Below are positions 1 to 64,000 of a DNA stretch of 64,000 nucleotides, piece after piece. Made by a program: the position numbers and the translations under genes. Numbering within the stretch: the first letter of the stretch is position 1; each line of letters opens with the position of its first letter. Source of the stretch: Pseudogymnoascus verrucosus (Eukaryota); assembly GCA_001662655.1 (NCBI GenBank), contig KV460220.1; one strand, 5' to 3'. A model generated the notes under the pieces. The model saw only the letters and a list, made by a program, of their open reading frames with translations, did no database searches and was not told the origin of the DNA.

Positions 1-1705
1 GTGGCTGTCATCGTTCGCTGAGCTGGGACCAGATGGCCCTGGGGTCATTGGGAGTGCGGTTTGTGGAGCGTTATTGCGAAGGGACTCAATGTTCTTTGGC
101 ACAGCGGGATTGTGATTGAGAAAGGACCAGTCTTCTGGCTCTGCTAATGACTCGACGCTGGGCTGGACTCGTAGCTGATTGCTGTTAATTATATTGTCAC
201 TGTGCTTGATCGACGGAGAAGAATAGGTAAGTTTCTCATCATATACTTCCCTATCCCGGGATCTCACGTCGGATTCAGTCCAGTTGCTTGGGGATGAATG
301 GGTCTCGACGATTACCGGATTATCTTGTTCTGCCAGGTTAGCCAGTTCGGCTTCATCTGTATCATCCATGAAATATTCATCATGGGTGCTTTGCAGCCTC
401 GAAGAGGATCGGGAGGCATTCTTGAACCGAGCACTTGATTTGACGCCGTTGTCAGGAGATGTGGTCGCTTGATGTCGAGCATAGTTATGGACGTTCTCAT
501 GTTCCGCCATAATTTCCATCAAATCGTCATCAGCAACGCCGTCATCAAAATCATCGCTTCCATGCTCAGCAGGAAAATGGACGGAGGCCTTGTGAGGCAG
601 CGTACGAGGAGTTGGGAGTATATTGGGTAAGGCAAGATCGTCGATATTGAACTGAGCGAAATCTTCGTCGTCCAAACCTTCATCCCAACCTTCGCAAGAA
701 GCTTCATGCCTCCTGATATTTGATGAATTGTTCATTTCAGTACCGAAAGCGGAATCTCTGTAGATACTGGAACTGACTTCGAAAGATTCTGAATGGTCTT
801 GCTGCGGAATGCTGTTGCTAACACTACCATAATTTTTGACATAAGCTCGAGCTTCCGTGGAGCAAGAGAAATTGGCGCTTTCGGCAAAAAGATCGTCAAA
901 ATCATCTTCGGGCTCTCCCGAAGTAGCAAGTGCATGAGGTGTTTGGTGAGACACGTCTGCGTATACTTCATGCTCGACCGGCGACAGAGCGTCCTCGGGC
1001 GCTGGCAAAGTATAATTGTCATTTTTTCCATTCCTTATACTTTGCTCGTGGGCAAATAAGTGTGTCTCTAAATTCGCCGTGTCTGTGGGTCGGTTCAATG
1101 ACATGGCCTGGTCCAAGGTAGCTTGGTCCAATTCCGCATTGACAGCAGGTGTTTTGAACCTAAACGCGGCCAGTTTTTCCAGGGTGGTTTGCCCGAGCCC
1201 AATATGCCCAGCCTGAGCAATCTTGTCAAGTGTAGAAGGTGCATTTATTGTGAATTCTGTGCTCTTCTTGAGATGTGCCTCGTCATATGGTCGTTGTGCA
1301 TTTGGTTTGCTGATGCTTGTGTTGGGGAAAACTTTGGTCTGCTTTGACAGAGCTGAGTTCGTTCTTCGCGAGGCAGATTTCTTCGCACCATGCGGCAAGG
1401 ATGGCTGTGATAAATTGTGCTTGTCGGGTGTAGGTATATATGCGAATCTTTTTGAAAGCGGGCTATCGTCTTTACGCCGTGGTTTCTTCATATGGACCGC
1501 AGGCGCGCTTTTGTTTCGAGTAGAGACCGTTGACTGCCGCTTTCGTTTTTGGGGAAGTTGAGAAACAGGCAATGGATCATCGTCCTGAGGGATATCGTAA
1601 AGTGCATCGCTATTCTTTCCCCAGCCCGATTGCACAGGCTGGTTGACGGGGGTGAACGATGGCGCTCGATAAGAGGGAGGTGAGCCATCAGGCTCCAAAT
1701 ACCTA
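1..1705 (-). CDS. Ser/Pro/Asp-rich hypothetical protein, runs off the left edge (partial; 5' exon(s) upstream not resolved)
   Basis: Minus frame with codons starting at multiples of 3 reads YLEPDGSPPSYRAPSFTPVNQ...KKPRRKDDSPLSKRF at ~1700-1440 and TALPMTPGPSGPSSANDDSH at 60-1 (middle not checked codon by codon). Probable acceptor ...GGTTTAG near 1705. Absent from the ORF track, as expected for a frame with no stop in the window. Confidence 0.6.
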
Positions 1706-2561
1706 AACCGCCATTAATATTATGCGGTAGTATTTGGCAGAATAGAGCCTCAACCCATTCAACTGGCGGTCATTTTCAAGGGAAGTTGGAGTTCTGACAG
1801 CTGTCTCATCCCATCCATGGTACCTTGATGGCATTGTCAAGTCAACTTTTCATGGGGGTACTTGGGCAATGAAGCTTCAATATTATACACACAAGGTTAA
1901 ATAAATTCAACAATTGCGAATCCTACGACTTTTACGCCGTGAATCATACAATAATACAGTTGTGATGTGCTCTGGAAAGTTTAATGATTGGAACTTGACG
2001 TCGGAGATGCTAGGTCAGGGCGAAGCTACCCCGCTACAGCCTAGGACTGGTCTAGCCTATTTGGGCCTTATCGATCGACATCCCAGCAGGGTGACGACTT
2101 AGTGCGGGGTGTATGTGATGCGCGAGATACGTGCCGGAACCTTAACACAAAGTCGCCGGTAGTTATAATCAATAGCCTTCATCTCAAACACCTCCTGCAT
2201 CGGACCGAGGGAGGATCCTTGTTAGCTGTGCGGCAATTATCCAAGTGGCACGTTACCACGGCTCATAAACAAGGGTTCATTGCCCCTTCCGATATAGCAA
2301 GACGATAGTGGCGGAGAGCATATCGATCAAAGAACAACAACCGCATCACCTCACAGGTACCACCACTACCGTCTCTATCTTCTCTGCGTCTCGAGCTGTG
2401 TTTGAAATCCTGAAAAGCAGCGTTATATTGCTCGTTTTACCGCAGTGGTTAGTAAAGTCCGACTGTGCATGCTGAGGGGGTCAACCCACGTGCTTTGTTT
2501 GAAGCTCGAATTGGGCCCGGCTAATCTTTAACAAGCGTTAGATACTACATTATTATCGACA

Positions 2562-4213
2562 ATGTTTAGCTCTGTAAGCTCATCCCTTTTCATTGGAATA
2601 CAGATGACGTGATGGAGGACTCTACGACGGTAGACGCGTGGACGCGGGGTTTTCAGATATGCCATCTGCCCCGCGGGATCTCCTATATCTAGTGATACCT
2701 ACGGCCACGCGGTAGACTGAAGTATGAAGAGTCATGTACAATAGTATGGTTCTGACAAGAAACGCTGCCTGTAGAAAAAACCATACTCCTCGGTTACGGT
2801 CGCCATCGAGCGCCTCACAAGTGAGCAGTTCGAGGAGGATGACCTGAGCGGGATCCCGGATCTGGTTGAAGCAATTGGGCTGCAAGCAACAGGACCTGCG
2901 GAAGCCGCGCGAGCCATCCGGAAGAAACTAAAGTATGGCAACGTCCATCGCCAACTCCGAGCACTTACCATCCTTGATGGCCTCATGCAAAATGCAGGGT
3001 CCCGGTTTCAGCGAGCGTTTGTCGACGAACCTCTCCTTGAGAGATTAAGAGTTTGTGCGACCTCGCCCATGTCAGAGAAAGAAGTACGGGCTAGATGCCA
3101 GGTTTTATTCGCTGGTTGGGGGCAGACTTATAAGAGCACGCCCGGACTGGAACGGATTGCTCGCCTTAACAAGGTACAGCACACATCGACATTTTGGCAA
3201 CCGTGGTGCTGACATAACAAAGGAACTTCCAAAACGGAAACAGGTAGTCACTCAAGATAGATCCAAAGTGCTAAAGGAAACTGAGCGGGACCCATTCGAA
3301 GATGAAGAGGATGAAGAGGCTCAGCAAGCTGCCAGCCGTTCCACAGCTCCTTCACCGACTCCCGGAGCGGCACCCAAGAGCCATAAATCCAAGCCAAGCA
3401 GCTCTGGTATCAGCAGCAGCCTATTTGGATCAACAACACCAACAAAGCCGAAGAAGTCGAAGAAGGGGTCGAAGAGCAAGAGCGGACCTTTTAACCTCGA
3501 GGCAGAGAAAGCCAACATGAAAACCAACATTGCTGAGTCCTCAGTTGCTTCTATCAACCTCCTCAACGCCTTGCAGAGGATTAATCGAGAGGAGGAACGT
3601 GTCTCGGAGAACCAAGCTTGCGTTGCTCAATTTGAGCGCTGCAAGTTACTCCGAAGGCACATTCTTCGCTATGTAAGTAACCTCTCCTTGTACTGACTTG
3701 ATTGCTCATAATATGTGAAGATTCAAAATATCGAAGCCGAAGAATGGCTTGGAGCTCTCATCCAAGCCAACGACCAACTCGTCACCGCGCTCATGACATT
3801 TGAGCAGCTGGATAGCTCCATCGATGCAGACAGTGACTCCGATGACGAACTCGCTGAGCAAGCACATGCGTACCGAAGTAAGCAATCTGTGCTGGATACA
3901 TTGAACTGCGCTGACAGATTTTCAAAGTGCTCCAAGAAAAGGGGAAAGCTGTCGACGGGGCAGCCGCGGAACTTGCTGGTTTAAAACTTAGCCTAGCTTC
4001 CGCAGCCCCTGCACCTGTGGCACCCCCTCGCCCTGCCGCACCACCAGTTGTGGATAACTATGATTCCGTTGAGGAAGAAGACGATGATAACCCTTTCGGA
4101 GATGCAAATGCATTGGAGAGTCCTGCTCTCGAGAGAGATGAGCCGAAGTGGTAAGAATATCCATGTCCAAGTTATGGATAGTGCTGATAAGTCTCCATAG
4201 GAGGTCAGTGTAG
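2562..4213 (+). CDS. LSB5: VHS/GAT-domain endocytic adaptor (Lsb5-like), multi-exon
   Basis: Exon 1 ATG TTT AGC TCT|gtaagc (2562-2573) splices to KKPYSSVTVAIERLTSEQFEEDD...AARAIRKKLKYGNVHRQLRALTILDGL (VHS). GAT-like INLLNALQRINREEE...WLGALIQANDQLVTAL, NPF motif (DDDNPFGD), last micro-exon W-R-S-V-TAG ending 4213. Confidence 0.85.
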
Positions 4214-5563
4214 TTGGTGGATTCTTTTAATGCTGGTAGAGCGGAGGATGATGTTATTTGTGGTGCGGATACCATCGTTCTTGATGCGTGACAATTCGTT
4301 TGGCATGGGTCGATATCTGATGGTAACAGCGGATTGTTATTAGCGTAACATAGAGCTTGAACCTGGCAATTATGCCGAATACATGTTTATCTTTTGGTTA
4401 TCTACGCTTCTCGCCTCTGTGCAGTTCCTATTCCCAAGCTTCCACCCTTCAGTCACTCACCCCAATTCCCACCACTTCAATCACTCACCCCCAACCCCCA
4501 CCCACCAGCAATCCGGAACCAACGCTTATATACCCCAATAGCCCCATCACCCTCGACCCCAAGAAGCCTCATGGCGGATATGGGAACGTCTGCCTGCGGA
4601 ACAGCAAGTGCTCGGTTCGAACGCAGCTCGAGACGATAAGTAAAATCCAAAAAATGGGTTTTCTTAAGATCTGAATACACAAGTGTATATTCAGATATTT
4701 CTTTTTGCATTTTTTTCGTCATTTATTGTATTATTCAGGCTGTCTGAATCGCTACGAAGGGAGAGTGAAAACGACCTCTTGAAGATTCATTGTATTTACG
4801 ACTGTTCTACTGCCAATTGGGGTCATTTCATTCACTATATTATTGTAGGCAGATAACAGGAGTAAGACTACCTTGATTAACGTGATTAACTGGAGCATGC
4901 ATATGAATATTGTGCGAGACGGGATCGATGGTGGAAAGAAGGGGTTGGCCAAGAGGGAGCTGGATGATATAATATTAGCCTGCCGAGCCAGATGCCGTAG
5001 AAACCTGAATTTCAAAAGGCTTTACAAGAAGACTTACATAATAAAGACCGAATTCAATTTCTGAGTCGAGCATCCAAGCGTTAGTCTCGCAGTAGATATG
5101 AAGTGGATGTAACGTGAACCATGTGTTTCTCAGTGCAGCTCTCATTTCTTGCCACCTCCCCGGTTTCTCACCAACTCCCAGTCTCTTCTCATCACATCAC
5201 CTCGTTTTTTACCACCCATCTCTTTGATCCCGTCGTCCCTTCTTATCACCGCGTCTTGCTCCACCCTGCTAAAGTTTGACGCATCTGATACTTGCTTCAC
5301 CACAACCACAATACTCTCTCCACGAGGAGTCTTCACGCGGCAACCCTAACTGGTTCACTGCTAACAAAGCAACAGTTGATTCGACCCCACTGACCATTAC
5401 CAAAGGAAAAATACAGGCGTTTATTTAAGGGGCACATCGCATTCTCTACGCAATCGGTCCTTGCATGTTATGTGGTGACGGCCAACTCTATTCTGCCCTT
5501 GATATTGTAATAGGAATAGCAAGTGTTTACTGCCATATTTTATCCGTATGCTAAGACCCAATC

Positions 5564-6574
5564 TTACAATCCGCTGTCGGGGGTCTCCTTTGGTTGATTG
5601 GTATCATTCACCTGCGTCTCATCCGCTTCATACAGGCGAATTATTTCCCCCAAGGCCTCTTCCTTTACCTGTTCTTCCCTCTCATCCTTCATGAACATTT
5701 CCCTTTGCTTCATAGCATTGACCGCCCTATCCATTGCACCAGGATCAAACCTCGACCTGCCTGCCTCATCTTCACGCGCAACCTCAACAAACTGCCAACT
5801 CTCTAAAACATTCGTTGCCCCATCCCAAATAAATCTTCCCGACGTATAGAACCCAACAGCTGCCATCGCTACGCCCGCTGTATTGCAGCCGACCACCAAC
5901 CAAGAGCTACAATCTATTTTGCCTTCAAGTCCCCAGCACTCATGAGCCACATCACGTAGGGCGAATATCCCGACAAAGTGAAATGCTATGTAGTCGATGG
6001 AGGTGAAGATGACACAGCAAAAAGCGCATATTTTGTACTTGAACTGCTGTCTCGCTGCGCGGAGAGAGTTGTGCTCTGTTGGAAAATCCAAGTTTGAGAC
6101 GACCGAAAGGAGCAGGGAGGCTGTGCTGATGAAGACCCGTAGATATGCGACTTGGAAGAACTTGGTGAGAAAGGAGGTTATGGCGACCGTTACCATGTAA
6201 GAAATCTCGGAGGAGGAGAGTTTGTCTGTTGCCCAGTGTGCGGTAGAGACCAATTTATCCAAGCTCTCTCGTGTGAGAATAGAGAGACCCGAGCTGAGGA
6301 GTTCAGATGCTGATGGAGGTTTGATACTGGTTGCTCGTGACAACAATAACAAAAAGTACTCCAGAACGTCAATGATGATCGGTCTCAACTTGATAGGTGA
6401 GAGAATGACAAAAATAGAATCGTTGTGGATGCTTGCGACAAACGACGTGCTCGGTGAAGCGTAAACTTGATGTAACAGCAGCATCGCAAACAGAGCGACT
6501 AGCGCAGCGTACAGCATGAGGCCCATATTCGATGAACATAGAGCCACACGCTGTTCTGAGCGTCTGGCGTTCAT
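5564..6574 (-). CDS. Hypothetical membrane protein (336 aa)
   Basis: Uninterrupted ORF with several hydrophobic segments and an acidic C-terminus; no recognisable family motif. Confidence 0.6.
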   Translation of the reverse strand: MNARRSEQRVALCSSNMGLMLYAALVALFAMLLLHQVYASPSTSFVASIHNDSIFVILSPIKLRPIIIDVLEYFLLLLSRATSIKPPSASELLSSGLSILTRESLDKLVSTAHWATDKLSSSEISYMVTVAITSFLTKFFQVAYLRVFISTASLLLSVVSNLDFPTEHNSLRAARQQFKYKICAFCCVIFTSIDYIAFHFVGIFALRDVAHECWGLEGKIDCSSWLVVGCNTAGVAMAAVGFYTSGRFIWDGATNVLESWQFVEVAREDEAGRSRFDPGAMDRAVNAMKQREMFMKDEREEQVKEEALGEIIRLYEADETQVNDTNQPKETPDSGL

Positions 6575-7042
6575 GTTAGGTCAGGCTGACTGATAATGTA
6601 ACATGAGATCGCAGACTGAAGGCTAGGTTGTGCCCATTGAGTGAGTGGCTGTGTAGATGGATGTAGAGTTGTTGAATGAAACACACGCATGTGGTTATCT
6701 GTTGTAGCGGGTAATGGGTATAGACAAGTTTGGATAGGCTCATCGTCTGGAAATCTTGTCGGTGAAATCACACTCACAGGTTCTATAATACTGTAGTACA
6801 CCTATGTTTGATTGTAGACAGGCGGGCAACCTCGACAACTTCGGCTAGACTATTTTGGTGTTTGAGAAGTAATCAGATTATATTTGGTAAATTAAGCCAT
6901 CCCTGCCAGCCAGACCAGAAACTAAGCACCAACACCCCACCAAATTGAGAACGAAAGCTATCATGGGTATTAAAATCGCCAAACCGCCCCAGCTCTGCAT
7001 ATAGCAACTGCATGTTCCTTACGCACCCTCCACTTGATCCGT

Positions 7043-10000
7043 TTACATGTCATTTGCTTCTTTCAGGTGCATTTTCCGCTTCAAGCATCTGATTTTGCCA
7101 TGTTTTTTAAGAGTACGCTTATAATCACCAGATTGTACCTGGCTCATGACTCCAATGTCATCCTCTTCAGTCCAGACTCCAGGTACATCTTTCGGGACTT
7201 CCAATCCATTCGCATAATCTAAAAGAAGTTTTCCCGCAAGTTCAGTATCTAGTGTGGTAATCTTCATCATTCGGAGAATAATTTCGAAGTCGAACCCCTG
7301 CGCCGTGGAACGATCGAAAAACTCGTCTATCACTTTGAGTTGTGAAGCGGTCAGTGATTGCGTTGCCTCTTCGTCATTGCTGTTCTGAGAGAGTGGTGAA
7401 TCATTCTGAGATTGCGTTGCATCTTCGTCATCGTTGTTCTGAGAGGGAGGTGTATGATCTATATTGGCTTCGAAAAGAACTTGGCGCGATGGAGAAGAAT
7501 CGAGTTCCTTCGATGGAGATGGTGGGGGAAAATATTCAATATTAGTTTCGAAGAGGTTCTTGTTTTGAGCATTTGAGTGGTCTGGTAATTTTCCGTCGAC
7601 GTTCAGGTGGCTATTATAGATATGTTCCGGTGTTGAAGGGATTTCATCTGCCCTCTCTTTGCCTTTCGAGATCCGTGGTCGCTTGCTGTGATTGTAGCTG
7701 GAAGTAGGCCTCGATTCCACAACTGGAGATACGTCGTCCTGATCATGAAGCCGCTTTTGCCTTTCGCGACCAGCAGTCCGGAAAGTTAAGGAAGTAGACT
7801 CCAGATGGCCATCGCTGCTTTCCACGATTTCTTCTTCCATGACTTCTTCTTNNNNNNNNNNNNNNNNNNNNNNNNNNNNNNNNNNNNNNNNNNNNNNNNN
7901 NNNNNNNNNNNNNNNNNNNNNNNNNNNNNNNNNNNNNNNNNNNNNNNNNNNNNNNNNNNNNNNNNNNNNNNNNNNNNNNNNNNNNNNNNNNNNNNNNNNN
8001 NNNNNNNNNNCTTCTTCTTCCATGACTTCTTCCATGACTTCTTCTTCCATAACTTCTTCTTCCATGACTTCTTCTTCCACGGCTTCTTCTTCCACGACTT
8101 CTTCATCTTCAGATTGCCCCTGCTCCTCAGGTTGTTGGCGCAGAGCTTCCTCTTCCCTTATTTTTTCCTGTTCTCTCTGAATGAAAAATTCATAGAAATC
8201 CATTAGAAAATCTTCACATATCTGCCGGAGCTCATCAGAGGCACTGGGGTGCATCGAGACTTCGAAACCCAATTGCGTCGCAAGGTCGTCCCAAACTTCT
8301 CTGCTTTCGATATCGTCAAAACGGGCAAGCAGCGGGAGAGAAGCGGTCCACACATCGAATAGGCGGATTTTACGCTTGGAAACAATAGGCTCAAAGGTAA
8401 CGGGATCGGGCAAACAGTCCCTAGCAAATTCACTTATGCTTTGCAAAAATGCCAATTCTCCGTGGCCTAGTGATTGTCGGATCCTCCGGGTTGCTGCGTC
8501 CTTATTTGTTGATTCTTGAGGTGGAACCGTAGCTTGCCGCAAGGTTTTTGGGATGTTCACACCACTTGCGAGAATATGAGCTTGTTCAGGGGTTTGCCTT
8601 GGAATAGCTGTCACTGGCGTGATTGGCTCCGTAGATTCTGTGAGAGAGGCACGTCCTTTCGTCTCGCCATCTTTCCGCGCAGAACTATACGCGTGAGTTT
8701 GTTCAGAAGCCTGGGTTGAAATAGTTGTCACTGGCGTAACTGGTTCCGTGGATTTTGTGGGAAATGAGCGCCGTTTCCCGCGGGTTTTCCCTGCAGATAT
8801 ATGGGTGTCGAGATCAACAAGCTTGTCGCGATACTTCTGTTTTAGAGCCGTGTGTGCCATTTCATCCCTGTAAGTATTGATTCCTAGCTTTAAGGCAACC
8901 TGCAACCATCTATCTGATTCCTCGACTTTTTGAAACCCTCCAAACTCCGGCTTGTTGACTACACTCCAGAGATCATATAATTCGAAATTGCGTCCATATA
9001 GGCTGAAAGAAGGTTCAATCTCGCATCCGATGGCGCCTGACAATTCTCTCAAGTTCGCCAAGAATTTTGATTTATCGGCAGAGGCGCTAATTTTAGACCG
9101 ATCTTTTGAAGTCGCAGATTCTGGGGACTTGCTTACAATGGCCCCCTCCTCGCCTAGTCCCCGGCGATGCGTTTGTTTCCCACTCTCTGTATGGGACCTT
9201 GAAGATGCAGGTGCGCGAACTGGGGTTGTGTAGGTTTTAGAAGTAGAGTCTGGTCCCTGATTGGGCTTGGGCTTAACTGATATAGCATCTTTGCCCTTAC
9301 CTTCTCGTAATTTGCGTGGATGGAAATCTTCGCAGTAATATCTGGACCAGTCACCTGCTGTGTGCCTTGTGTACTGCGCCATCATTAGCCAGTCATGTAT
9401 TTTGTGGCATAGAGCAGCAGGAATGGCGGGCAAGATCACTTACTTTTTTGGCAAACGCTTCCCAAGCGACGACCCAATCCCCCATGGGAATTTTGATAAT
9501 GTCAGGATGCTCCCTTTCTAGGATTTCAATGTCTTCCTCTGTGAAAGGAACATCCTTTGATGGGGCCTCTATGAGTGGGGCTTCGTCTTCGAGGGAGTAA
9601 GAAGCGGCAAGCAAGGTGGGACTGGGCGGCACCAGAGATCTTCCTGCACCTGAAGCACTAGGTGTAGTTCCGACGTTTTTGGACTGAGTTGCAGGTGGAA
9701 TCACCCGGCGCGGCCTGTCTCCCTTGATTTTCACCGGCCAGTCTGTACTGCTCATGTCTATCTCTGGTCGAGGTTGGTGAGAGAGTTGCTTTATCCAATG
9801 GTCACGCCATGATTGTGCAGTATGCCGAGGATTCTATGAAGCATTTAGCTAGGCTGCTACTGATTCCGACGCGAAAACTTACCTTCTCTGCAAACTGCTC
9901 ATAGATCTCATTTCCTCTGGCAGCAAAGCCGAGTTTTTCAGCTTTGGCAACCCAAATACTAATGGCCATGCTATCTTCGTGTGTGAAAGGCGTTCGGGTC

Positions 10001-10366
10001 AATTTCTGTGGTCCTCCTGCAAGCCTAGTTTTGCTAGGGGAGTTTATTCGATGAGCCTCTAAATCCTCTAGCTCCCCCTTTTCCACACTCTGCTTCAGGT
10101 ATTTCCACGAGACAGAACCTGCAGGTGCAAGCTTAGGCTTTGCGTCATCCGCAACCAGCACGTCTGCATTCTTTTCCAGCGGAACCACGAAGCCCCCATT
10201 GCGCTTTGTAAAGTTAGTGGCGGTTTCTATTTCCGGGAAATGGCAGATTTACCTTTACATTGTCAATTAATTCAGCCCGCAGCGGAACGCGCTGCGAAAT
10301 GAAGAACTTCTGTCCCTGGAATAAGTCACCACCTCCTGCGACGCCCTCGTAGACGGCTCCAGCCAT
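7043..10366 (-). CDS. RAP1: Rap1-like telomeric/transcription factor: N-terminal BRCT, Myb-like domain(s), two ARID-like domains, Rap1 C-terminal domain; multi-exon, spans an assembly gap
   Basis: MAGAVYEGV...LFQGQKFFISQRVPLR and VPLEKNADVLVADDA...SVSWKYLKQSVEKG (BRCT); RTPFTHED...GNEIYEQFAEK (Rap1 Myb); LYDLWSVV...FGGFQKV...WLQVALKLG and LFDVW...WDDLATQLG (ARID-like); PKDVPGVWTEEDD...KHG (Rap1_C). Confidence 0.8.
7820..8108 (-). repeat. 15-bp coding minisatellite (EEEVM-type units) containing an assembly gap of 159 N (7852-8010)
   Basis: Repeated CTTCTTCCATGACTT units on both sides of the N run; translation EEVVEEEAVEEEVMEEEVMEEEVM...EEVMEEEIVE. Confidence 0.9.
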
Positions 10367-11031
10367 ATGGAACGGCCTTTGGAGTTGTGAACCCAAGAGA
10401 AGCGTCCAACTAAATCGTTATGGGGGGTTTATTAACCAGGCCTGACCTAGCCTTCAACTGGTGGATAACGTTGGGCTGTTTTAGAGCGTTTGGGGAGAAG
10501 TACAAGGGAGAAACCAGGTGATGTCCAGCTGAAACCAGAATAAAGAACGGCTTGCCAACCTAATACATGATTATCCAGCAAGGGAGACTGTGCATGATTT
10601 GAGCACAGAATAGTAGGCGGATTGGAAATCACACGTGTTGAGGTGTCTGAATAGGTTGTCTGGCTGTCTGGCTGTCTGACATATGTTGTCGTAGTTGTGA
10701 ACGACTACTTACTTTATCTCCATACTTTTTGATTCCTGGCGTTGTTTCGCGCGACGAATAACACGTAATCACGTGACACCGAACACTCTCGTTTACCAGA
10801 TCCCTTTGGCTTCGATCCGGGGTCCAAGGACACCACAGGAATGCTTGTTCAGTTGGTCAGTCTCGTTGCAACGTTTATCGGTTTGGATACCAAGAAACTA
10901 TATTGAATGGTTTTACTTTTTTGAGATTCTATTTGTCGACATTATGATTCCAGCTTGAGTAACCACTCGGACACTGGTCAGGACTCTTGGACAATCCCGC
11001 AGTCCCGCAGTCCCGCCGGGCACCCTTCAAG

Positions 11032-12651
11032 ATGGGTTTGGTGAAGAGTGTGATTTGTCTGGTGCTTTTCATATCATTTATGACATTTGTTTTGTTCTTT
11101 GGAAGACTACCAGCCTTAAGGTATGCATGAATTGGAGAGACCTCCAATATGTCCAAAAGCTCATCAGGAACCAGGAGAACGCCCATCGGTGCCTTGCATC
11201 GACTTTTCATGATACATATTCCCAGATTTCTGTTCTCTCTGGATCAAAAAATCAGCAATGGGCGTGTGTATGCCTCAGGTGCGGAGACGCTGCGGTTTGT
11301 TATGAACGAGCGGCACCCGACAGTTCTTGTAAGTTGGGAATTTGAGTGGTTGGCGCTACATGCGCAACGAAGCTTTTTGTTGTTCAATCCCCTGTTCCTT
11401 TAACTGCCGCATTTGGGATATTCTATCTTCTTTAAAAGTCCTTATTGTTTAGTCGACAAGCGCAAGGGCTATGCTGTCACTTACTATGAGCTTTCGTCGC
11501 TCAAGTAACCTTGTTGCACCACAATGGAGGACATGTTACTCTTTCCTATCGTTATAAATCGTGTCAGATTAAGGCATATAACCTAAACATGAAGACCGCG
11601 TAGCTAACGATCGGATTATCAACCCATATGCGCGTTGTATCTTCGTACCAACGATTCTATATTTTCAAGTTCTCGAAACCATGCTAACTTTGATTAGATC
11701 TTGTTCATTCTCCTGCTCTCCGTCTCAGAATACCTCTACCTACCCTTTGTCTTTCCCGCCCAAACTACCGCCACCCAAGCAGTAATTATTCCAATCACCC
11801 TCATGCCCTACATATTCCTTTACCTTGCTGCGTACTCGGACCCTGGCTTCATCACCAATGCCACCCACGCAACCGACATGCGCCTCTACCCCTACGACCA
11901 TGTTAACTTCCACCCATCCGCCATATGCAGCACCTGCGACTTCATCAAACCGCCTCGCTCAAAGCACTGCGCCCTCTGCAAGCACTGTGTGTCACGGTCA
12001 GACCATCACTGTATATTCATCAACAACTGCGTTGGCTACGGCAACACACATTGGTTCATCCTCCTCCTCCTCTCCACCACCCTCCTGACCGCCGCCGGCG
12101 GCTACCTGGGCGTGATATACATCAGCGATATCATCAAGGCGCGGTATAGCTCTTTTACTATCCGCGGAACGGGGTACACGTGGCGCGATTATGCGAATTT
12201 CTGGCTCTGGGGAATACACGTTAAACCTGGTGCTGGCGGTGTCACGCTCCTGTGTGTATTGAGTACCGCGTTAATTGCTGCATTGGCCGCATACACGCTA
12301 TATCAGGTTTGGGCGGGCGTTACAACGAACGAGAGCGGGAAGTGGGATAACACGAGTTGCGATATTGAGGAGGAGTCCCTGTATATGCGAACTCTTGACG
12401 AACATAGACCGCGAGATCCCGGTGTTGAACCGCGTGTAAAGTGGCCAGTGCAACCAAAGCTCATCAGCATGAGCTGTGAAACCAAGCCGCCGAGTAATGC
12501 GAAGAGTCTACAGGGACAGGGATACGGGGAGTGGGTGCGTGTGGAGAGTTTGCATGACTTGGAGAATGTCTATGATATCGGATTCTGGCGCAATATTGTG
12601 GACCTGTTTCTTCCGCGCTCAGCTTGTGAAACTCGATACGCTGAAGATTAG
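11032..12651 (+). CDS. SWF1: DHHC palmitoyltransferase Swf1, multi-exon
   Basis: N-terminus MGLVKSVICLVLFISFMTFVLFFGRLPAL then RTPIGALHRL...ERHPTVL is typical of fungal Swf1. Cys-rich domain CSTCDFIKPPRSKHCALCKHCVSRSDHHCIFINNCVG; TTNE motif; ENVYDIGFWRN. Confidence 0.9.
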
Positions 12652-13124
12652 GACGGCATTTCCAATGCCAAGAAGTTGGGAACTTGGAGCTGCAGTATAT
12701 AGGAGCAGTCGGCCAGTGATAGGTGGGGGCCACGAAGATAATGTATGGCGGGGAAAATTACAATGCGGCGAATTTTCGTACTTTTTAGATAGAAAGGATA
12801 CCACTGTTGGCGATGTTTGTGAATGCAATGCCATGTTTTGAAAGAGTTTTATTTAGAATCCTGCATTGAAAAAATGCCATATCAAAGTACGAAAACACTA
12901 AATATTGATATGTATGATATACGCCCTTTCTAGCCATACTGATACATAGTCACAGCCAGCTATGATCCCTTTTCCTGTATATCAGGTTCCCACATTGCCA
13001 GTTTGTAACCCTCGAAAGCCCATCCATCAGTATCTATTTAAAGCAACCGCGCCCCGAAAAGACCTGAGATTTAACCCGCTGGTACCAAAACAAACCTAGA
13101 GATATAAGCAACTAATTTCGAACA

Positions 13125-15044
13125 TCATAGAGTCTTGATCTCCATCCACTCGCTGGTGCCCACTCCGAGGTTGAGCCCGTTCCTCGCCCACCACTTCCTT
13201 ACTTCGTCCTCTCCCTCTCCACCAGCCAGGCGCACACTATCTTCAAGCGCCTCCTCAATATCGCAAGTCTTGTACTCTACCTTTAACCTCTTTCCCTCCC
13301 ATCCCCAATCCTCCCCACTCGTCTGTCGGCGCCACCACTCCAGCACCCGCACAAACCCATTCTTCGTCGGCCCAACAAGCACCTGATTATCATAGCTCAT
13401 CGCAAACTTGCTCCCCTTAAGGCTCTTCCACGTTTCAAGCACGTCAACGTGGCCATAAGCCGACGCAAGGCGTGCCACGGAGTCAGAGTGCGAGTACGGA
13501 ATCCCGGACGTATCCCACCAGTGCACAACGCGGGTTTGCCCGTTTTGAGCTGCGTATAGTACTGACTTGCCAACCTTCAGCCTCAGCGGCGCAAGTCCGA
13601 CATCCATCGACTGCGAGTCGAAACTTGGCGACGCTGGTTCGTACAAGTATGAGGAGTTTGTGCGCCGCGAAGAAGGGTTCTTCGACTCGGGCTCAAGGAT
13701 ATATGCGCCTTGATGCATGCTTGCCTCCTTCCACCATTCTAGGACGAGGATGTGTCCCTTGCTGCTCGCCTGCTCCAACGCCGCTTCGCTGTATTTCAGC
13801 GGCAGGCCGGACTTTTTCCACCAGTCCAGCACGTGTACGAAGCCTGACTTGGAGGCTCCGTCTATAGCTTCATCTGTATAGTCTTTCTTGAGAAAGGAGG
13901 CAGAGGTTCGCCACCACTCCAGAATCTCATTTCTTCCATAAACCGCCGACGCTTTGGTTGGAAGTAGTTTTCCGCCAAAGGATGTCCAAAAGACTTCGCG
14001 GAATTTGGTCTCGAGATATGAGAGGACGTCTGTGAGGCAGAATTTGATGATAAGCTTGACGCATAGTGACGACAGGTATTCCATGCTCTTTGGGGCCTGG
14101 TCGAGCTTGTCAATAACGCGCGGCACAGACTTGGTAAGGATTGTGGATTCGAGAGAGCGAATATACTCGTGAAGTTCATCCTTCGGGGATTCACGGAGCT
14201 CCCATTCTCTTGGTATAGGCAGGTTGGTATATATGCCGATTGATTGTGCTACTTCCCAGTCGCCGACATAGTCGAATATTATGGTCCATAACTCCGATGG
14301 GAGCCGAGTTTCCGTCTTTTGGTTTCGCCGTGCCTGCTCTATATCGCCAGACGTGGTTATATCAACATCATGGCCAATCGTCAGAAGTTCGGCTTGGTTA
14401 TTGATAGTTTCGACGAGGTCGGGGAAGCCATCATATTGAATGAGACACTTCTTTGCTCCCTTCTCGTCGTATTGCCACAGAATCGGCGGCATCACTCGGA
14501 CCCAGTTCCATTTCCTCCTCAGCTTCGATAGCTGCTTCTTTGTCATGGGATTCTCCCACATTGATGTCGTCATGCCCGGCACCAGTATTATCTTTTTCGA
14601 CACATCCCAACCCCTTAACACATCGAGTATAAGAGTCCCCGTTATCCCATTCAGCATCTTTGCCATTGTATCCGCACTGGCCGGCGCCAGGACCAACAAA
14701 TCCGCCCAATCGGCCCAAACTTGGGCAGTGCCTTCGCCATTGTTGATGCCGCGGCTAATACTGCTCGGGGAGTTTTCGAGAGTAGGGGCGAACCGCACGG
14801 CCTTCGCTGTAGGATCATCACATATCGCCCTGCATTCGACTTTCGCGTGCCCGAAGAAACGCACGACCAAGGCCTCGGCTTTCGAGACGTCGCGCTCGCA
14901 GTTGGCGGCTACCAGGACGTGGAGTTTCTGGCAGTCTGTGGCTTTGAATTCGAACGATTTCGATGGGCGCGGTAGAAACGGCTCTTGTGCGACATTGGGT
15001 ATACCGAGATTATCATACTGATAATCGAGCGGGTGCGTCTCCAT
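13125..15044 (-). CDS. Flavoprotein (HFCD/PPCDC-like) domain fused to ankyrin-like repeats (639 aa)
   Basis: WADLLVLAPASADTMAKMLNG...RGWDVSKKIILVPGMTTSMWENPMT (flavoprotein motifs) followed by repeats such as ASKSGFVHVLDWW, ASSKGHILVLEWW, AAQNGQTRVVHWW, ASAYGHVDVLETW. Confidence 0.8.
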   Translation of the reverse strand: METHPLDYQYDNLGIPNVAQEPFLPRPSKSFEFKATDCQKLHVLVAANCERDVSKAEALVVRFFGHAKVECRAICDDPTAKAVRFAPTLENSPSSISRGINNGEGTAQVWADWADLLVLAPASADTMAKMLNGITGTLILDVLRGWDVSKKIILVPGMTTSMWENPMTKKQLSKLRRKWNWVRVMPPILWQYDEKGAKKCLIQYDGFPDLVETINNQAELLTIGHDVDITTSGDIEQARRNQKTETRLPSELWTIIFDYVGDWEVAQSIGIYTNLPIPREWELRESPKDELHEYIRSLESTILTKSVPRVIDKLDQAPKSMEYLSSLCVKLIIKFCLTDVLSYLETKFREVFWTSFGGKLLPTKASAVYGRNEILEWWRTSASFLKKDYTDEAIDGASKSGFVHVLDWWKKSGLPLKYSEAALEQASSKGHILVLEWWKEASMHQGAYILEPESKNPSSRRTNSSYLYEPASPSFDSQSMDVGLAPLRLKVGKSVLYAAQNGQTRVVHWWDTSGIPYSHSDSVARLASAYGHVDVLETWKSLKGSKFAMSYDNQVLVGPTKNGFVRVLEWWRRQTSGEDWGWEGKRLKVEYKTCDIEEALEDSVRLAGGEGEDEVRKWWARNGLNLGVGTSEWMEIKTL

Positions 15045-15720
15045 GGCTATCGGAGCGAATGTGTGGCGACTTATGAGTTGTGAGGAGCAAGCCCTGGAAG
15101 ATAGGTGAAGGACTCGGACGGGACCTCATCACTAAATATTCGCAAGATGCGAAAAGGAGGTGAAGAAAGGTGAGACAATATGTGATAGGGACCAACGCGA
15201 AGCAAACACGTAGGTTTGGTGGTGAATAAACCTTGTAGGCGGGGTATTGATTGGAACTCCTGGAGGACCCCGAACTCACCGCCCAAAGCTCCCTTGACGC
15301 CTTATCGGAGGATTTTATTCCGCATCCCGATGCTGAGCTAAATATATGGGACGATCATTCCCGCTAAATCCAAAAGCCGTAAAGTTAAAATATCTTAAAT
15401 GGACGACATATTATTCCGTACAAAATACGTTTTATTTAGCATTGAGAGATTACCAAAAAGCGTTGGAAGTGGTCTTTAAATGTATGTTTTGTATATTTTC
15501 TTTTACATCCTTATACAATAAATTCTCCGAGAGAATGGTATCTTTGCAACAATAATAACATGTGAATGGCCATGACCAGAACGCAGACCATCCAGCTTAC
15601 CTACTGAAATATGACAACAAATATTCACCGCATCAAACAAGCACTTGCATTGCGCCACGACTGCCCTATCCGTAATTTACAAAGATCCTGTCGCATAAAT
15701 TGACTTCTTCAATTTGCATT

Positions 15721-18143
15721 TCAAGCATCCTGGCTTGGTCCAGCTCCGTCCGCATCTTTATGGTTCTTCCGCTTGCGCCTTCTTTTTGTCTTTTTCTTCA
15801 CGTCATCGACTTCTGCTTGCCCGTCGCTTGCCACTTCTTCAGCTGGATGGGGTTCGACCAGCTGCACGTTGACGTTGGTTTCCTTTTTGTTCGTAGCTCC
15901 GTCGTCGCCATCTTGCGAATATAATGCGTCGTCTCCATCGCTGGAGCTGGTGGTTTGCAGCACAACTTTCCTAACGCCATTCGAGTCAACTATATTCTCC
16001 GTTATACTACCGCTCCGCGCAGTTCCTCGTTTTCTCGGTGCTGGGCTTGCGTGCCCGGAACGTAAGCTAGAGATGGTGCCACCACTATCGGATTCATGAA
16101 GTTGAGGGCGTCGGGGTGGGGATTGTGGGCCCTTCGTGGACTGTGACTTATCAGGCCCTTCAATATCGGCCTGATGCGATTTGTGAGCCCGGAGTGGACT
16201 TGAAGTCCGACGACCTGGGCCATGGTCAACGCCCCCATACCCCTGTTGCAGCGCGAGCACGCCGTCTGAAGCAGGTCTGCCAGCACTTTGTAATAGGCCC
16301 TCTCCTTCACCTCCATATGGGGCAGAGTACATCTCTGAGTCATCTTCAAATACAACAAGATCTTCATGAACTGAAGTGCGATGGTCTTTGGTATCCTTGA
16401 CAACGCCGGGCTTGATCTTCACGGTATTGTACCGTGTTGTCTTTGGGCGGCTGGCAAGGTTTGATGGTCCGAGGTGTTTGAGGTGTTCGCGCATGTCTGT
16501 GGCATTTCCACGTACTGTAACTGAGCCGCCATCGGCAGCAGCAGAACTGCGTCTAATCATGAAGGTAGCCTTAGGACTAGTGCCGAAGGTAACGGGGCTG
16601 TGACCTGGAGCCTTGCTATCCAGGGACAGTTGGCGCGGCCCCGAGCTGCTACCCTTGGAATTTTCGTCTAAACCAACAACCGGGGAGGCCTGGAGACTCT
16701 GTAGTTTTGGAATATCGCTGTCAGCTACGACTTGGCCTTTGGTTGCGCGTCTGTAAGTAGGTGCTGGTGCAAGACGTCTGATGGCTTTGTGGACATCAAT
16801 GTAAACGTCGGATTCATCAATAATTTCTCTGTGGTGAGATATTAGCACAGTATTTGGAAGGGGGATCATAGTGGCACATACTCTCCAATTAGCTCCTCAA
16901 TGACATCCTCAAGTGTGACAACACCAATGGCGCCATGGTCTTCACCTGGATATTCGGATACCAATACCATATGTGACTTGCCTTCTTGGAAGAAGTTCAC
17001 AATATCGAGACAGCTGGTTTCTGGGCTTGTCTCTGGCAATGTTGCTAGAGCAAACTCGCCGACTTTCTTGCAATCCTCCGGGTCGTAAGTAATCAGCATC
17101 TTAACAAGGAGCATGCCGATGAAGTTGTTTTCGTTTCCAGGTTCGTAGATGGGAATGCGCGAGTATCCTGCCGAGAGGATAGCGTCCATGGTTTCTTCGT
17201 CGAGGACAGTATCGACAGACATTGTAAACACATCCCCCATGGGCGTCATGATGTCTCCCACGGCCTTGTCCTTGAGGTCTAACACAGCACTTATTATAGT
17301 CACTTCGTCCTGGTTCAACCTGTCACCTGGGGTTGACCCGAGAGTCTTATGTAGCGTGACTAAGGTCTTCAATCCGGACTTCTTGTAGACAGTGCCATGA
17401 TCTTCGCCGAGAAGGTAGTCGAGGAGTTTTGCGGTAGGCCATGCAATCGGTGCAAGGAGGTACATGAGAACTAGCACAAAAGGTGCCATAACTGAGCCAA
17501 TCTGCAACCCGTATCTGACGCAGATTGACTGCGGGATAACTTCGCCAAATATAACTAGTGACGTTAGTATATTACCAAGGACCGGAATCAAATATTCTTA
17601 CCGATTAAAGCTGTGCTGCCAAGCACGGCGGGCCATCCGCCACCGAGCGAGCGATCGAGTATGATGGGCAGAGTTTCATTGACAATGACATTGGCCAACA
17701 AGAGTGTCACCAAAACCCAGTGCTTCCCTCTTTTCAGAAGTTTGAACACTCTCTGTGCATGTTTTTGCTCCTTGCCCTCTCCCGAAGTGGAAATAACTTG
17801 TAGATATATTCCGTCTTGTCCCATCAAACTGCAATCGGAGTATATTAGCCTGGATCTTTGCCAACAGTGTCATCTCAATGCCAACTTACGCAATTGTTAG
17901 ACCAGCGAATGCCCCTCCAGATATCACCAATATAAAAGCTACCGTCAAATACAGCCATAAATCGGGATCTTCTGGGCTTTTAGGCAAGTCTTCGTGGCCT
18001 TTGATCCAACTCGTCAATGGCGCTGCAACTGCACCTGACATCTGGGAAGCCGCGAGGAATAGGACCTTGGCCAGGCCAACCACTGCTGGACGAGTCCCTC
18101 CTGGAGAGACATTGTATCTTGGATTGTGCGACCGAATCGTCAT
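15721..18143 (-). CDS. MAM3: DUF21/CNNM-CBS domain membrane protein (Mam3-like), multi-exon
   Basis: [19 protein letters not shown]...[24 protein letters not shown]...[16 protein letters not shown] (DUF21); CBS pair IMTPMGDVF...GYSRIPIY...FFQEGKSHM...[24 protein letters not shown]. Start taken at MTIRSHN. Confidence 0.88.
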
Positions 18144-19076
18144 CGTCGAAGCCAGGAGCTTGAAGAGCGTGGGTTCGATAGCAGGCGTTGCTCTCTTTCC
18201 TCTCACCAATCCAACTCGGCCGAATTGATTGCCCTTCCTTCACACGTATGTCGGACCAGGTCGATGTTGGTTGTTGCTTCAGGATTGTTGTTGTTCAAGG
18301 TACGTATTTACAGTGGAGAAAATTGAGGGCCTGTGGCCGAGACTGACGAAATATTGATTAAGCGCGGCCAGCATGCAATTGACCGCGGAAGCACCAAAAG
18401 CCAAGTTTTAGTATTAAGGTTCAAAGGGCCTAGCACAATACAGTAGTGTATACTCTAGTTATAGTAGTAAAAGTAGCGTAGTGCGGCGTCGTGTACTGTA
18501 TGGACAGGAGTGCAGTGGAGGTGCGGGGTTGTTGTTGTTGTTTGGTCCAGAACGGTGGAGACTTGGGGCGGCTACCAGCGTCATCAGATGTCGGCTAATC
18601 GACCTCGTTGATCTTGACGACTATCAAACCTTCAGGACCGACCAGAAACACGACATGCGTCTTAAACTCTAAGAGCCACAACTATATATGTTGATGGAAT
18701 TTCAAAATGGTCAATAGCTGATCGTGCAATCTACACATACTGATCAAGCAAAAGCCCTGCCACCTCCTCTTGTTCTTCATTTCCACCCTGAACTCCACTA
18801 CCAGCGTGAAGTGAAGGCACAGCATGTCGCGGCAGTGGCTATCTCGATAATCCGAATTACGGTCAATTCTATCCCATAATACTCCTCGAAGCCGCCCTGT
18901 CTTGTTTGTCACGGCTGGCCGCCGAGTTCTACTGAGTAACGGAGAATAGGCTCTTGGAGGCACAGTTCTATTCGATATCCAACGAACGGAATACGCCCTC
19001 AACAAAGTCGACTGCTTTACGGATAACCTTGCCCAATCTACGCACGACACCAGTGGATTCCTAGCTGGTAGAAGAC

Positions 19077-20969
19077 ATGGCTGGTAACGGAGCAAGCGAC
19101 CGCCTTGGCAATATTCCCGTGCTAAACACCCAGACACCAGAGCAGAACACATCGCATCCGACCTCAACATCACCCTCCAAAACGAGTCGTTTGGCGGAGT
19201 CTCTCCTACCGCCCTTTAAGGAGATCCCCAAAGATACTTCTCTGAATGCCGAGAGCCCAACAACCCCACGGCGAATGCCTTTCCCTCGACCGGCGTCCTT
19301 GCAGATGCCCCAGAAAGACCTCGCCAATTTAGAATCTGCCTACAGTCGGATACCTCTTTCTCCAAAGCTTGACCCGACAGATTCGTATGGATCCCCAGTT
19401 ATACCGCGACGTTCACGAGGTCTAGACTTCTCCCGGGCTGCAACAAATCTACATCATTCTACACTGGCGGAGCAATCGTCCCCTGATTCGTCACCTACAA
19501 TCACAGGAAGAGCAATGAACATACCCGGCAGGCGAAGGAGCGGGCAATTCTCTTCCGAAACATCTGGCGCCTCTCAGTGGTCTTTTAGACCACCGGGAGA
19601 TCGAACAACTATCTCGAGCTCTCTCGGAAGTGTTAATATGCTATGTTCAGAGTCGTCTGACAGCACCTCTGACGAGGAGCTTATGGATACAGATGACATT
19701 GATGATTCGATCCTCACCACGCCCCAGGTTGCCAGCCGGATGCCGATGGGCCTGAATATTTGGTCACAGCCACACCCTAGCCCAGGGAACAACTGGATGA
19801 ACCAGTCTCCAGCCGCCAGTAGCTTGATCAACTTCCAGAGGGCAAGAATGCGGACTGGCAAGAGCAAAAAGGGATCAAGCAGCTCAAGCTCAAGAGCTAG
19901 CCCCATGTCAAGGTCGCCACCTGTCGGGGGCTCTGATGCCATGAACAACAGCCAATTTGCAAAAGACCTTCCGTCAGGCACGCAGTCAAGGAGGGAAAGT
20001 ATCAGCTGGGCGGCAAACCAACTACACATTGATGGTAGTGAAAGTGATGATGGTACCCTGAAGAGCACATTGGAGAATCCAGAGAATCTTCCAACCACTC
20101 CAGCAAGAGATGGACAGAGGGGAGTCATAAGGAGAGCCGTGACGAGACGAGGCAACATGCTCCCCAAGACAAAGGGATTTGCAAGAATACGAGCAGCGTT
20201 GGCAGAAGAAGGCGCACCTGTTGAAACTGAAGTTCGCCGCGAGGCTACTGTAATCCGGCAAGTACGTGAAAACGACATGGACCTTGAGCCATCACGGCCC
20301 CGAGCATTATCAACCGCCACTCTGTCATCCCCATCCGTCCGCCCTTCGCAAGGTGATGGCTTGGAGGATGCGTTGGCGGATGACATGATCAACCTTGCAA
20401 ATAGCAATGCTGGAGGCAGCTTCAAGCAGCAGGTTGTGCGTAATTCGAAGGGTCCGGAGTTCTGGGAAGGCTTCGAAGACCGCAAGTACCGCACTCCGCC
20501 ACCTCAATTTCCAACCCGCGAATCAGCGTCGACTGTGAGCGATGATATGTCAATGGATTCTCAGACATTTGGCCTGGGCAACTTCTCTATGCTGTCACAA
20601 GCCCGCGATGCTGCTGATGCGCAGTCTCAAGGGCCGTCTGCATCGCCGACACGTGCGACGACTCCAATACCAGCGGCGATTGATATACGACGCGTTAATA
20701 ACAAGCGTCGCAGGGATGACGATTTTGACCCCATGTCCTTCAAACGACGAGCTGTGTCGCCGGGGATGTCTGTACACAACAGCCCTGTGATACAGAGCCC
20801 GATGCAAAGGGATGGTAATCCGTGGGGCGCAAGGCCACCGAGCAACAGCGGCTCTGACAAAGGCGCGATTGAATCACAGTCTAGCGGACGCCATAGTGGA
20901 ACGAAGCGTGTGGGCCTCCAAGGGATGACCGATACGAATGATAGTTTGATGAACATGAGCATTGAGTAG
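19077..20969 (+). CDS. Ser-rich, largely disordered hypothetical protein (630 aa)
   Basis: Single long ORF. Islands such as PRRSRGLDFSRAATNLHHSTLAE, VTRRGNMLPKTKGFARIRAAL and KRRRDDDFDPMSFKRRAVSPG look like conserved motifs; function unknown. Confidence 0.8.
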   Translation: MAGNGASDRLGNIPVLNTQTPEQNTSHPTSTSPSKTSRLAESLLPPFKEIPKDTSLNAESPTTPRRMPFPRPASLQMPQKDLANLESAYSRIPLSPKLDPTDSYGSPVIPRRSRGLDFSRAATNLHHSTLAEQSSPDSSPTITGRAMNIPGRRRSGQFSSETSGASQWSFRPPGDRTTISSSLGSVNMLCSESSDSTSDEELMDTDDIDDSILTTPQVASRMPMGLNIWSQPHPSPGNNWMNQSPAASSLINFQRARMRTGKSKKGSSSSSSRASPMSRSPPVGGSDAMNNSQFAKDLPSGTQSRRESISWAANQLHIDGSESDDGTLKSTLENPENLPTTPARDGQRGVIRRAVTRRGNMLPKTKGFARIRAALAEEGAPVETEVRREATVIRQVRENDMDLEPSRPRALSTATLSSPSVRPSQGDGLEDALADDMINLANSNAGGSFKQQVVRNSKGPEFWEGFEDRKYRTPPPQFPTRESASTVSDDMSMDSQTFGLGNFSMLSQARDAADAQSQGPSASPTRATTPIPAAIDIRRVNNKRRRDDDFDPMSFKRRAVSPGMSVHNSPVIQSPMQRDGNPWGARPPSNSGSDKGAIESQSSGRHSGTKRVGLQGMTDTNDSLMNMSIE

Positions 20970-21365
20970 GATTAGATTCGGTGATGGATGAGTTTGGGCG
21001 AACAGATTGCACTATGGAGTTACAAGGCATGGCGTCTGCAGCATTTTTTTTGCGCTGGGGAGCATCTGGCTTTGGGGAGTTATGGAAAGATTGCTATTTG
21101 AGTTTCCTTATATGGGTCCCGAAGTAGCTCACAAAGTTTGTAGAGCATTGATAGCTTATATTTTGAGCGCAACTTTGCTAATTGACATTCGATTGTCTAT
21201 TACAAATCCAAATCTATTTCAGTCTGCTATTATCGAGGTACCGCCGTAAGGATCGTCCGATTGACAAAACATAGCATGATGTCTCTCAGTGCCCAAACCC
21301 ACTTTCAAGCTACTCTGCCGTTTCTGAGGCATGAGTTGGAATTCAGGCTTACCATAAATAAAATG

Positions 21366-21429
21366 CAGTGTTGAAAGATACCAGTGTTGAAAGATACCAG
21401 TGTTGAAAGATACCGGTGTTGAAAGATAC
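21366..21429. repeat. Tandem repeat, 16-bp unit CAGTGTTGAAAGATAC x4
   Basis: Read directly; one A>G variant in the fourth unit. Confidence 0.9.
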
Positions 21430-21776
21430 ATCAAACAAGTATAAATTATATCTACAGATCTATAGTTTGAATCTAGGATAAATTGAGTTCTAACTCAGGC
21501 AAACGTTCTGAGCCATCCATTAAAGATCACGTGACGTTTGCTCCGCGTCTTGATACTGAAGCTTATCGGGGATTCATTATCGCATCCAACGCGACGCGAC
21601 AACTACTCCAATCCAGCCATCCTTCATACCTGTTCGTCGCAAGCAAGCCCACACACTTGATCATACTATCTGATATTGGCGCATATCCTTTGAGTATAAC
21701 AAAGGACAAAGAATCGAGTTAGAGGCTCCATTGAGCGTTTTCCCGCCTGTGCGACACCTCAACACAAAAAGTAATT

Positions 21777-22950
21777 ATGCCTCCAGGTTAGTAAAGGATT
21801 TGTCTGTTTTTAGTTTTGAAAGCTTTGGAAACATTACGGATTCTAATTTTACTACGCTACTGTTATATTGAGCTGATGCAGATGCTAACTGCTTGCAGCG
21901 CTGTCGGAGAGTGAGAGCGGGAGCCCTGAGATTGAGGCCCAGGTTACACTCGAAGCGAACAACGGCCGACCACCTAGATCGAGTAACGGCCATACAAAGA
22001 AAATGTCGCAGAACGTTAGTGACGAGGAAGATGAGATCTTGGCTGTAACAGCTGAAGATAAGGAAGAGGAGGAGGAAGACGAGGATGAGGAGGCTGAGGA
22101 GGACGTGTATGTTATCAGTTGCATATTTTGGGGTAATGCGCCTAACTGCATCGCAGATTCGTCGTGGAATCCATTAAGAATCACATGTTTGATGAAGACG
22201 TCAGTATAGTCATTGGGTAGACACCGCCAGGACATTGACTAACAAAGCACAGGGCGAGATCCGCTTCCAAGTTAAATGGGAAGGCTACAACCGCCCGAGC
22301 GACATGACTTGGGAACCCGAAGAGAATCTTGTGTACGTTCGCGCCGTCCTCTCCCGTACGAGCGAGTATCACTGACCTTTGCAGAACTGCGACTGAAATA
22401 GTAGAGGACTACTACAACCAAATAGGCGGCCGCGAGTTCGTCAACGATGAAGCCGCGAGGGAACTTGAGAAGGTCAAAACTGCCCCGCCCCGTAAGCGTG
22501 GGCGCGCACCCTCTGGCAGCGCAGCGGCGCCGAAGGGAAAGAGGGGTAAGGTAGAGAAGGTGGAGAAGCACCCGAAGGACACTACACCACCGGCGTCATT
22601 GGACTTTAAGGTGCCGACTGGGAACTGGGAGCACGAGGCCACTGCGATCGAGCAGGTTGAGGAGCAGGATGATGGATCACTGCAGGTGCATATTGTTTGG
22701 AAGGGAGGGCAAAGAACGGCCCACCCAGTTGAAAGGGCTTACAAGCACTGTCCACAGAAGGTAGATCCACTACGACGTTGAGCTGTTAAAGATGGATTGC
22801 TGACTAGAGTGTAGATGCTGAGATTCTACGAGCAGCACATGTTCGGTACCCCAGCCAAAAAAAGAAAGAGAAAGTGACTAACCACCAAGCAGAGTCTTCG
22901 GGAAAGGAGGCGGCAAAAAGTTAATGAACAAGACGGTTATCGACAAGTAA
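21777..22950 (+). CDS. hpo: Heterochromatin protein 1 (HP1/Swi6): chromo plus chromoshadow domains, multi-exon
   Basis: Acidic N-terminus, FVVESIKNHMFDED|GEIRFQVKWEGYNRPSDMTWEPEENL (chromodomain), basic hinge RKRGR, GNWE...VHIVWKGGQRTAHPVERAYKHCPQK|MLRFYEQHI|VF (chromoshadow). Confidence 0.9.
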
Positions 22951-23111
22951 TTCACGGAAGAAATCACCACATCGCCAACAATCCTTACCATGAGGTGTAC
23001 CTAGCTATTTAGGATGTTATTTTCTTGCGACTAAGCTATGCTTCTCACACTCTTCATATCCTCCCACGGCAGACATCAAAAGCACTATAGCGGGAGGAGG
23101 GCTTTTTTTTG

Positions 23112-23164
23112 GAGGCGTTCATGAGCAATTTGACATCTGAGGCGTTCATGAGCAATTTGACATC
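23112..23164. repeat. Perfect direct duplication with 27-bp period (GAGGCGTTCATGAGCAATTTGACATC x2)
   Basis: Read directly, downstream of the HP1 gene. Confidence 0.85.
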
Positions 23165-24367
23165 ACATTGCAAAACATACCACTTGCGGCCCTCGGCCAT
23201 TCTTTTCACGTTTCTTTTGGCTTTATTACCGGGCACTTGGCACGGACGGAACGGACTGGGACGGACGGCAGGTGGGGGAAACAGATGTAAATACAGTTAC
23301 ATATATCAGATCCCAAGCTACACCAAACTACAAGCAAAAACACAAAACAGATATAGTAGCCCTGACATATTTTTCACTCTTCAACTCTCCCTGAACACAC
23401 AAAAATAGCAGTGTCGGCTAAAAAAGTTTAATGTCACCTTTCTTAGCCATAGGTTGCTTCCCGCGGGGTCATAGTTATCCTACGAAACTATAGGGAAGTA
23501 TATGTACTTAAACACGCACTCAATTCTTCTAGATATGCAAATGAAGTTAACATAGTGTTGAAAGCTAACCTCGCAAGTAAGGGGCTGGCCGTTGCGTCGC
23601 GTCCTCAGGTCAGTGGTGAGAGCTTCTCTGATTACTGATCTTCGTCATACTGTCGGAGGCTTCTTCGTATTTTGCCACGGAATGACTGCTTCTCTCTAAC
23701 CAGCCGATCGAACCCCCTTCAGTGATCAAGGAGCTTTAAAGATCCTAGAGTGATACGATTTTGCGGTATCCTGTTCCGGTTTCCGTCCGTTACGACCACA
23801 GCTATGAACAGCGCTCCGCGAACACGCGCCTCCCTAGCATGTCAAAGCTGCCGACGCACCGTCGTTCTCGGGCCTGGTGCTACTTTATGTGCAGTGTGGC
23901 ATTGGAGGGAATCAAGACTTGCTCAGACGAGCTTCGTTACTGCATGATCTAAACAGCAATGTGATTAAAAAGAATGAAGATGAAGAGTATAGAGGGCTAA
24001 AAGAGCGACTACGTGAGGGCCTGTTGCCTGGGTGAAGACTTGAGCAAAGATCACATACTATGGACGAGATGGCGATGACGAGATAGCTCATGAGGGACAT
24101 GGTGGGTCTTTAAATACGTGTAATTAAATGGAGAAAAGCTTTCCAAGAACGATTTTAAAAGTGCACACAACGTGCTATCAAGATTGAAAATTTTATCTAC
24201 TGAAGTCATTTTTTGTGCTCCCCAAAAACCCCTTCCTGCACCCCCTTAAACCGGCACCACCCACCAGTTCCTAATACAGCCTGAGCTTTTACCCGCTCTC
24301 TTACAATCCACCCCACCACTCCGTCCGCTCACCACTACCTCTCCTCTCCTCACATCCCCACACCCAT

Positions 24368-27300
24368 CTATCCGCGTCTATTAATCGACTGCGTAGCCCC
24401 CTCCTGGACCGCCTTCAGGATCAACTCCTTCGCAATCTCCACCCCCTCCTCACTCCCACAAATCTCAATCGCCTCCCTCCCCTCCCCGCTCTTCGGCACA
24501 TCAATAGTGCACCCAGACTGCTTCCTAATAGCATTAACCTTCTGTCCGCCCTGGCCAATCACATAGCGGTACAGCCTTGGGTCTGGAAGTCCCAGGTACC
24601 CAGTCGTAGTAGTCGCCTGCGCCTGCTCAATCGCCGCAGCAACAGCAGCCTTGGCCTTCGCGACCGCCTCAGCGTCACCGCGGAGAACCCACGGGATCTC
24701 ACCCTCGATCTCGACAGGTGTGCAAGCGACGGTGTGGAAAGTGTGCGAATCCTCGCCCTCCTCCTGAGCATCAGTGATCAGCGGCAGCGGCGCGTCGTTC
24801 GCGGCGGCCTTCTTGGTAGATGGCTTAGCGGGGAGCTTCTGTCCAGCATGGTCGACGGTGACGCCGTGCTCGCGCTTGAGGACATGGAAGAGTTGGCCTC
24901 CGTTCGCGACGGCGTGGTGGTATTGCCTTGGAACCATGATAGTCTCGCCCTCATCCTGCTTTGTCAGCTCAGCGATGTGTTCAGCAGCGAGAGCGACGTC
25001 AGCGGGGAGACCAGATATCTTGATTCCGGTCTTGCCGGAGTCGCGGGCAGGAACGTCGAGGGCGACGCGGAATTGCGATTCGAGTGCCTTCTTGGCGTCG
25101 CCGCCACGACCGATGAGAGTGCGGTGCTGGGCGGTGGGGACGTCGATGACGGTGGTGGTTTGGGCTTCACGGGTGGCGACGACCTCGAGCATGGCGGCGA
25201 TGATCTTGTCGACAACAGCCTTGTTACCCTCAACCTTAATCTTGTTACCGTCCTCCTCGGCGCGGGGGAACTGCACTGTGCGTGCGAGTTCGCGGCGGTC
25301 ATCGGAGCCACCGGCCTTGACGATGATGTCGCGGAGATTGGAGCCTGGGATAATCGTTAGTTATGTATGGTTTTATATGAACAAAGGAGCAAACATACCT
25401 CCTGCACCGATCAGGGTACGGTGGTGCTTCTTCTCGATCTCAACAGTCTTAGAGACCGTGTCATCAAAGACAGCCTTCTTCTCTTCGATCAGTTTCTTGG
25501 CAGCGGCGACCTGGCTCTTCGTGCCCTTAACCTGGATCTCGACGAGACCAGTTGCGCTCTTTGCGTCACGGGATCCGGGAACATCGATCTTCGCGCCGGT
25601 GAGCTCGCGGAGCTCATCCAGTGCCTTTCCACCTTGGCCGATGAGCGATGGAACCTGGCTCTGCTGGACGTTGACGGTGGCAGAGAACGAGTTATCCTTC
25701 AGGTACTGGAGGAGCGAGAGAATCTCGTCGCGTGCCTCATCCGCACCCTTGGATGGACCCCTGATGGTAACCTCATCCTCTGGCTGCTGGCGACGACCGG
25801 CCCTTGGCGCGGTAGCCTCGCTGGCAGCAGCCTCGGACTGGTCGTCCCTGGCGGGGCGGGCGGATTTCGGAAAGTGGATCTGAACCTTGTACCTAGTCTG
25901 GAGCTTGTTGATCTGGTTACCCTGGGCTCCAATGAGCTCCCTGTGGTACTTCGGCTCAACCTTCAGGATGTGGGTAGACTCATCAGCCCACTGCTTGCCG
26001 AGCTTCTCGATGTGCGACTTGGCGGCCTCGGCCTTAGCCTTGGGACCCTTGAGGACGACCTTTCCGTCATCAACTTGGATCTCGACGTCGAACTTGTCGC
26101 GCAGCTCGCGGATGTTGCTGCCGCCCTTGCCGATGAGTTGGTTGGCGTACTTCTGGGGGAAGTCGAAGCCCATGGTGAAACCGCGCTCCTTCTCGTCAGA
26201 GATCTCTTGGACGACGAAGTCATTGATCTTGGCCACGAGGGCGTCGACCGACGAAGCTGGTCCGCGGAGGTTGACAATGCTGCCGGTGGCGTTGACGCGA
26301 ACGGGGATTTGGTCCGATGGGCGCGCCGCTTGCTCTTTCTTGATGAACTTCTTTAGTCTGTCGTGGAACTTCAATGGCACGTCGACGGACTCGGTCTTGA
26401 TTTCCTCTTGTCCACTGACGATGTTCAAGATGTAATCCCTGGCCTCCTGGAGGCTCTTCTGGAAGGCCTGGATCTCAGCAGGGGAAGGCTGGGTACGAGG
26501 AATCTGGTACTCCTCGTCCGCACTGGACGGACCCTCAAAAACGAGTAGGACCGGGGAAGAAGAGTCTCTATCATCCGGGATAACAGTGTAAACACCGAAC
26601 GCCTCCTGAACCTTGGGTACGACGTCGGAACGCAGGTGCTGGTGGAAAAATGGGTCTACAGGTACGTTCGCCATACGGGATGGGGGGTGGCCGTTAACGA
26701 TGCTGGTGATCTCAGATTGTGCGCGGATAGTGTTCTTTCCGTCACGAGAGTACAGCTCCCAAGGAGCGACACCATCCTGAAGAAGTTGGGTGACAATGTG
26801 AGCATCGTACTGCCTCTCGAGGCGCTCGATCTCCTTGCGGCGCTGCAAGTACTTAGTGACGTTCCTTGCGTGTGCGGTGGCGCCTCCTGGGGCATTGCGG
26901 TGCTGCCTGGAGATATCAACGTTGGTGGAGTGCATGCTAGAGGCTAAATCCATAGCCTTGTCAACACCCGATTGCAGGCGGTCGGAGGGGCCAATAATGG
27001 TGATCGTCTCATCCTCGGAGTCCTCAGGCAGGATAATCGCGCATCCGGTGTCAGCCAAGAATTGCTGAACAGGGATACCGCGGTCACCAACGATGAATTG
27101 ATGGCGTCCCTTGTTGATAGCGAGCTGCTCGACGGCCAATTGACTACGAAGCTCCTGAGCCTGCTGCTCAATAAAAGCCCTGGCCTGTTGAACAGCTAAC
27201 CTGTCTCCTGCAAGCGTGATGTGGTTGTTTGGTGCCGGGGGAAGGAAGTTTAATGGCTCCCCTGCGTTAGTAGGCTGTGGTGGCGGCTGGGTCCTCCACG

Positions 27301-28414
27301 TGTGATGCGCTGGGACATGTGCGCGAAGGTTCCTGCCTTCCTCAAGGCTGCTGATTCCAGCATTGTTTGGCCCAGCAATAAAGGGGTAAAACTCAGCAGG
27401 GATTCCACGCATCCTGTGCGTAACAGTAGCTGTGCGCTCGCCGGCGATCTTCTCAACTTCGCGCCTGGCCATCTCGGCAGCGAGAGCGTTACCCTCAATG
27501 AGGATATCGACGGTCGCATCATCATCGTCCTCATCGACTGGCGCAGCGGATGGGTCGACCTTTGGCATCTGGATGCGGGCTCCTGTCTTCTCTTGCAGAG
27601 CCTTAATCACCGATCCTCCCTTGCCAATGATGTGTGCCCTCGCAGAGCGAGGGATTGCGACCTGAATAGACTGCTTGGCGCCAATTTGCTCAACAACGTC
27701 CTTGAGGGCTTGTCTGCATGCATCCTGGGGCCCAACGGCGCTGAACCAAAGCAGGCCAGCGTTTCCTGTGGTGACGGTCACAGTCGCCTTGGACTTCCTG
27801 TTGATGTCCTTGAGGACGTCGGCCAAAGGCCTCTTCATCTGGTTCCTGGGGAGGAGCTGGTTCGGCGCGAGAGAGATTCGCTCCGAATGCCTTCCTGGGA
27901 TGGAGAAGTTGCCAGGTCCGCTGGATGGCGTAGACGCAGAGGTGGGTGTGGCGGCGCCTGATGTTGGGGCCGATCCGCCCTCGTGTGGAGTCGATCCATT
28001 GGTGCCATTGGTGCTGGTAGAGCTGACAATAGCTGGCTTCTTTCCGCTCCAGATAGATGCCACCGAAGGCGCATTCTGGGATTTGCCACCTCCTAACTCT
28101 GGGAATAGCTCGTGCGAGCGTGTGTCCAAGCCAGCCTTCTCCTTCGCAGGTTGCTCAGTGGCCTTTTGCTTTCCGGCGGCCTTTGCTGATGCGGTCGGGG
28201 CCCATGTGGGAACTGCTTCTTCGGTGTCGTTGATAGCTTCTAAGACGCTGGTGGATTTCGGGGCCTCGCCGTGTCCAATGACATCGTCCTCGTCTGCGAT
28301 CTCCTCTATGGTGGGGTTGTGTGCCTCGTGCTTCTGCATGAGCTTCTGGGCGGCTGAGAGCTCATTGGAGGTGCCATTGGCCACGGGCAAGTTCGAATCG
28401 ATGGGTGCAGCCAT
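24368..28414 (-). CDS. SCP160: Vigilin/Scp160 multi-KH-domain RNA-binding protein (intron near 25350-25398)
   Basis: Many KH GxxG motifs: HIIGKGGSVIK, QLIGKGGSNIR, ELIGAQGNQIN, SLIGQGGKALD, TLIGAGG, TLIGRGG, YVIGQGGQKVN. 1013 aa and 302 aa ORFs joined by one intron. Confidence 0.92.
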
Positions 28415-30374
28415 TGCGTGTTGATGTATATAGCCTTGAAAGGTGAGATTGATTAAGATGACGACTTGGGAAGTTGGCCGCGTGCAACTGAGTGCCAGAC
28501 AGTGTCTGGGCTGACAGCATTGTTAGCCAGAGATAAATAATAAAGACTCATTGGAAAGGCAGCCTGCAGTGGTGGTAATTGTACGTACAGAATATAGGGG
28601 TTTTGGAGGCGGATTGGGGGCTGGTCAAAATATTTGGCCAGATGCCTTATGACAGAAGAGGACACGCAGGCGTATGAGGATGGGGAGCAGACTCGGGGCG
28701 TTTCTAGGACGATTGCATGCAGGGCGGCGGGAATTGAGACGCAATAAGTATACTGAGAGAATATTATCGGGCTTCTGCACAAGCAGGAGATGTAGAAAAG
28801 GAGAGAGGCTGAAAGAATATATGAGGTGATGGAAGCGTATTCATTCCCTTTCGGCACTGGGACTAATATAATCATGGGGGAGTGAATTAAAGCACCACCA
28901 CTTTCTGGTCCAAACGGCGCTAATGGGACAAGCGAGCCTCTGGAACAACCCCGGGCGTTCTGTAGGGGTTTAAAATGTTCCCAACGCCAGAAATGGGAGG
29001 CAACGTAGCAGTTCGAGGAAGATCTGGATATAAAGAGAGATCTGGCTTCAATATTTGGCTAATACCTGGTCGAATTTTGAGAATTTTGTACCTGATTTAC
29101 CTTTGCTTTGTGTGTTGATTGATTGATTGTCTCTGTCCGGTCCCAATTGCTGAAGGTTCCCGTTGTCGGCGGGCGAGCTTTGTCCAACGTCGCCGCCACC
29201 ACTCGGGATCATTGGCGATCCCGGAGCATGTCCGGGCGGGCCATGGTGCTGATGCCACGAGGCGCATATTTCGTCAAACGTCGCCGATGACTTGAAGAGC
29301 ATTATCTTCGGGGCCCATCGCCATCGGCGCGTTCCACGGCAGCTTCACAGCCAACCCATTGTGACCATACGGACATGCGCCATCAACAGCAAAAGAACCA
29401 ATTGATGAGTGAGAAAGAGATGAGATGGACGGACGGGACCGGTATTTGATATCCGCTTCTACATTGGAGGACGGGCCACGTATGGCGGGAGTATGTGTGG
29501 AATGGGTGGAATGGGGACCTCACTCCACAATGGAAGCGCGGAATTTTGATGGTCTGTCGTGCTCACTCGGTGCGCATGAGCTGCGCAACCAGGGATAGTT
29601 CCGGTCCGACCCTCTCCCACGATCGCTCACCTCAGAACGGAGAGCTGGTGGTGGCGGAATGGGAGGACGGAAGAGTACAGTACATCCTGTCTCCGAGATG
29701 TGCAGATTAGGCAGTTCATCACTCGGGAGTGGTGTTGGGTTGGTTGCCCGATGTTCCGAGCTGGAGATGCCGTTTTACTGCATGATGGAGGGGCATGCTG
29801 GAGGGAACTACCAACAGCCTAGGTAGGTTGGGTAGGTACAGCTCGGCGGCAGGGTGAGGATGAGGACGTTCCTGTTCGTTCGTCCATGTTTATGTACCTC
29901 ACGGAACATTGGCTGCATGTCTGGTCTCTTTAGTCTCGTTTGGGCAGCCCGGCAACATGGATAGAGTGGTCTTCTTACTCGACACAGGCGCGTATTAACA
30001 GTTACGAAGTTTTCATCAGGATCATTTGCACGAGGGAGGATTGGGCGTCGATCGTGTGTTTATATGTGTGTAAAAATACATCACGGCGTTGCTAGGTTGG
30101 GAGTCGGTCGTGTGTGTGTGGTGTGGATTTGTTTGAGAGTGCAGGCGCCTGTTCCTTTGCTATCTCTTTTTTGACACAGGCTAATAAAGTGTACAGTACT
30201 TACGCAATACTATATCTCCCAGAGAGGAAAAGTCGCAATTTATATAGCTCTCATAGGGCGGGTTTTCTAGGTCCTCTCATCTCCATCTCTATCTGAGTAT
30301 GGAATGTGCTGGTAGCTGGTAGTAGTGTTGGTGAACTGGCATTCTCATTTCTCGCCTTCTCCTCTGAAAATCCC

Positions 30375-30445
30375 TTCTCGATCCCCTTCTCGATCCCCTT
30401 CTCGATCCCTTTTCGATCCCTTTTCGAGACCCTTCGATTCCCCTT
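30375..30445. repeat. Imperfect 12-bp tandem repeat (TTCTCGATCCCC) in the SCP160-STE20 divergent intergenic region
   Basis: Read directly: ttctcgatcccc x3 then degenerate units. Confidence 0.7.
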
Positions 30446-31618
30446 CTTCATGCCCTGATCTGATCCCCTCAACGACCATCCCAACCCATCGTTTCTCCGA
30501 CCCCAAACGTCCCTCTTGAAAACAGAAACCGAACAGAAACCACTTGCACCGCCCCATTGCATACTCGTATACTATGTATATACTCTGTAGGGCCTAGGGG
30601 CTTTAATGCGGACAAACAGAACAACGATTCACAGCCACAGCGACTGATCAGTCACCCCTTCAGGCCTCTTGCTGGTTGTTCTATGTGTTCTTTGCTCCAT
30701 ACTTCATGTTTCCATGTACTGTATGTGCATATATACATACAAGTACTCTTACCCCATCTACCTACTCTGCAACACACTTCACAGACAGATTGTGCATGAG
30801 GGGCGGAGTAGTCCACTACTAACGCCCATTACTCGTCCTCATTGGTCGAATTGCCCTAGAACAAACAGCTACCCACCATATTTCCCCCCTCCGACCCAGT
30901 TAATGTTAGTACTCTAGACTGCCTCTAGACTGCACTACTCCGTACACTACTATTCACTACTATTCACTACTCTCCACTACTCTGTACACTTACTCCGTGC
31001 TCCAAACAACACTTCGGAGTGGCAGAGTGGTAGAATAAGGTACTCTCTCTAGGAAAGGTACTTAACCTTACTACACAATTAGTATACAATTAGTATACAC
31101 TTTGTTCCTGTTTTTATGTACCTTTTCTAATGTTAGTACTCCTGGTCCTAACAACTAACAGTAACAAACACCACTAACAACAGTTACTGTGAGAACTGTG
31201 GCAATCCACACCCACTTTACCACTTTACTACCACTTTACCACTGCTGTACCACCGAAACTGCGCAACCTCCCAAACCCAGAAAGGAACCTATCCCATCCT
31301 ATCCTGTCCTATCCTATCCAACTTTACGACTATTTACGACCAATCTACCAATTTCTATACCACTATACCACTATACCACTATACCAACTATACACTCTAC
31401 GCGACACTACGCCGCCTTCAGCAAAACTGTGACCATCATCCCTCTTCGTCCTACCTCTCAACTTGCTCTTCCTCGATATCTCCCCGCTTCCTCCTCTGCC
31501 GCCCTGTCCTCCCGCCCAGTCGGAAAAAGTGTGAGAGTGTGATAGAGACAGAGAGTGTGAGAGAGTGTGTGAGAGAGACAAAAATAAATCTCGCCTCTTC
31601 TCCCCCGTGAGACCTGTC

Positions 31619-34394
31619 ATGGAGGAGATTAAGAGCACAACCCGCAGATTGACGAAGAAACCGCCTCCACACCTCCACCAGTCCGTCTCTCGCGCCTCCG
31701 ATTCCACCTCCAACTCTCGACTCGACAACCTCTCAATCCGCAGTCAACGCAGTTCCACCAGCCTCCAACGCGCACCCTCTGCGCCCTTCCCGCGCACCCA
31801 TAACAACAACAACTCTGGCCACGTGCGAACGATAACCTCGCCCAGTTTCGCCGCGTACAGCTCTTCCAACTCGTCTCTCGATCGCCCCGGCGGCGGTCCA
31901 TCTCCAATCCTGGCGGGCAACGAGCTGCACGCCCCCTCGGGGGCGCAGAATGTTGGGAAGCGACACTCCAACCCGCAACCGCGCGGTCTGCTCGAGACAT
32001 CTTCCGAAGAATTCGTCGGCGCGCCGTTTGATGGCACGGGCATACTCAATCAGATGGATGCGTCGACGGCGTCCGGATACCAGAACTCGCTGCGGCGGCC
32101 GCCACCCCCACCTCTCTCGCATACGACCCCGTTGCCACAAACCACGAGCCCGGCGTTAAGGCACTCGGCGAGCTTTTCGAACGACCGCAATGAGAAAAAT
32201 GTATCTAGGACGAACGAGAATCAGATAATTAGTCCGAAGAGGTACTCGGACGAGACGAATCAGCCGAAGAATTTCGCTTTGCGCAAGAAGACAGGGTTTT
32301 CAGGGTTCATGAACAGCTTAGTTGGGTCCCCGCGGCGCGTTAATATCTCGGCACCAGAGAATCCAGTACACGTTACGCACGTAGGGTACGATAATGACAC
32401 AGGGAAGTTTATTGTGAGTATATTCGCAACGAGAATGGTCGCGCGATGAGGCTAATCAATGGTACAGGGCCTCCCGAAGGAGTGGCAGCGATTACTTAAC
32501 GACAGCGGTATCACGAAGAAGGAGCAGGAACAAAATCCACAAGCGGCCTACGATATCGTGAACTTCTACAAGGACAATGCAGGAAAGGCAGAAGATGACA
32601 CCGTATGGGAGAAGTTCGACCATGCGCGAGCACAAGACCCGCGGACGCCTGGGACGATGTCCCCGCCGATCACCTCTCCGAACTATGCGGCGGCTATGAG
32701 CCCGATGATGAGCCCACCTGCGAGTCCTCGATTCCCACCTACGGAAACAAGCTTTGAGAATCCGCGGTCGCCGCCGCCGGTACCCCGCTCGACCCCCATG
32801 ATGTCTACTGGGCCCTTTGTTCCAAAAGATACCGGGTTAGTGCCGAGCAGGCCAGCCCCAAAACCACCAGCCAGTGGTCCAGGCCGGGCTGCTCCTACGC
32901 CTCCAATAATCGTCAAGGATACTGGCGTTCCGCGACAAAGCACCGATCTTCCCGCGTTAACCTACGTCCCTCCGGCTGAATCCCAGAATGGGATGGCTAT
33001 GCTACCCGAAGAACACCGTTCGCGCTCGAGGTCGAATTCGAAAGCAGCTGGACCCTCGCCGTACGCCCAACCGCCACAGCAGCAAGCGCAGCCACAGCCA
33101 TTGTCCCCACAGCAGATCTATCAACAGCAAATAGTGAAGCAGCAGGAGCAGGCAATGACCCAGGCGCAACAGGCCATGAGCGTGCAGCGCAGCCAGAGCA
33201 AGCGTCAACAGACCCAGCAGCCAACTCCACCCCACTCCCAGCACCAACCCGCCCGCGCCGTAGCGGATCCCAATGGCATTCCAGCCCCTAACACGCAAGC
33301 CCGGAATGTGCCAGGACCGCGCCCGCGCCAACGCGCGCGACAGAGCACGAGCCTGGATATCGTTGACCGACTGAAGAGGATCTGTACGGACGCTGATCCG
33401 CGGGAGATTTACAGGAACCTGAATAAGATTGGGCAGGGAGCGTCTGGTGGCGTTTACATGGCGTATGAGCGCGTGACCAACCGCTGTGTTGCGATCAAGC
33501 AGATGAACCTCGAGCAGCAGCCAAAGAAGGATCTGATTATTAATGAGATCTTGGTGATGAAGGATAGCTCGCATCCTAATATTGTCAACTTTATCGATAG
33601 TTACCTTGTTGGTGGCGATTTGTGGGTCACGATGGAGTATATGGAGGGAGGTAGCTTGACGGATGTCGTGACGTTCAATATCATGACTGAGGGTCAAATT
33701 GCGTCCGTCTGCCGCGAGACGCTCAAGGGGCTGCAGCATTTGCACTCCAAGGGCGTTATCCACCGCGACATCAAGTCGGATAACATCCTTCTCTCCATGG
33801 ACGGCAACATCAAACTTAGTAAGTTCCAATAACCCCACTAACCCCACTAAAACCCTTGCTAACACCCCACCAGCCGACTTCGGCTTCTGCGCCCAAATCA
33901 ACGAATCCCACAACAAGCGCACCACCATGGTCGGCACCCCCTACTGGATGGCTCCCGAGGTTGTCACGCGCAAGGAGTACGGCCGCAAAGTCGACATCTG
34001 GTCCCTCGGCATCATGGCCATCGAGATGATCGAGGGCGAGCCGCCGTACCTCACCGAGTCGCCGCTGCGCGCCCTCTGGCTCATCGCTACGAATGGCACG
34101 CCGGCGATCAAGGACGAGGCGGCGCTGTCGCCGGTGTTTAGGGATTTCTTGTACTTTGCGCTTAAGGTTGATCCTGAGAAGAGGGCGTCGGCTCATGATT
34201 TGTTGAGGGTATGTTGTCCCCTTTTTTATCCCCACTTATCTCCCCCTTTTGTGTCGGTAGAATGGTGAACCCAAGCTAACGATGCCGAATAGCACGACTT
34301 CATGAAACTCTGCTCCGACCTCAACCAGCTCTCCCCCCTCGTCGTCTCAGCGCGCAAAGCGCGCCAGCAAGAGCGCGCTATGAAGGGGAACTAA
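31619..34394 (+). CDS. STE20: PAK-family Ser/Thr kinase Ste20, multi-exon
   Basis: [30 protein letters not shown]; kinase [64 protein letters not shown]. No PH domain, so not Cla4. Confidence 0.93.
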
Positions 34395-35662
34395 GATACC
34401 CCGCAGCGTTTCGTATCGCAAGCGCCTGTATCGTTGTTGCAGCAACCCCCCTTATTTTTCGGGTTATTTTTATTTATCTTTTTGTGATGATTCTTATTTT
34501 TACTTTTTTAGTTTTTTTTTTGGAATGATGCGATTGTAGTCTTGTGACAGAGAGACAGACTCAGCATGGCGTTTTGGGCGTTTTTGTGCCATGGGATGGG
34601 GCACAAACTTCTCAACTCGGATGTAGTGGAGAGGGGTATGAGAGATGTTGAATGGAGATATGGACGGGGTTGGTGGAGACATGAGGAAGGGGGATGCGGA
34701 ATACCAAGAACTTTTTGTGAAAAAGTCGATGAGCGTTTTTAAAGAGGAGGATATTTGAAATATTTTCTTTTGTCTTTTTGAGAGAGGATGTGATGATGCA
34801 GAGATGAGGACGATGAGTGAGGGAGGAAGGAGGTGTATATATCATGCCGTTTATATGGCCTGTGATCTAGGACTGGACCGGACAGGACAGGGATGAGGCG
34901 GGCTCTCATGGCGGGGCCCTTTGGGGTTGATTTAAGGGTACGATTTTTTGATGGGAGGATGGATTATGTATGGAGAATTTTTATTGCCCGCCCAAGAGAT
35001 GGCTGATGGCTGGATGAAAGGGGGTGGGTGGGTAAAAGCTTGAATAGAACGCTAGTGATCATGGATCTAATCTCTGCCCTTTCGCTCTCTCTCTACTTTG
35101 CTTGATCTATACTTATTGTTGTAGATGTCTTGATATTGCAACTACTGATTTTTTACCCCTCGGGTGGCTGTTATCCGGAGTCCTTCTCTTATACTTTTCG
35201 ACAAGACAAGCGGAGGTTTGCTCAAGGTGTTGGAAGCTTTGGAACAAGAGTTGTGGGTAACATCAGGCGACATTTTTTTGTCTGCGAATCGGCATATTCT
35301 TACTTCTTCCCATTTCGCTGCGCAAGTGGATTCGGGGTTGATAATCTTTGATTTCCATGGAAGAGCGGTTGCCATGATTCATGGCAGGTGTGCGAAATAA
35401 AGCAGCATGGAGTTGGATGCAGCATAGCATGTGTAATTGGTCTGGCCTTGGGTATCTGCCCAAGCTGTTACTGGCAAAACTCTACCACGACTACCACTCG
35501 CATTTGTTGCTGAGATAGTAACCATCATGAGAACCTTGCCATCGTTTCGTATGGTCGAGGAGTTGAAAACATGGGCGAGGGTACAGGCTAGATTCGATGA
35601 GCTGTTTCTAGCTCTGTTCTGTTGCCACTCTATTCCTGTCGTGGCCCACGACTCTCTCACCG

Positions 35663-35739
35663 TCACAACTCTCTTGTAATCACAACTCTCTTGTAATCAC
35701 AACTCTCTTGTAATCACAACTCTCTTGTAATCACAACTC
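35663..35739. repeat. Tandem repeat, 17-bp unit TCACAACTCTCTTGTAA x4.5
   Basis: Perfect units read directly. Confidence 0.9.
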
Positions 35740-36582
35740 GCCTCCTGTCACGCGCAGCATAATGCAAGCACGTCTATTTCCTGTACCTCCACGATGAAGT
35801 GGTAGACGCCAGCGTTGTCGATGAATGTTCGTATATCATATATGTGAATTATTTGCTGTACTAACATACCGCGCCAGGAGCAGGACCGCAACAAGGCCGA
35901 TCTAGACCTGAAGTAGTTGACAAACTTTACTACATTCTGTGAGTTTTGTCTCATTTGTGTTGCTACGCCCATCATGTCAGCCTGTTATATGTTAACCTCT
36001 CTTCATAGATGCATGAACATAACATAGACTTACATATCTCCTTGGATTGTTCTGTTGTATATACGCCATGACTTGCCTCGAAATTCCCACTGATGCATAT
36101 CCGACATATTTTTTAGTTACCTCAGCTGCCCGTGGGCTCTCTAGGTGGCATACGACTGCTATTAATGCCTAGGTTGGTAGACCAACAGGAGGTTCGGGCA
36201 GACGTGCAATATCGCCGACAGCGTCATGTCGGAGATGATGAGTCCGAATAGGCGCAAGCAGCCCAGGTCCGAGTCCGTCCCTAAGGCCCCTTAAACAATA
36301 GTGATCTTGAATAATTCATCGTGTGGAGAGGTTGTTATTACAGCTTCTCGGCAGGGATTGCATTATCCATGGTTTATCAGCACTACTCTAGTCATAACTA
36401 AGTTCAGTCTAAAAAAGCATTATTTAAATAGATGGACAGGATGCCACAGTGCCAGTAGAGATATACAACCTAGAAAAACGAGTGAGACATGCCAATGCAT
36501 TGAGTGCGTGCCACGTCTAGATGTATAAAAGCTGCCTGCCCTCCTACTAATCGTAGATTCCTACGAGTCGGATGGGAAAAGA

Positions 36583-36694
36583 CTATGGCAGCAAGAGAGC
36601 CGCGACAGCGAGAGAACTGTATGGCAGCAAAATAACCGCGCGACAGCAAAAGAGCCGTACGACAGCAAGAGAGCCTTACGACGGCAAGAAAACC
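36583..36694. repeat. Imperfect 17-19-bp tandem repeat (~CGACAGCAAGAGAGCCG) x~6
   Basis: tggcagcaagagagccg / cgacagcgagagaactg / tggcagcaaaataaccg / cgacagcaaaagagccg / cgacagcaagagagcct / cgacggcaagaaaacc. Confidence 0.65.
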
Positions 36695-38650
36695 TCAGCG
36701 AATGTGGGAACGATACCACGAACGAAGTTTCATAGCTGCTCTCCATTGAGCCGCCTGTTCATCTTTCGACTTTTTGGCTTCCTACCCGCACATCTGGTCA
36801 TTCGAACACAGGTCCTCGTAGGTTTATTAGCTTTCTCCAGATATAATATCATTCCAGTACCCGGTCAGTGCGGACGCCCACTACTTGCACAATCACTGTT
36901 ATCGTAACAATGAGCTCCATTGTCTATTCTCAGGCTCTAACTTGACGGTGTCTATGGTTCTTCTTCGAAGGGTTGGCTCCATGAATACCTCTACATTTGA
37001 AGGGTTCTCATCACAAGCTCATTGCGGGTGAGTACACGCTTGCCAGCCATCTCAGAAAATGTAATCTTCTTTGGAGTATGTCTTCTACCTCTTCGAGCAT
37101 ATTACTTCTCCTTGCTCGTCAAAAACAACAGAATTTCTCAACTAACAGGCAATCGTACTGTGTTGTCGTACAGGGGCCAGCTTCCTCCCCAGCAACGAAA
37201 GCGGCACTTGTGAATCCATCTCATATCTTTGTTACTACCACGGGCCGAATCGACAAGCGCCCAAAACCCACAACCTCTGGAGCGTCGCATTCAGCCCATC
37301 GGCCCTTCTTTTCGCAACTCACGCCACAACACATGTCTTGGGGGACCAACCGAGGTCTCATCTGTTGGATCTTGAGATGCACACTGCAGTGCAACATCAA
37401 AGAGCTGTCAACCTCGATGGTAACACAGGGTGGTTGCGTTTGCGTCTGTCTGTACTACCTTAGGCGTGCGACTCGGGCTGGATGTAAAGTTCATTCAGGT
37501 TCTATAAGCGACTGGGATGTACGAGCTGGTCCGAGCAGCTACATCAGATGACACATTGCAACCCCATGAGAAAACAATTTGGACAGACCCGGCGGTATGG
37601 TTCTGAAGGATGAGGTCAACAGCCATTGGTGTGTTATCTCCCATATTCTCGGATTAGAGATATGATAGTTGGCGCTGTACATTTCTCGTTCGTGCTTGGT
37701 TATTCATGCAAGGGCACTGTGTCAGCATTTCAGACAACATCTCTCGGGATTATCCATGTCAGATTTGATACCAAGGCGGCTCTTCTGGACTACCATGCCA
37801 CTACATTGTCTCAAGCCGAGATAGCCGCTACCGTAGTGGATTTGATATATCGCGCGGGCATCTGGGAAAGATCGGAGCTAGGAAGCGCTATCGCCTATTT
37901 GTCTCATCTTGATAGCGGCAAACTATTTCTCTCTTTGAGAAATTTTCTGAGATGCGCCCTTACATTCGATGGCAGGGATACAGCTACCTTCACTCCCATC
38001 TCCGGACGAAATACTGGGACGGAATGAAAACTGTCCATTTGATGGCCGGGGATAATACTTTTAGGGCGGCCTTGCATTCTCCCATCCCTTGCTTTAATGT
38101 CATTCCTTTCACAAGAATTGCAACCATCGTGTCAGTGCATCATGGTGCGACGCGTCGGACTTGAGTCTGGAATGGGGAATCCGATATGCCCCTCCATTTA
38201 CTCCTTTGTTCCCCGCAATCTGATGGACGGCTCTTGAACCTCTATTTCATCTCCCCCTTGCTTAACTTTCTTCCACAGTACTACGTCGCTTACAAGCTTT
38301 CCAGCTTTCACGCTTGTATTTAAGCGCCCTTGCCTTGCTTCCTGCACTCCAGCTCAGACCCCACGCTGGCAATCCAGGGTTCACAGTCGAACGCATCCCG
38401 TGCTTGATAACCCTGGGAACCAAACCGTCTATCTAGCTTGACTGACTGCCGGCACTGTTATGGGCACCGAGGGCTCAATGCTCTGAAACCAGAATCTATC
38501 ATGCTCCGGCGGTTAAACTTGGAGTACAATTGGCATGGACAGGGGTGGGGCATGAGAATGTCAATTTTACATTTGCCTGTCGACGAGCTTCATTTCCGAT
38601 GGCCCTATGACCGATACCAGCTTTGGGCAATTGGTATTAGGACCTATGGG

Positions 38651-38704
38651 CTAGCTATGGGTACGGCCTGGTAATTACTAGCTATGGGTACGGCCTGGTA
38701 ATTA
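38651..38704. repeat. Perfect 27-bp direct duplication CTAGCTATGGGTACGGCCTGGTAATTA x2
   Basis: Read directly. Confidence 0.9.
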
Positions 38705-39163
38705 GACAAGGAAACGGCTACCATGACTCCCTTGGAAATAAACCGGCTTGCAAGGCACGTGGAGTCTAGAGCCCGGCTTTTAAAACTGTATGGTTGGGAA
38801 TGTGAGGCAAGGACCACCGCACTACATTCATTTACCAGATGTCTCGGGTTTATAATCTAAACTTTCAAGTCAAGAGCTTCAGCAAGGAGCTTGGAGGCCA
38901 AAATCCATGCCTCAAATGTCACGAAAACAAAAATTCCTTGCGTTCTGGAAAAGGCCTCCGTGTCACCTTTAATATTATATAAATAGTCAAGAATGGGACT
39001 GTTTTCTATCTCGTCAAACTCATTCCTGCTCCAATTCTCACAACTGGTATGCAATTTCACTGAAATATCTTGTAAGTTGTAGTACACATTCAAAGATTGA
39101 TTCAAGTTCCGTGTACTGAACCTACCACAGCCAATAAAATTCAACTCGGCCCACAAACCCACC

Positions 39164-39505
39164 ATGAAGTTCCAACTCTCCACCCTTGCCATGCTCGGCT
39201 CCTTTGTGGCGTTCACCCATGGGGTATGTCTCAAGGTCAGCGGCAACGCTCATATTATCCCCGAAACCGGAGATATGCAAATATTTGCCGTTCTCTTCAA
39301 CGATGGCGAGCTTGTTTGCAGTATCAATCGTGCCACCTACGATGAGCAAATGTGGTTGGACTGCCACGATGGGCACTATTCGGCGATCCCCGATGACCTT
39401 AGCGTTGTCCTGTATGCACACAACAAGGTGGATTACAAAATTCCACTCAAACCGGAGAGTGCTGGAGCAGATGCCTGGGCCTGGAACGCCCAATTAGGTT
39501 GTTAA
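39164..39505 (+). CDS. Small secreted 4-Cys protein, array copy 1 (113 aa)
   Basis: Signal peptide ...FTHG-VC; NDGELVC-x14-C; DDLSVVLYAH; terminal LGC. TATA at ~38976 and a candidate 5'-UTR intron ending at 39130. Confidence 0.85.
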   Translation: MKFQLSTLAMLGSFVAFTHGVCLKVSGNAHIIPETGDMQIFAVLFNDGELVCSINRATYDEQMWLDCHDGHYSAIPDDLSVVLYAHNKVDYKIPLKPESAGADAWAWNAQLGC

Positions 39506-39943
39506 TTATAGCGCATCCTACTGTGATGACAGCGCAAGCCAAGATTCAGCGCACACCTATACTCTTCTCAGATATCCAGTGGACAGTGCTTGGAGACATG
39601 GGGGGTTGAGGTTCCTGATGCTCTTCGGCTCCGGTCAGATAATCATTCTTTTCAAATTGGGTATGAATAAACGATTGGAAACGTATCTTTTGAGTGCTGG
39701 GAACACACCGCCTCATTCCTCAATTTAGTCGATCATTTCTGGGGAATTTAAATTATGCAGCTTCCACATAATATTTGCTTGTGGCGCCCATGTGACACTC
39801 TATCATTCATTCTTATCTGCGAGTCCCTACTATGTCCCAAGAGGCATGCAAGGGCCGTTCTGATATCATCGGATATTCGTGCAATCCAAGAGTCTGGAAG
39901 AGGTTCCATGTGACCTGAGGATTCATATTAGCAATTTTAGCTA

Positions 39944-40277
39944 ACAGGGTTTATCTTGGTGGTCTCATTTTTGAGTAACTGGCTTTTCGATTGCAGTCCT
40001 GGGTGACTGAAATATTTTACTTGGACTACAGTTACTATGAACGCTGTTGTTCTGCATGGTACCTCTTTAGGCTTTTCGGCGCCTAAGAGTCTGAAGGAGG
40101 CTGCCTTTGACTCGAGGATCTGTACCAGCCATTGCATCAGACAGGGTTTATCTCGTTAGGCTCATTTTTGAGTAATTGACATATTGGTTGCAACTCTAAG
40201 TTATTGAAACCTCATACTTGAACTACAGTTACTGAAGACACTATTGTTATGTGTAGCTTCTCTTGAGACTTTTGGTC
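39944..40277. repeat. Diverged direct repeat, two ~135-bp copies with 197-bp period (39944 and 40141)
   Basis: ACAGGGTTTATCT...CTCATTTTTGAGTAA...TACTTG(G/A)ACTACAGTTACT occurs in both copies. Confidence 0.75.
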
Positions 40278-40825
40278 AGCACGAATATCAGCCTTTTTCT
40301 CCCTTAACAAAGTATCATATTTAGAAACTCGTAAACAAAAATATGTGGTATGAAATCTAATTCATCTCAATTATAGAGTGAGACAATTGTTTTAGTTCTG
40401 TATTCTTATTATTGGCAACTGCACAATGCTCATTGGCGTAATTTTCGGACCCCATCTTCACTCCCTTAGAATGGCTCTTTGCCCCGCCCCTAGAATGCAC
40501 CACAATGAAAGCCACTCTTTTCCTCCTTGCATGACTGCTCCACTCGTAAACCTAGACCTAGAATTATGTGTCAAGAAAGCAGCTGAAGTGGCTTGAATCC
40601 CATGCTGTTCGTGTGATATGGTTTTGCGTGCACATGTCTCATTGATATTACCCCGTCCTCATTTTGATCGACTTAGTTTGAGAGATCTCAAAGCTATATA
40701 TATGACCTGTACCCTCCCTTGAAAGTTGATTTTAGTATCTTATATCATAGAATCAAGAAAAGCATCATACCGCTACATGTATTATCGCAACCAGACCAAA
40801 ACAATCCCAGACCACTTCAGTCACC

Positions 40826-41167
40826 ATGCAGTTCTTCCATCAACTTTTGGCGTTTATCTCGCTCCTCGCCGTTTCTAATGCTTGCCTTATACTCGACGGA
40901 TTTATGACATATGACAAGAAAGGCTTTACGGGAACTCTGAACGACAATGGCACAGAAGTTTGCAAGTGGAGTGTTAATCTTAACAGTGCTTCCAACTTTG
41001 CCAACTGCCTTCCAGGATTTGCGGCATATATTACACACGATGCAACAATCGTTGGATACAGTAACCATGGGAAAGAGTTCGCATTTACAACCAGGATCAG
41101 TACTATTCCAGCATATCCAGGACTTCCTATTAATTTCAGCGTAACAGCTAAAAATTATGGTTGCTAG
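40826..41167 (+). CDS. Small secreted 4-Cys protein, array copy 2 (113 aa)
   Basis: MQFFHQLLAFISLLAVSNA|CLILDG...GTLNDNGTEVC-x14-CLPGFAAYI...YSNHG...YGC. TATATATA at 40695. Confidence 0.9.
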   Translation: MQFFHQLLAFISLLAVSNACLILDGFMTYDKKGFTGTLNDNGTEVCKWSVNLNSASNFANCLPGFAAYITHDATIVGYSNHGKEFAFTTRISTIPAYPGLPINFSVTAKNYGC

Positions 41168-41721
41168 GTATGGAATTTCAAGAACTCGCCCCCTTAAAAT
41201 GATATCAAATAATAATAAATTACAGATTAGCTGCATCATACCGCGAATTTGTTTTCTTACATTCTATTTTCACTTCTTCCTTTTCTCTGGACGTTCCACG
41301 ATCACTCGTTGGGCTTCCATCAAGTTTCTTAACTACAAGTTCGCCGCACACACACTTCACACTCAACTCTTTTCATATTCATCAAACACCACTACATTCA
41401 GCACTCCTTGCGCCTTCTTACTCCTAACGCCTTCTACTTGTTACAATTCATCACTCCTTACGCCAGCTACTTCTTGACTTCGTTACCCCTTACGCCTTCT
41501 ACCCCTTGCTCCCGACCCCTTATTACTCCGCACCTGTCACCGATCACACCTTCTACTCCTCACCGCTTACCCCATCTACCATTTACTCCTTCTACCCCTC
41601 GCTTCTAGATCGATAATACTCCTACATTTGTCAACATTCAAACCTCCTTCCGTGCGCATACTGCACGTTTCCACATTCTTCAAACACGTCAGTCATCACA
41701 CACCACCATTTCAGAGCTACA

Positions 41722-42066
41722 ATGAACTTCCTTCAGCCAATCTTCGCTCTTCTTTTCAGCATTACCTTTTCTCACGCATGCCTGACCCTTGACGGCGTGT
41801 ATACTGTTTCTGGTGCTCATTCTAATACAATCTCTGCAACCCTCAACGATAACGGGAAAGTTACCTGCAAATTCAGTGGCACCATTGACCAAGACCATTA
41901 CTTCGCGAACTGCATTCCAACATTTGCATCATACATCCACAGAGATTTGACCAAGCTTGCTTACAGCAATGACGGTCGGGAATATGTGATCGACGTTAAA
42001 GCGACGAGAGACTTCAACAACTTTGAGATCTACGATAGGCTCTCTGCTCGAGCGTTCTGTGAATAG
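41722..42066 (+). CDS. Small secreted 4-Cys protein, array copy 3 (114 aa)
   Basis: ...FSHA|CLTLDG...ATLNDNGKVTC-x14-CIPTFASYIHRDL...AYSNDG...LSARAFCE. Confidence 0.9.
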   Translation: MNFLQPIFALLFSITFSHACLTLDGVYTVSGAHSNTISATLNDNGKVTCKFSGTIDQDHYFANCIPTFASYIHRDLTKLAYSNDGREYVIDVKATRDFNNFEIYDRLSARAFCE

Positions 42067-42251
42067 GTATAAATACGTCCACAGTTTTACGACTTATTTG
42101 TGGCAACTAATATTGACAGTTTCGCGCTCTCCGCCTAGTTTTTCTCAAATCTATCATCTTGATTGCTGCACAGCAACGTTGATCTTCCCCACCTTTTCAT
42201 TGCCTTGCTTAGTTTCAGACACAAAACAAAAAAACACATTTCGATATCACA

Positions 42252-42584
42252 ATGAAGTTCGCTTTGTTGCTTTTGGTTCTCCTCGCATCCTTGGCCAATG
42301 CCTGCCTCGTCTTTCACGCAATCTACGATCGGGACAATCATATGATCAAAGGAACTATTGTTGATAACGGCAAACAGACCTGCACTTTTAGTGGAAGGGT
42401 TGACGAAGAACATCACTTTGCGAACTGCATCCCAACTTTTGCGTCATATATTCAAAAGGATTTAAATATCGTTGCATATAGCAACGGCGGCCACGAATAT
42501 ACCTTTCGGGTCGATAGAGAGATTTATAATCCACGTCCTACGTATTATCACTACGTTCTTTCAGCACGGGTTTTCGGGTGTTAG
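42252..42584 (+). CDS. Small secreted 4-Cys protein, array copy 4 (110 aa)
   Basis: MKFALLLLVLLASLANA|CLVF...GTIVDNGKQTC-x14-CIPTFASYIQKDL...AYSNGG...LSARVFGC. Confidence 0.9.
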   Translation: MKFALLLLVLLASLANACLVFHAIYDRDNHMIKGTIVDNGKQTCTFSGRVDEEHHFANCIPTFASYIQKDLNIVAYSNGGHEYTFRVDREIYNPRPTYYHYVLSARVFGC

Positions 42585-42792
42585 CAGCAATAATATACCA
42601 ACTAGTTTCTCAAACTAATCCCGCATACTTTCACCTCAGAGGCAACTCGATCTCGTTTGGAACCTTGACACCTTTGTTCCCAGTTTTTTGACAGCCGCCA
42701 ACAATCTTCTAGCGATATCAGATCCTTTCACAAATTCGGCTCTTTCATCATTCGACCCTTTTCAACTTTTTACTGTTCCTGCGACTTCCACA

Positions 42793-43140
42793 ATGCAGTT
42801 CCTCCAAGCAATTCTCGCTTTCGTCGTTGTCTTCAGTGTCACCTTTTCAAGTGGTTGCCTCGTCTTCGATGCCACATGCAACATCGGCACTTCAAAAATC
42901 GTCGGAACTATGACAGACAATGGCCAAAAAACTTGCACGTTTAGCGGCATAGTTGCCAAAGACAAGAAATCTCTGTTTGCATCTTGCATCGAAGGCTTTG
43001 CATCCTACAGTCGCTCCGATCTAGAAATCGCCGCTTACAGCAATCGCGGAAACGAGCACTTATTCCCTGTCGCAAAGGAGGTCCACTCGACAAATCCCAG
43101 GAATCAATACTATACTCTCTCGGCCCGAATGTATTGTTAG
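42793..43140 (+). CDS. Small secreted Cys protein, array copy 5 (115 aa; true start at ATG 42793; one extra Cys)
   Basis: MQFLQAILAFVVVFSVTFSSG|CLVFDATC...GTMTDNGQKTC-x16-CIEGFASY...DL...AYSNRG...LSARMYC. Confidence 0.9.
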   Translation: MQFLQAILAFVVVFSVTFSSGCLVFDATCNIGTSKIVGTMTDNGQKTCTFSGIVAKDKKSLFASCIEGFASYSRSDLEIAAYSNRGNEHLFPVAKEVHSTNPRNQYYTLSARMYC

Positions 43141-43329
43141 GTAAGACCTTTAAAATTCACTCCCCCTAGATTTGTGTTGCGTTTGGGTGTTTCTCTCGTT
43201 TTGCATACTTCGTCATATATGTTTTCATGTTTGTAATCTCACGGATTTACTATATAACCACATATGCACTCAACATCTCTTTGCCCTCATCCCTTTTATT
43301 TAAATCTGCTAATTAAATTGAAATTCAGG

Positions 43330-43680
43330 ATGAAGCTTTTCCAAACACTTGCAGTTATCTCCCTCTTCACCGTCGGCTACGCATGCGTCAAGCTGGATGG
43401 CAAATACAACTGGGGTACTCACGACATTAGCGCAACAATTACAGACAACGGCAAAAATACTTGCACTTACAGTGGCAAACTTCGCGACGCACATCAATTT
43501 CTCTCTTGTATCCCTAGATTTTCTGCCTTCATTGATGGATCCTTAACCTGGGCTTCTTATAGCAACAATGGCAACAAGGGGACCATTCGAATCATAAAAG
43601 AGACAACTGGGAAAGGGGCAGATGGGAATGGACTGGGCAAAGATGAATTTTTTCTTGCCGGACAAGCGTTTGGGTGTTAG
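43330..43680 (+). CDS. Small secreted 4-Cys protein, array copy 6 (116 aa; true start at ATG 43330)
   Basis: MKLFQTLAVISLFTVGYA|CVKLDG...ATITDNGKNTC-x14-CIPRFSAFI...SYSNNG...AFGC. Confidence 0.9.
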   Translation: MKLFQTLAVISLFTVGYACVKLDGKYNWGTHDISATITDNGKNTCTYSGKLRDAHQFLSCIPRFSAFIDGSLTWASYSNNGNKGTIRIIKETTGKGADGNGLGKDEFFLAGQAFGC

Positions 43681-43872
43681 GTGCGACTTTTTTACTTGTC
43701 CCCCCTATTGGCAATTGCGGCTAATTTTGCGTCACGTCAGCTTCTCCTACTTTGTCAAACGCGAACGCAGTTACCTCGCTGACCTCTTACTTCCTTCATT
43801 TGTTTTCTCTCCTTTATTGCAATCAAAAACGTCAAAACTCCTCGCCAAGATCTCCCCAAATATCAAATCACA

Positions 43873-44211
43873 ATGAAGGTCATTCAGTCGCTTTCCGTTA
43901 TCATATCCGTCGTCGTCGCCTGCACCAATGCTTGCATTGTTCTGGACGGAATTTACTCATCTGATACTGGGGCAGTCAAAGGAACTCTTGTTGAGAATGA
44001 CGTACAGACCTGCACTTTGGCCGGAACCCTGGATAGAGACGCTTACCTCTTCACCTGCATCAATGGCTACTCTGCATCTTTTATTCGGAAGGACTTGACT
44101 GCCGTCACCTACAGAGACAACAATGGACGCACATACCAATTCCAAGTTCAAAAGTACCAGCCCGACAAATCTGACCCTCAATATCGACTTTCTGCCAGAA
44201 TGTTTTGCTAA
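43873..44211 (+). CDS. Small secreted 4-Cys protein, array copy 7 (112 aa)
   Basis: ...CTNA|CIVLDG...GTLVENDVQTC-x14-CINGYSASFIRKDL...TYRDNNG...LSARMFC. Confidence 0.9.
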   Translation: MKVIQSLSVIISVVVACTNACIVLDGIYSSDTGAVKGTLVENDVQTCTLAGTLDRDAYLFTCINGYSASFIRKDLTAVTYRDNNGRTYQFQVQKYQPDKSDPQYRLSARMFC

Positions 44212-45280
44212 GTGAGCCATTCATCAGCTAATTTCTAACACCAGTGACTGATCCTCAATATAGTTTCAAGCCACCTTGGCCCCTACCATCTGGCAACTTC
44301 AAAATGGTCGAATTGGTCTTGCGTTGGACTTTCTGCTTCTCTGTAATGGCATAGCGATATGGGTCAAATGGATTTCACAATGGGGCGAGAGTTTTCACTT
44401 CTGCCGAGAGGGTTTTGCTGGTGCCATGAGGGCTTCCGAGATTTTCCATTTCCTTTTCCTTTTCCTTTTATTTCTGATTTGAGATTCTTCACAGCCACTA
44501 CCAGATGATTTTATTCTATTAATACCCTTAGTTTAGTGGGCAAATGTGATTGATTTATCACAATATCTTCGGTCTTCTCTTCTATTCTGACACCATACTT
44601 CATGTGAAAATCATTTTCCGGCAGCGCACCACAATGCAATCCCCGGCCCCTATAAAATGAAGTAGACTTCTCACTCGCGCCAACTATCAGACTAATGTGT
44701 GCTGTAGTCCTCATGGAATCGTCACTCAGAAGCAAGTGCGCAAAGGATCTTCATAGCTTATGCGTTTCAAAACTCGAATAAGTTGAACGACCCAAAAGCC
44801 ACAGGATTCTGGCGCGTGCGGCGGCATATCAGGCACCACTAAATATTATTTATTACGGTTAGCTCCCTGTCTTTTTGTTTAGCTATCTATGTCGTTGGTT
44901 GGTTTTGATAAAGGCTCATAACCTGATAATAGCAGTTTACAGCGATTATGAGGTCTCGCCCAAGGCCACAGTTGCTATGGACAGCAGCAGCCCTGCACAG
45001 ATACTGTGCTCGCAGCGTAGGGCGTCATGGTTTGTTGCACGACTCAAACGGGACAGGCCTTTTTAAACTCTCGGGCCGCACGAGTACCACTACTCGCATA
45101 TTTGCGGGTCAGATCTCCAAATCGATAGAGTGAGGTTTAATTAAAGTGACACTATGGTACTCGTACAGTTTCCTCCTTTTTCTACAACTAGAAGGCACTT
45201 AATATTCCTCCAATATCATACTGTGTATAAAATTCGAATTTCGGTTTTCAGCAAGTCTGCACTACATTTTTTAAGATGAG

Positions 45281-45600
45281 ATGGAAATTATAATTTTACT
45301 TGCATTTCTCAACAGCATTGCGGGTTAGCAAAAAATGGGCGCAATTTGGACGGTGATTGAAAAGTACATATTGCTACGGATGCACCTATTCTCACTTCCG
45401 AGACAGGATGACCAAAGATGGGAAGATGTTGATGCACGTAGCCGAAATTAGGTAGGGCTCCGTTCAATATTACCCCAATCCAAAGGACTCATGGAGGTTA
45501 TAGGCAAGTGAATGTACAGTTGGGCACTGAAAGCTGCCCTGGATTACAACAGGATGTCATACAACAGACAACGGCGCTATCCGGCCTTGTTATTCGTCTC
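45281..45600 (+). pseudogene. Probable heavily decayed array copy
   Basis: TATAAAA at 45226. MEIIILLAFLNSIAG* (cf. copy 8 ...FLNSSIGC), then in shifting frames LDG, DGKML, CT*-KLG..QYY (cf. copy 9 DGVRVCTWTGKLGKTEQYW) and DYNRMSY (cf. copy 8 DFTRFAY), in the expected order. Confidence 0.45.
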
Positions 45601-46220
45601 GGTACACTCATTAGATGAGGAAACGAACACTTTTCAAATGGGAGAGGACAACCCCCTTACTTCAAGCACCCACCTTACATTCAAACCCAGGTTTTTTTCA
45701 GAAGGAGTAACTGGTAAATTTATTTTGCATATCAAGAAGGCTGTTTTATTGAATTTTGTACACTGGTAAAAACCAACAGTACCATGGTTACATCTGTCTT
45801 CTTGCATGTATATAGAGCTGCTTACGAGAAAAAAACTGCATGATTGCCGCGGTTGTTTCTTCGAGCAGCAGATAGACAGTCCCTTACTGCATACTTCTGG
45901 GCGCATTCTACAGAACAGAAGCCATATGAACACATTAGTCTTATCTATGACTTCTATGACAAATTTATGTGCAGTTGGCTCTCGTTAATTAGGGGTGTTC
46001 TGAAGGATGTTTATCCATTTTCCTTCTTATAAATACCCATCCGAAAGCAGAGAATGTCTTACTTTGCCATATTACTCAATTCATCTCGAGGGGTTACTTC
46101 CAGTTGTCTAGCACATCTGCGACACATTTTGTAAGTCCTCGGACAATTTTTCGTGAACTAAACAAACTGCCATTACTAAAACTTTCTTTAGCCATTTCAC
46201 TTGATCGTTATTAGATAAAA

Positions 46221-46574
46221 ATGAATTTCCGACTTATTGCTCTCGTTGTTTTAGGATTGTTCCTGAATAGCTCCATTGGATGCCTTGTATTTCTAGGCGA
46301 TCTCAGTCCCAATACAGGTATCATCCACCTAGTAGGGGAGGTTCTTGAAAACCGCGTGCGAGTCTGCGCGATCAATAGCGAACTCAAAACCAGCCCGATT
46401 TGGCTCCAGTGCATAACCAACCAATACTCGGCTGCTGTCTCGAACGACTTTACGAGATTTGCGTATTCGCACGGCTCTGCTGAATACAGGCTCGACGTCA
46501 CCAAGACGGCCAGAGAAAGGCTTTTGGGCGATGCGATTCGATGGACTCTCAAGGGGCAGGGTTATGGGTGTTAA
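46221..46574 (+). CDS. Small secreted 4-Cys protein, array copy 8 (117 aa)
   Basis: MNFRLIALVVLGLFLNSSIG|CLVFLG...ENRVRVC-x14-C...NDFTRFAYSHG...GYGC. TATAAATA at 46028; candidate 5'-UTR intron 46131-46191. Confidence 0.88.
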   Translation: MNFRLIALVVLGLFLNSSIGCLVFLGDLSPNTGIIHLVGEVLENRVRVCAINSELKTSPIWLQCITNQYSAAVSNDFTRFAYSHGSAEYRLDVTKTARERLLGDAIRWTLKGQGYGC

Positions 46575-47368
46575 GTGAGAATATTTATGTGCTATCCAGT
46601 TAGACCTGAGTACGAAAAGGGCGCTGGATATACGAGAAACAACACTAATACATCATAGGAGAAAATTGGGGTGGATGGATGGAAATGTTTGGATGAAATA
46701 TCATTATATGAAAGTAACGTGGATGCTGTTATTCTTTTAGTTTTGAATACGGCGCTCCTTGAATGGCGTTTTCCATCTTATAGCTTTCCGTCTGCATCAG
46801 TAGTGAAGTCACTCATTTGTTCAGATAGCGAAACAAACATATACTCATATCTAAGCTTCATAGCATCGCTTCCCACTTTTCTCCTATCTTTACAGCACTA
46901 TCAACCAAATTACCAAGCATGTTTGGTGGGAGTCATGTCTTCCCGTGAAATCGCTTTTAGAAATGAAGTGAAATATTAGAAGCTTTGTCATAATTTCGTT
47001 GATTTGTAAAGGATTTTATAGCCAGCATTACTATAATCCAAGACCTCCTAGAGGTTATACCCTTGTAGGTTGGTTGTCTCGGTCTCGGAGGATATTCAAC
47101 ATTCCTGATCAAGAATTTGCTTACTATAGCCAGAGATCTGCAAAAAAGGAACCACAGCTTCCATGTGACTTGGAAAACTACGATTCCTCTAGTATAGCCA
47201 TTTGAGAAAGTTTTAATTGCCGCGAGGCATTAGAATGGCTATATAAGTCGCAGATTTCCGTGAGAATTAATGCAAAATAAAATTATCTGGACTTGAACTC
47301 CTAACTGCGCCATCTCCCATAAATTTATTTCATAGCACCGCACACGCTCACTCAACATCGCTGCCAAT

Positions 47369-47995
47369 ATGAAGTTGTAAGGCGGTCCTCACGTGATGGC
47401 ACGTGAGGTGCCACGCCGAAGGCAGCCCTACGGTGGAGCTGTCATTCGGGTATAGCCCGGTTATTAGGGTTCACAGGATAGGAAGATATATTAGGGGCTG
47501 GAGCCTCAGTGGAGGACTCCAGTCAATAGTCGCTGTATCTACGTAGACCTATTGTGCTTACTGAATACGATACCCTTCCTGCCTCCTGACCTGGTTCCCT
47601 GGACTCCCGTGAGACCCTAGGCTTACGCTTTACAGAAGTCCATAGCTGCTACGTTATTCCTCCTTGCATTTTATATTCGCCTCTCCGGTGCTTGCATCTA
47701 CTTCTACTCCAATGTAAGCAACGCAAGAGACTTTACAGGATCCGGATCCCTCATGGATGATGGAGTTCGGGTTTGCACTTGGACCGGCAAGCTTGGTAAA
47801 ACGGAGCAATACTGGCTTGATTCCACTGAAGGACACGCCGCCTTTGTTACCAAAGAATTCCATACCCTAGCATATTCTAAAGGTGGTCAAAATTTCCGCA
47901 TTCCATTGACATTTGAGCGTGTCAATGTAGAAGTGGAGCTTATCTACGGCAATGGGGAATCTTGTCAATGCGATGCCAAACATTACTGCAAGTGA
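47369..47995 (+). pseudogene. Array copy 9, interrupted just after its ATG by a solo LTR
   Basis: Removing 47376-47639 restores ATG AAG TCC ATA GCT...: MKSIAATLFLLAFYIRLSGA|CIYF...MDDGVRVCTWTGKLGKTEQYWLDS...AYSKGG...HYCK*. The third conserved Cys is Ser (TCC). TATATAAG at 47240. Confidence 0.85.
47376..47634. mobile_element. Solo LTR of an LTR retrotransposon (259 bp) with 5-bp target-site duplication GAAGT
   Basis: Starts TGTAAGGCG and ends CGCTTTACA (TG...CA termini, 8/9 inverted match). GAAGT at 47371-47375 and at 47635-47639. More GC-rich than its flanks; internal TATA-like GATATATTAG. Confidence 0.88.
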
Positions 47996-48856
47996 TAAAT
48001 TCGCCTGAAATCTATTTTGAGTCGGAACTTACGACTGCAAGTAAGCCCTTCCAATATCCATATGTCCTGAAGGCGCCCCATTAATTAATTAATTTTTAGC
48101 TATCTATACCTTCAACACCTTTTTCACTTCGAACTTTTGACACCTGTCTAGAAGTAACGCTTGGAAATTTATTATGCACTCCAGGGCGTCAGAATATCTT
48201 GTGACCTGATGGTCATTTTCGACTTAGTTGTGGCATTAAATACGAATCAAATGCTAAATTTTGCTTCTTTATGATTTAGTAGGATAATTATACAATATTC
48301 CCATGCGAATCAAACCAAACCTTTATAAAACATCCGAGAGTCCACCTATTTGTTACATCCAGAGACCCAATTATCCGCAGCAATTGTGTTGAACATTGAA
48401 CCAAATCCCTACGATTTTCTATATTGCCATATATTTGATAACATCACATTCTTTGCCACTTTTAGGTCACATGAGGCTAAATTCGCGTTGATCGTATGCG
48501 TGTGGATATCATAGCCCTCCTGTACACCTCCCTCGACGTTGGAATAAGATGCGCCAAATCACATGATGCGAACTAGGGCGGGATCAATAATTTTCCATGA
48601 TAACCAATCGGACACCAACGAACCTCGCTCGACGAGGCGTTGATATTTTGAAATTCTACATTTATTCCACATTTTACGCTGCACTATCGCATACGGTTCT
48701 TGCGCTCCATTGCTTATATACGAACCTAAACGGCCAGCGCATTATTTGCGTCCCACAATAGAAACCTCCGGCCGACTGGCCCGGACGAGGAAGAGCCTTT
48801 CAGCCTCGTCACCCCGCCTCATACATACACAGCAGTTCATGGGAAACGAATACCAA

Positions 48857-51585
48857 ATGGCGTCCTTCAATATGGTCACCCGGATCGACGGGACCGAGGG
48901 CTTTAACTCGCAGTCTATTGAAGAACGGAATTTCCAAGCTGCACTGATCATGACAGAGTGCCATTTTACGAGGAAACCACCAATTGGGCGAAAGACGGTG
49001 AATATGACACTGGCAACAATAAAGAGGACTATGGAGAAGACTCTTAATGTTTCTGAGATTAGGTATGATTCTACATCGTGTTATGTTTGGGTTAGAGCTA
49101 TCACTAATGCGTGGACTTCAGAGAAGTGCTTGCAAAAAACGTGGATATCTGGATGAGGTTGCAACTTGTGTTTTACGCAGCGATACCAAGGCTTGGGGCG
49201 AGATCATTACAAGAAACATATTCAGAGACGGCACCACGGAATGTCGATATACCCGAAAGTAGCACACTCATTGCGGAGAATCATGCGACGTTACTGGAGG
49301 ACCTGACCTTACTCAACAACCTTCTTGTCATCGCCAGAAACATGCTGGCCATTAAAGAGGTGGCCCAGGATATATGTTCGACTGTGCAGCTGGACAAGCA
49401 AATCACAAAGCTCATCGTACTTGGCGTCAATGTTACGAGCAAGGGCTATGATGGGGAGAATGTAGACAACCATACGCGTGGCAAACTAAACGAAATAACG
49501 GAACTTTACAAGAAGCTCCTCGTGACCTGCTTACAGTTCCTCCATAATATGACGATGGGCAATGATCGACTGAAGATGGTGTTTTGGTTCGATATGCTGT
49601 TTGATAACGACCTTCACAATGATGCCATACATGGATTGCCCAACGACGGCCTCCGCGTCGATGTTGTGTATGAAGAGGTTAAGAACTGGCTTAAGAGGAA
49701 TTCGCAGAAGTCGCCTGCAGCACAAGTTCTTCTTGCCAAATATACAGAGGACGTGCCTTTAGGACATAACGGCGGACCACTCCCTCCTGATTTCTGGGGA
49801 GACGATTCAAAGGCAGAAATAGCCTCCGTCAACAGTGAGTTGTCGCAACAGCCTACAACAGTGCCAGTTTGGTCGGAGCAGGCACCGACAAAGGCCGAGC
49901 AAGACCGTATGTATGGAAGAGTCTCCCATGAGATCGATGTTTGGTGGAAGCGCGTTCGAGATGCAAATTACGACAACTGGGTTGTACCAATGGAGACAGT
50001 CGAGGGTGCTATATCTCGTGCACAGTCATGCAAAGACAATGCGATGACTCGCTATATCCCGAGGGTCGAGCAAGATGAAGATTTGGAATTCGACCATAGG
50101 GAGGTATACGAAGAAGAGGCGGAAGATGAAGTCCACCACGAAGAAGGCGATGGATACTCTACACACGCCGATGATGGACATGTGGAAGGAGAAGAAGAGG
50201 AGGAGGAAGACGATGATGACTCCTACGTTGAGGGATCGTTGCGCGGTTTGCTGACTGAAATACCAAACATTCTTGACACGAAACAGATCGAGGCCCTGCA
50301 CATGACTGTCAAAGCATGCATCGTCGATGCTATGGGTTCCGGTCTAACAAAATCAGGAGAGAACCTGCAAAAGACTAGGTGTAAGATGTTCTTGGCTCTG
50401 GACTGTGGCAAGAACCTTCTCCGAGAGATGCTTGTTCTTATCGCAGTGTGGGAGCAGGCCGAATCGCAGTTTATTTTTCAAATCACAGCTCAGATCATTG
50501 AGTCCTTTCACCACAACGCTCTACTGCCTTACGCCTGGAACTCCTTGCGGATACTGAAAGATATCGTATCTCCAGCACAGACGATCCTTCTTCGCCTGAT
50601 CAACTACATGTTCCGCGCTCGCAAAAATACCACCATCTACTCTGATGTCAAGGATTTCAACCGTGACGCCAAACTCATACACTTCCTCTACAACTACTTC
50701 CGCTGCCGTGTCGTCCCGGACTGCATCGCTCTCATCTACGCCCAGGCACAAATTCGCGGAAACCGCTCACATCCACAAGACTTCCCAGTAGATCTCTGGG
50801 ATATGGAGCGCTCCAAGGATGGCCTGGCACAGTACCTGGACTTCATCTATGTCATCGCTGACATCCCTGAGATGCGACCCCTGCTCATCGAGTGGGAAAC
50901 GACATATGAACTCATTGCTCTTCTCAACGCACTCGAAGCTGGCGTAGCTCGTAAACCGCTCGCCGAGCCGAGACGCACTACCCCGCCTGCAGCGCGTGCC
51001 AACAATGGAGACGCAAGCAACGCCGAGGGCGACAAGAACTACGATCCCTCTCAGCCGCAGGCTCCACCTGACTCGCAGAATGTGCAGCCTGGTCCACCGC
51101 CTCTTCACGACACCCCCCACAAGTTCCCGTGGCGCGGAATCAAAGTGCAAATCCTCATAATCCTCACCTCTCTCGTGGCGCCCTCCAATGGACGGTCCGG
51201 GCCTGGAAATCCTGTCGTGCAGAAGCAGATTCTCAAGTACGGCGGTATCATGGCGCTATTGAACTGCTGTGTGTACGATGGACACAACGAGTACTTGAAG
51301 GAGCGGGCGACGCTATGTATTAAGTGGGTTATGGAGGGGTGCATGGAGGCGCAGGACTTTGTGCGCGAGCTGAGTCCGCTGAAGAATCAGAAGCAGGATG
51401 TGGAGATGGTGAGGTCGAAGGGGGTGGATCAGGTTGGTCCGGTTGGCGGCGAGGATGTCGTGGCCCAGTCGGCACCGCAGCTGTCGAAGGATAACGAGAA
51501 GTACGAGATGGAGAGGTTGTCGAGGATGGCGGATGCGGTGGAGAAGATGAGGATTGCAAATGTTGCCGCGGCGAAGAAAGGATAG
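48857..51585 (+). CDS. CTR86: Ataxin-10-domain protein (Ctr86-like); intron ~49063-49121
   Basis: C-terminal FPWRGIKVQILIILTSLV...QKQILKYGGIMALLNCCVYDGHNEYLKERATLCIKWVMEGCMEAQDFVREL matches the Ataxin-10 domain. An alternative in-frame ATG lies at 48839. Confidence 0.78.
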
Positions 51586-51862
51586 AAATTGCAGTTTCAT
51601 GTCAGGATCTGGGGGAGGGGGGAATGTTGGAAATGATGTTCTATTTTAGCATAGCGAGGCGTTTTATGAGGGGTGGTAGGCTATGAAATGTGGGAAGTTT
51701 TACGGGGTAAGAGTTTGGTAAACTCATGGATGGCGTTGCAAAAGAACGGCACGGTCATATAATAGGCCTCTAGACTATTGTAAATATCATCACAGTACTC
51801 GCATGCCATCGTTATGTCCGCCTCCGATCTCGCCCACGCACCTTCAACCCCGGCGTATATGC

Positions 51863-52903
51863 TTACCACTTCGCCCGCTCCTTCAGCTTCTCATTCTGGA
51901 TAACCTCCACCCAGTATCCGTCTGGGTCTAACAGGAAGGCCACATTCTTCATCTTGCCCTCTGTGAGCCTCTTCTTCCACGTTGCGCCCACCTCGTCAAA
52001 TCGCGCACACGCTGCATCGAGATCATCAACAGAGACGCAGATGTGCCCGAAGCCCTGCGGCTCCGCATTCCCATTGTGGTAGCTGAAGGACTCATCGGCC
52101 TCGGTGCCGTAATTCCAAGTCAACTCAAGCAGGCCCTCACGATGCGCCCCTGTGGCACTGCTGGGGTAGCCGAGGAAATATACGTTGAACTTGGCCTCGG
52201 GCATCTCGGCGGTGCGCAGCAAGGTCATTCCGAGGATCTCCTGGTAGAAAAGCAGCGAGCTCGAAGATGACTTCACGCGGATCATGCTGTGGTTCATAAC
52301 GTACGTCTCGACGTCCGTGGTGGTGATATCTGCCGTCTCCTCGAGGGGTTTCTGGCCAATAATCTCAATCCAGTATCCGTCTGGGTCGAGCACGAAGGCA
52401 ATGTACTTCATGCGACCCTCAGACAGCTTCTTCTGGAACTTGTATCCACCGTCTTCGAGGCGTTGGCATGCTGCCTGGAGGTTGTCGACGCTGATACAGA
52501 GGTGACCAAAGCCTCGGTTCGGCTCCTCATTGCCATTATTGACCTTATAGTTGGGATCATTCTCGGTGCCGTAGTTGTGCGTTAGTTCCACAAGGCCCTC
52601 GCGGTCAGACCACGATTTTCCGTGACTCTGGGCCTTGGGGCTGTCGTAGCCGAAGAAGTAGAGGTCGAACTTGGATTGAGGCTGCTCGATCTTCTGGATC
52701 AATTTCATACCGAGGAACTCGTAGAATTTGGCTATGCGATGGTCAGTGAGGGGTAATGTGAGAACAATGGGAGGAGAGTCCCTTACCGGACGCTTTGGGG
52801 TCCTTCACCCGAATCCTGGAGATTGTTAGTGCAGCGAGACGCAAGGGGCCGAGAGGGCGTACATCGTGTGATTGAACTTGTACGACTCCGTTTTGGACGC
52901 CAT
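51863..52903 (-). CDS. GLO1: Lactoylglutathione lyase (glyoxalase I), two-domain fungal type, multi-exon
   Basis: MASKTESYKFNHTM|IRVKDPK; duplicated motifs ELTHNYGTE/ELTWNYGTE, GFGHLCISVD/GFGHICVSVD, DPDGYWIE/DPDGYWVE. Confidence 0.95.
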
Positions 52904-53735
52904 AGTTGCGAGTGACCTGCTATCTTGCGAAGCTTTTAGCATTTTGAATACATTCTTTCGCGCCCAAGGTGGGGGGTAACATGCTACATACCTGAGCTAA
53001 CTACGCCGAATCTTGTGATTGGAAACCTGAAAGTCCTTTGCAGGGTCCGCAAAACGAGCATACGTGTAGAATGGGCAAAGAGAGGACAGCAAATAGATAA
53101 TTCAAAAACGAGGAAGTTTTGAAAGAGAAGGGGCAAGTAGTGCTCGAGCTTACAGATCTGCCCTCCAAATGACGTTCGACCCACAACCCCGCGGCGGCGC
53201 GAGTTGCTGTTGTGGGGCACGCAACAGTGCGTGCTTGGATTACAGTACAACCACCAATTGCAGGCGCATATCCATATGCCAGCTCAGCCATTCGTGGAGG
53301 AGGTATCTTGCGTATAGAAACATATAAAGAGGTCAAATATCATCAGATTCAATTTTATACAACCCCAAATATACATAATAATGTCTAAATTGGGCTTTCT
53401 TAGGTCACAGTCCATGTAATAGCCAAGATATTCCCAATCGCTTATCGGAAGGCCGCTCGGTCGCAACTCCGTTATCGTGAGCCTCGACCAAATCTGCCTT
53501 GGGAGCATCGATTGCTCATTGCTCAACAGCGTGAGACATCAATCAACCACAACCAATCCGCCCTATGACTTCCACATGCCGAGTCACCACCATCGCGATA
53601 CCCTGACATATCTCTCAGTGCCATAGTACGTAGCACCATCACCTCATGCAGCGCTGCTTCAACTAACCGGAGATCTGTGTCCAGATCCAAAACACCTCGG
53701 CGCTACATACCACCACCACGACCACCACTCACACG

Positions 53736-54359
53736 ATGCTCCTCACCAAGCCGCTCACGACACTCCTATCCTCCTCCCTCTCCCCCCCGGTCTCAACCCT
53801 CCTCCTCCTCACGCCCACAGGCCACATTCTCTCCGCCGCTTCCGCGCTCCCCTCCTCCATCCTTCGTGCGCGCGCAACCCTCGCCCTCCAAATCTGGGCG
53901 CTCTACGCATCCAACCCCTCCGCTCTTACCGACGCACTCCCCAGCGCACCAGCAAACCCCGAAACCCCAGACGAAGACGAGACAAGCGAGAAAGCGCCTC
54001 CGGTCTCGAGCGTAGCCGTTCATCTCTCAGCAGGAACAATCGTCATACGTCTCCTCAGCTGCGGCCTCTTGGTATGCGGTCTTAGCTCTCCGCCTGCTGA
54101 GGGTGAGATACCGGCGCATGCGGGTACGCCGACTGGGTCGCAGCGTGGGGCGCGGCCGAACTACCAGGCGCAGCATTTTCTGGCGCCGGGATCGCCGCTG
54201 GAGGGCGTGGCGAGTAGTGCTGTGAGTGACGCGGGGAGCGTGGGGACGGTGGGTAGGAGGGGGAACAGGGAGTTGGCTGTGTTGAGGAAGCGGGTGGAGG
54301 AAGTGGGGAAGTGGTTGGATGAGGAGTTGGGAGGGTTTGCAATGAGCGAGGGCATTTGA
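53736..54359 (+). CDS. Roadblock-fold protein, LAMTOR2 (Ragulator p14)-like (207 aa)
   Basis: [12 protein letters not shown]...[14 protein letters not shown]...[11 protein letters not shown]...[15 protein letters not shown]...[19 protein letters not shown] parallels the LAMTOR2 pattern (ML..KALTQVLS...STLLLNNEGSLLA...AAIASNIWAAY...GRVAITRVANLLLC...MLKAKAQALVQYLEEPL), recalled from memory, with low-complexity inserts. Confidence 0.65.
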
Positions 54360-55359
54360 GGGCGTTGGGTGATACGTTATTTCTGTGTTGATACAAGAGT
54401 GGACATCTTGGGAGAGCGGATTGAAAGGTCTTATTTGAGGGGCATTTGGAGATGCTGCTGTAAGACTAAGGGCGATGTGAATTGGGGGCGGCTACATTTT
54501 GGCCTGTAAGGAAAGAAGGCAGCTTTTAAGCTGCTGCAATGCTTGTCCACCATACGCCAACTGAGGTGTGTATGATAATCCCGCCGCAAATATAGCAGCA
54601 CCTATGTGCGGTATGCTTCCCACTGGTGGCGGAGAAAGCTGCTTTGCAGTGTACCTACAAACCCCCAAAGAAAATCACTTTATGACTCTTGCCTTCATGG
54701 AGATATATACACATATTACTACAATAATACACCTGAATACATTGAATCGGTAACACTGTAGACCGATGAGTGGCATATTAAGCCCAATTATTTTCTTCGT
54801 TCTTCCCTCCAAATCGAGAAAGATTCGTAGCAATGAACAGCTGACGTCTGGCCACCTCCTCGTCATTTGCTTGCGTCAGAAAAAAACGTGCCACAGCGGG
54901 AATTCATTGGCGTCCGCACGGGATCCATATCAGGATCGCGATCCTGGTATGAATCCTGTGCGAAGCTTTTTAAGTCCGACTTTAAAAGTTGCCGAATAGG
55001 ACTAGATTAGCGCTTCCACAGTAGCGCATCCTAGCTGAGATAGAGGAGTTAGAGTATTCGTTTTGGGACGGAGCGACCGGAGCGATTTCCTACTCCGTGG
55101 GACTCCTCGCTGTCTGAAATATGTTGGTGGTTCCGCAACTCTGTGCCTTGCATGATGATGCGCGTACTACGCGGCTTTTACGGCCTTAGGAGATAACTGA
55201 ATGGCTATGAAAAGACAAGACGCGTACCCCATGACTACTATTTACTCTCTATCAACGGCTGTGGATTTGATTAAAGCTCCTTCGCGCCCTGAAAACAACC
55301 CCCTAAAAACAATTTAAGTAGTCTAAAGCCTTGCTATTATTGCAACCTCCATTGCAATT

Positions 55360-56319
55360 ATGTTCCCCTTTATCACTCTCGAGGAACACTACGTCTCAGT
55401 AAAAGCACGGGAAACCGATACTGTCGATGACTACGCCAGCTTCCCTCAGCATATAGTTACCAAGTTAAAATCACTCGGCGATGAGAGAATACAAGATCTA
55501 AACAAGGGAAACGTATCCCTCCAAGTTATTTCGCATAGTCCTGGTACTAGGTCTCCAACCGTCTGTTCGGCAGCCAACGATGAACTTGCCGCTGCCATTT
55601 CCAAGAATCCAACTCGCATGGCCGGCTTTGCAACGCTCCCAATGAAAGAGCCAGAAGAAGCAGCGAAGGAGCTCGAGCGTTGTGTCCGGGACCTGGCCTT
55701 TGTTGGTGCATTGGTGGATAACCATGCGGATGGGCAGTTCTACGACGACGAACGTTTCTGGACGGTTTTTGAGAAGGCGAACAAGTTAGATGCTCCGATT
55801 TCTATCCACCCAACATACGCGGCTGACAGTATGATGGAACATTATAAGGGTAATTACGACGACGCTATAGCTGTTGCTCTGAGCGCGTATGGTTGGGGAT
55901 GGCATGCAGACACTGGTCTGCACATCTTGAAGCTATTTGCCAGTGGGCTCTTCGATCACTTTCCGCAATTGAAGATCGTAATTGGACACATGGGAGAGTT
56001 GCTTCCGTTTCAGCTCGAGAGGGTTATTGCGATTGCAGACAGGTTTGGTAAGAAGAGAGGGTTCAGAGAAGTATGGAATAAAAACATATGGATCACGACG
56101 AGTGGCATGTTCGCTCTAGCACCTCTGGCGTGCTTGTTGCAGACCACGTCGATTGATCGTGTATTGTATAGCGTCGACTATCCTTTCTCATCTAATGAGA
56201 AAGGGCTCGACTTCTTCAAAGAGATTGAGAAAAGCGGATTGATTGCAGGGGAGGACTTGGAGAAATTTGCGTTTCGTAATGCGCAAGACTTGCTTCGCGT
56301 GAAGGCTCAAGCCCTGTAA
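55360..56319 (+). CDS. Amidohydrolase_2-family non-oxidative aromatic acid decarboxylase (2,3-dihydroxybenzoate/orsellinate decarboxylase-like)
   Basis: ITLEEH metal motif, ANDELA, GFATLPM, IHP, IVIGHMGELLPF, ITTSG, YSVDYPF. Confidence 0.85.
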   Translation: MFPFITLEEHYVSVKARETDTVDDYASFPQHIVTKLKSLGDERIQDLNKGNVSLQVISHSPGTRSPTVCSAANDELAAAISKNPTRMAGFATLPMKEPEEAAKELERCVRDLAFVGALVDNHADGQFYDDERFWTVFEKANKLDAPISIHPTYAADSMMEHYKGNYDDAIAVALSAYGWGWHADTGLHILKLFASGLFDHFPQLKIVIGHMGELLPFQLERVIAIADRFGKKRGFREVWNKNIWITTSGMFALAPLACLLQTTSIDRVLYSVDYPFSSNEKGLDFFKEIEKSGLIAGEDLEKFAFRNAQDLLRVKAQAL

Positions 56320-56535
56320 ATGCCTTGGTTCGGGGATTTACTTTATCGTGTATATCTTAAATTCAAGCAAGCAGGAATATAAGCATTATAAACTGCCATT
56401 TTTAGCCTTTGATACAAATTTAGAACTGCGGCTAACATTATAAGCTTTCCGGGTAGGTTGTTATAAATCAGATCTACTTACAGGCTTGTTCCTTAGCCCG
56501 CCCCGACCCTGTCCCACATAGAACTGTCACCAGCC

Positions 56536-57503
56536 ATGGTTGAAACTAAGATTATGGCTGACCAGACCTGGGATGTTCATACAGCTAGTGAGGACATGCT
56601 CACCGAGCTATGCCACCAAACTGAGAAGTTGAATGGCAAAATTGGCGGGTACAAAGAAGCAATTCGAGTAGTCAAACTTTCAAACGACATAGCAGTCAAG
56701 GTTGGGCGTGGCGTGACGGCCACTAAGGCTAGAACGCAGGAATTTGCACATCAAAATGTAGATCCGAGTATCGTTCACGTTCCTGAAGTCTATCGCTTCT
56801 TCGAACGGGACTATGATCCCTGCTGGAGCAGCTCAGTGGGCTACCTATTCATGGAGTATGTGCCAGGCCGGACGCTTGCTGAGATTGACCTTGATGTGAG
56901 AGACGACATCGTTCCCCGTATCTCTCAGATCATTGTGCATCTTGGCCAAATCGAGGTGCGCAATGACCTGAAAGACGCAGTCCCCGGGCCCATAGGTGGT
57001 GGAAGTCCTCGAGGCTCTCTTTGGGGTGAAGATGGCGCAGGAGAAACACTCACGTGTGTGTCAGACTTGAACGCTTGGCTCAACAAACGTCTCTCATTGC
57101 AGAATGACTCTCCACTTGTTTTATGCCATCTTGATCTAGCCCGGCGGAACATGATTCTAAGAGACGACAACACAATTTCTCTTGCTGACTGGGGTTGTGC
57201 GGGACTTTATCCAAGGTTTTACTAAACTATAACGATTCCTTACCTCATTCCTTGGGATGCACTATACCAGAAACCTCTAATCGAAGCTACAAACACTCTA
57301 CTAAGTTTGACTGACGAGGAAAAGCTCTTGGCGCGACTGGTCCAGATTGCCCGCTCTGTCAGTCTGCGATATTCCTTGTAAGCATGTCTATTTTAAAGGA
57401 AATCTCGAAAACTAATTGTTGGAATAGCGACATCGACAAAAGGTCATTTTGTCTACCAGAGGGATTTTCTTCATTGCCCCCTCTACCACCACTAGGTCAA
57501 TAA
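56536..57503 (+). pseudogene. APH/choline-kinase-like phosphotransferase with a premature stop at 57223-57225
   Basis: VAVK-like IAVKVG, HVPEVY, YLFMEYVPG, LVLCHLDLARRNMIL, DWGCAGLYPRFY-TAA. The frame continues cleanly (TITIPYL...ARSVSLRYS|gtaagc intron) to a last exon ending TAA 57503. Confidence 0.7.
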
Positions 57504-57712
57504 AATGGCCCATTTAGGAGTTACTAGGGTAGTTGGGGTTGGATCGATCATTTGGAAGGGGTGGGAAACAAGCTTGCAAGAGAGGTTTACATTCACCAGG
57601 AAGGATGGATGCTTCAGAGGTTGTAATGATTACACATATCTTTCTATATCACACTATGCAATCCCTAAGTTGGGTATGGTACATTATCTTACACGTCCTC
57701 ATCAACAACCCC

Positions 57713-59517
57713 TTATCTACGGCCCAACTTCCACCTCGAGATCCTATCCTGGATCTCAGCCCAAGCAAGCTGCTTCCTCTTAACCCCATTACCCTCCTCA
57801 CCCTCCTGCAGCACCACCGTCGGTGCCCCGCTTCCATGGCCCGGGTTCTTCACCAAGCCCTGGAGAACATCCCTCGCAACTCTGCGCAAGTCCTGCACAG
57901 TGAGCTGGTCAATCTTGTTGCACATCTCCTTCACCCCAACCTTGCTTCCGTGAACCTGCACCTGGCGTCCCAGATCCTCGAGCTCCACCATCCGCGACTC
58001 AAGGTTCATGAGCAGACTCGAGCGCAGCTGGTTCTTGGCGCGGTTCACCTCCACCATCTGCAGGGCGCTGAAGCCATTCTCGAGCGTCAGGGCCTGTAGC
58101 TCGCGGCACATCACGTCGAGCATCTGCACTACCTTGCTGGGGGTGCAGCTGGAGGTAATGCCGAAGAGGCCGGAGTCGGTGTAAGAGTGGTTGAAAGCGA
58201 CGCAAGACTCGACCCAGCCGTGCTGGTTCAGGACATTGGTGTACAGGCGCGAGTACATGCCCTTTCCTGGTCCGCCGGCCGAGAAGGAGCCGCCGCCGCC
58301 CAGAAGAGTCTGGAGAGTTGCCAGAGCATAGATATCATCTGATGAGATGGGGAGGGCCTCGAAGGCAAGGTGGATGTGGGTGAGTGGAGGTAACGAAGGG
58401 TTGATTGGTGGTGGGAGGACAGGAAGAGCGACGAATCCTCCGGTGTATTGTGAAGGTGCGAGGATCTGTTCTGGCGTAGGGGGTAATGATAGGTCTGAGA
58501 GAACAGAGGCCTGGTTGGAGGCGGAAGTTGAGAGGTTCTTCAAGAATGGTAGTCTCGAAAGAAGATTCGAGGACTGCTGGACTGGAGACGGCGGTGCTGA
58601 CGCGGATTCTGAACTCGACGTGGAGCTTGCTTCCGAGGCGGAGTCGAGTGACGTTTCCGAGCCTGTCCTGGACAGTTCCGGGGTATCTTCGCTCTTCATA
58701 TCTCCAAAGTATTGCTCCGTCAGCCTCACTGCTTCCTTGTGCTCAACGCCTGCGAAGGCAACAACTATTCTTTCTGGCTTGAAGAACGCCTTGCGGTATG
58801 CCTCGATAACACTCTTATCGATCTTGTCAAGCCTTTCCTTGGGACACAACAGGGGGTTACCCAGTGTGTTGTCTTTGTATGCCGCCATATGAACAAGCTC
58901 AGGGAGGATCAACTCCGGCTTTGACCAAATCTCGCCAATTTCGTAAGACGCAGTCTCTAGCTGTTGCTGAACCTCCTCTTCCGTTATTAATGGATTCCGA
59001 ATCGTCTCCGCAAGTAGCGCAACGGTTGTCGGAACAGCGGAATTGAAGGTGGCGGATTGGTACATGAGCGATTCGCGCGACGAGGCACACTGAATATTTC
59101 CACCCAGAGACTCCAAAGCTTCCAACATCTCGTCACTGGTGCGTTTCGTCGTGGACTTGAAGGCCAATCTATCCATAATATGGCTCACGCCTCTCAGATG
59201 CTCATTCTCGTACCGAGAACCGGCATCAATGTAAACACCAATACCCGAGAAGTGGCCAGGCAAAGCCTCTGTAGCAACACGGACTCCATTCGGCAGGGTC
59301 GTTATCTCATCCAATTCGACAGGGTCCTTCTGGCTGTCAGCGTCTGCAAGATGTTGGGCGCAACGGAGATCCGGGGAAAAGGTCTCCTCACCTTTTGAAT
59401 TGGCTCAACGACCGTGGCAAGGCTCCGTCGCGCTATTGAACTCGTCGCAGGGCTCGGTGACTTTGTGCATAACGGCAAGAGACGGCTAACCGCTCGAGAT
59501 GACGGTGTTTTGATCAT
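57713..59517 (-). CDS. MAS2: Mitochondrial processing peptidase alpha subunit (one intron)
   Basis: Presequence MIKTPSSRAVSRLL...RRSLAT; ITTLPNGVRVATE; GSRYE...GVSHIMDRLAFKST (non-catalytic HxxDR); Gly loop LLGGGGSFSAGGPGKGMYSRLYTNVLN. Confidence 0.95.
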
Positions 59518-60163
59518 ACTTGATGCGTGACTCTTAAAAATGGCCTTCTCGTGGCCCAAATAATTATCATGGGTTGCGGAACGGAATTTGCCGGCCAAAG
59601 AAATAGAGATCACGTGCCGATTATGATATCATAGGTTGGTTTCCCCTGACAAAATCAGGCACAAGAGATTCATAGCTTCAAATGCGGTAAATATATTTCA
59701 CTTAACGCTTTTCCAGCTGATTCATACCCATCCTGGTCAAAGTATCATTATTGAGGCCTCTTTCACCTTGAAGCGGCCAATTACTAATCCACCGACCTCA
59801 ATCTTTCAGTGGATTGATGCTTTGGACGGACTGTGCCATCCGGACTAGCGGGTGGGCGTCGCCGCCCTCAAGATTATTATGCCTTTACGATGTCTCCCTC
59901 AGCCATCCAATGGCGACCATGTCAACACGAAGGAAACGGGTCTCGTATTGAGACCCAAGGGATGCAGTGCACTGCAACTTTAGATATAGATGGGCGAAGG
60001 TGAGTGAGGGTGAAATGTTAAGTGGATGCTCTTGAAGTTTCCTCTTAATGCGAGATCACCACATATATAGTTAAAACTGTCATGACTAACGTGTAACCAA
60101 TATAGGATAGTTTCTAACGAGACAACCTAATAAAGATAGTGTATAGCCAATATAAGTACTCCC

Positions 60164-61480
60164 TTACAAGTTATTGATCAAGGTATTATATGCTGCCTTC
60201 GGCTGATAGTTGCCGTCAAAGAGGAGAGGGTTATCACTAGACCTCCAGCTGTCTTTATCAGACACCCCCCAAACAGTGATACCGACACACTTCGAGACCT
60301 GAAGACAGGCGTTCATAACAGTGAGGTAGTCGCTAGCAGCCGCACCCGAGATATCGAGCTCGGTGATAGCAACCTCCTTCACGTTCGAGGCTGCGAGCAC
60401 TTTCAAGGCAGCGGGGAAACCAGAGGCAGAGTTCCATCCACCAGGAGCAGCTAGGTGGGCCTGGCTGCCAATGCCGTCAATGGGAACGCCCTGGGAGAGC
60501 CACTTGTTGACTTTCTCAACCATTCCCCGGGTCACCTTGGCGTAGTTGGCGATGTCGAGGTTGTAGTCATTGATGTAGAGCTTCGCGGCCGGATCAGCGG
60601 CACGTGCGGCGCGGAAGGCGATGCCGACAAAGTCCTCGCCGAGAACACGGCTGAAGACACTATCGCGGAGGGAACCATCCTCGGCGAAGATCTCGTTGAC
60701 GACATCCCACTGGACGATCTTGCCCTTGTAGCGCGTGACCATGGTGGTGACATGGTTCTGGATTACCGAAGTCAAGGTGTTGCGGTCATTGATAGATTGT
60801 ACCCAGTTCGGTAACTGAGAGTGCCATAGAAGGGTATGGCCACGGACAAGCTTGCCGTTGGCTTGGGCGAAGTTTACGACGGCGTCAGCATTCGAGAAGC
60901 TGAATTGGTTACGGCTTGCTGTATGGAAGTTAGCTCCTACTAATTATTCAGGAGAAGAGCAGAAGCTCACGCTCGATAGCATCCCACTTCATGCTGTTCT
61001 CACAAGTAACCTGCCCAAAGCTGTTCTTGACAATGGTGGTTAAGGGATTGTTGTTGAGATGGTAGTGATCGATCTCGGTTCCAAAGTACAGCTTTCCCTT
61101 GGCCTTGAACTTGTCGTTCAGGCCACTTCCACCATTGCCGCTTCCTCCCGTAGGGGTAGGAGTGCTGCCTCCAGTAGAACTAGCTGGCGGGTTTCCTCCT
61201 GATCCGGGCACGCACTGGGAGTACCAGTCACTGGGAAGATTGTGAGTAATTAATTGCCTGGGAGGAGACATGTCTCTGCTAGAGATTTACTTACTTGCTG
61301 TATTGGCATACTGCGCCAGAGACGCAGGTCTTGTCACCAGACCAGCCATTACCGCCACCTATTTTGAAGTTTAGTAATAGTGGCTGTGTGAGAAAGACAT
61401 GACTTGCATTGGCCCCAAAGAGGGGTTTGCGCAAATACAACCGTGGGCGCGATAGCGAGAACAAATGCGAGAGTATGCAT
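60164..61480 (-). CDS. Secreted GH10 endo-1,4-beta-xylanase with N-terminal CBM1, multi-exon
   Basis: Signal [20 protein letters not shown]1 [35 protein letters not shown]; Gly/Ser/Thr linker; [26 protein letters not shown] (acid/base) and ITELDI (nucleophile). Confidence 0.95.
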
Positions 61481-63491
61481 GATTGTTGATTTACACAGAG
61501 AGGCTAAGATGTGTTGTCAGTAGCTAGAAAGTAATAGAGAAGGCTGTTAAAACTCAAGGGACTTGTTGCTTCTTATATTCCTATTCGGACGCATTGGCAT
61601 TTCGAATCAGAATAGATCTGAAGCACTCTTCCATACATTTCAACGGTACAACCTAGCCTAACCTATTATGTCGAAAGGATAATTAAATTGAATTGGTAAG
61701 CTTAGGGTAATTCATAGATGTGATATTTTTCAGACTTGGCTTAATTAATGGTCGGAATGTCGGTAAATATCTAGCCTTCAGCAATTTGAACATGTGCGCT
61801 CTGGATTGCTTCGCACTCTACATGGTAGGCAATACGGGTATCTTCTTTCGCCGTCTCTTCACAATTAATAAACTGATAAGTCTTCATAGTCTAAACACGG
61901 CAGAGAAAGATCCAATACGTAGGAGATCTACTACGAGGCTTCGCACGCTAAAAAAACTCATATTCCAGTATCCGATTCACATCAATTATGTAAGGTATGC
62001 CAAGGCAGAACGGACTCTGTTTGCTAATTTGACTCCGCCTCTAGTAGCACATTAAAAATATCTGTGGCCTTGGCGACGCGAGATACCCTGTAGATAGTGA
62101 GGTCATTAGGATCGCTATAGTTTGGTTTTGATACCCTTAATAACACAGCCACAGTAGCCAGTATTTGACTTCCAAGTCCAATAAGATTAAGTTAAAGTGT
62201 GAAATTTAGCTGACGTTTTGTTACGCAGATCCTGCATAGCTAGAACCACAGCTAAATATCCTTGCTGCTCTTAAATTAGGCTGTTATTCGTATACGGGAC
62301 GGGTAATGAGTTTACCTTTAATACGAGCATGCTTCAGGAACGCGGGCCTTTAATCCCATGGGTAGATCCATACAAATTATGAGGGGTAACGTCCCTACCC
62401 CGCATTATTCATCTTTACTCATCTCTTCTATCAGATGGAAGTGAATATCGATCTTAAATACAATAATTCGCCGAGGCAACGAGGTGCCTGCACAAAAATA
62501 AGTAACTTGTGTAAAGGTAGCTTAATAAAACAGCAGAAATGAATTCACAATACCAATTTCCGTGAACCATCTAAGATCTTCTCTATGGTTAACGTTACCA
62601 GCTCGCTACCAACTCCCCTGAATGAGTGATATCCACAATAGTAAATTCAGAGGCCCCTATAGTCAAACAACGATATAGATATCAATAAACTATCACCATC
62701 TATTGGCAAATTTTAAGCGCTGTGGGCTACTTTGGAAGGTCCTACCTCGGTCGTACTTTTCGCAATGCTAAGTCATACAGCCTAGAGCTTCCGTGGTGGC
62801 GTCGACGGTGTTGGAAGCGGGACCCAAAGTAAGAGCTTAGAAACTGCCGCTAATCATTGCCGATGTACGATCTTAGGGTTCCGGAAAGTCTGACCGAGAG
62901 CCTAATCTATGGACTCATTTATATCTTGTAGATCCTTGCTGCTATAGGCAAATACTCTTGACTCGAGATTTAGTTCGCGTATCAATAACCTTAATTCTAC
63001 TCCATCTGGTCACCCATCCCATGTCCACTGAAATATATTGAAATAAATCGCATATTACCTTCGGACGACAAATATGGATGATCTACGCCTACTCTGTATG
63101 GTACTTAGGGGCACGAGCAGAGTTTTGAGGATTATTCAGGAATTACTCAGGGAGGGGCCCGGTGGGGTAGCGACCACAGCTCGACTACTCCTCTGTTCTG
63201 AATTTGGGGGTTTGCTCCAACTACCTATTAGATAGGCATGTTTAGTTTATACCTACTTTAAATCTACTTTAAATGAAATGCCAAGCTGTCTTATAGATTA
63301 TGTACTTCAACTCTTCGAGTCATTTAGGCACATACTGTTGGATCAGTTGATGGGACTATTAGCGATGCCTTTTCGATTTTTGATAATTGTTTGAGTAGCA
63401 GTGTATATAATCATCCTAAATTCTCTAGAATATGAGCTCATTCATAAATCAAGCCGCATTTCAAGCCTTATTCTGATCCACGACACTCAAC

Positions 63492-64000
63492 ATGATATAC
63501 TCGGAGACTCTATTAGGTGCCTTGCTGCTGAGCTCGTTCATTCCTGCAGTACTTGGTCAGAGTTCTGTATGGGGCCAATGAAAGTCAACTCTCCCTAGGC
63601 GTACTAAACAAGGCTAATATTCTAATTTAGGTGGGGGTATGGGCTGGACTGGACCAAATACGTGTGTATCCGGAGCATGCTGCACCTTTTCTAATGACTG
63701 GTAGTAAGTTATGTCCTTGTTGCCTAGCTTTTATAGCCACAATCTCTAATATACGTCGGTGTAGCTCTCAATGCATCCCTGGCAACTGTCAGGGTGGTGG
63801 AGTAACAACTGCTTCTACAACTGTGGGAGTAACCACCACTGCTACTACTCAACCGGGCTCTACTGCTACCTCCAACCCCGGATCAGGCTCCGCGGGCTGC
63901 GGGAAGAACCCAGGACTTACCAGCGGCACCAAGTCAATCACTGTTAACGGCAAAACTCGCCAGTATATTATCAAAATCCCTGATAATTACCAGAGCAACA
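63492..64000 (+). CDS. Secreted CBM1 + Thr-rich linker + CE1/feruloyl-esterase-like domain (partial, runs off right edge; first donor non-canonical)
   Basis: MIYSETLLGALLLSSFIPAVLG|QSSVWGQ(C)[27 protein letters not shown], linker, then SAGCGKNPGLTSGTKSITVNGKTRQYIIKIPDNY, typical of the N-terminus of fungal FaeC/D-type esterases. Confidence 0.7.

What the first reader, a model, noticed from the sequence alone, without database searches (positions are those of the whole stretch)
41165..46658. Splice donor on the first base after the stop codon in 6 of 8 array genes
Seen: TAG|GTATGG (41168), TAG|GTATAA (42067), TAG|GTAAGA (43141), TAG|GTGCGA (43681), TAA|GTGAGC (44212), TAA|GTGAGA (46575). Most have a branch site and YAG at normal fungal spacing: 42067-42119 (ACTAAT...CAG), 43681-43740 (GCTAAT...CAG), 46575-46658 (ACTAAT...TAG), 44212-44244 or 44263, and 41168-41225 (branch weak). 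The spacers show no other obvious similarity, so the intron position appears conserved. Inference: an ancestral intron at the exact end of the CDS, kept by selection. An exon junction at the stop would not trigger EJC-type NMD, and it could splice each CDS to downstream UTRs or to neighbouring cistrons.
Basis: partly seen in the sequence, partly recalled or inferred. Interest (0 to 1): 0.75.

Follow-up and report, generated by a model that had tools for sequence, protein, structure and literature searches.

The report
Intron signal directly after stop codons
In a tandem array of small secreted-protein genes of a Pseudogymnoascus fungus, most genes carry the signals of a short intron that begins on the very first base after the stop codon, an arrangement already shown by RNA data in one other fungal effector family.

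Summary
Nine paralogous genes for small secreted proteins that end in Cys lie at 39164-47995 on the + strand. Six have GT on the first base after the stop, at exactly the coordinates given. GT occurs at 5.5% of window positions, so six or more of nine has p about 2e-6. Five of the six also have R at +3 and G at +5 (p about 1e-9). Four have a CTRAY branch 9-16 nt before a YAG, giving 52-84 nt introns like the local ones (p about 4e-5). The flanks are otherwise random, and none of 27 other long ORFs has GT after its stop. The best reading is a conserved 3'UTR intron that starts at +1. Splicing itself was not observed. The arrangement is not new: Rhynchosporium NIP2/NLP effector genes have an RNA-seq-confirmed intron "immediately following the stop-codon". 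This family has a different predicted fold, closest to Alt a 1/PevD1. Caveats: none of the six donors has T at +6; the gene 3 site doubles as a TATA box; gene 5 has no acceptor before the next gene's ATG. Verdict: new member of a known kind, moderate interest.

The parts
39164..39505 (+). g1, family member (113 aa, ends ...LGC). The stop TAA is followed by TTATAG, so there is no donor.
   Evidence: the ortholog in P. destructans is 82% identical
39072..39130 (+). Inferred 5'UTR intron of g1 (59 nt, GTAAGT...ACTGAAC...CAG), 33 nt before the ATG. A TATA box lies at -186.
   Evidence: the gene model P0029 of another species splices here
40826..41167 (+). g2 CDS (113 aa, ends ...YGC, stop TAG)
41168..41225 (+). 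g2 candidate 3'UTR intron, 58 nt, GTATGG...TTACAG, with no canonical CTRAY branch
   Evidence: relatives X1 and X2 carry an 11-nt tandem duplication here and keep GT after the stop
41722..42066 (+). g3 CDS (114 aa, ends ...FCE, stop TAG)
42067..42119 (+). g3 candidate 3'UTR intron, 53 nt, GTATAA (no G at +5)...AACTAAT...GACAG. Its first bases also form TATAAAT, 184 nt before the g4 ATG.
42252..42584 (+). g4 CDS (110 aa, ends ...FGC, stop TAG). It is followed by CAGCAA, so the donor is absent.
   Evidence: g4 is nested next to g3 in the tree
42614..42639 (+). Possible relic 3' half of a lost g4 intron: ACTAAT, then 21 nt from the branch A to the intron's last base, a CAG (55 nt after the stop). 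It falls just outside the strict criterion.
42793..43140 (+). g5 CDS (115 aa, ends ...MYC, stop TAG)
43141..43328 (+). g5 donor GTAAGA. The only usable acceptor is CAG at 43326-43328 with a TGCTAAT branch (188 nt), 1 nt before the g6 ATG. This span also holds the g6 TATA box (43251).
   Evidence: the donor is kept in the metagenome ortholog L001
43330..43680 (+). g6 CDS (116 aa, ends ...FGC, stop TAG)
43681..43740 (+). g6 candidate 3'UTR intron, 60 nt, GTGCGA...GGCTAAT...GTCAG
43873..44211 (+). g7 CDS (112 aa, ends ...MFC, stop TAA)
44212..44263 (+). g7 candidate 3'UTR intron, 52 nt, GTGAGC...GACTGAT...ATATAG
46131..46191 (+). Inferred 5'UTR intron of g8 (61 nt, GTAAGT...TACTAAA...TTTAG). A TATA box lies at -193.
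46221..46574 (+). g8 CDS (117 aa, ends ...YGC, stop TAA)
46575..46658 (+). g8 candidate 3'UTR intron, 84 nt, GTGAGA...CACTAAT...CATAG
47369..47995 (+). g9, a family member interrupted after codon 2 by a 264-bp repeat insertion (about 47371-47634). The stop TGA is followed by TAAATT, so there is no donor at +1.
48041..48099 (+). Candidate 3'UTR intron of g9 (59 nt, GTAAGC...TTAAT...TTTTAG), starting 46 nt after the stop. It is not significant on its own.

Best explanation
The array encodes small secreted, Cys-terminated beta-barrel proteins of a Pseudogymnoascus species. Their coding regions have no introns. The ancestor of most of them had a short spliceosomal intron in the 3'UTR whose first base is the first base after the stop codon: (T)AG|GTRNG or TAA|GTRNG. 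Purifying selection has kept that donor, and in at least four genes the CTAAY branch and YAG acceptor, while every other flanking base has been randomised. g4 lost the donor secondarily. The mechanism is inferred, not shown. U1 pairs with the stop codon plus GTRNG, and a 52-84 nt intron is removed. The resulting exon junction lies at the stop, so the EJC, deposited about 20-24 nt upstream (recalled), sits inside the ORF and the first ribosome strips it. The mRNA therefore gains the benefits of having been spliced (export, 3'-end processing, translation) without becoming an EJC-type NMD target, as a junction >=50 nt downstream would. A plausible origin is a one-step mutation of an exon-final CAG or AAG codon to TAG or TAA at a phase-0 intron. 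Shown: the sequence signals, their statistical excess, their position-specific conservation, and the precedent. Inferred: splicing, NMD avoidance, expression benefit and origin.
For: 1) GT follows the stop at 6 of 9 paralogs, against 0.055 per position (p=1.9e-6). GTRNG is present at 5 of 9, against 0.0061 (p=1.1e-9). 2) A strict 3' half (CTRAY 7-20 nt before the first YAG, total 45-95 nt) is present at 4 of the 6, against 0.042 (p=4.4e-5; 4 of 9 gives p=3.4e-4). 3) The candidates resemble 11 local introns that merge long ORFs: these are 49-88 nt long, and 9 of 11 have a CTRAY branch 7-17 nt from the 3' end. I picked those 11 by eye from a list that was pre-filtered for G at +5 or for AAGT/ATGT. 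4) The conservation is position-specific. Pairwise identity is 0.62 at +1..+6 but 0.33 and 0.25 further out, and only 0.37 in the last 10 codons. Paralog proteins are 20-45% identical and sit on long branches. 5) In g3 an extra codon (Glu) follows the Cys, yet the donor still abuts the stop. 6) g4, which lacks GT, is sister to g3 inside the GT-bearing clade g2-g7 (support 82/73 and 80/81) and keeps ACTAAT...CAG 55 nt after its stop. 7) The one orthologous DNA obtained (L001, g5 ortholog, 66% aa identity) keeps TAG|GTAAGA. Relatives X1 and X2 keep GT after the g2 stop despite an 11-nt duplication. 8) Controls: 0 of 27 ORFs of >=200 aa and 6 of 121 ORFs of >=100 aa outside the array have GT after the stop. 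9) Precedent: most Rhynchosporium NIP2/NLP genes have a 3'UTR intron immediately following the stop codon, confirmed by RNA-seq in all but NIP2.2 (passages). Those proteins also end in Cys. 10) Junctions >=50 nt past the stop trigger EJC-type NMD, and the EJC acts in Neurospora NMD (passage).
Against: None of the six donors has T at +6, against 8 of 11 local introns (Fisher p=0.009), so they are atypical or weak donors. g3's GTATAA lacks the near-invariant G at +5 and is also a TATAAAT box 184 nt before the g4 ATG, the same distance as the TATA boxes of g1 (-186) and g8 (-193). g2 has no canonical branch. g5 has no acceptor between 29 and 188 nt. The spacers between g3 and g7 are only 185-208 nt, which leaves little room for a spliced 3'UTR, a poly(A) site and the next promoter. 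g1, g4 and g9 do without the donor, so it is not essential to the family. The binomial tests assume that the paralogs are independent. Only one orthologous locus could be inspected base by base.
Confidence: 0.66

Rival explanations
1. Operon-like or overlapping transcription. Transcripts read through the 185-208 nt spacers. The stop-adjacent donors then pair with distant acceptors, for example g5 stop to 1 nt before the g6 ATG. This removes the next promoter or whole cistrons and joins a CDS to a neighbouring cistron or to a shared downstream 3' end.
For: Spacers g3-g4, g4-g5, g5-g6 and g6-g7 are 185, 208, 189 and 192 nt. This is far less than the mean 3'UTR plus 5'UTR of a related filamentous fungus (303 + 275 nt in Podospora, passage). 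For g5 the only acceptor is CAG at 43328 with a TGCTAAT branch, and the 159-nt AG-free run before it is the second longest on the + strand. L001 keeps a branch (ACTAAC) and an AG just upstream of the g6 ATG, at a shifted place. Polycistronic mRNAs are reported in basidiomycete fungi (listing and abstract start only).
Against: Four genes have complete short introns that need no distant partner. Acceptors are not enriched before the ATGs: the nearest YAG ends 33, 5, 7, 33, 71, 1, 102 and 6 nt upstream for g1-g8. TATA boxes precede g1, g2, g4, g6, g8 and g9, which argues for separate promoters. In L001 the CAG at -1 is lost. A read-through g5 mRNA would carry junctions far downstream of its stop and would be an NMD target under the rule quoted.
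Confidence: 0.1
2. The GT(R)NG after the stop is a decayed relic or a hitch-hiking sequence. The ancestor had the intron, but the sites are no longer spliced and persist without function.
For: None of the 6 has T at +6. One of the 6 lacks G at +5, one lacks a branch and one lacks an acceptor. g4 shows that the donor can be lost while the gene stays intact.
Against: Neutral persistence is implausible. Bases +7..+66 are at random identity, and the paralogs are separated by protein branch lengths of about 0.1-1.9 changes per site. Even so, the donor and the 3' signals survive together in four genes (p about 4e-5 for the 3' halves alone).
Confidence: 0.1
3. The conserved bases serve something other than splicing: a favourable termination context (G at +4), a promoter element of the next gene (TATA at g3/g4), or a U1-binding site that modulates 3'-end formation without splicing.
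For: G follows the stop in 9 of the 27 control ORFs (my count from the listing), so G at +4 is common. GTATAAAT after g3 is a perfect TATA box at the distance seen for g1 and g8. The first 52 nt or so after the g5 stop are better conserved in L001 than the CDS.
Against: None of those 9 control G's is followed by T. A termination context does not explain R at +3, G at +5, or the branch and acceptor signals 40-80 nt downstream. The TATA reading applies to one site only.
Confidence: 0.09
4. Chance.
For: None beyond the small number of genes.
Against: p is about 2e-6 for GT, 1e-9 for GTRNG and 4e-5 for the 3' halves. 0 of 27 control ORFs have GT after the stop.
Confidence: 0.01

Closest known systems
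[quoted passage not shown] First reported for NIP2.1 by Kirsten et al. 2012, seen only as cited there. Penselin et al. 2016, PMC5118889, passages read.
   Same: Both fungi are Leotiomycetes. Both are multi-copy families of small secreted proteins of about 110 aa that end in a C-terminal Cys. The stop codon is directly followed by an intron in most but not all paralogs. One paralog departs from the rule in each case (NIP2.2 there; g4, g1 and g9 here). The CDS is otherwise intronless.
   Different: In NIP2/NLP the intron is confirmed by RNA-seq; here only the sequence signals are shown. The proteins differ. NIP2/NLP have six conserved Cys (NIP2 also a CRS motif) and a predicted five-stranded sheet with a helix, like SIX9/SIX11. 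This family has four Cys and a predicted all-beta barrel of nine strands. NIP2 paralogs are dispersed over the genome, whereas these genes form a tight tandem array.
EJC-dependent NMD triggered by spliced 3'UTR introns in Neurospora crassa. Zhang and Sachs 2015, seen only as cited. The rule is quoted from PMC6173133.
   Same: A Pezizomycotina fungus with spliceosomal introns downstream of the stop codon.
   Different: Those introns lie far enough downstream to keep an EJC and destabilise the mRNA. Here the junction is at +1 (or +46 in g9), inside the safe zone, so the opposite outcome is expected.
Alt a 1 / PevD1 (AA1-like) fungal secreted beta-barrel proteins
   Same: They are the best structural matches of the g4 model: PevD1 5xmz_A (Z 7.6, rmsd 4.2, 97 residues aligned), Alt a 1 4aud_B (Z 7.4, rmsd 3.5, 97 aligned) and Tsp1 7cwj_A (Z 5.6). 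The Foldseek top hit is Alt a 1 4aud_A (E 0.025, TM 0.50). They are similar in size, secreted, fungal and disulfide-bonded.
   Different: No Pfam match at E<=1. Sequence identity is 3-12%. Z is below 8, the range the tool calls common for unrelated folds. This concerns the protein, not the intron.
Polycistronic transcripts in fungi (Gordon et al. 2015, PMC4503453; search listing and abstract start only)
   Same: Closely spaced same-strand genes that may be co-transcribed.
   Different: They are reported for mushroom-forming basidiomycetes. No transcript evidence exists here, and most array genes have their own TATA box.

Membership tests
Stop-adjacent 3'UTR intron gene architecture (as in Rhynchosporium NIP2/NLP) | The splice donor GT is the first base after the stop codon | tested here: met
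   6 of 9 paralogs; p=1.9e-6
Stop-adjacent 3'UTR intron gene architecture (as in Rhynchosporium NIP2/NLP) | A complete intron: a branch site and a YAG acceptor at normal fungal distance | tested here: met
   Strictly met in 4 of 6 (g3 53 nt, g6 60 nt, g7 52 nt, g8 84 nt). g2 has an acceptor but no canonical branch. g5 has none before 188 nt.
Stop-adjacent 3'UTR intron gene architecture (as in Rhynchosporium NIP2/NLP) | The intron is removed from the mRNA (junction reads or cDNA) | not testable with these tools
   No transcript data could be laid on the region
Canonical Pezizomycotina spliceosomal intron | Donor GTRNGT | tested here: inconclusive
   R at +3 in 6 of 6 and G at +5 in 5 of 6, but T at +6 in 0 of 6 against 8 of 11 local introns
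NIP2 / NLP protein family | Six conserved cysteines, the last one C-terminal | tested here: not met
   Eight of the nine paralogs have four conserved Cys after the signal peptide; the fragment aligned for g9 (47753-47992) lacks the first one and has Ser at the third position. The C-terminal Cys is present.
NIP2 / NLP protein family | CRS motif (NIP2 only) | tested here: not met
   No CRS in the nine window proteins
NIP2 / NLP protein family | [quoted passage not shown] | tested here: not met
   The g4 model (pLDDT 87.7) has nine strands and no helix after the signal peptide. This was compared only with the description; no NIP2 model or sequence was available for superposition.
NIP2 / NLP protein family | Detectable sequence homology to NIP2/NLP | not tested
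   No NIP2 sequence could be obtained through the tools. Profile searches returned only Pseudogymnoascus-named or unnamed proteins.
Alt a 1 (AA1-like) family | Match to the Pfam family model | tested here: not met
   No such Pfam hit at E<=1 for any of the nine proteins
Alt a 1 (AA1-like) family | Alt a 1-type beta-barrel fold | tested here: inconclusive
   Top hits by two aligners, but weak: Z 7.4-7.6; Foldseek E 0.025, TM 0.50

The most novel reading that the evidence does not exclude
The compact part of the array (g3-g7, spacers 185-208 nt) is transcribed as overlapping or polycistronic pre-mRNA. The donors placed exactly at each stop codon let the spliceosome join a finished CDS across the next promoter or across whole downstream cistrons. 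For example, the g5 stop would be joined to the base before the g6 ATG, giving ...TAG-G-ATG.... Splicing rather than separate terminators would then define which cistron an mRNA carries and which 3' end it gets. That would be a eukaryotic, splicing-organised 'operon' of secreted-protein genes.
Probability: 0.08. Interest if true: 0.8.

Novelty: new member of a known kind. Interest (0 to 1): 0.4.

Why it matters
If the introns are spliced, this is a second protein family with a 3'UTR intron that starts on the first base after the stop. Its predicted fold differs from that described for NIP2, and it comes from a second Leotiomycete genus. That would make the arrangement look like a recurrent gene design for small, intronless, fast-evolving secreted-protein genes, not a curiosity of NIP2. 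It gives a clean natural test of two ideas: that splicing benefits expression, and that 3'UTR introns are tolerated only inside the NMD-safe zone next to the stop. There is also a practical point. Genome annotators ignore such UTR introns and mis-join neighbouring array genes (chimeric models P0001, P0002, P0024), so effector catalogues of these fungi are affected. The genus includes the bat white-nose pathogen. That species holds at least the g1-type member, the only P. destructans protein named among the hits.

Tried and rejected
- RNA evidence: no RNA holder was listed for window:40700-46700. The two runs that hold part of the stretch proved to be DNA contigs of relatives about 4-7% diverged, so they say nothing about transcripts. 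Only 40 of 479 base differences and 12 of 40 indels were displayed, so conservation of the donors in X1/X2 could not be read, apart from the 11-nt duplication at g2.
- Whole genome: none is held.
A narrower alignment found 1 locus among 207 pattern matches. The other collections hold no fungal genomes.
- Earlier findings of this scan: nothing by place, sequence or words.
- Link to NIP2 by sequence: profile and name look-ups returned only Pseudogymnoascus-named or unnamed proteins. The atlas returned unnamed Ascomycota clusters.
- IGY-motif SSP family of Marssonina: it has three coding exons and proteins of about 200 aa, so it is unrelated.
- Pfam: no family at E<=0.01. The weak AvrL567 (E 0.15) and other hits were rejected.
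- Acceptors generally sitting just before each ATG: not supported.
- A 29-nt intron for g5 and a 33-nt intron for g7 were rejected as shorter than any local intron (49-88 nt).
- One line printed ('>=5 of 9' 3' halves) wrongly counted g4, which misses the strict criterion by 1 nt. It is not used.
- Zhang and Sachs 2015 could not be read.
- Literature searches for other stop-adjacent introns in fungi found only the NIP2 work. That library lacks most subscription journals.

Full report
**What is there.** Window 39164-47995 (+ strand) holds nine paralogous genes (g1-g9) for proteins of about 110-117 aa.
- Each protein has a signal peptide, then a Cys at the start of the mature protein, two internal Cys, and a Cys at or one residue from the C-terminus.
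- The paralogs are only 20-45% identical to one another.
- No coding region is interrupted by an intron.
- g9 is broken after its second codon by a 264-bp repetitive insertion. The insertion is absent from two related strains.

Named database relatives all come from Pseudogymnoascus species. P. destructans has an 82% identical ortholog of g1. The window therefore comes from a Pseudogymnoascus (Leotiomycetes) other than P. destructans.

A profile search of 1.84 billion representatives found 141 proteins at E<=1e-3. Most are 105-130 aa long, and 75 of the 138 newly returned ones (P0042-P0179) end in Cys. No Pfam family matches.

An AlphaFold model of g4 (pLDDT 87.7) is an all-beta barrel. Its best structural matches, all weak, are the fungal secreted proteins PevD1 (Z 7.6) and Alt a 1 (Z 7.4; Foldseek E 0.025, TM 0.50).

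**The observation.** g1, g4 and g9 lack the GT. The excess over chance was measured on 127,800 window positions, both strands:
- GT occurs at 5.5% of positions, so six or more of nine has p=1.9e-6.
- Five of the six sites also fit GTRNG (frequency 0.6%), which gives p=1.1e-9.
- A strict 3' half was defined as CTRAY 7-20 nt before the first YAG, 45-95 nt downstream. It is found at 4.2% of positions but after four of the six donors: g3 (53 nt), g6 (60 nt), g7 (52 nt) and g8 (84 nt). This gives p=4.4e-5, or 3.4e-4 if all nine genes are counted.
- None of 27 other ORFs of >=200 aa, and 6 of 121 ORFs of >=100 aa outside the array, have GT after the stop.

The candidates look like the introns of neighbouring genes. 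Eleven introns that merge long ORFs are 49-88 nt long, and nine of them have a CTRAY branch 7-17 nt from the 3' end. I chose those eleven by eye from a list pre-filtered for G at +5 or for AAGT/ATGT. Their G at +5 is therefore partly by construction.

**Conservation.** Pairwise identity among the six sequences, anchored at the stop, is 0.62 at +1..+6. It falls to 0.33 at +7..+36 and 0.25 at +37..+66, and is 0.37 in the last ten codons. The donor is thus an island of conservation in randomised sequence.

The ML tree adds two points:
- The GT-less g4 is sister to g3 inside the GT-bearing clade g2-g7, which argues for secondary loss. g4 still has ACTAAT...CAG 55 nt after its stop.
- g8 (GT) groups with the g1 clade (no GT), but on long branches. 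The donor is therefore either ancestral to all copies or arose twice.

Other details point the same way:
- In g3 an extra Glu codon follows the Cys, yet the donor still abuts the stop.
- The only orthologous DNA I could obtain is a 1155-bp metagenome contig with a g5 ortholog (66% aa identity). It keeps TAG|GTAAGA.
- Two related strains carry an 11-nt tandem duplication at the g2 stop that still leaves GT after the stop.

**Weak points.**
- None of the six donors has T at +6, against 8 of 11 local introns (p=0.009).
- g3's GTATAA lacks G at +5 and is also a perfect TATAAAT box 184 nt before the g4 ATG. That is the same distance as the TATA boxes of g1 and g8.
- g2 has no canonical branch.
- g5 has no acceptor between 29 nt and 188 nt. 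The 188-nt option (TGCTAAT...CAG) ends one base before the g6 ATG and would excise g6's TATA box.
- The spacers between g3 and g7 are only 185-208 nt, so neighbouring transcription units must overlap or be co-transcribed.
- No transcript was seen here. Splicing is inferred.

**What is known.** The arrangement has a direct precedent. [quoted passage not shown] RNA-seq confirmed it in all but NIP2.2, and it was first seen in NIP2.1 (passages). All of those proteins except NIP2.2 end in Cys.

NIP2.1 is predicted to be a five-stranded sheet with a helix, like SIX9 and SIX11, and has six Cys. The present family has four Cys and a nine-strand barrel. On those tests it is not a NIP2 member, although no NIP2 sequence was available for a direct comparison.

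Other literature seen:
- About 3% of Podospora genes have 3'UTR introns.
- Junctions >=50 nt past a stop keep their EJC and trigger NMD, and the EJC acts in Neurospora NMD.
- Five searches of the open literature found no other fungal family with this feature.

**Interpretation.** The best-supported reading (about two in three) is a conserved, spliced 3'UTR intron that starts at +1 in at least g6, g7 and g8, and probably in g3 and g2. It was inherited from the array's ancestor and lost in g4. Its placement would give an otherwise intronless mRNA the benefits of splicing while keeping the junction inside the NMD-safe zone.

The rivals are:
- cross-cistron splicing in an operon-like array (about 0.1);
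- unspliced relic sites (about 0.1);
- a non-splicing role such as termination context, a TATA box or U1 binding (about 0.09);
- chance (about 0.01).

**Verdict.** The phenomenon is a new member of a known kind, not a new one.

Noticed in passing
window 47371-47634: A 264-bp insertion sits right after codon 2 of g9, with a 5-nt duplicated target (GAAGT). It leaves ATG AAG TTG TAA. The insertion is absent at this site in both related runs X1 and X2. Its word depth is 553 against about 17 for the flanks in X1, so it is a high-copy small mobile element. No terminal inverted repeat of >=14 nt was found.
   Followed up: partly
window 39072-39130 and 46131-46191: g1 and g8 each have a textbook-looking intron in the 5'UTR (GTAAGT, branch, YAG; 59 and 61 nt), about 95 nt downstream of a TATA box. 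A GenBank gene model of another species (P0029) splices the g1 one but starts translation at an upstream ATG.
   Followed up: partly
window 48041-48099: g9 has no donor at +1. A good candidate intron (GTAAGC...TTAAT...TTTTAG, 59 nt) starts 46 nt after its stop, still inside the 50-nt NMD-safe zone.
   Followed up: no
window 41157 (relatives X1, X2): Both related strains carry an 11-nt tandem duplication that includes the g2 stop codon. The protein end is unchanged, and a second TAG|GT copy lies 11 nt downstream.
   Followed up: partly
P0001, P0002, P0024: Database gene models of other Pseudogymnoascus genomes, and one metagenome model, fuse the N-terminal half of one array gene to the next gene (g5+g6, g4+g5). 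These are most likely annotation artefacts caused by the tight spacing. P0024 could instead be a real unequal-crossover allele.
   Followed up: no
P0044: A 1126-aa metagenome protein contains seven matches to this domain in one reading frame, without the terminal Cys or stops. It is either a genuine multi-domain relative or a fused array.
   Followed up: no
window 44935-45243: A 309-bp stretch in the 2-kb gap between g7 and g8 is absent from the related strain X1 (contig joint 44934 to 45244).
   Followed up: no
window about 39920-40060 and 40130-40270: Two diverged direct copies of a stretch of about 130 nt (cagggtttatct...catttttgagtaa...ctacagttactg...) lie between g1 and g2. Seen by eye only.
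   Followed up: no
window 43141-43192 vs L001 900-951: The first 52 nt or so after the g5 stop are better conserved between the window and the metagenome ortholog than the coding region. The g4-g5 spacer, by contrast, is barely alignable. This stretch could be a regulatory element of g5 or g6.
   Followed up: partly
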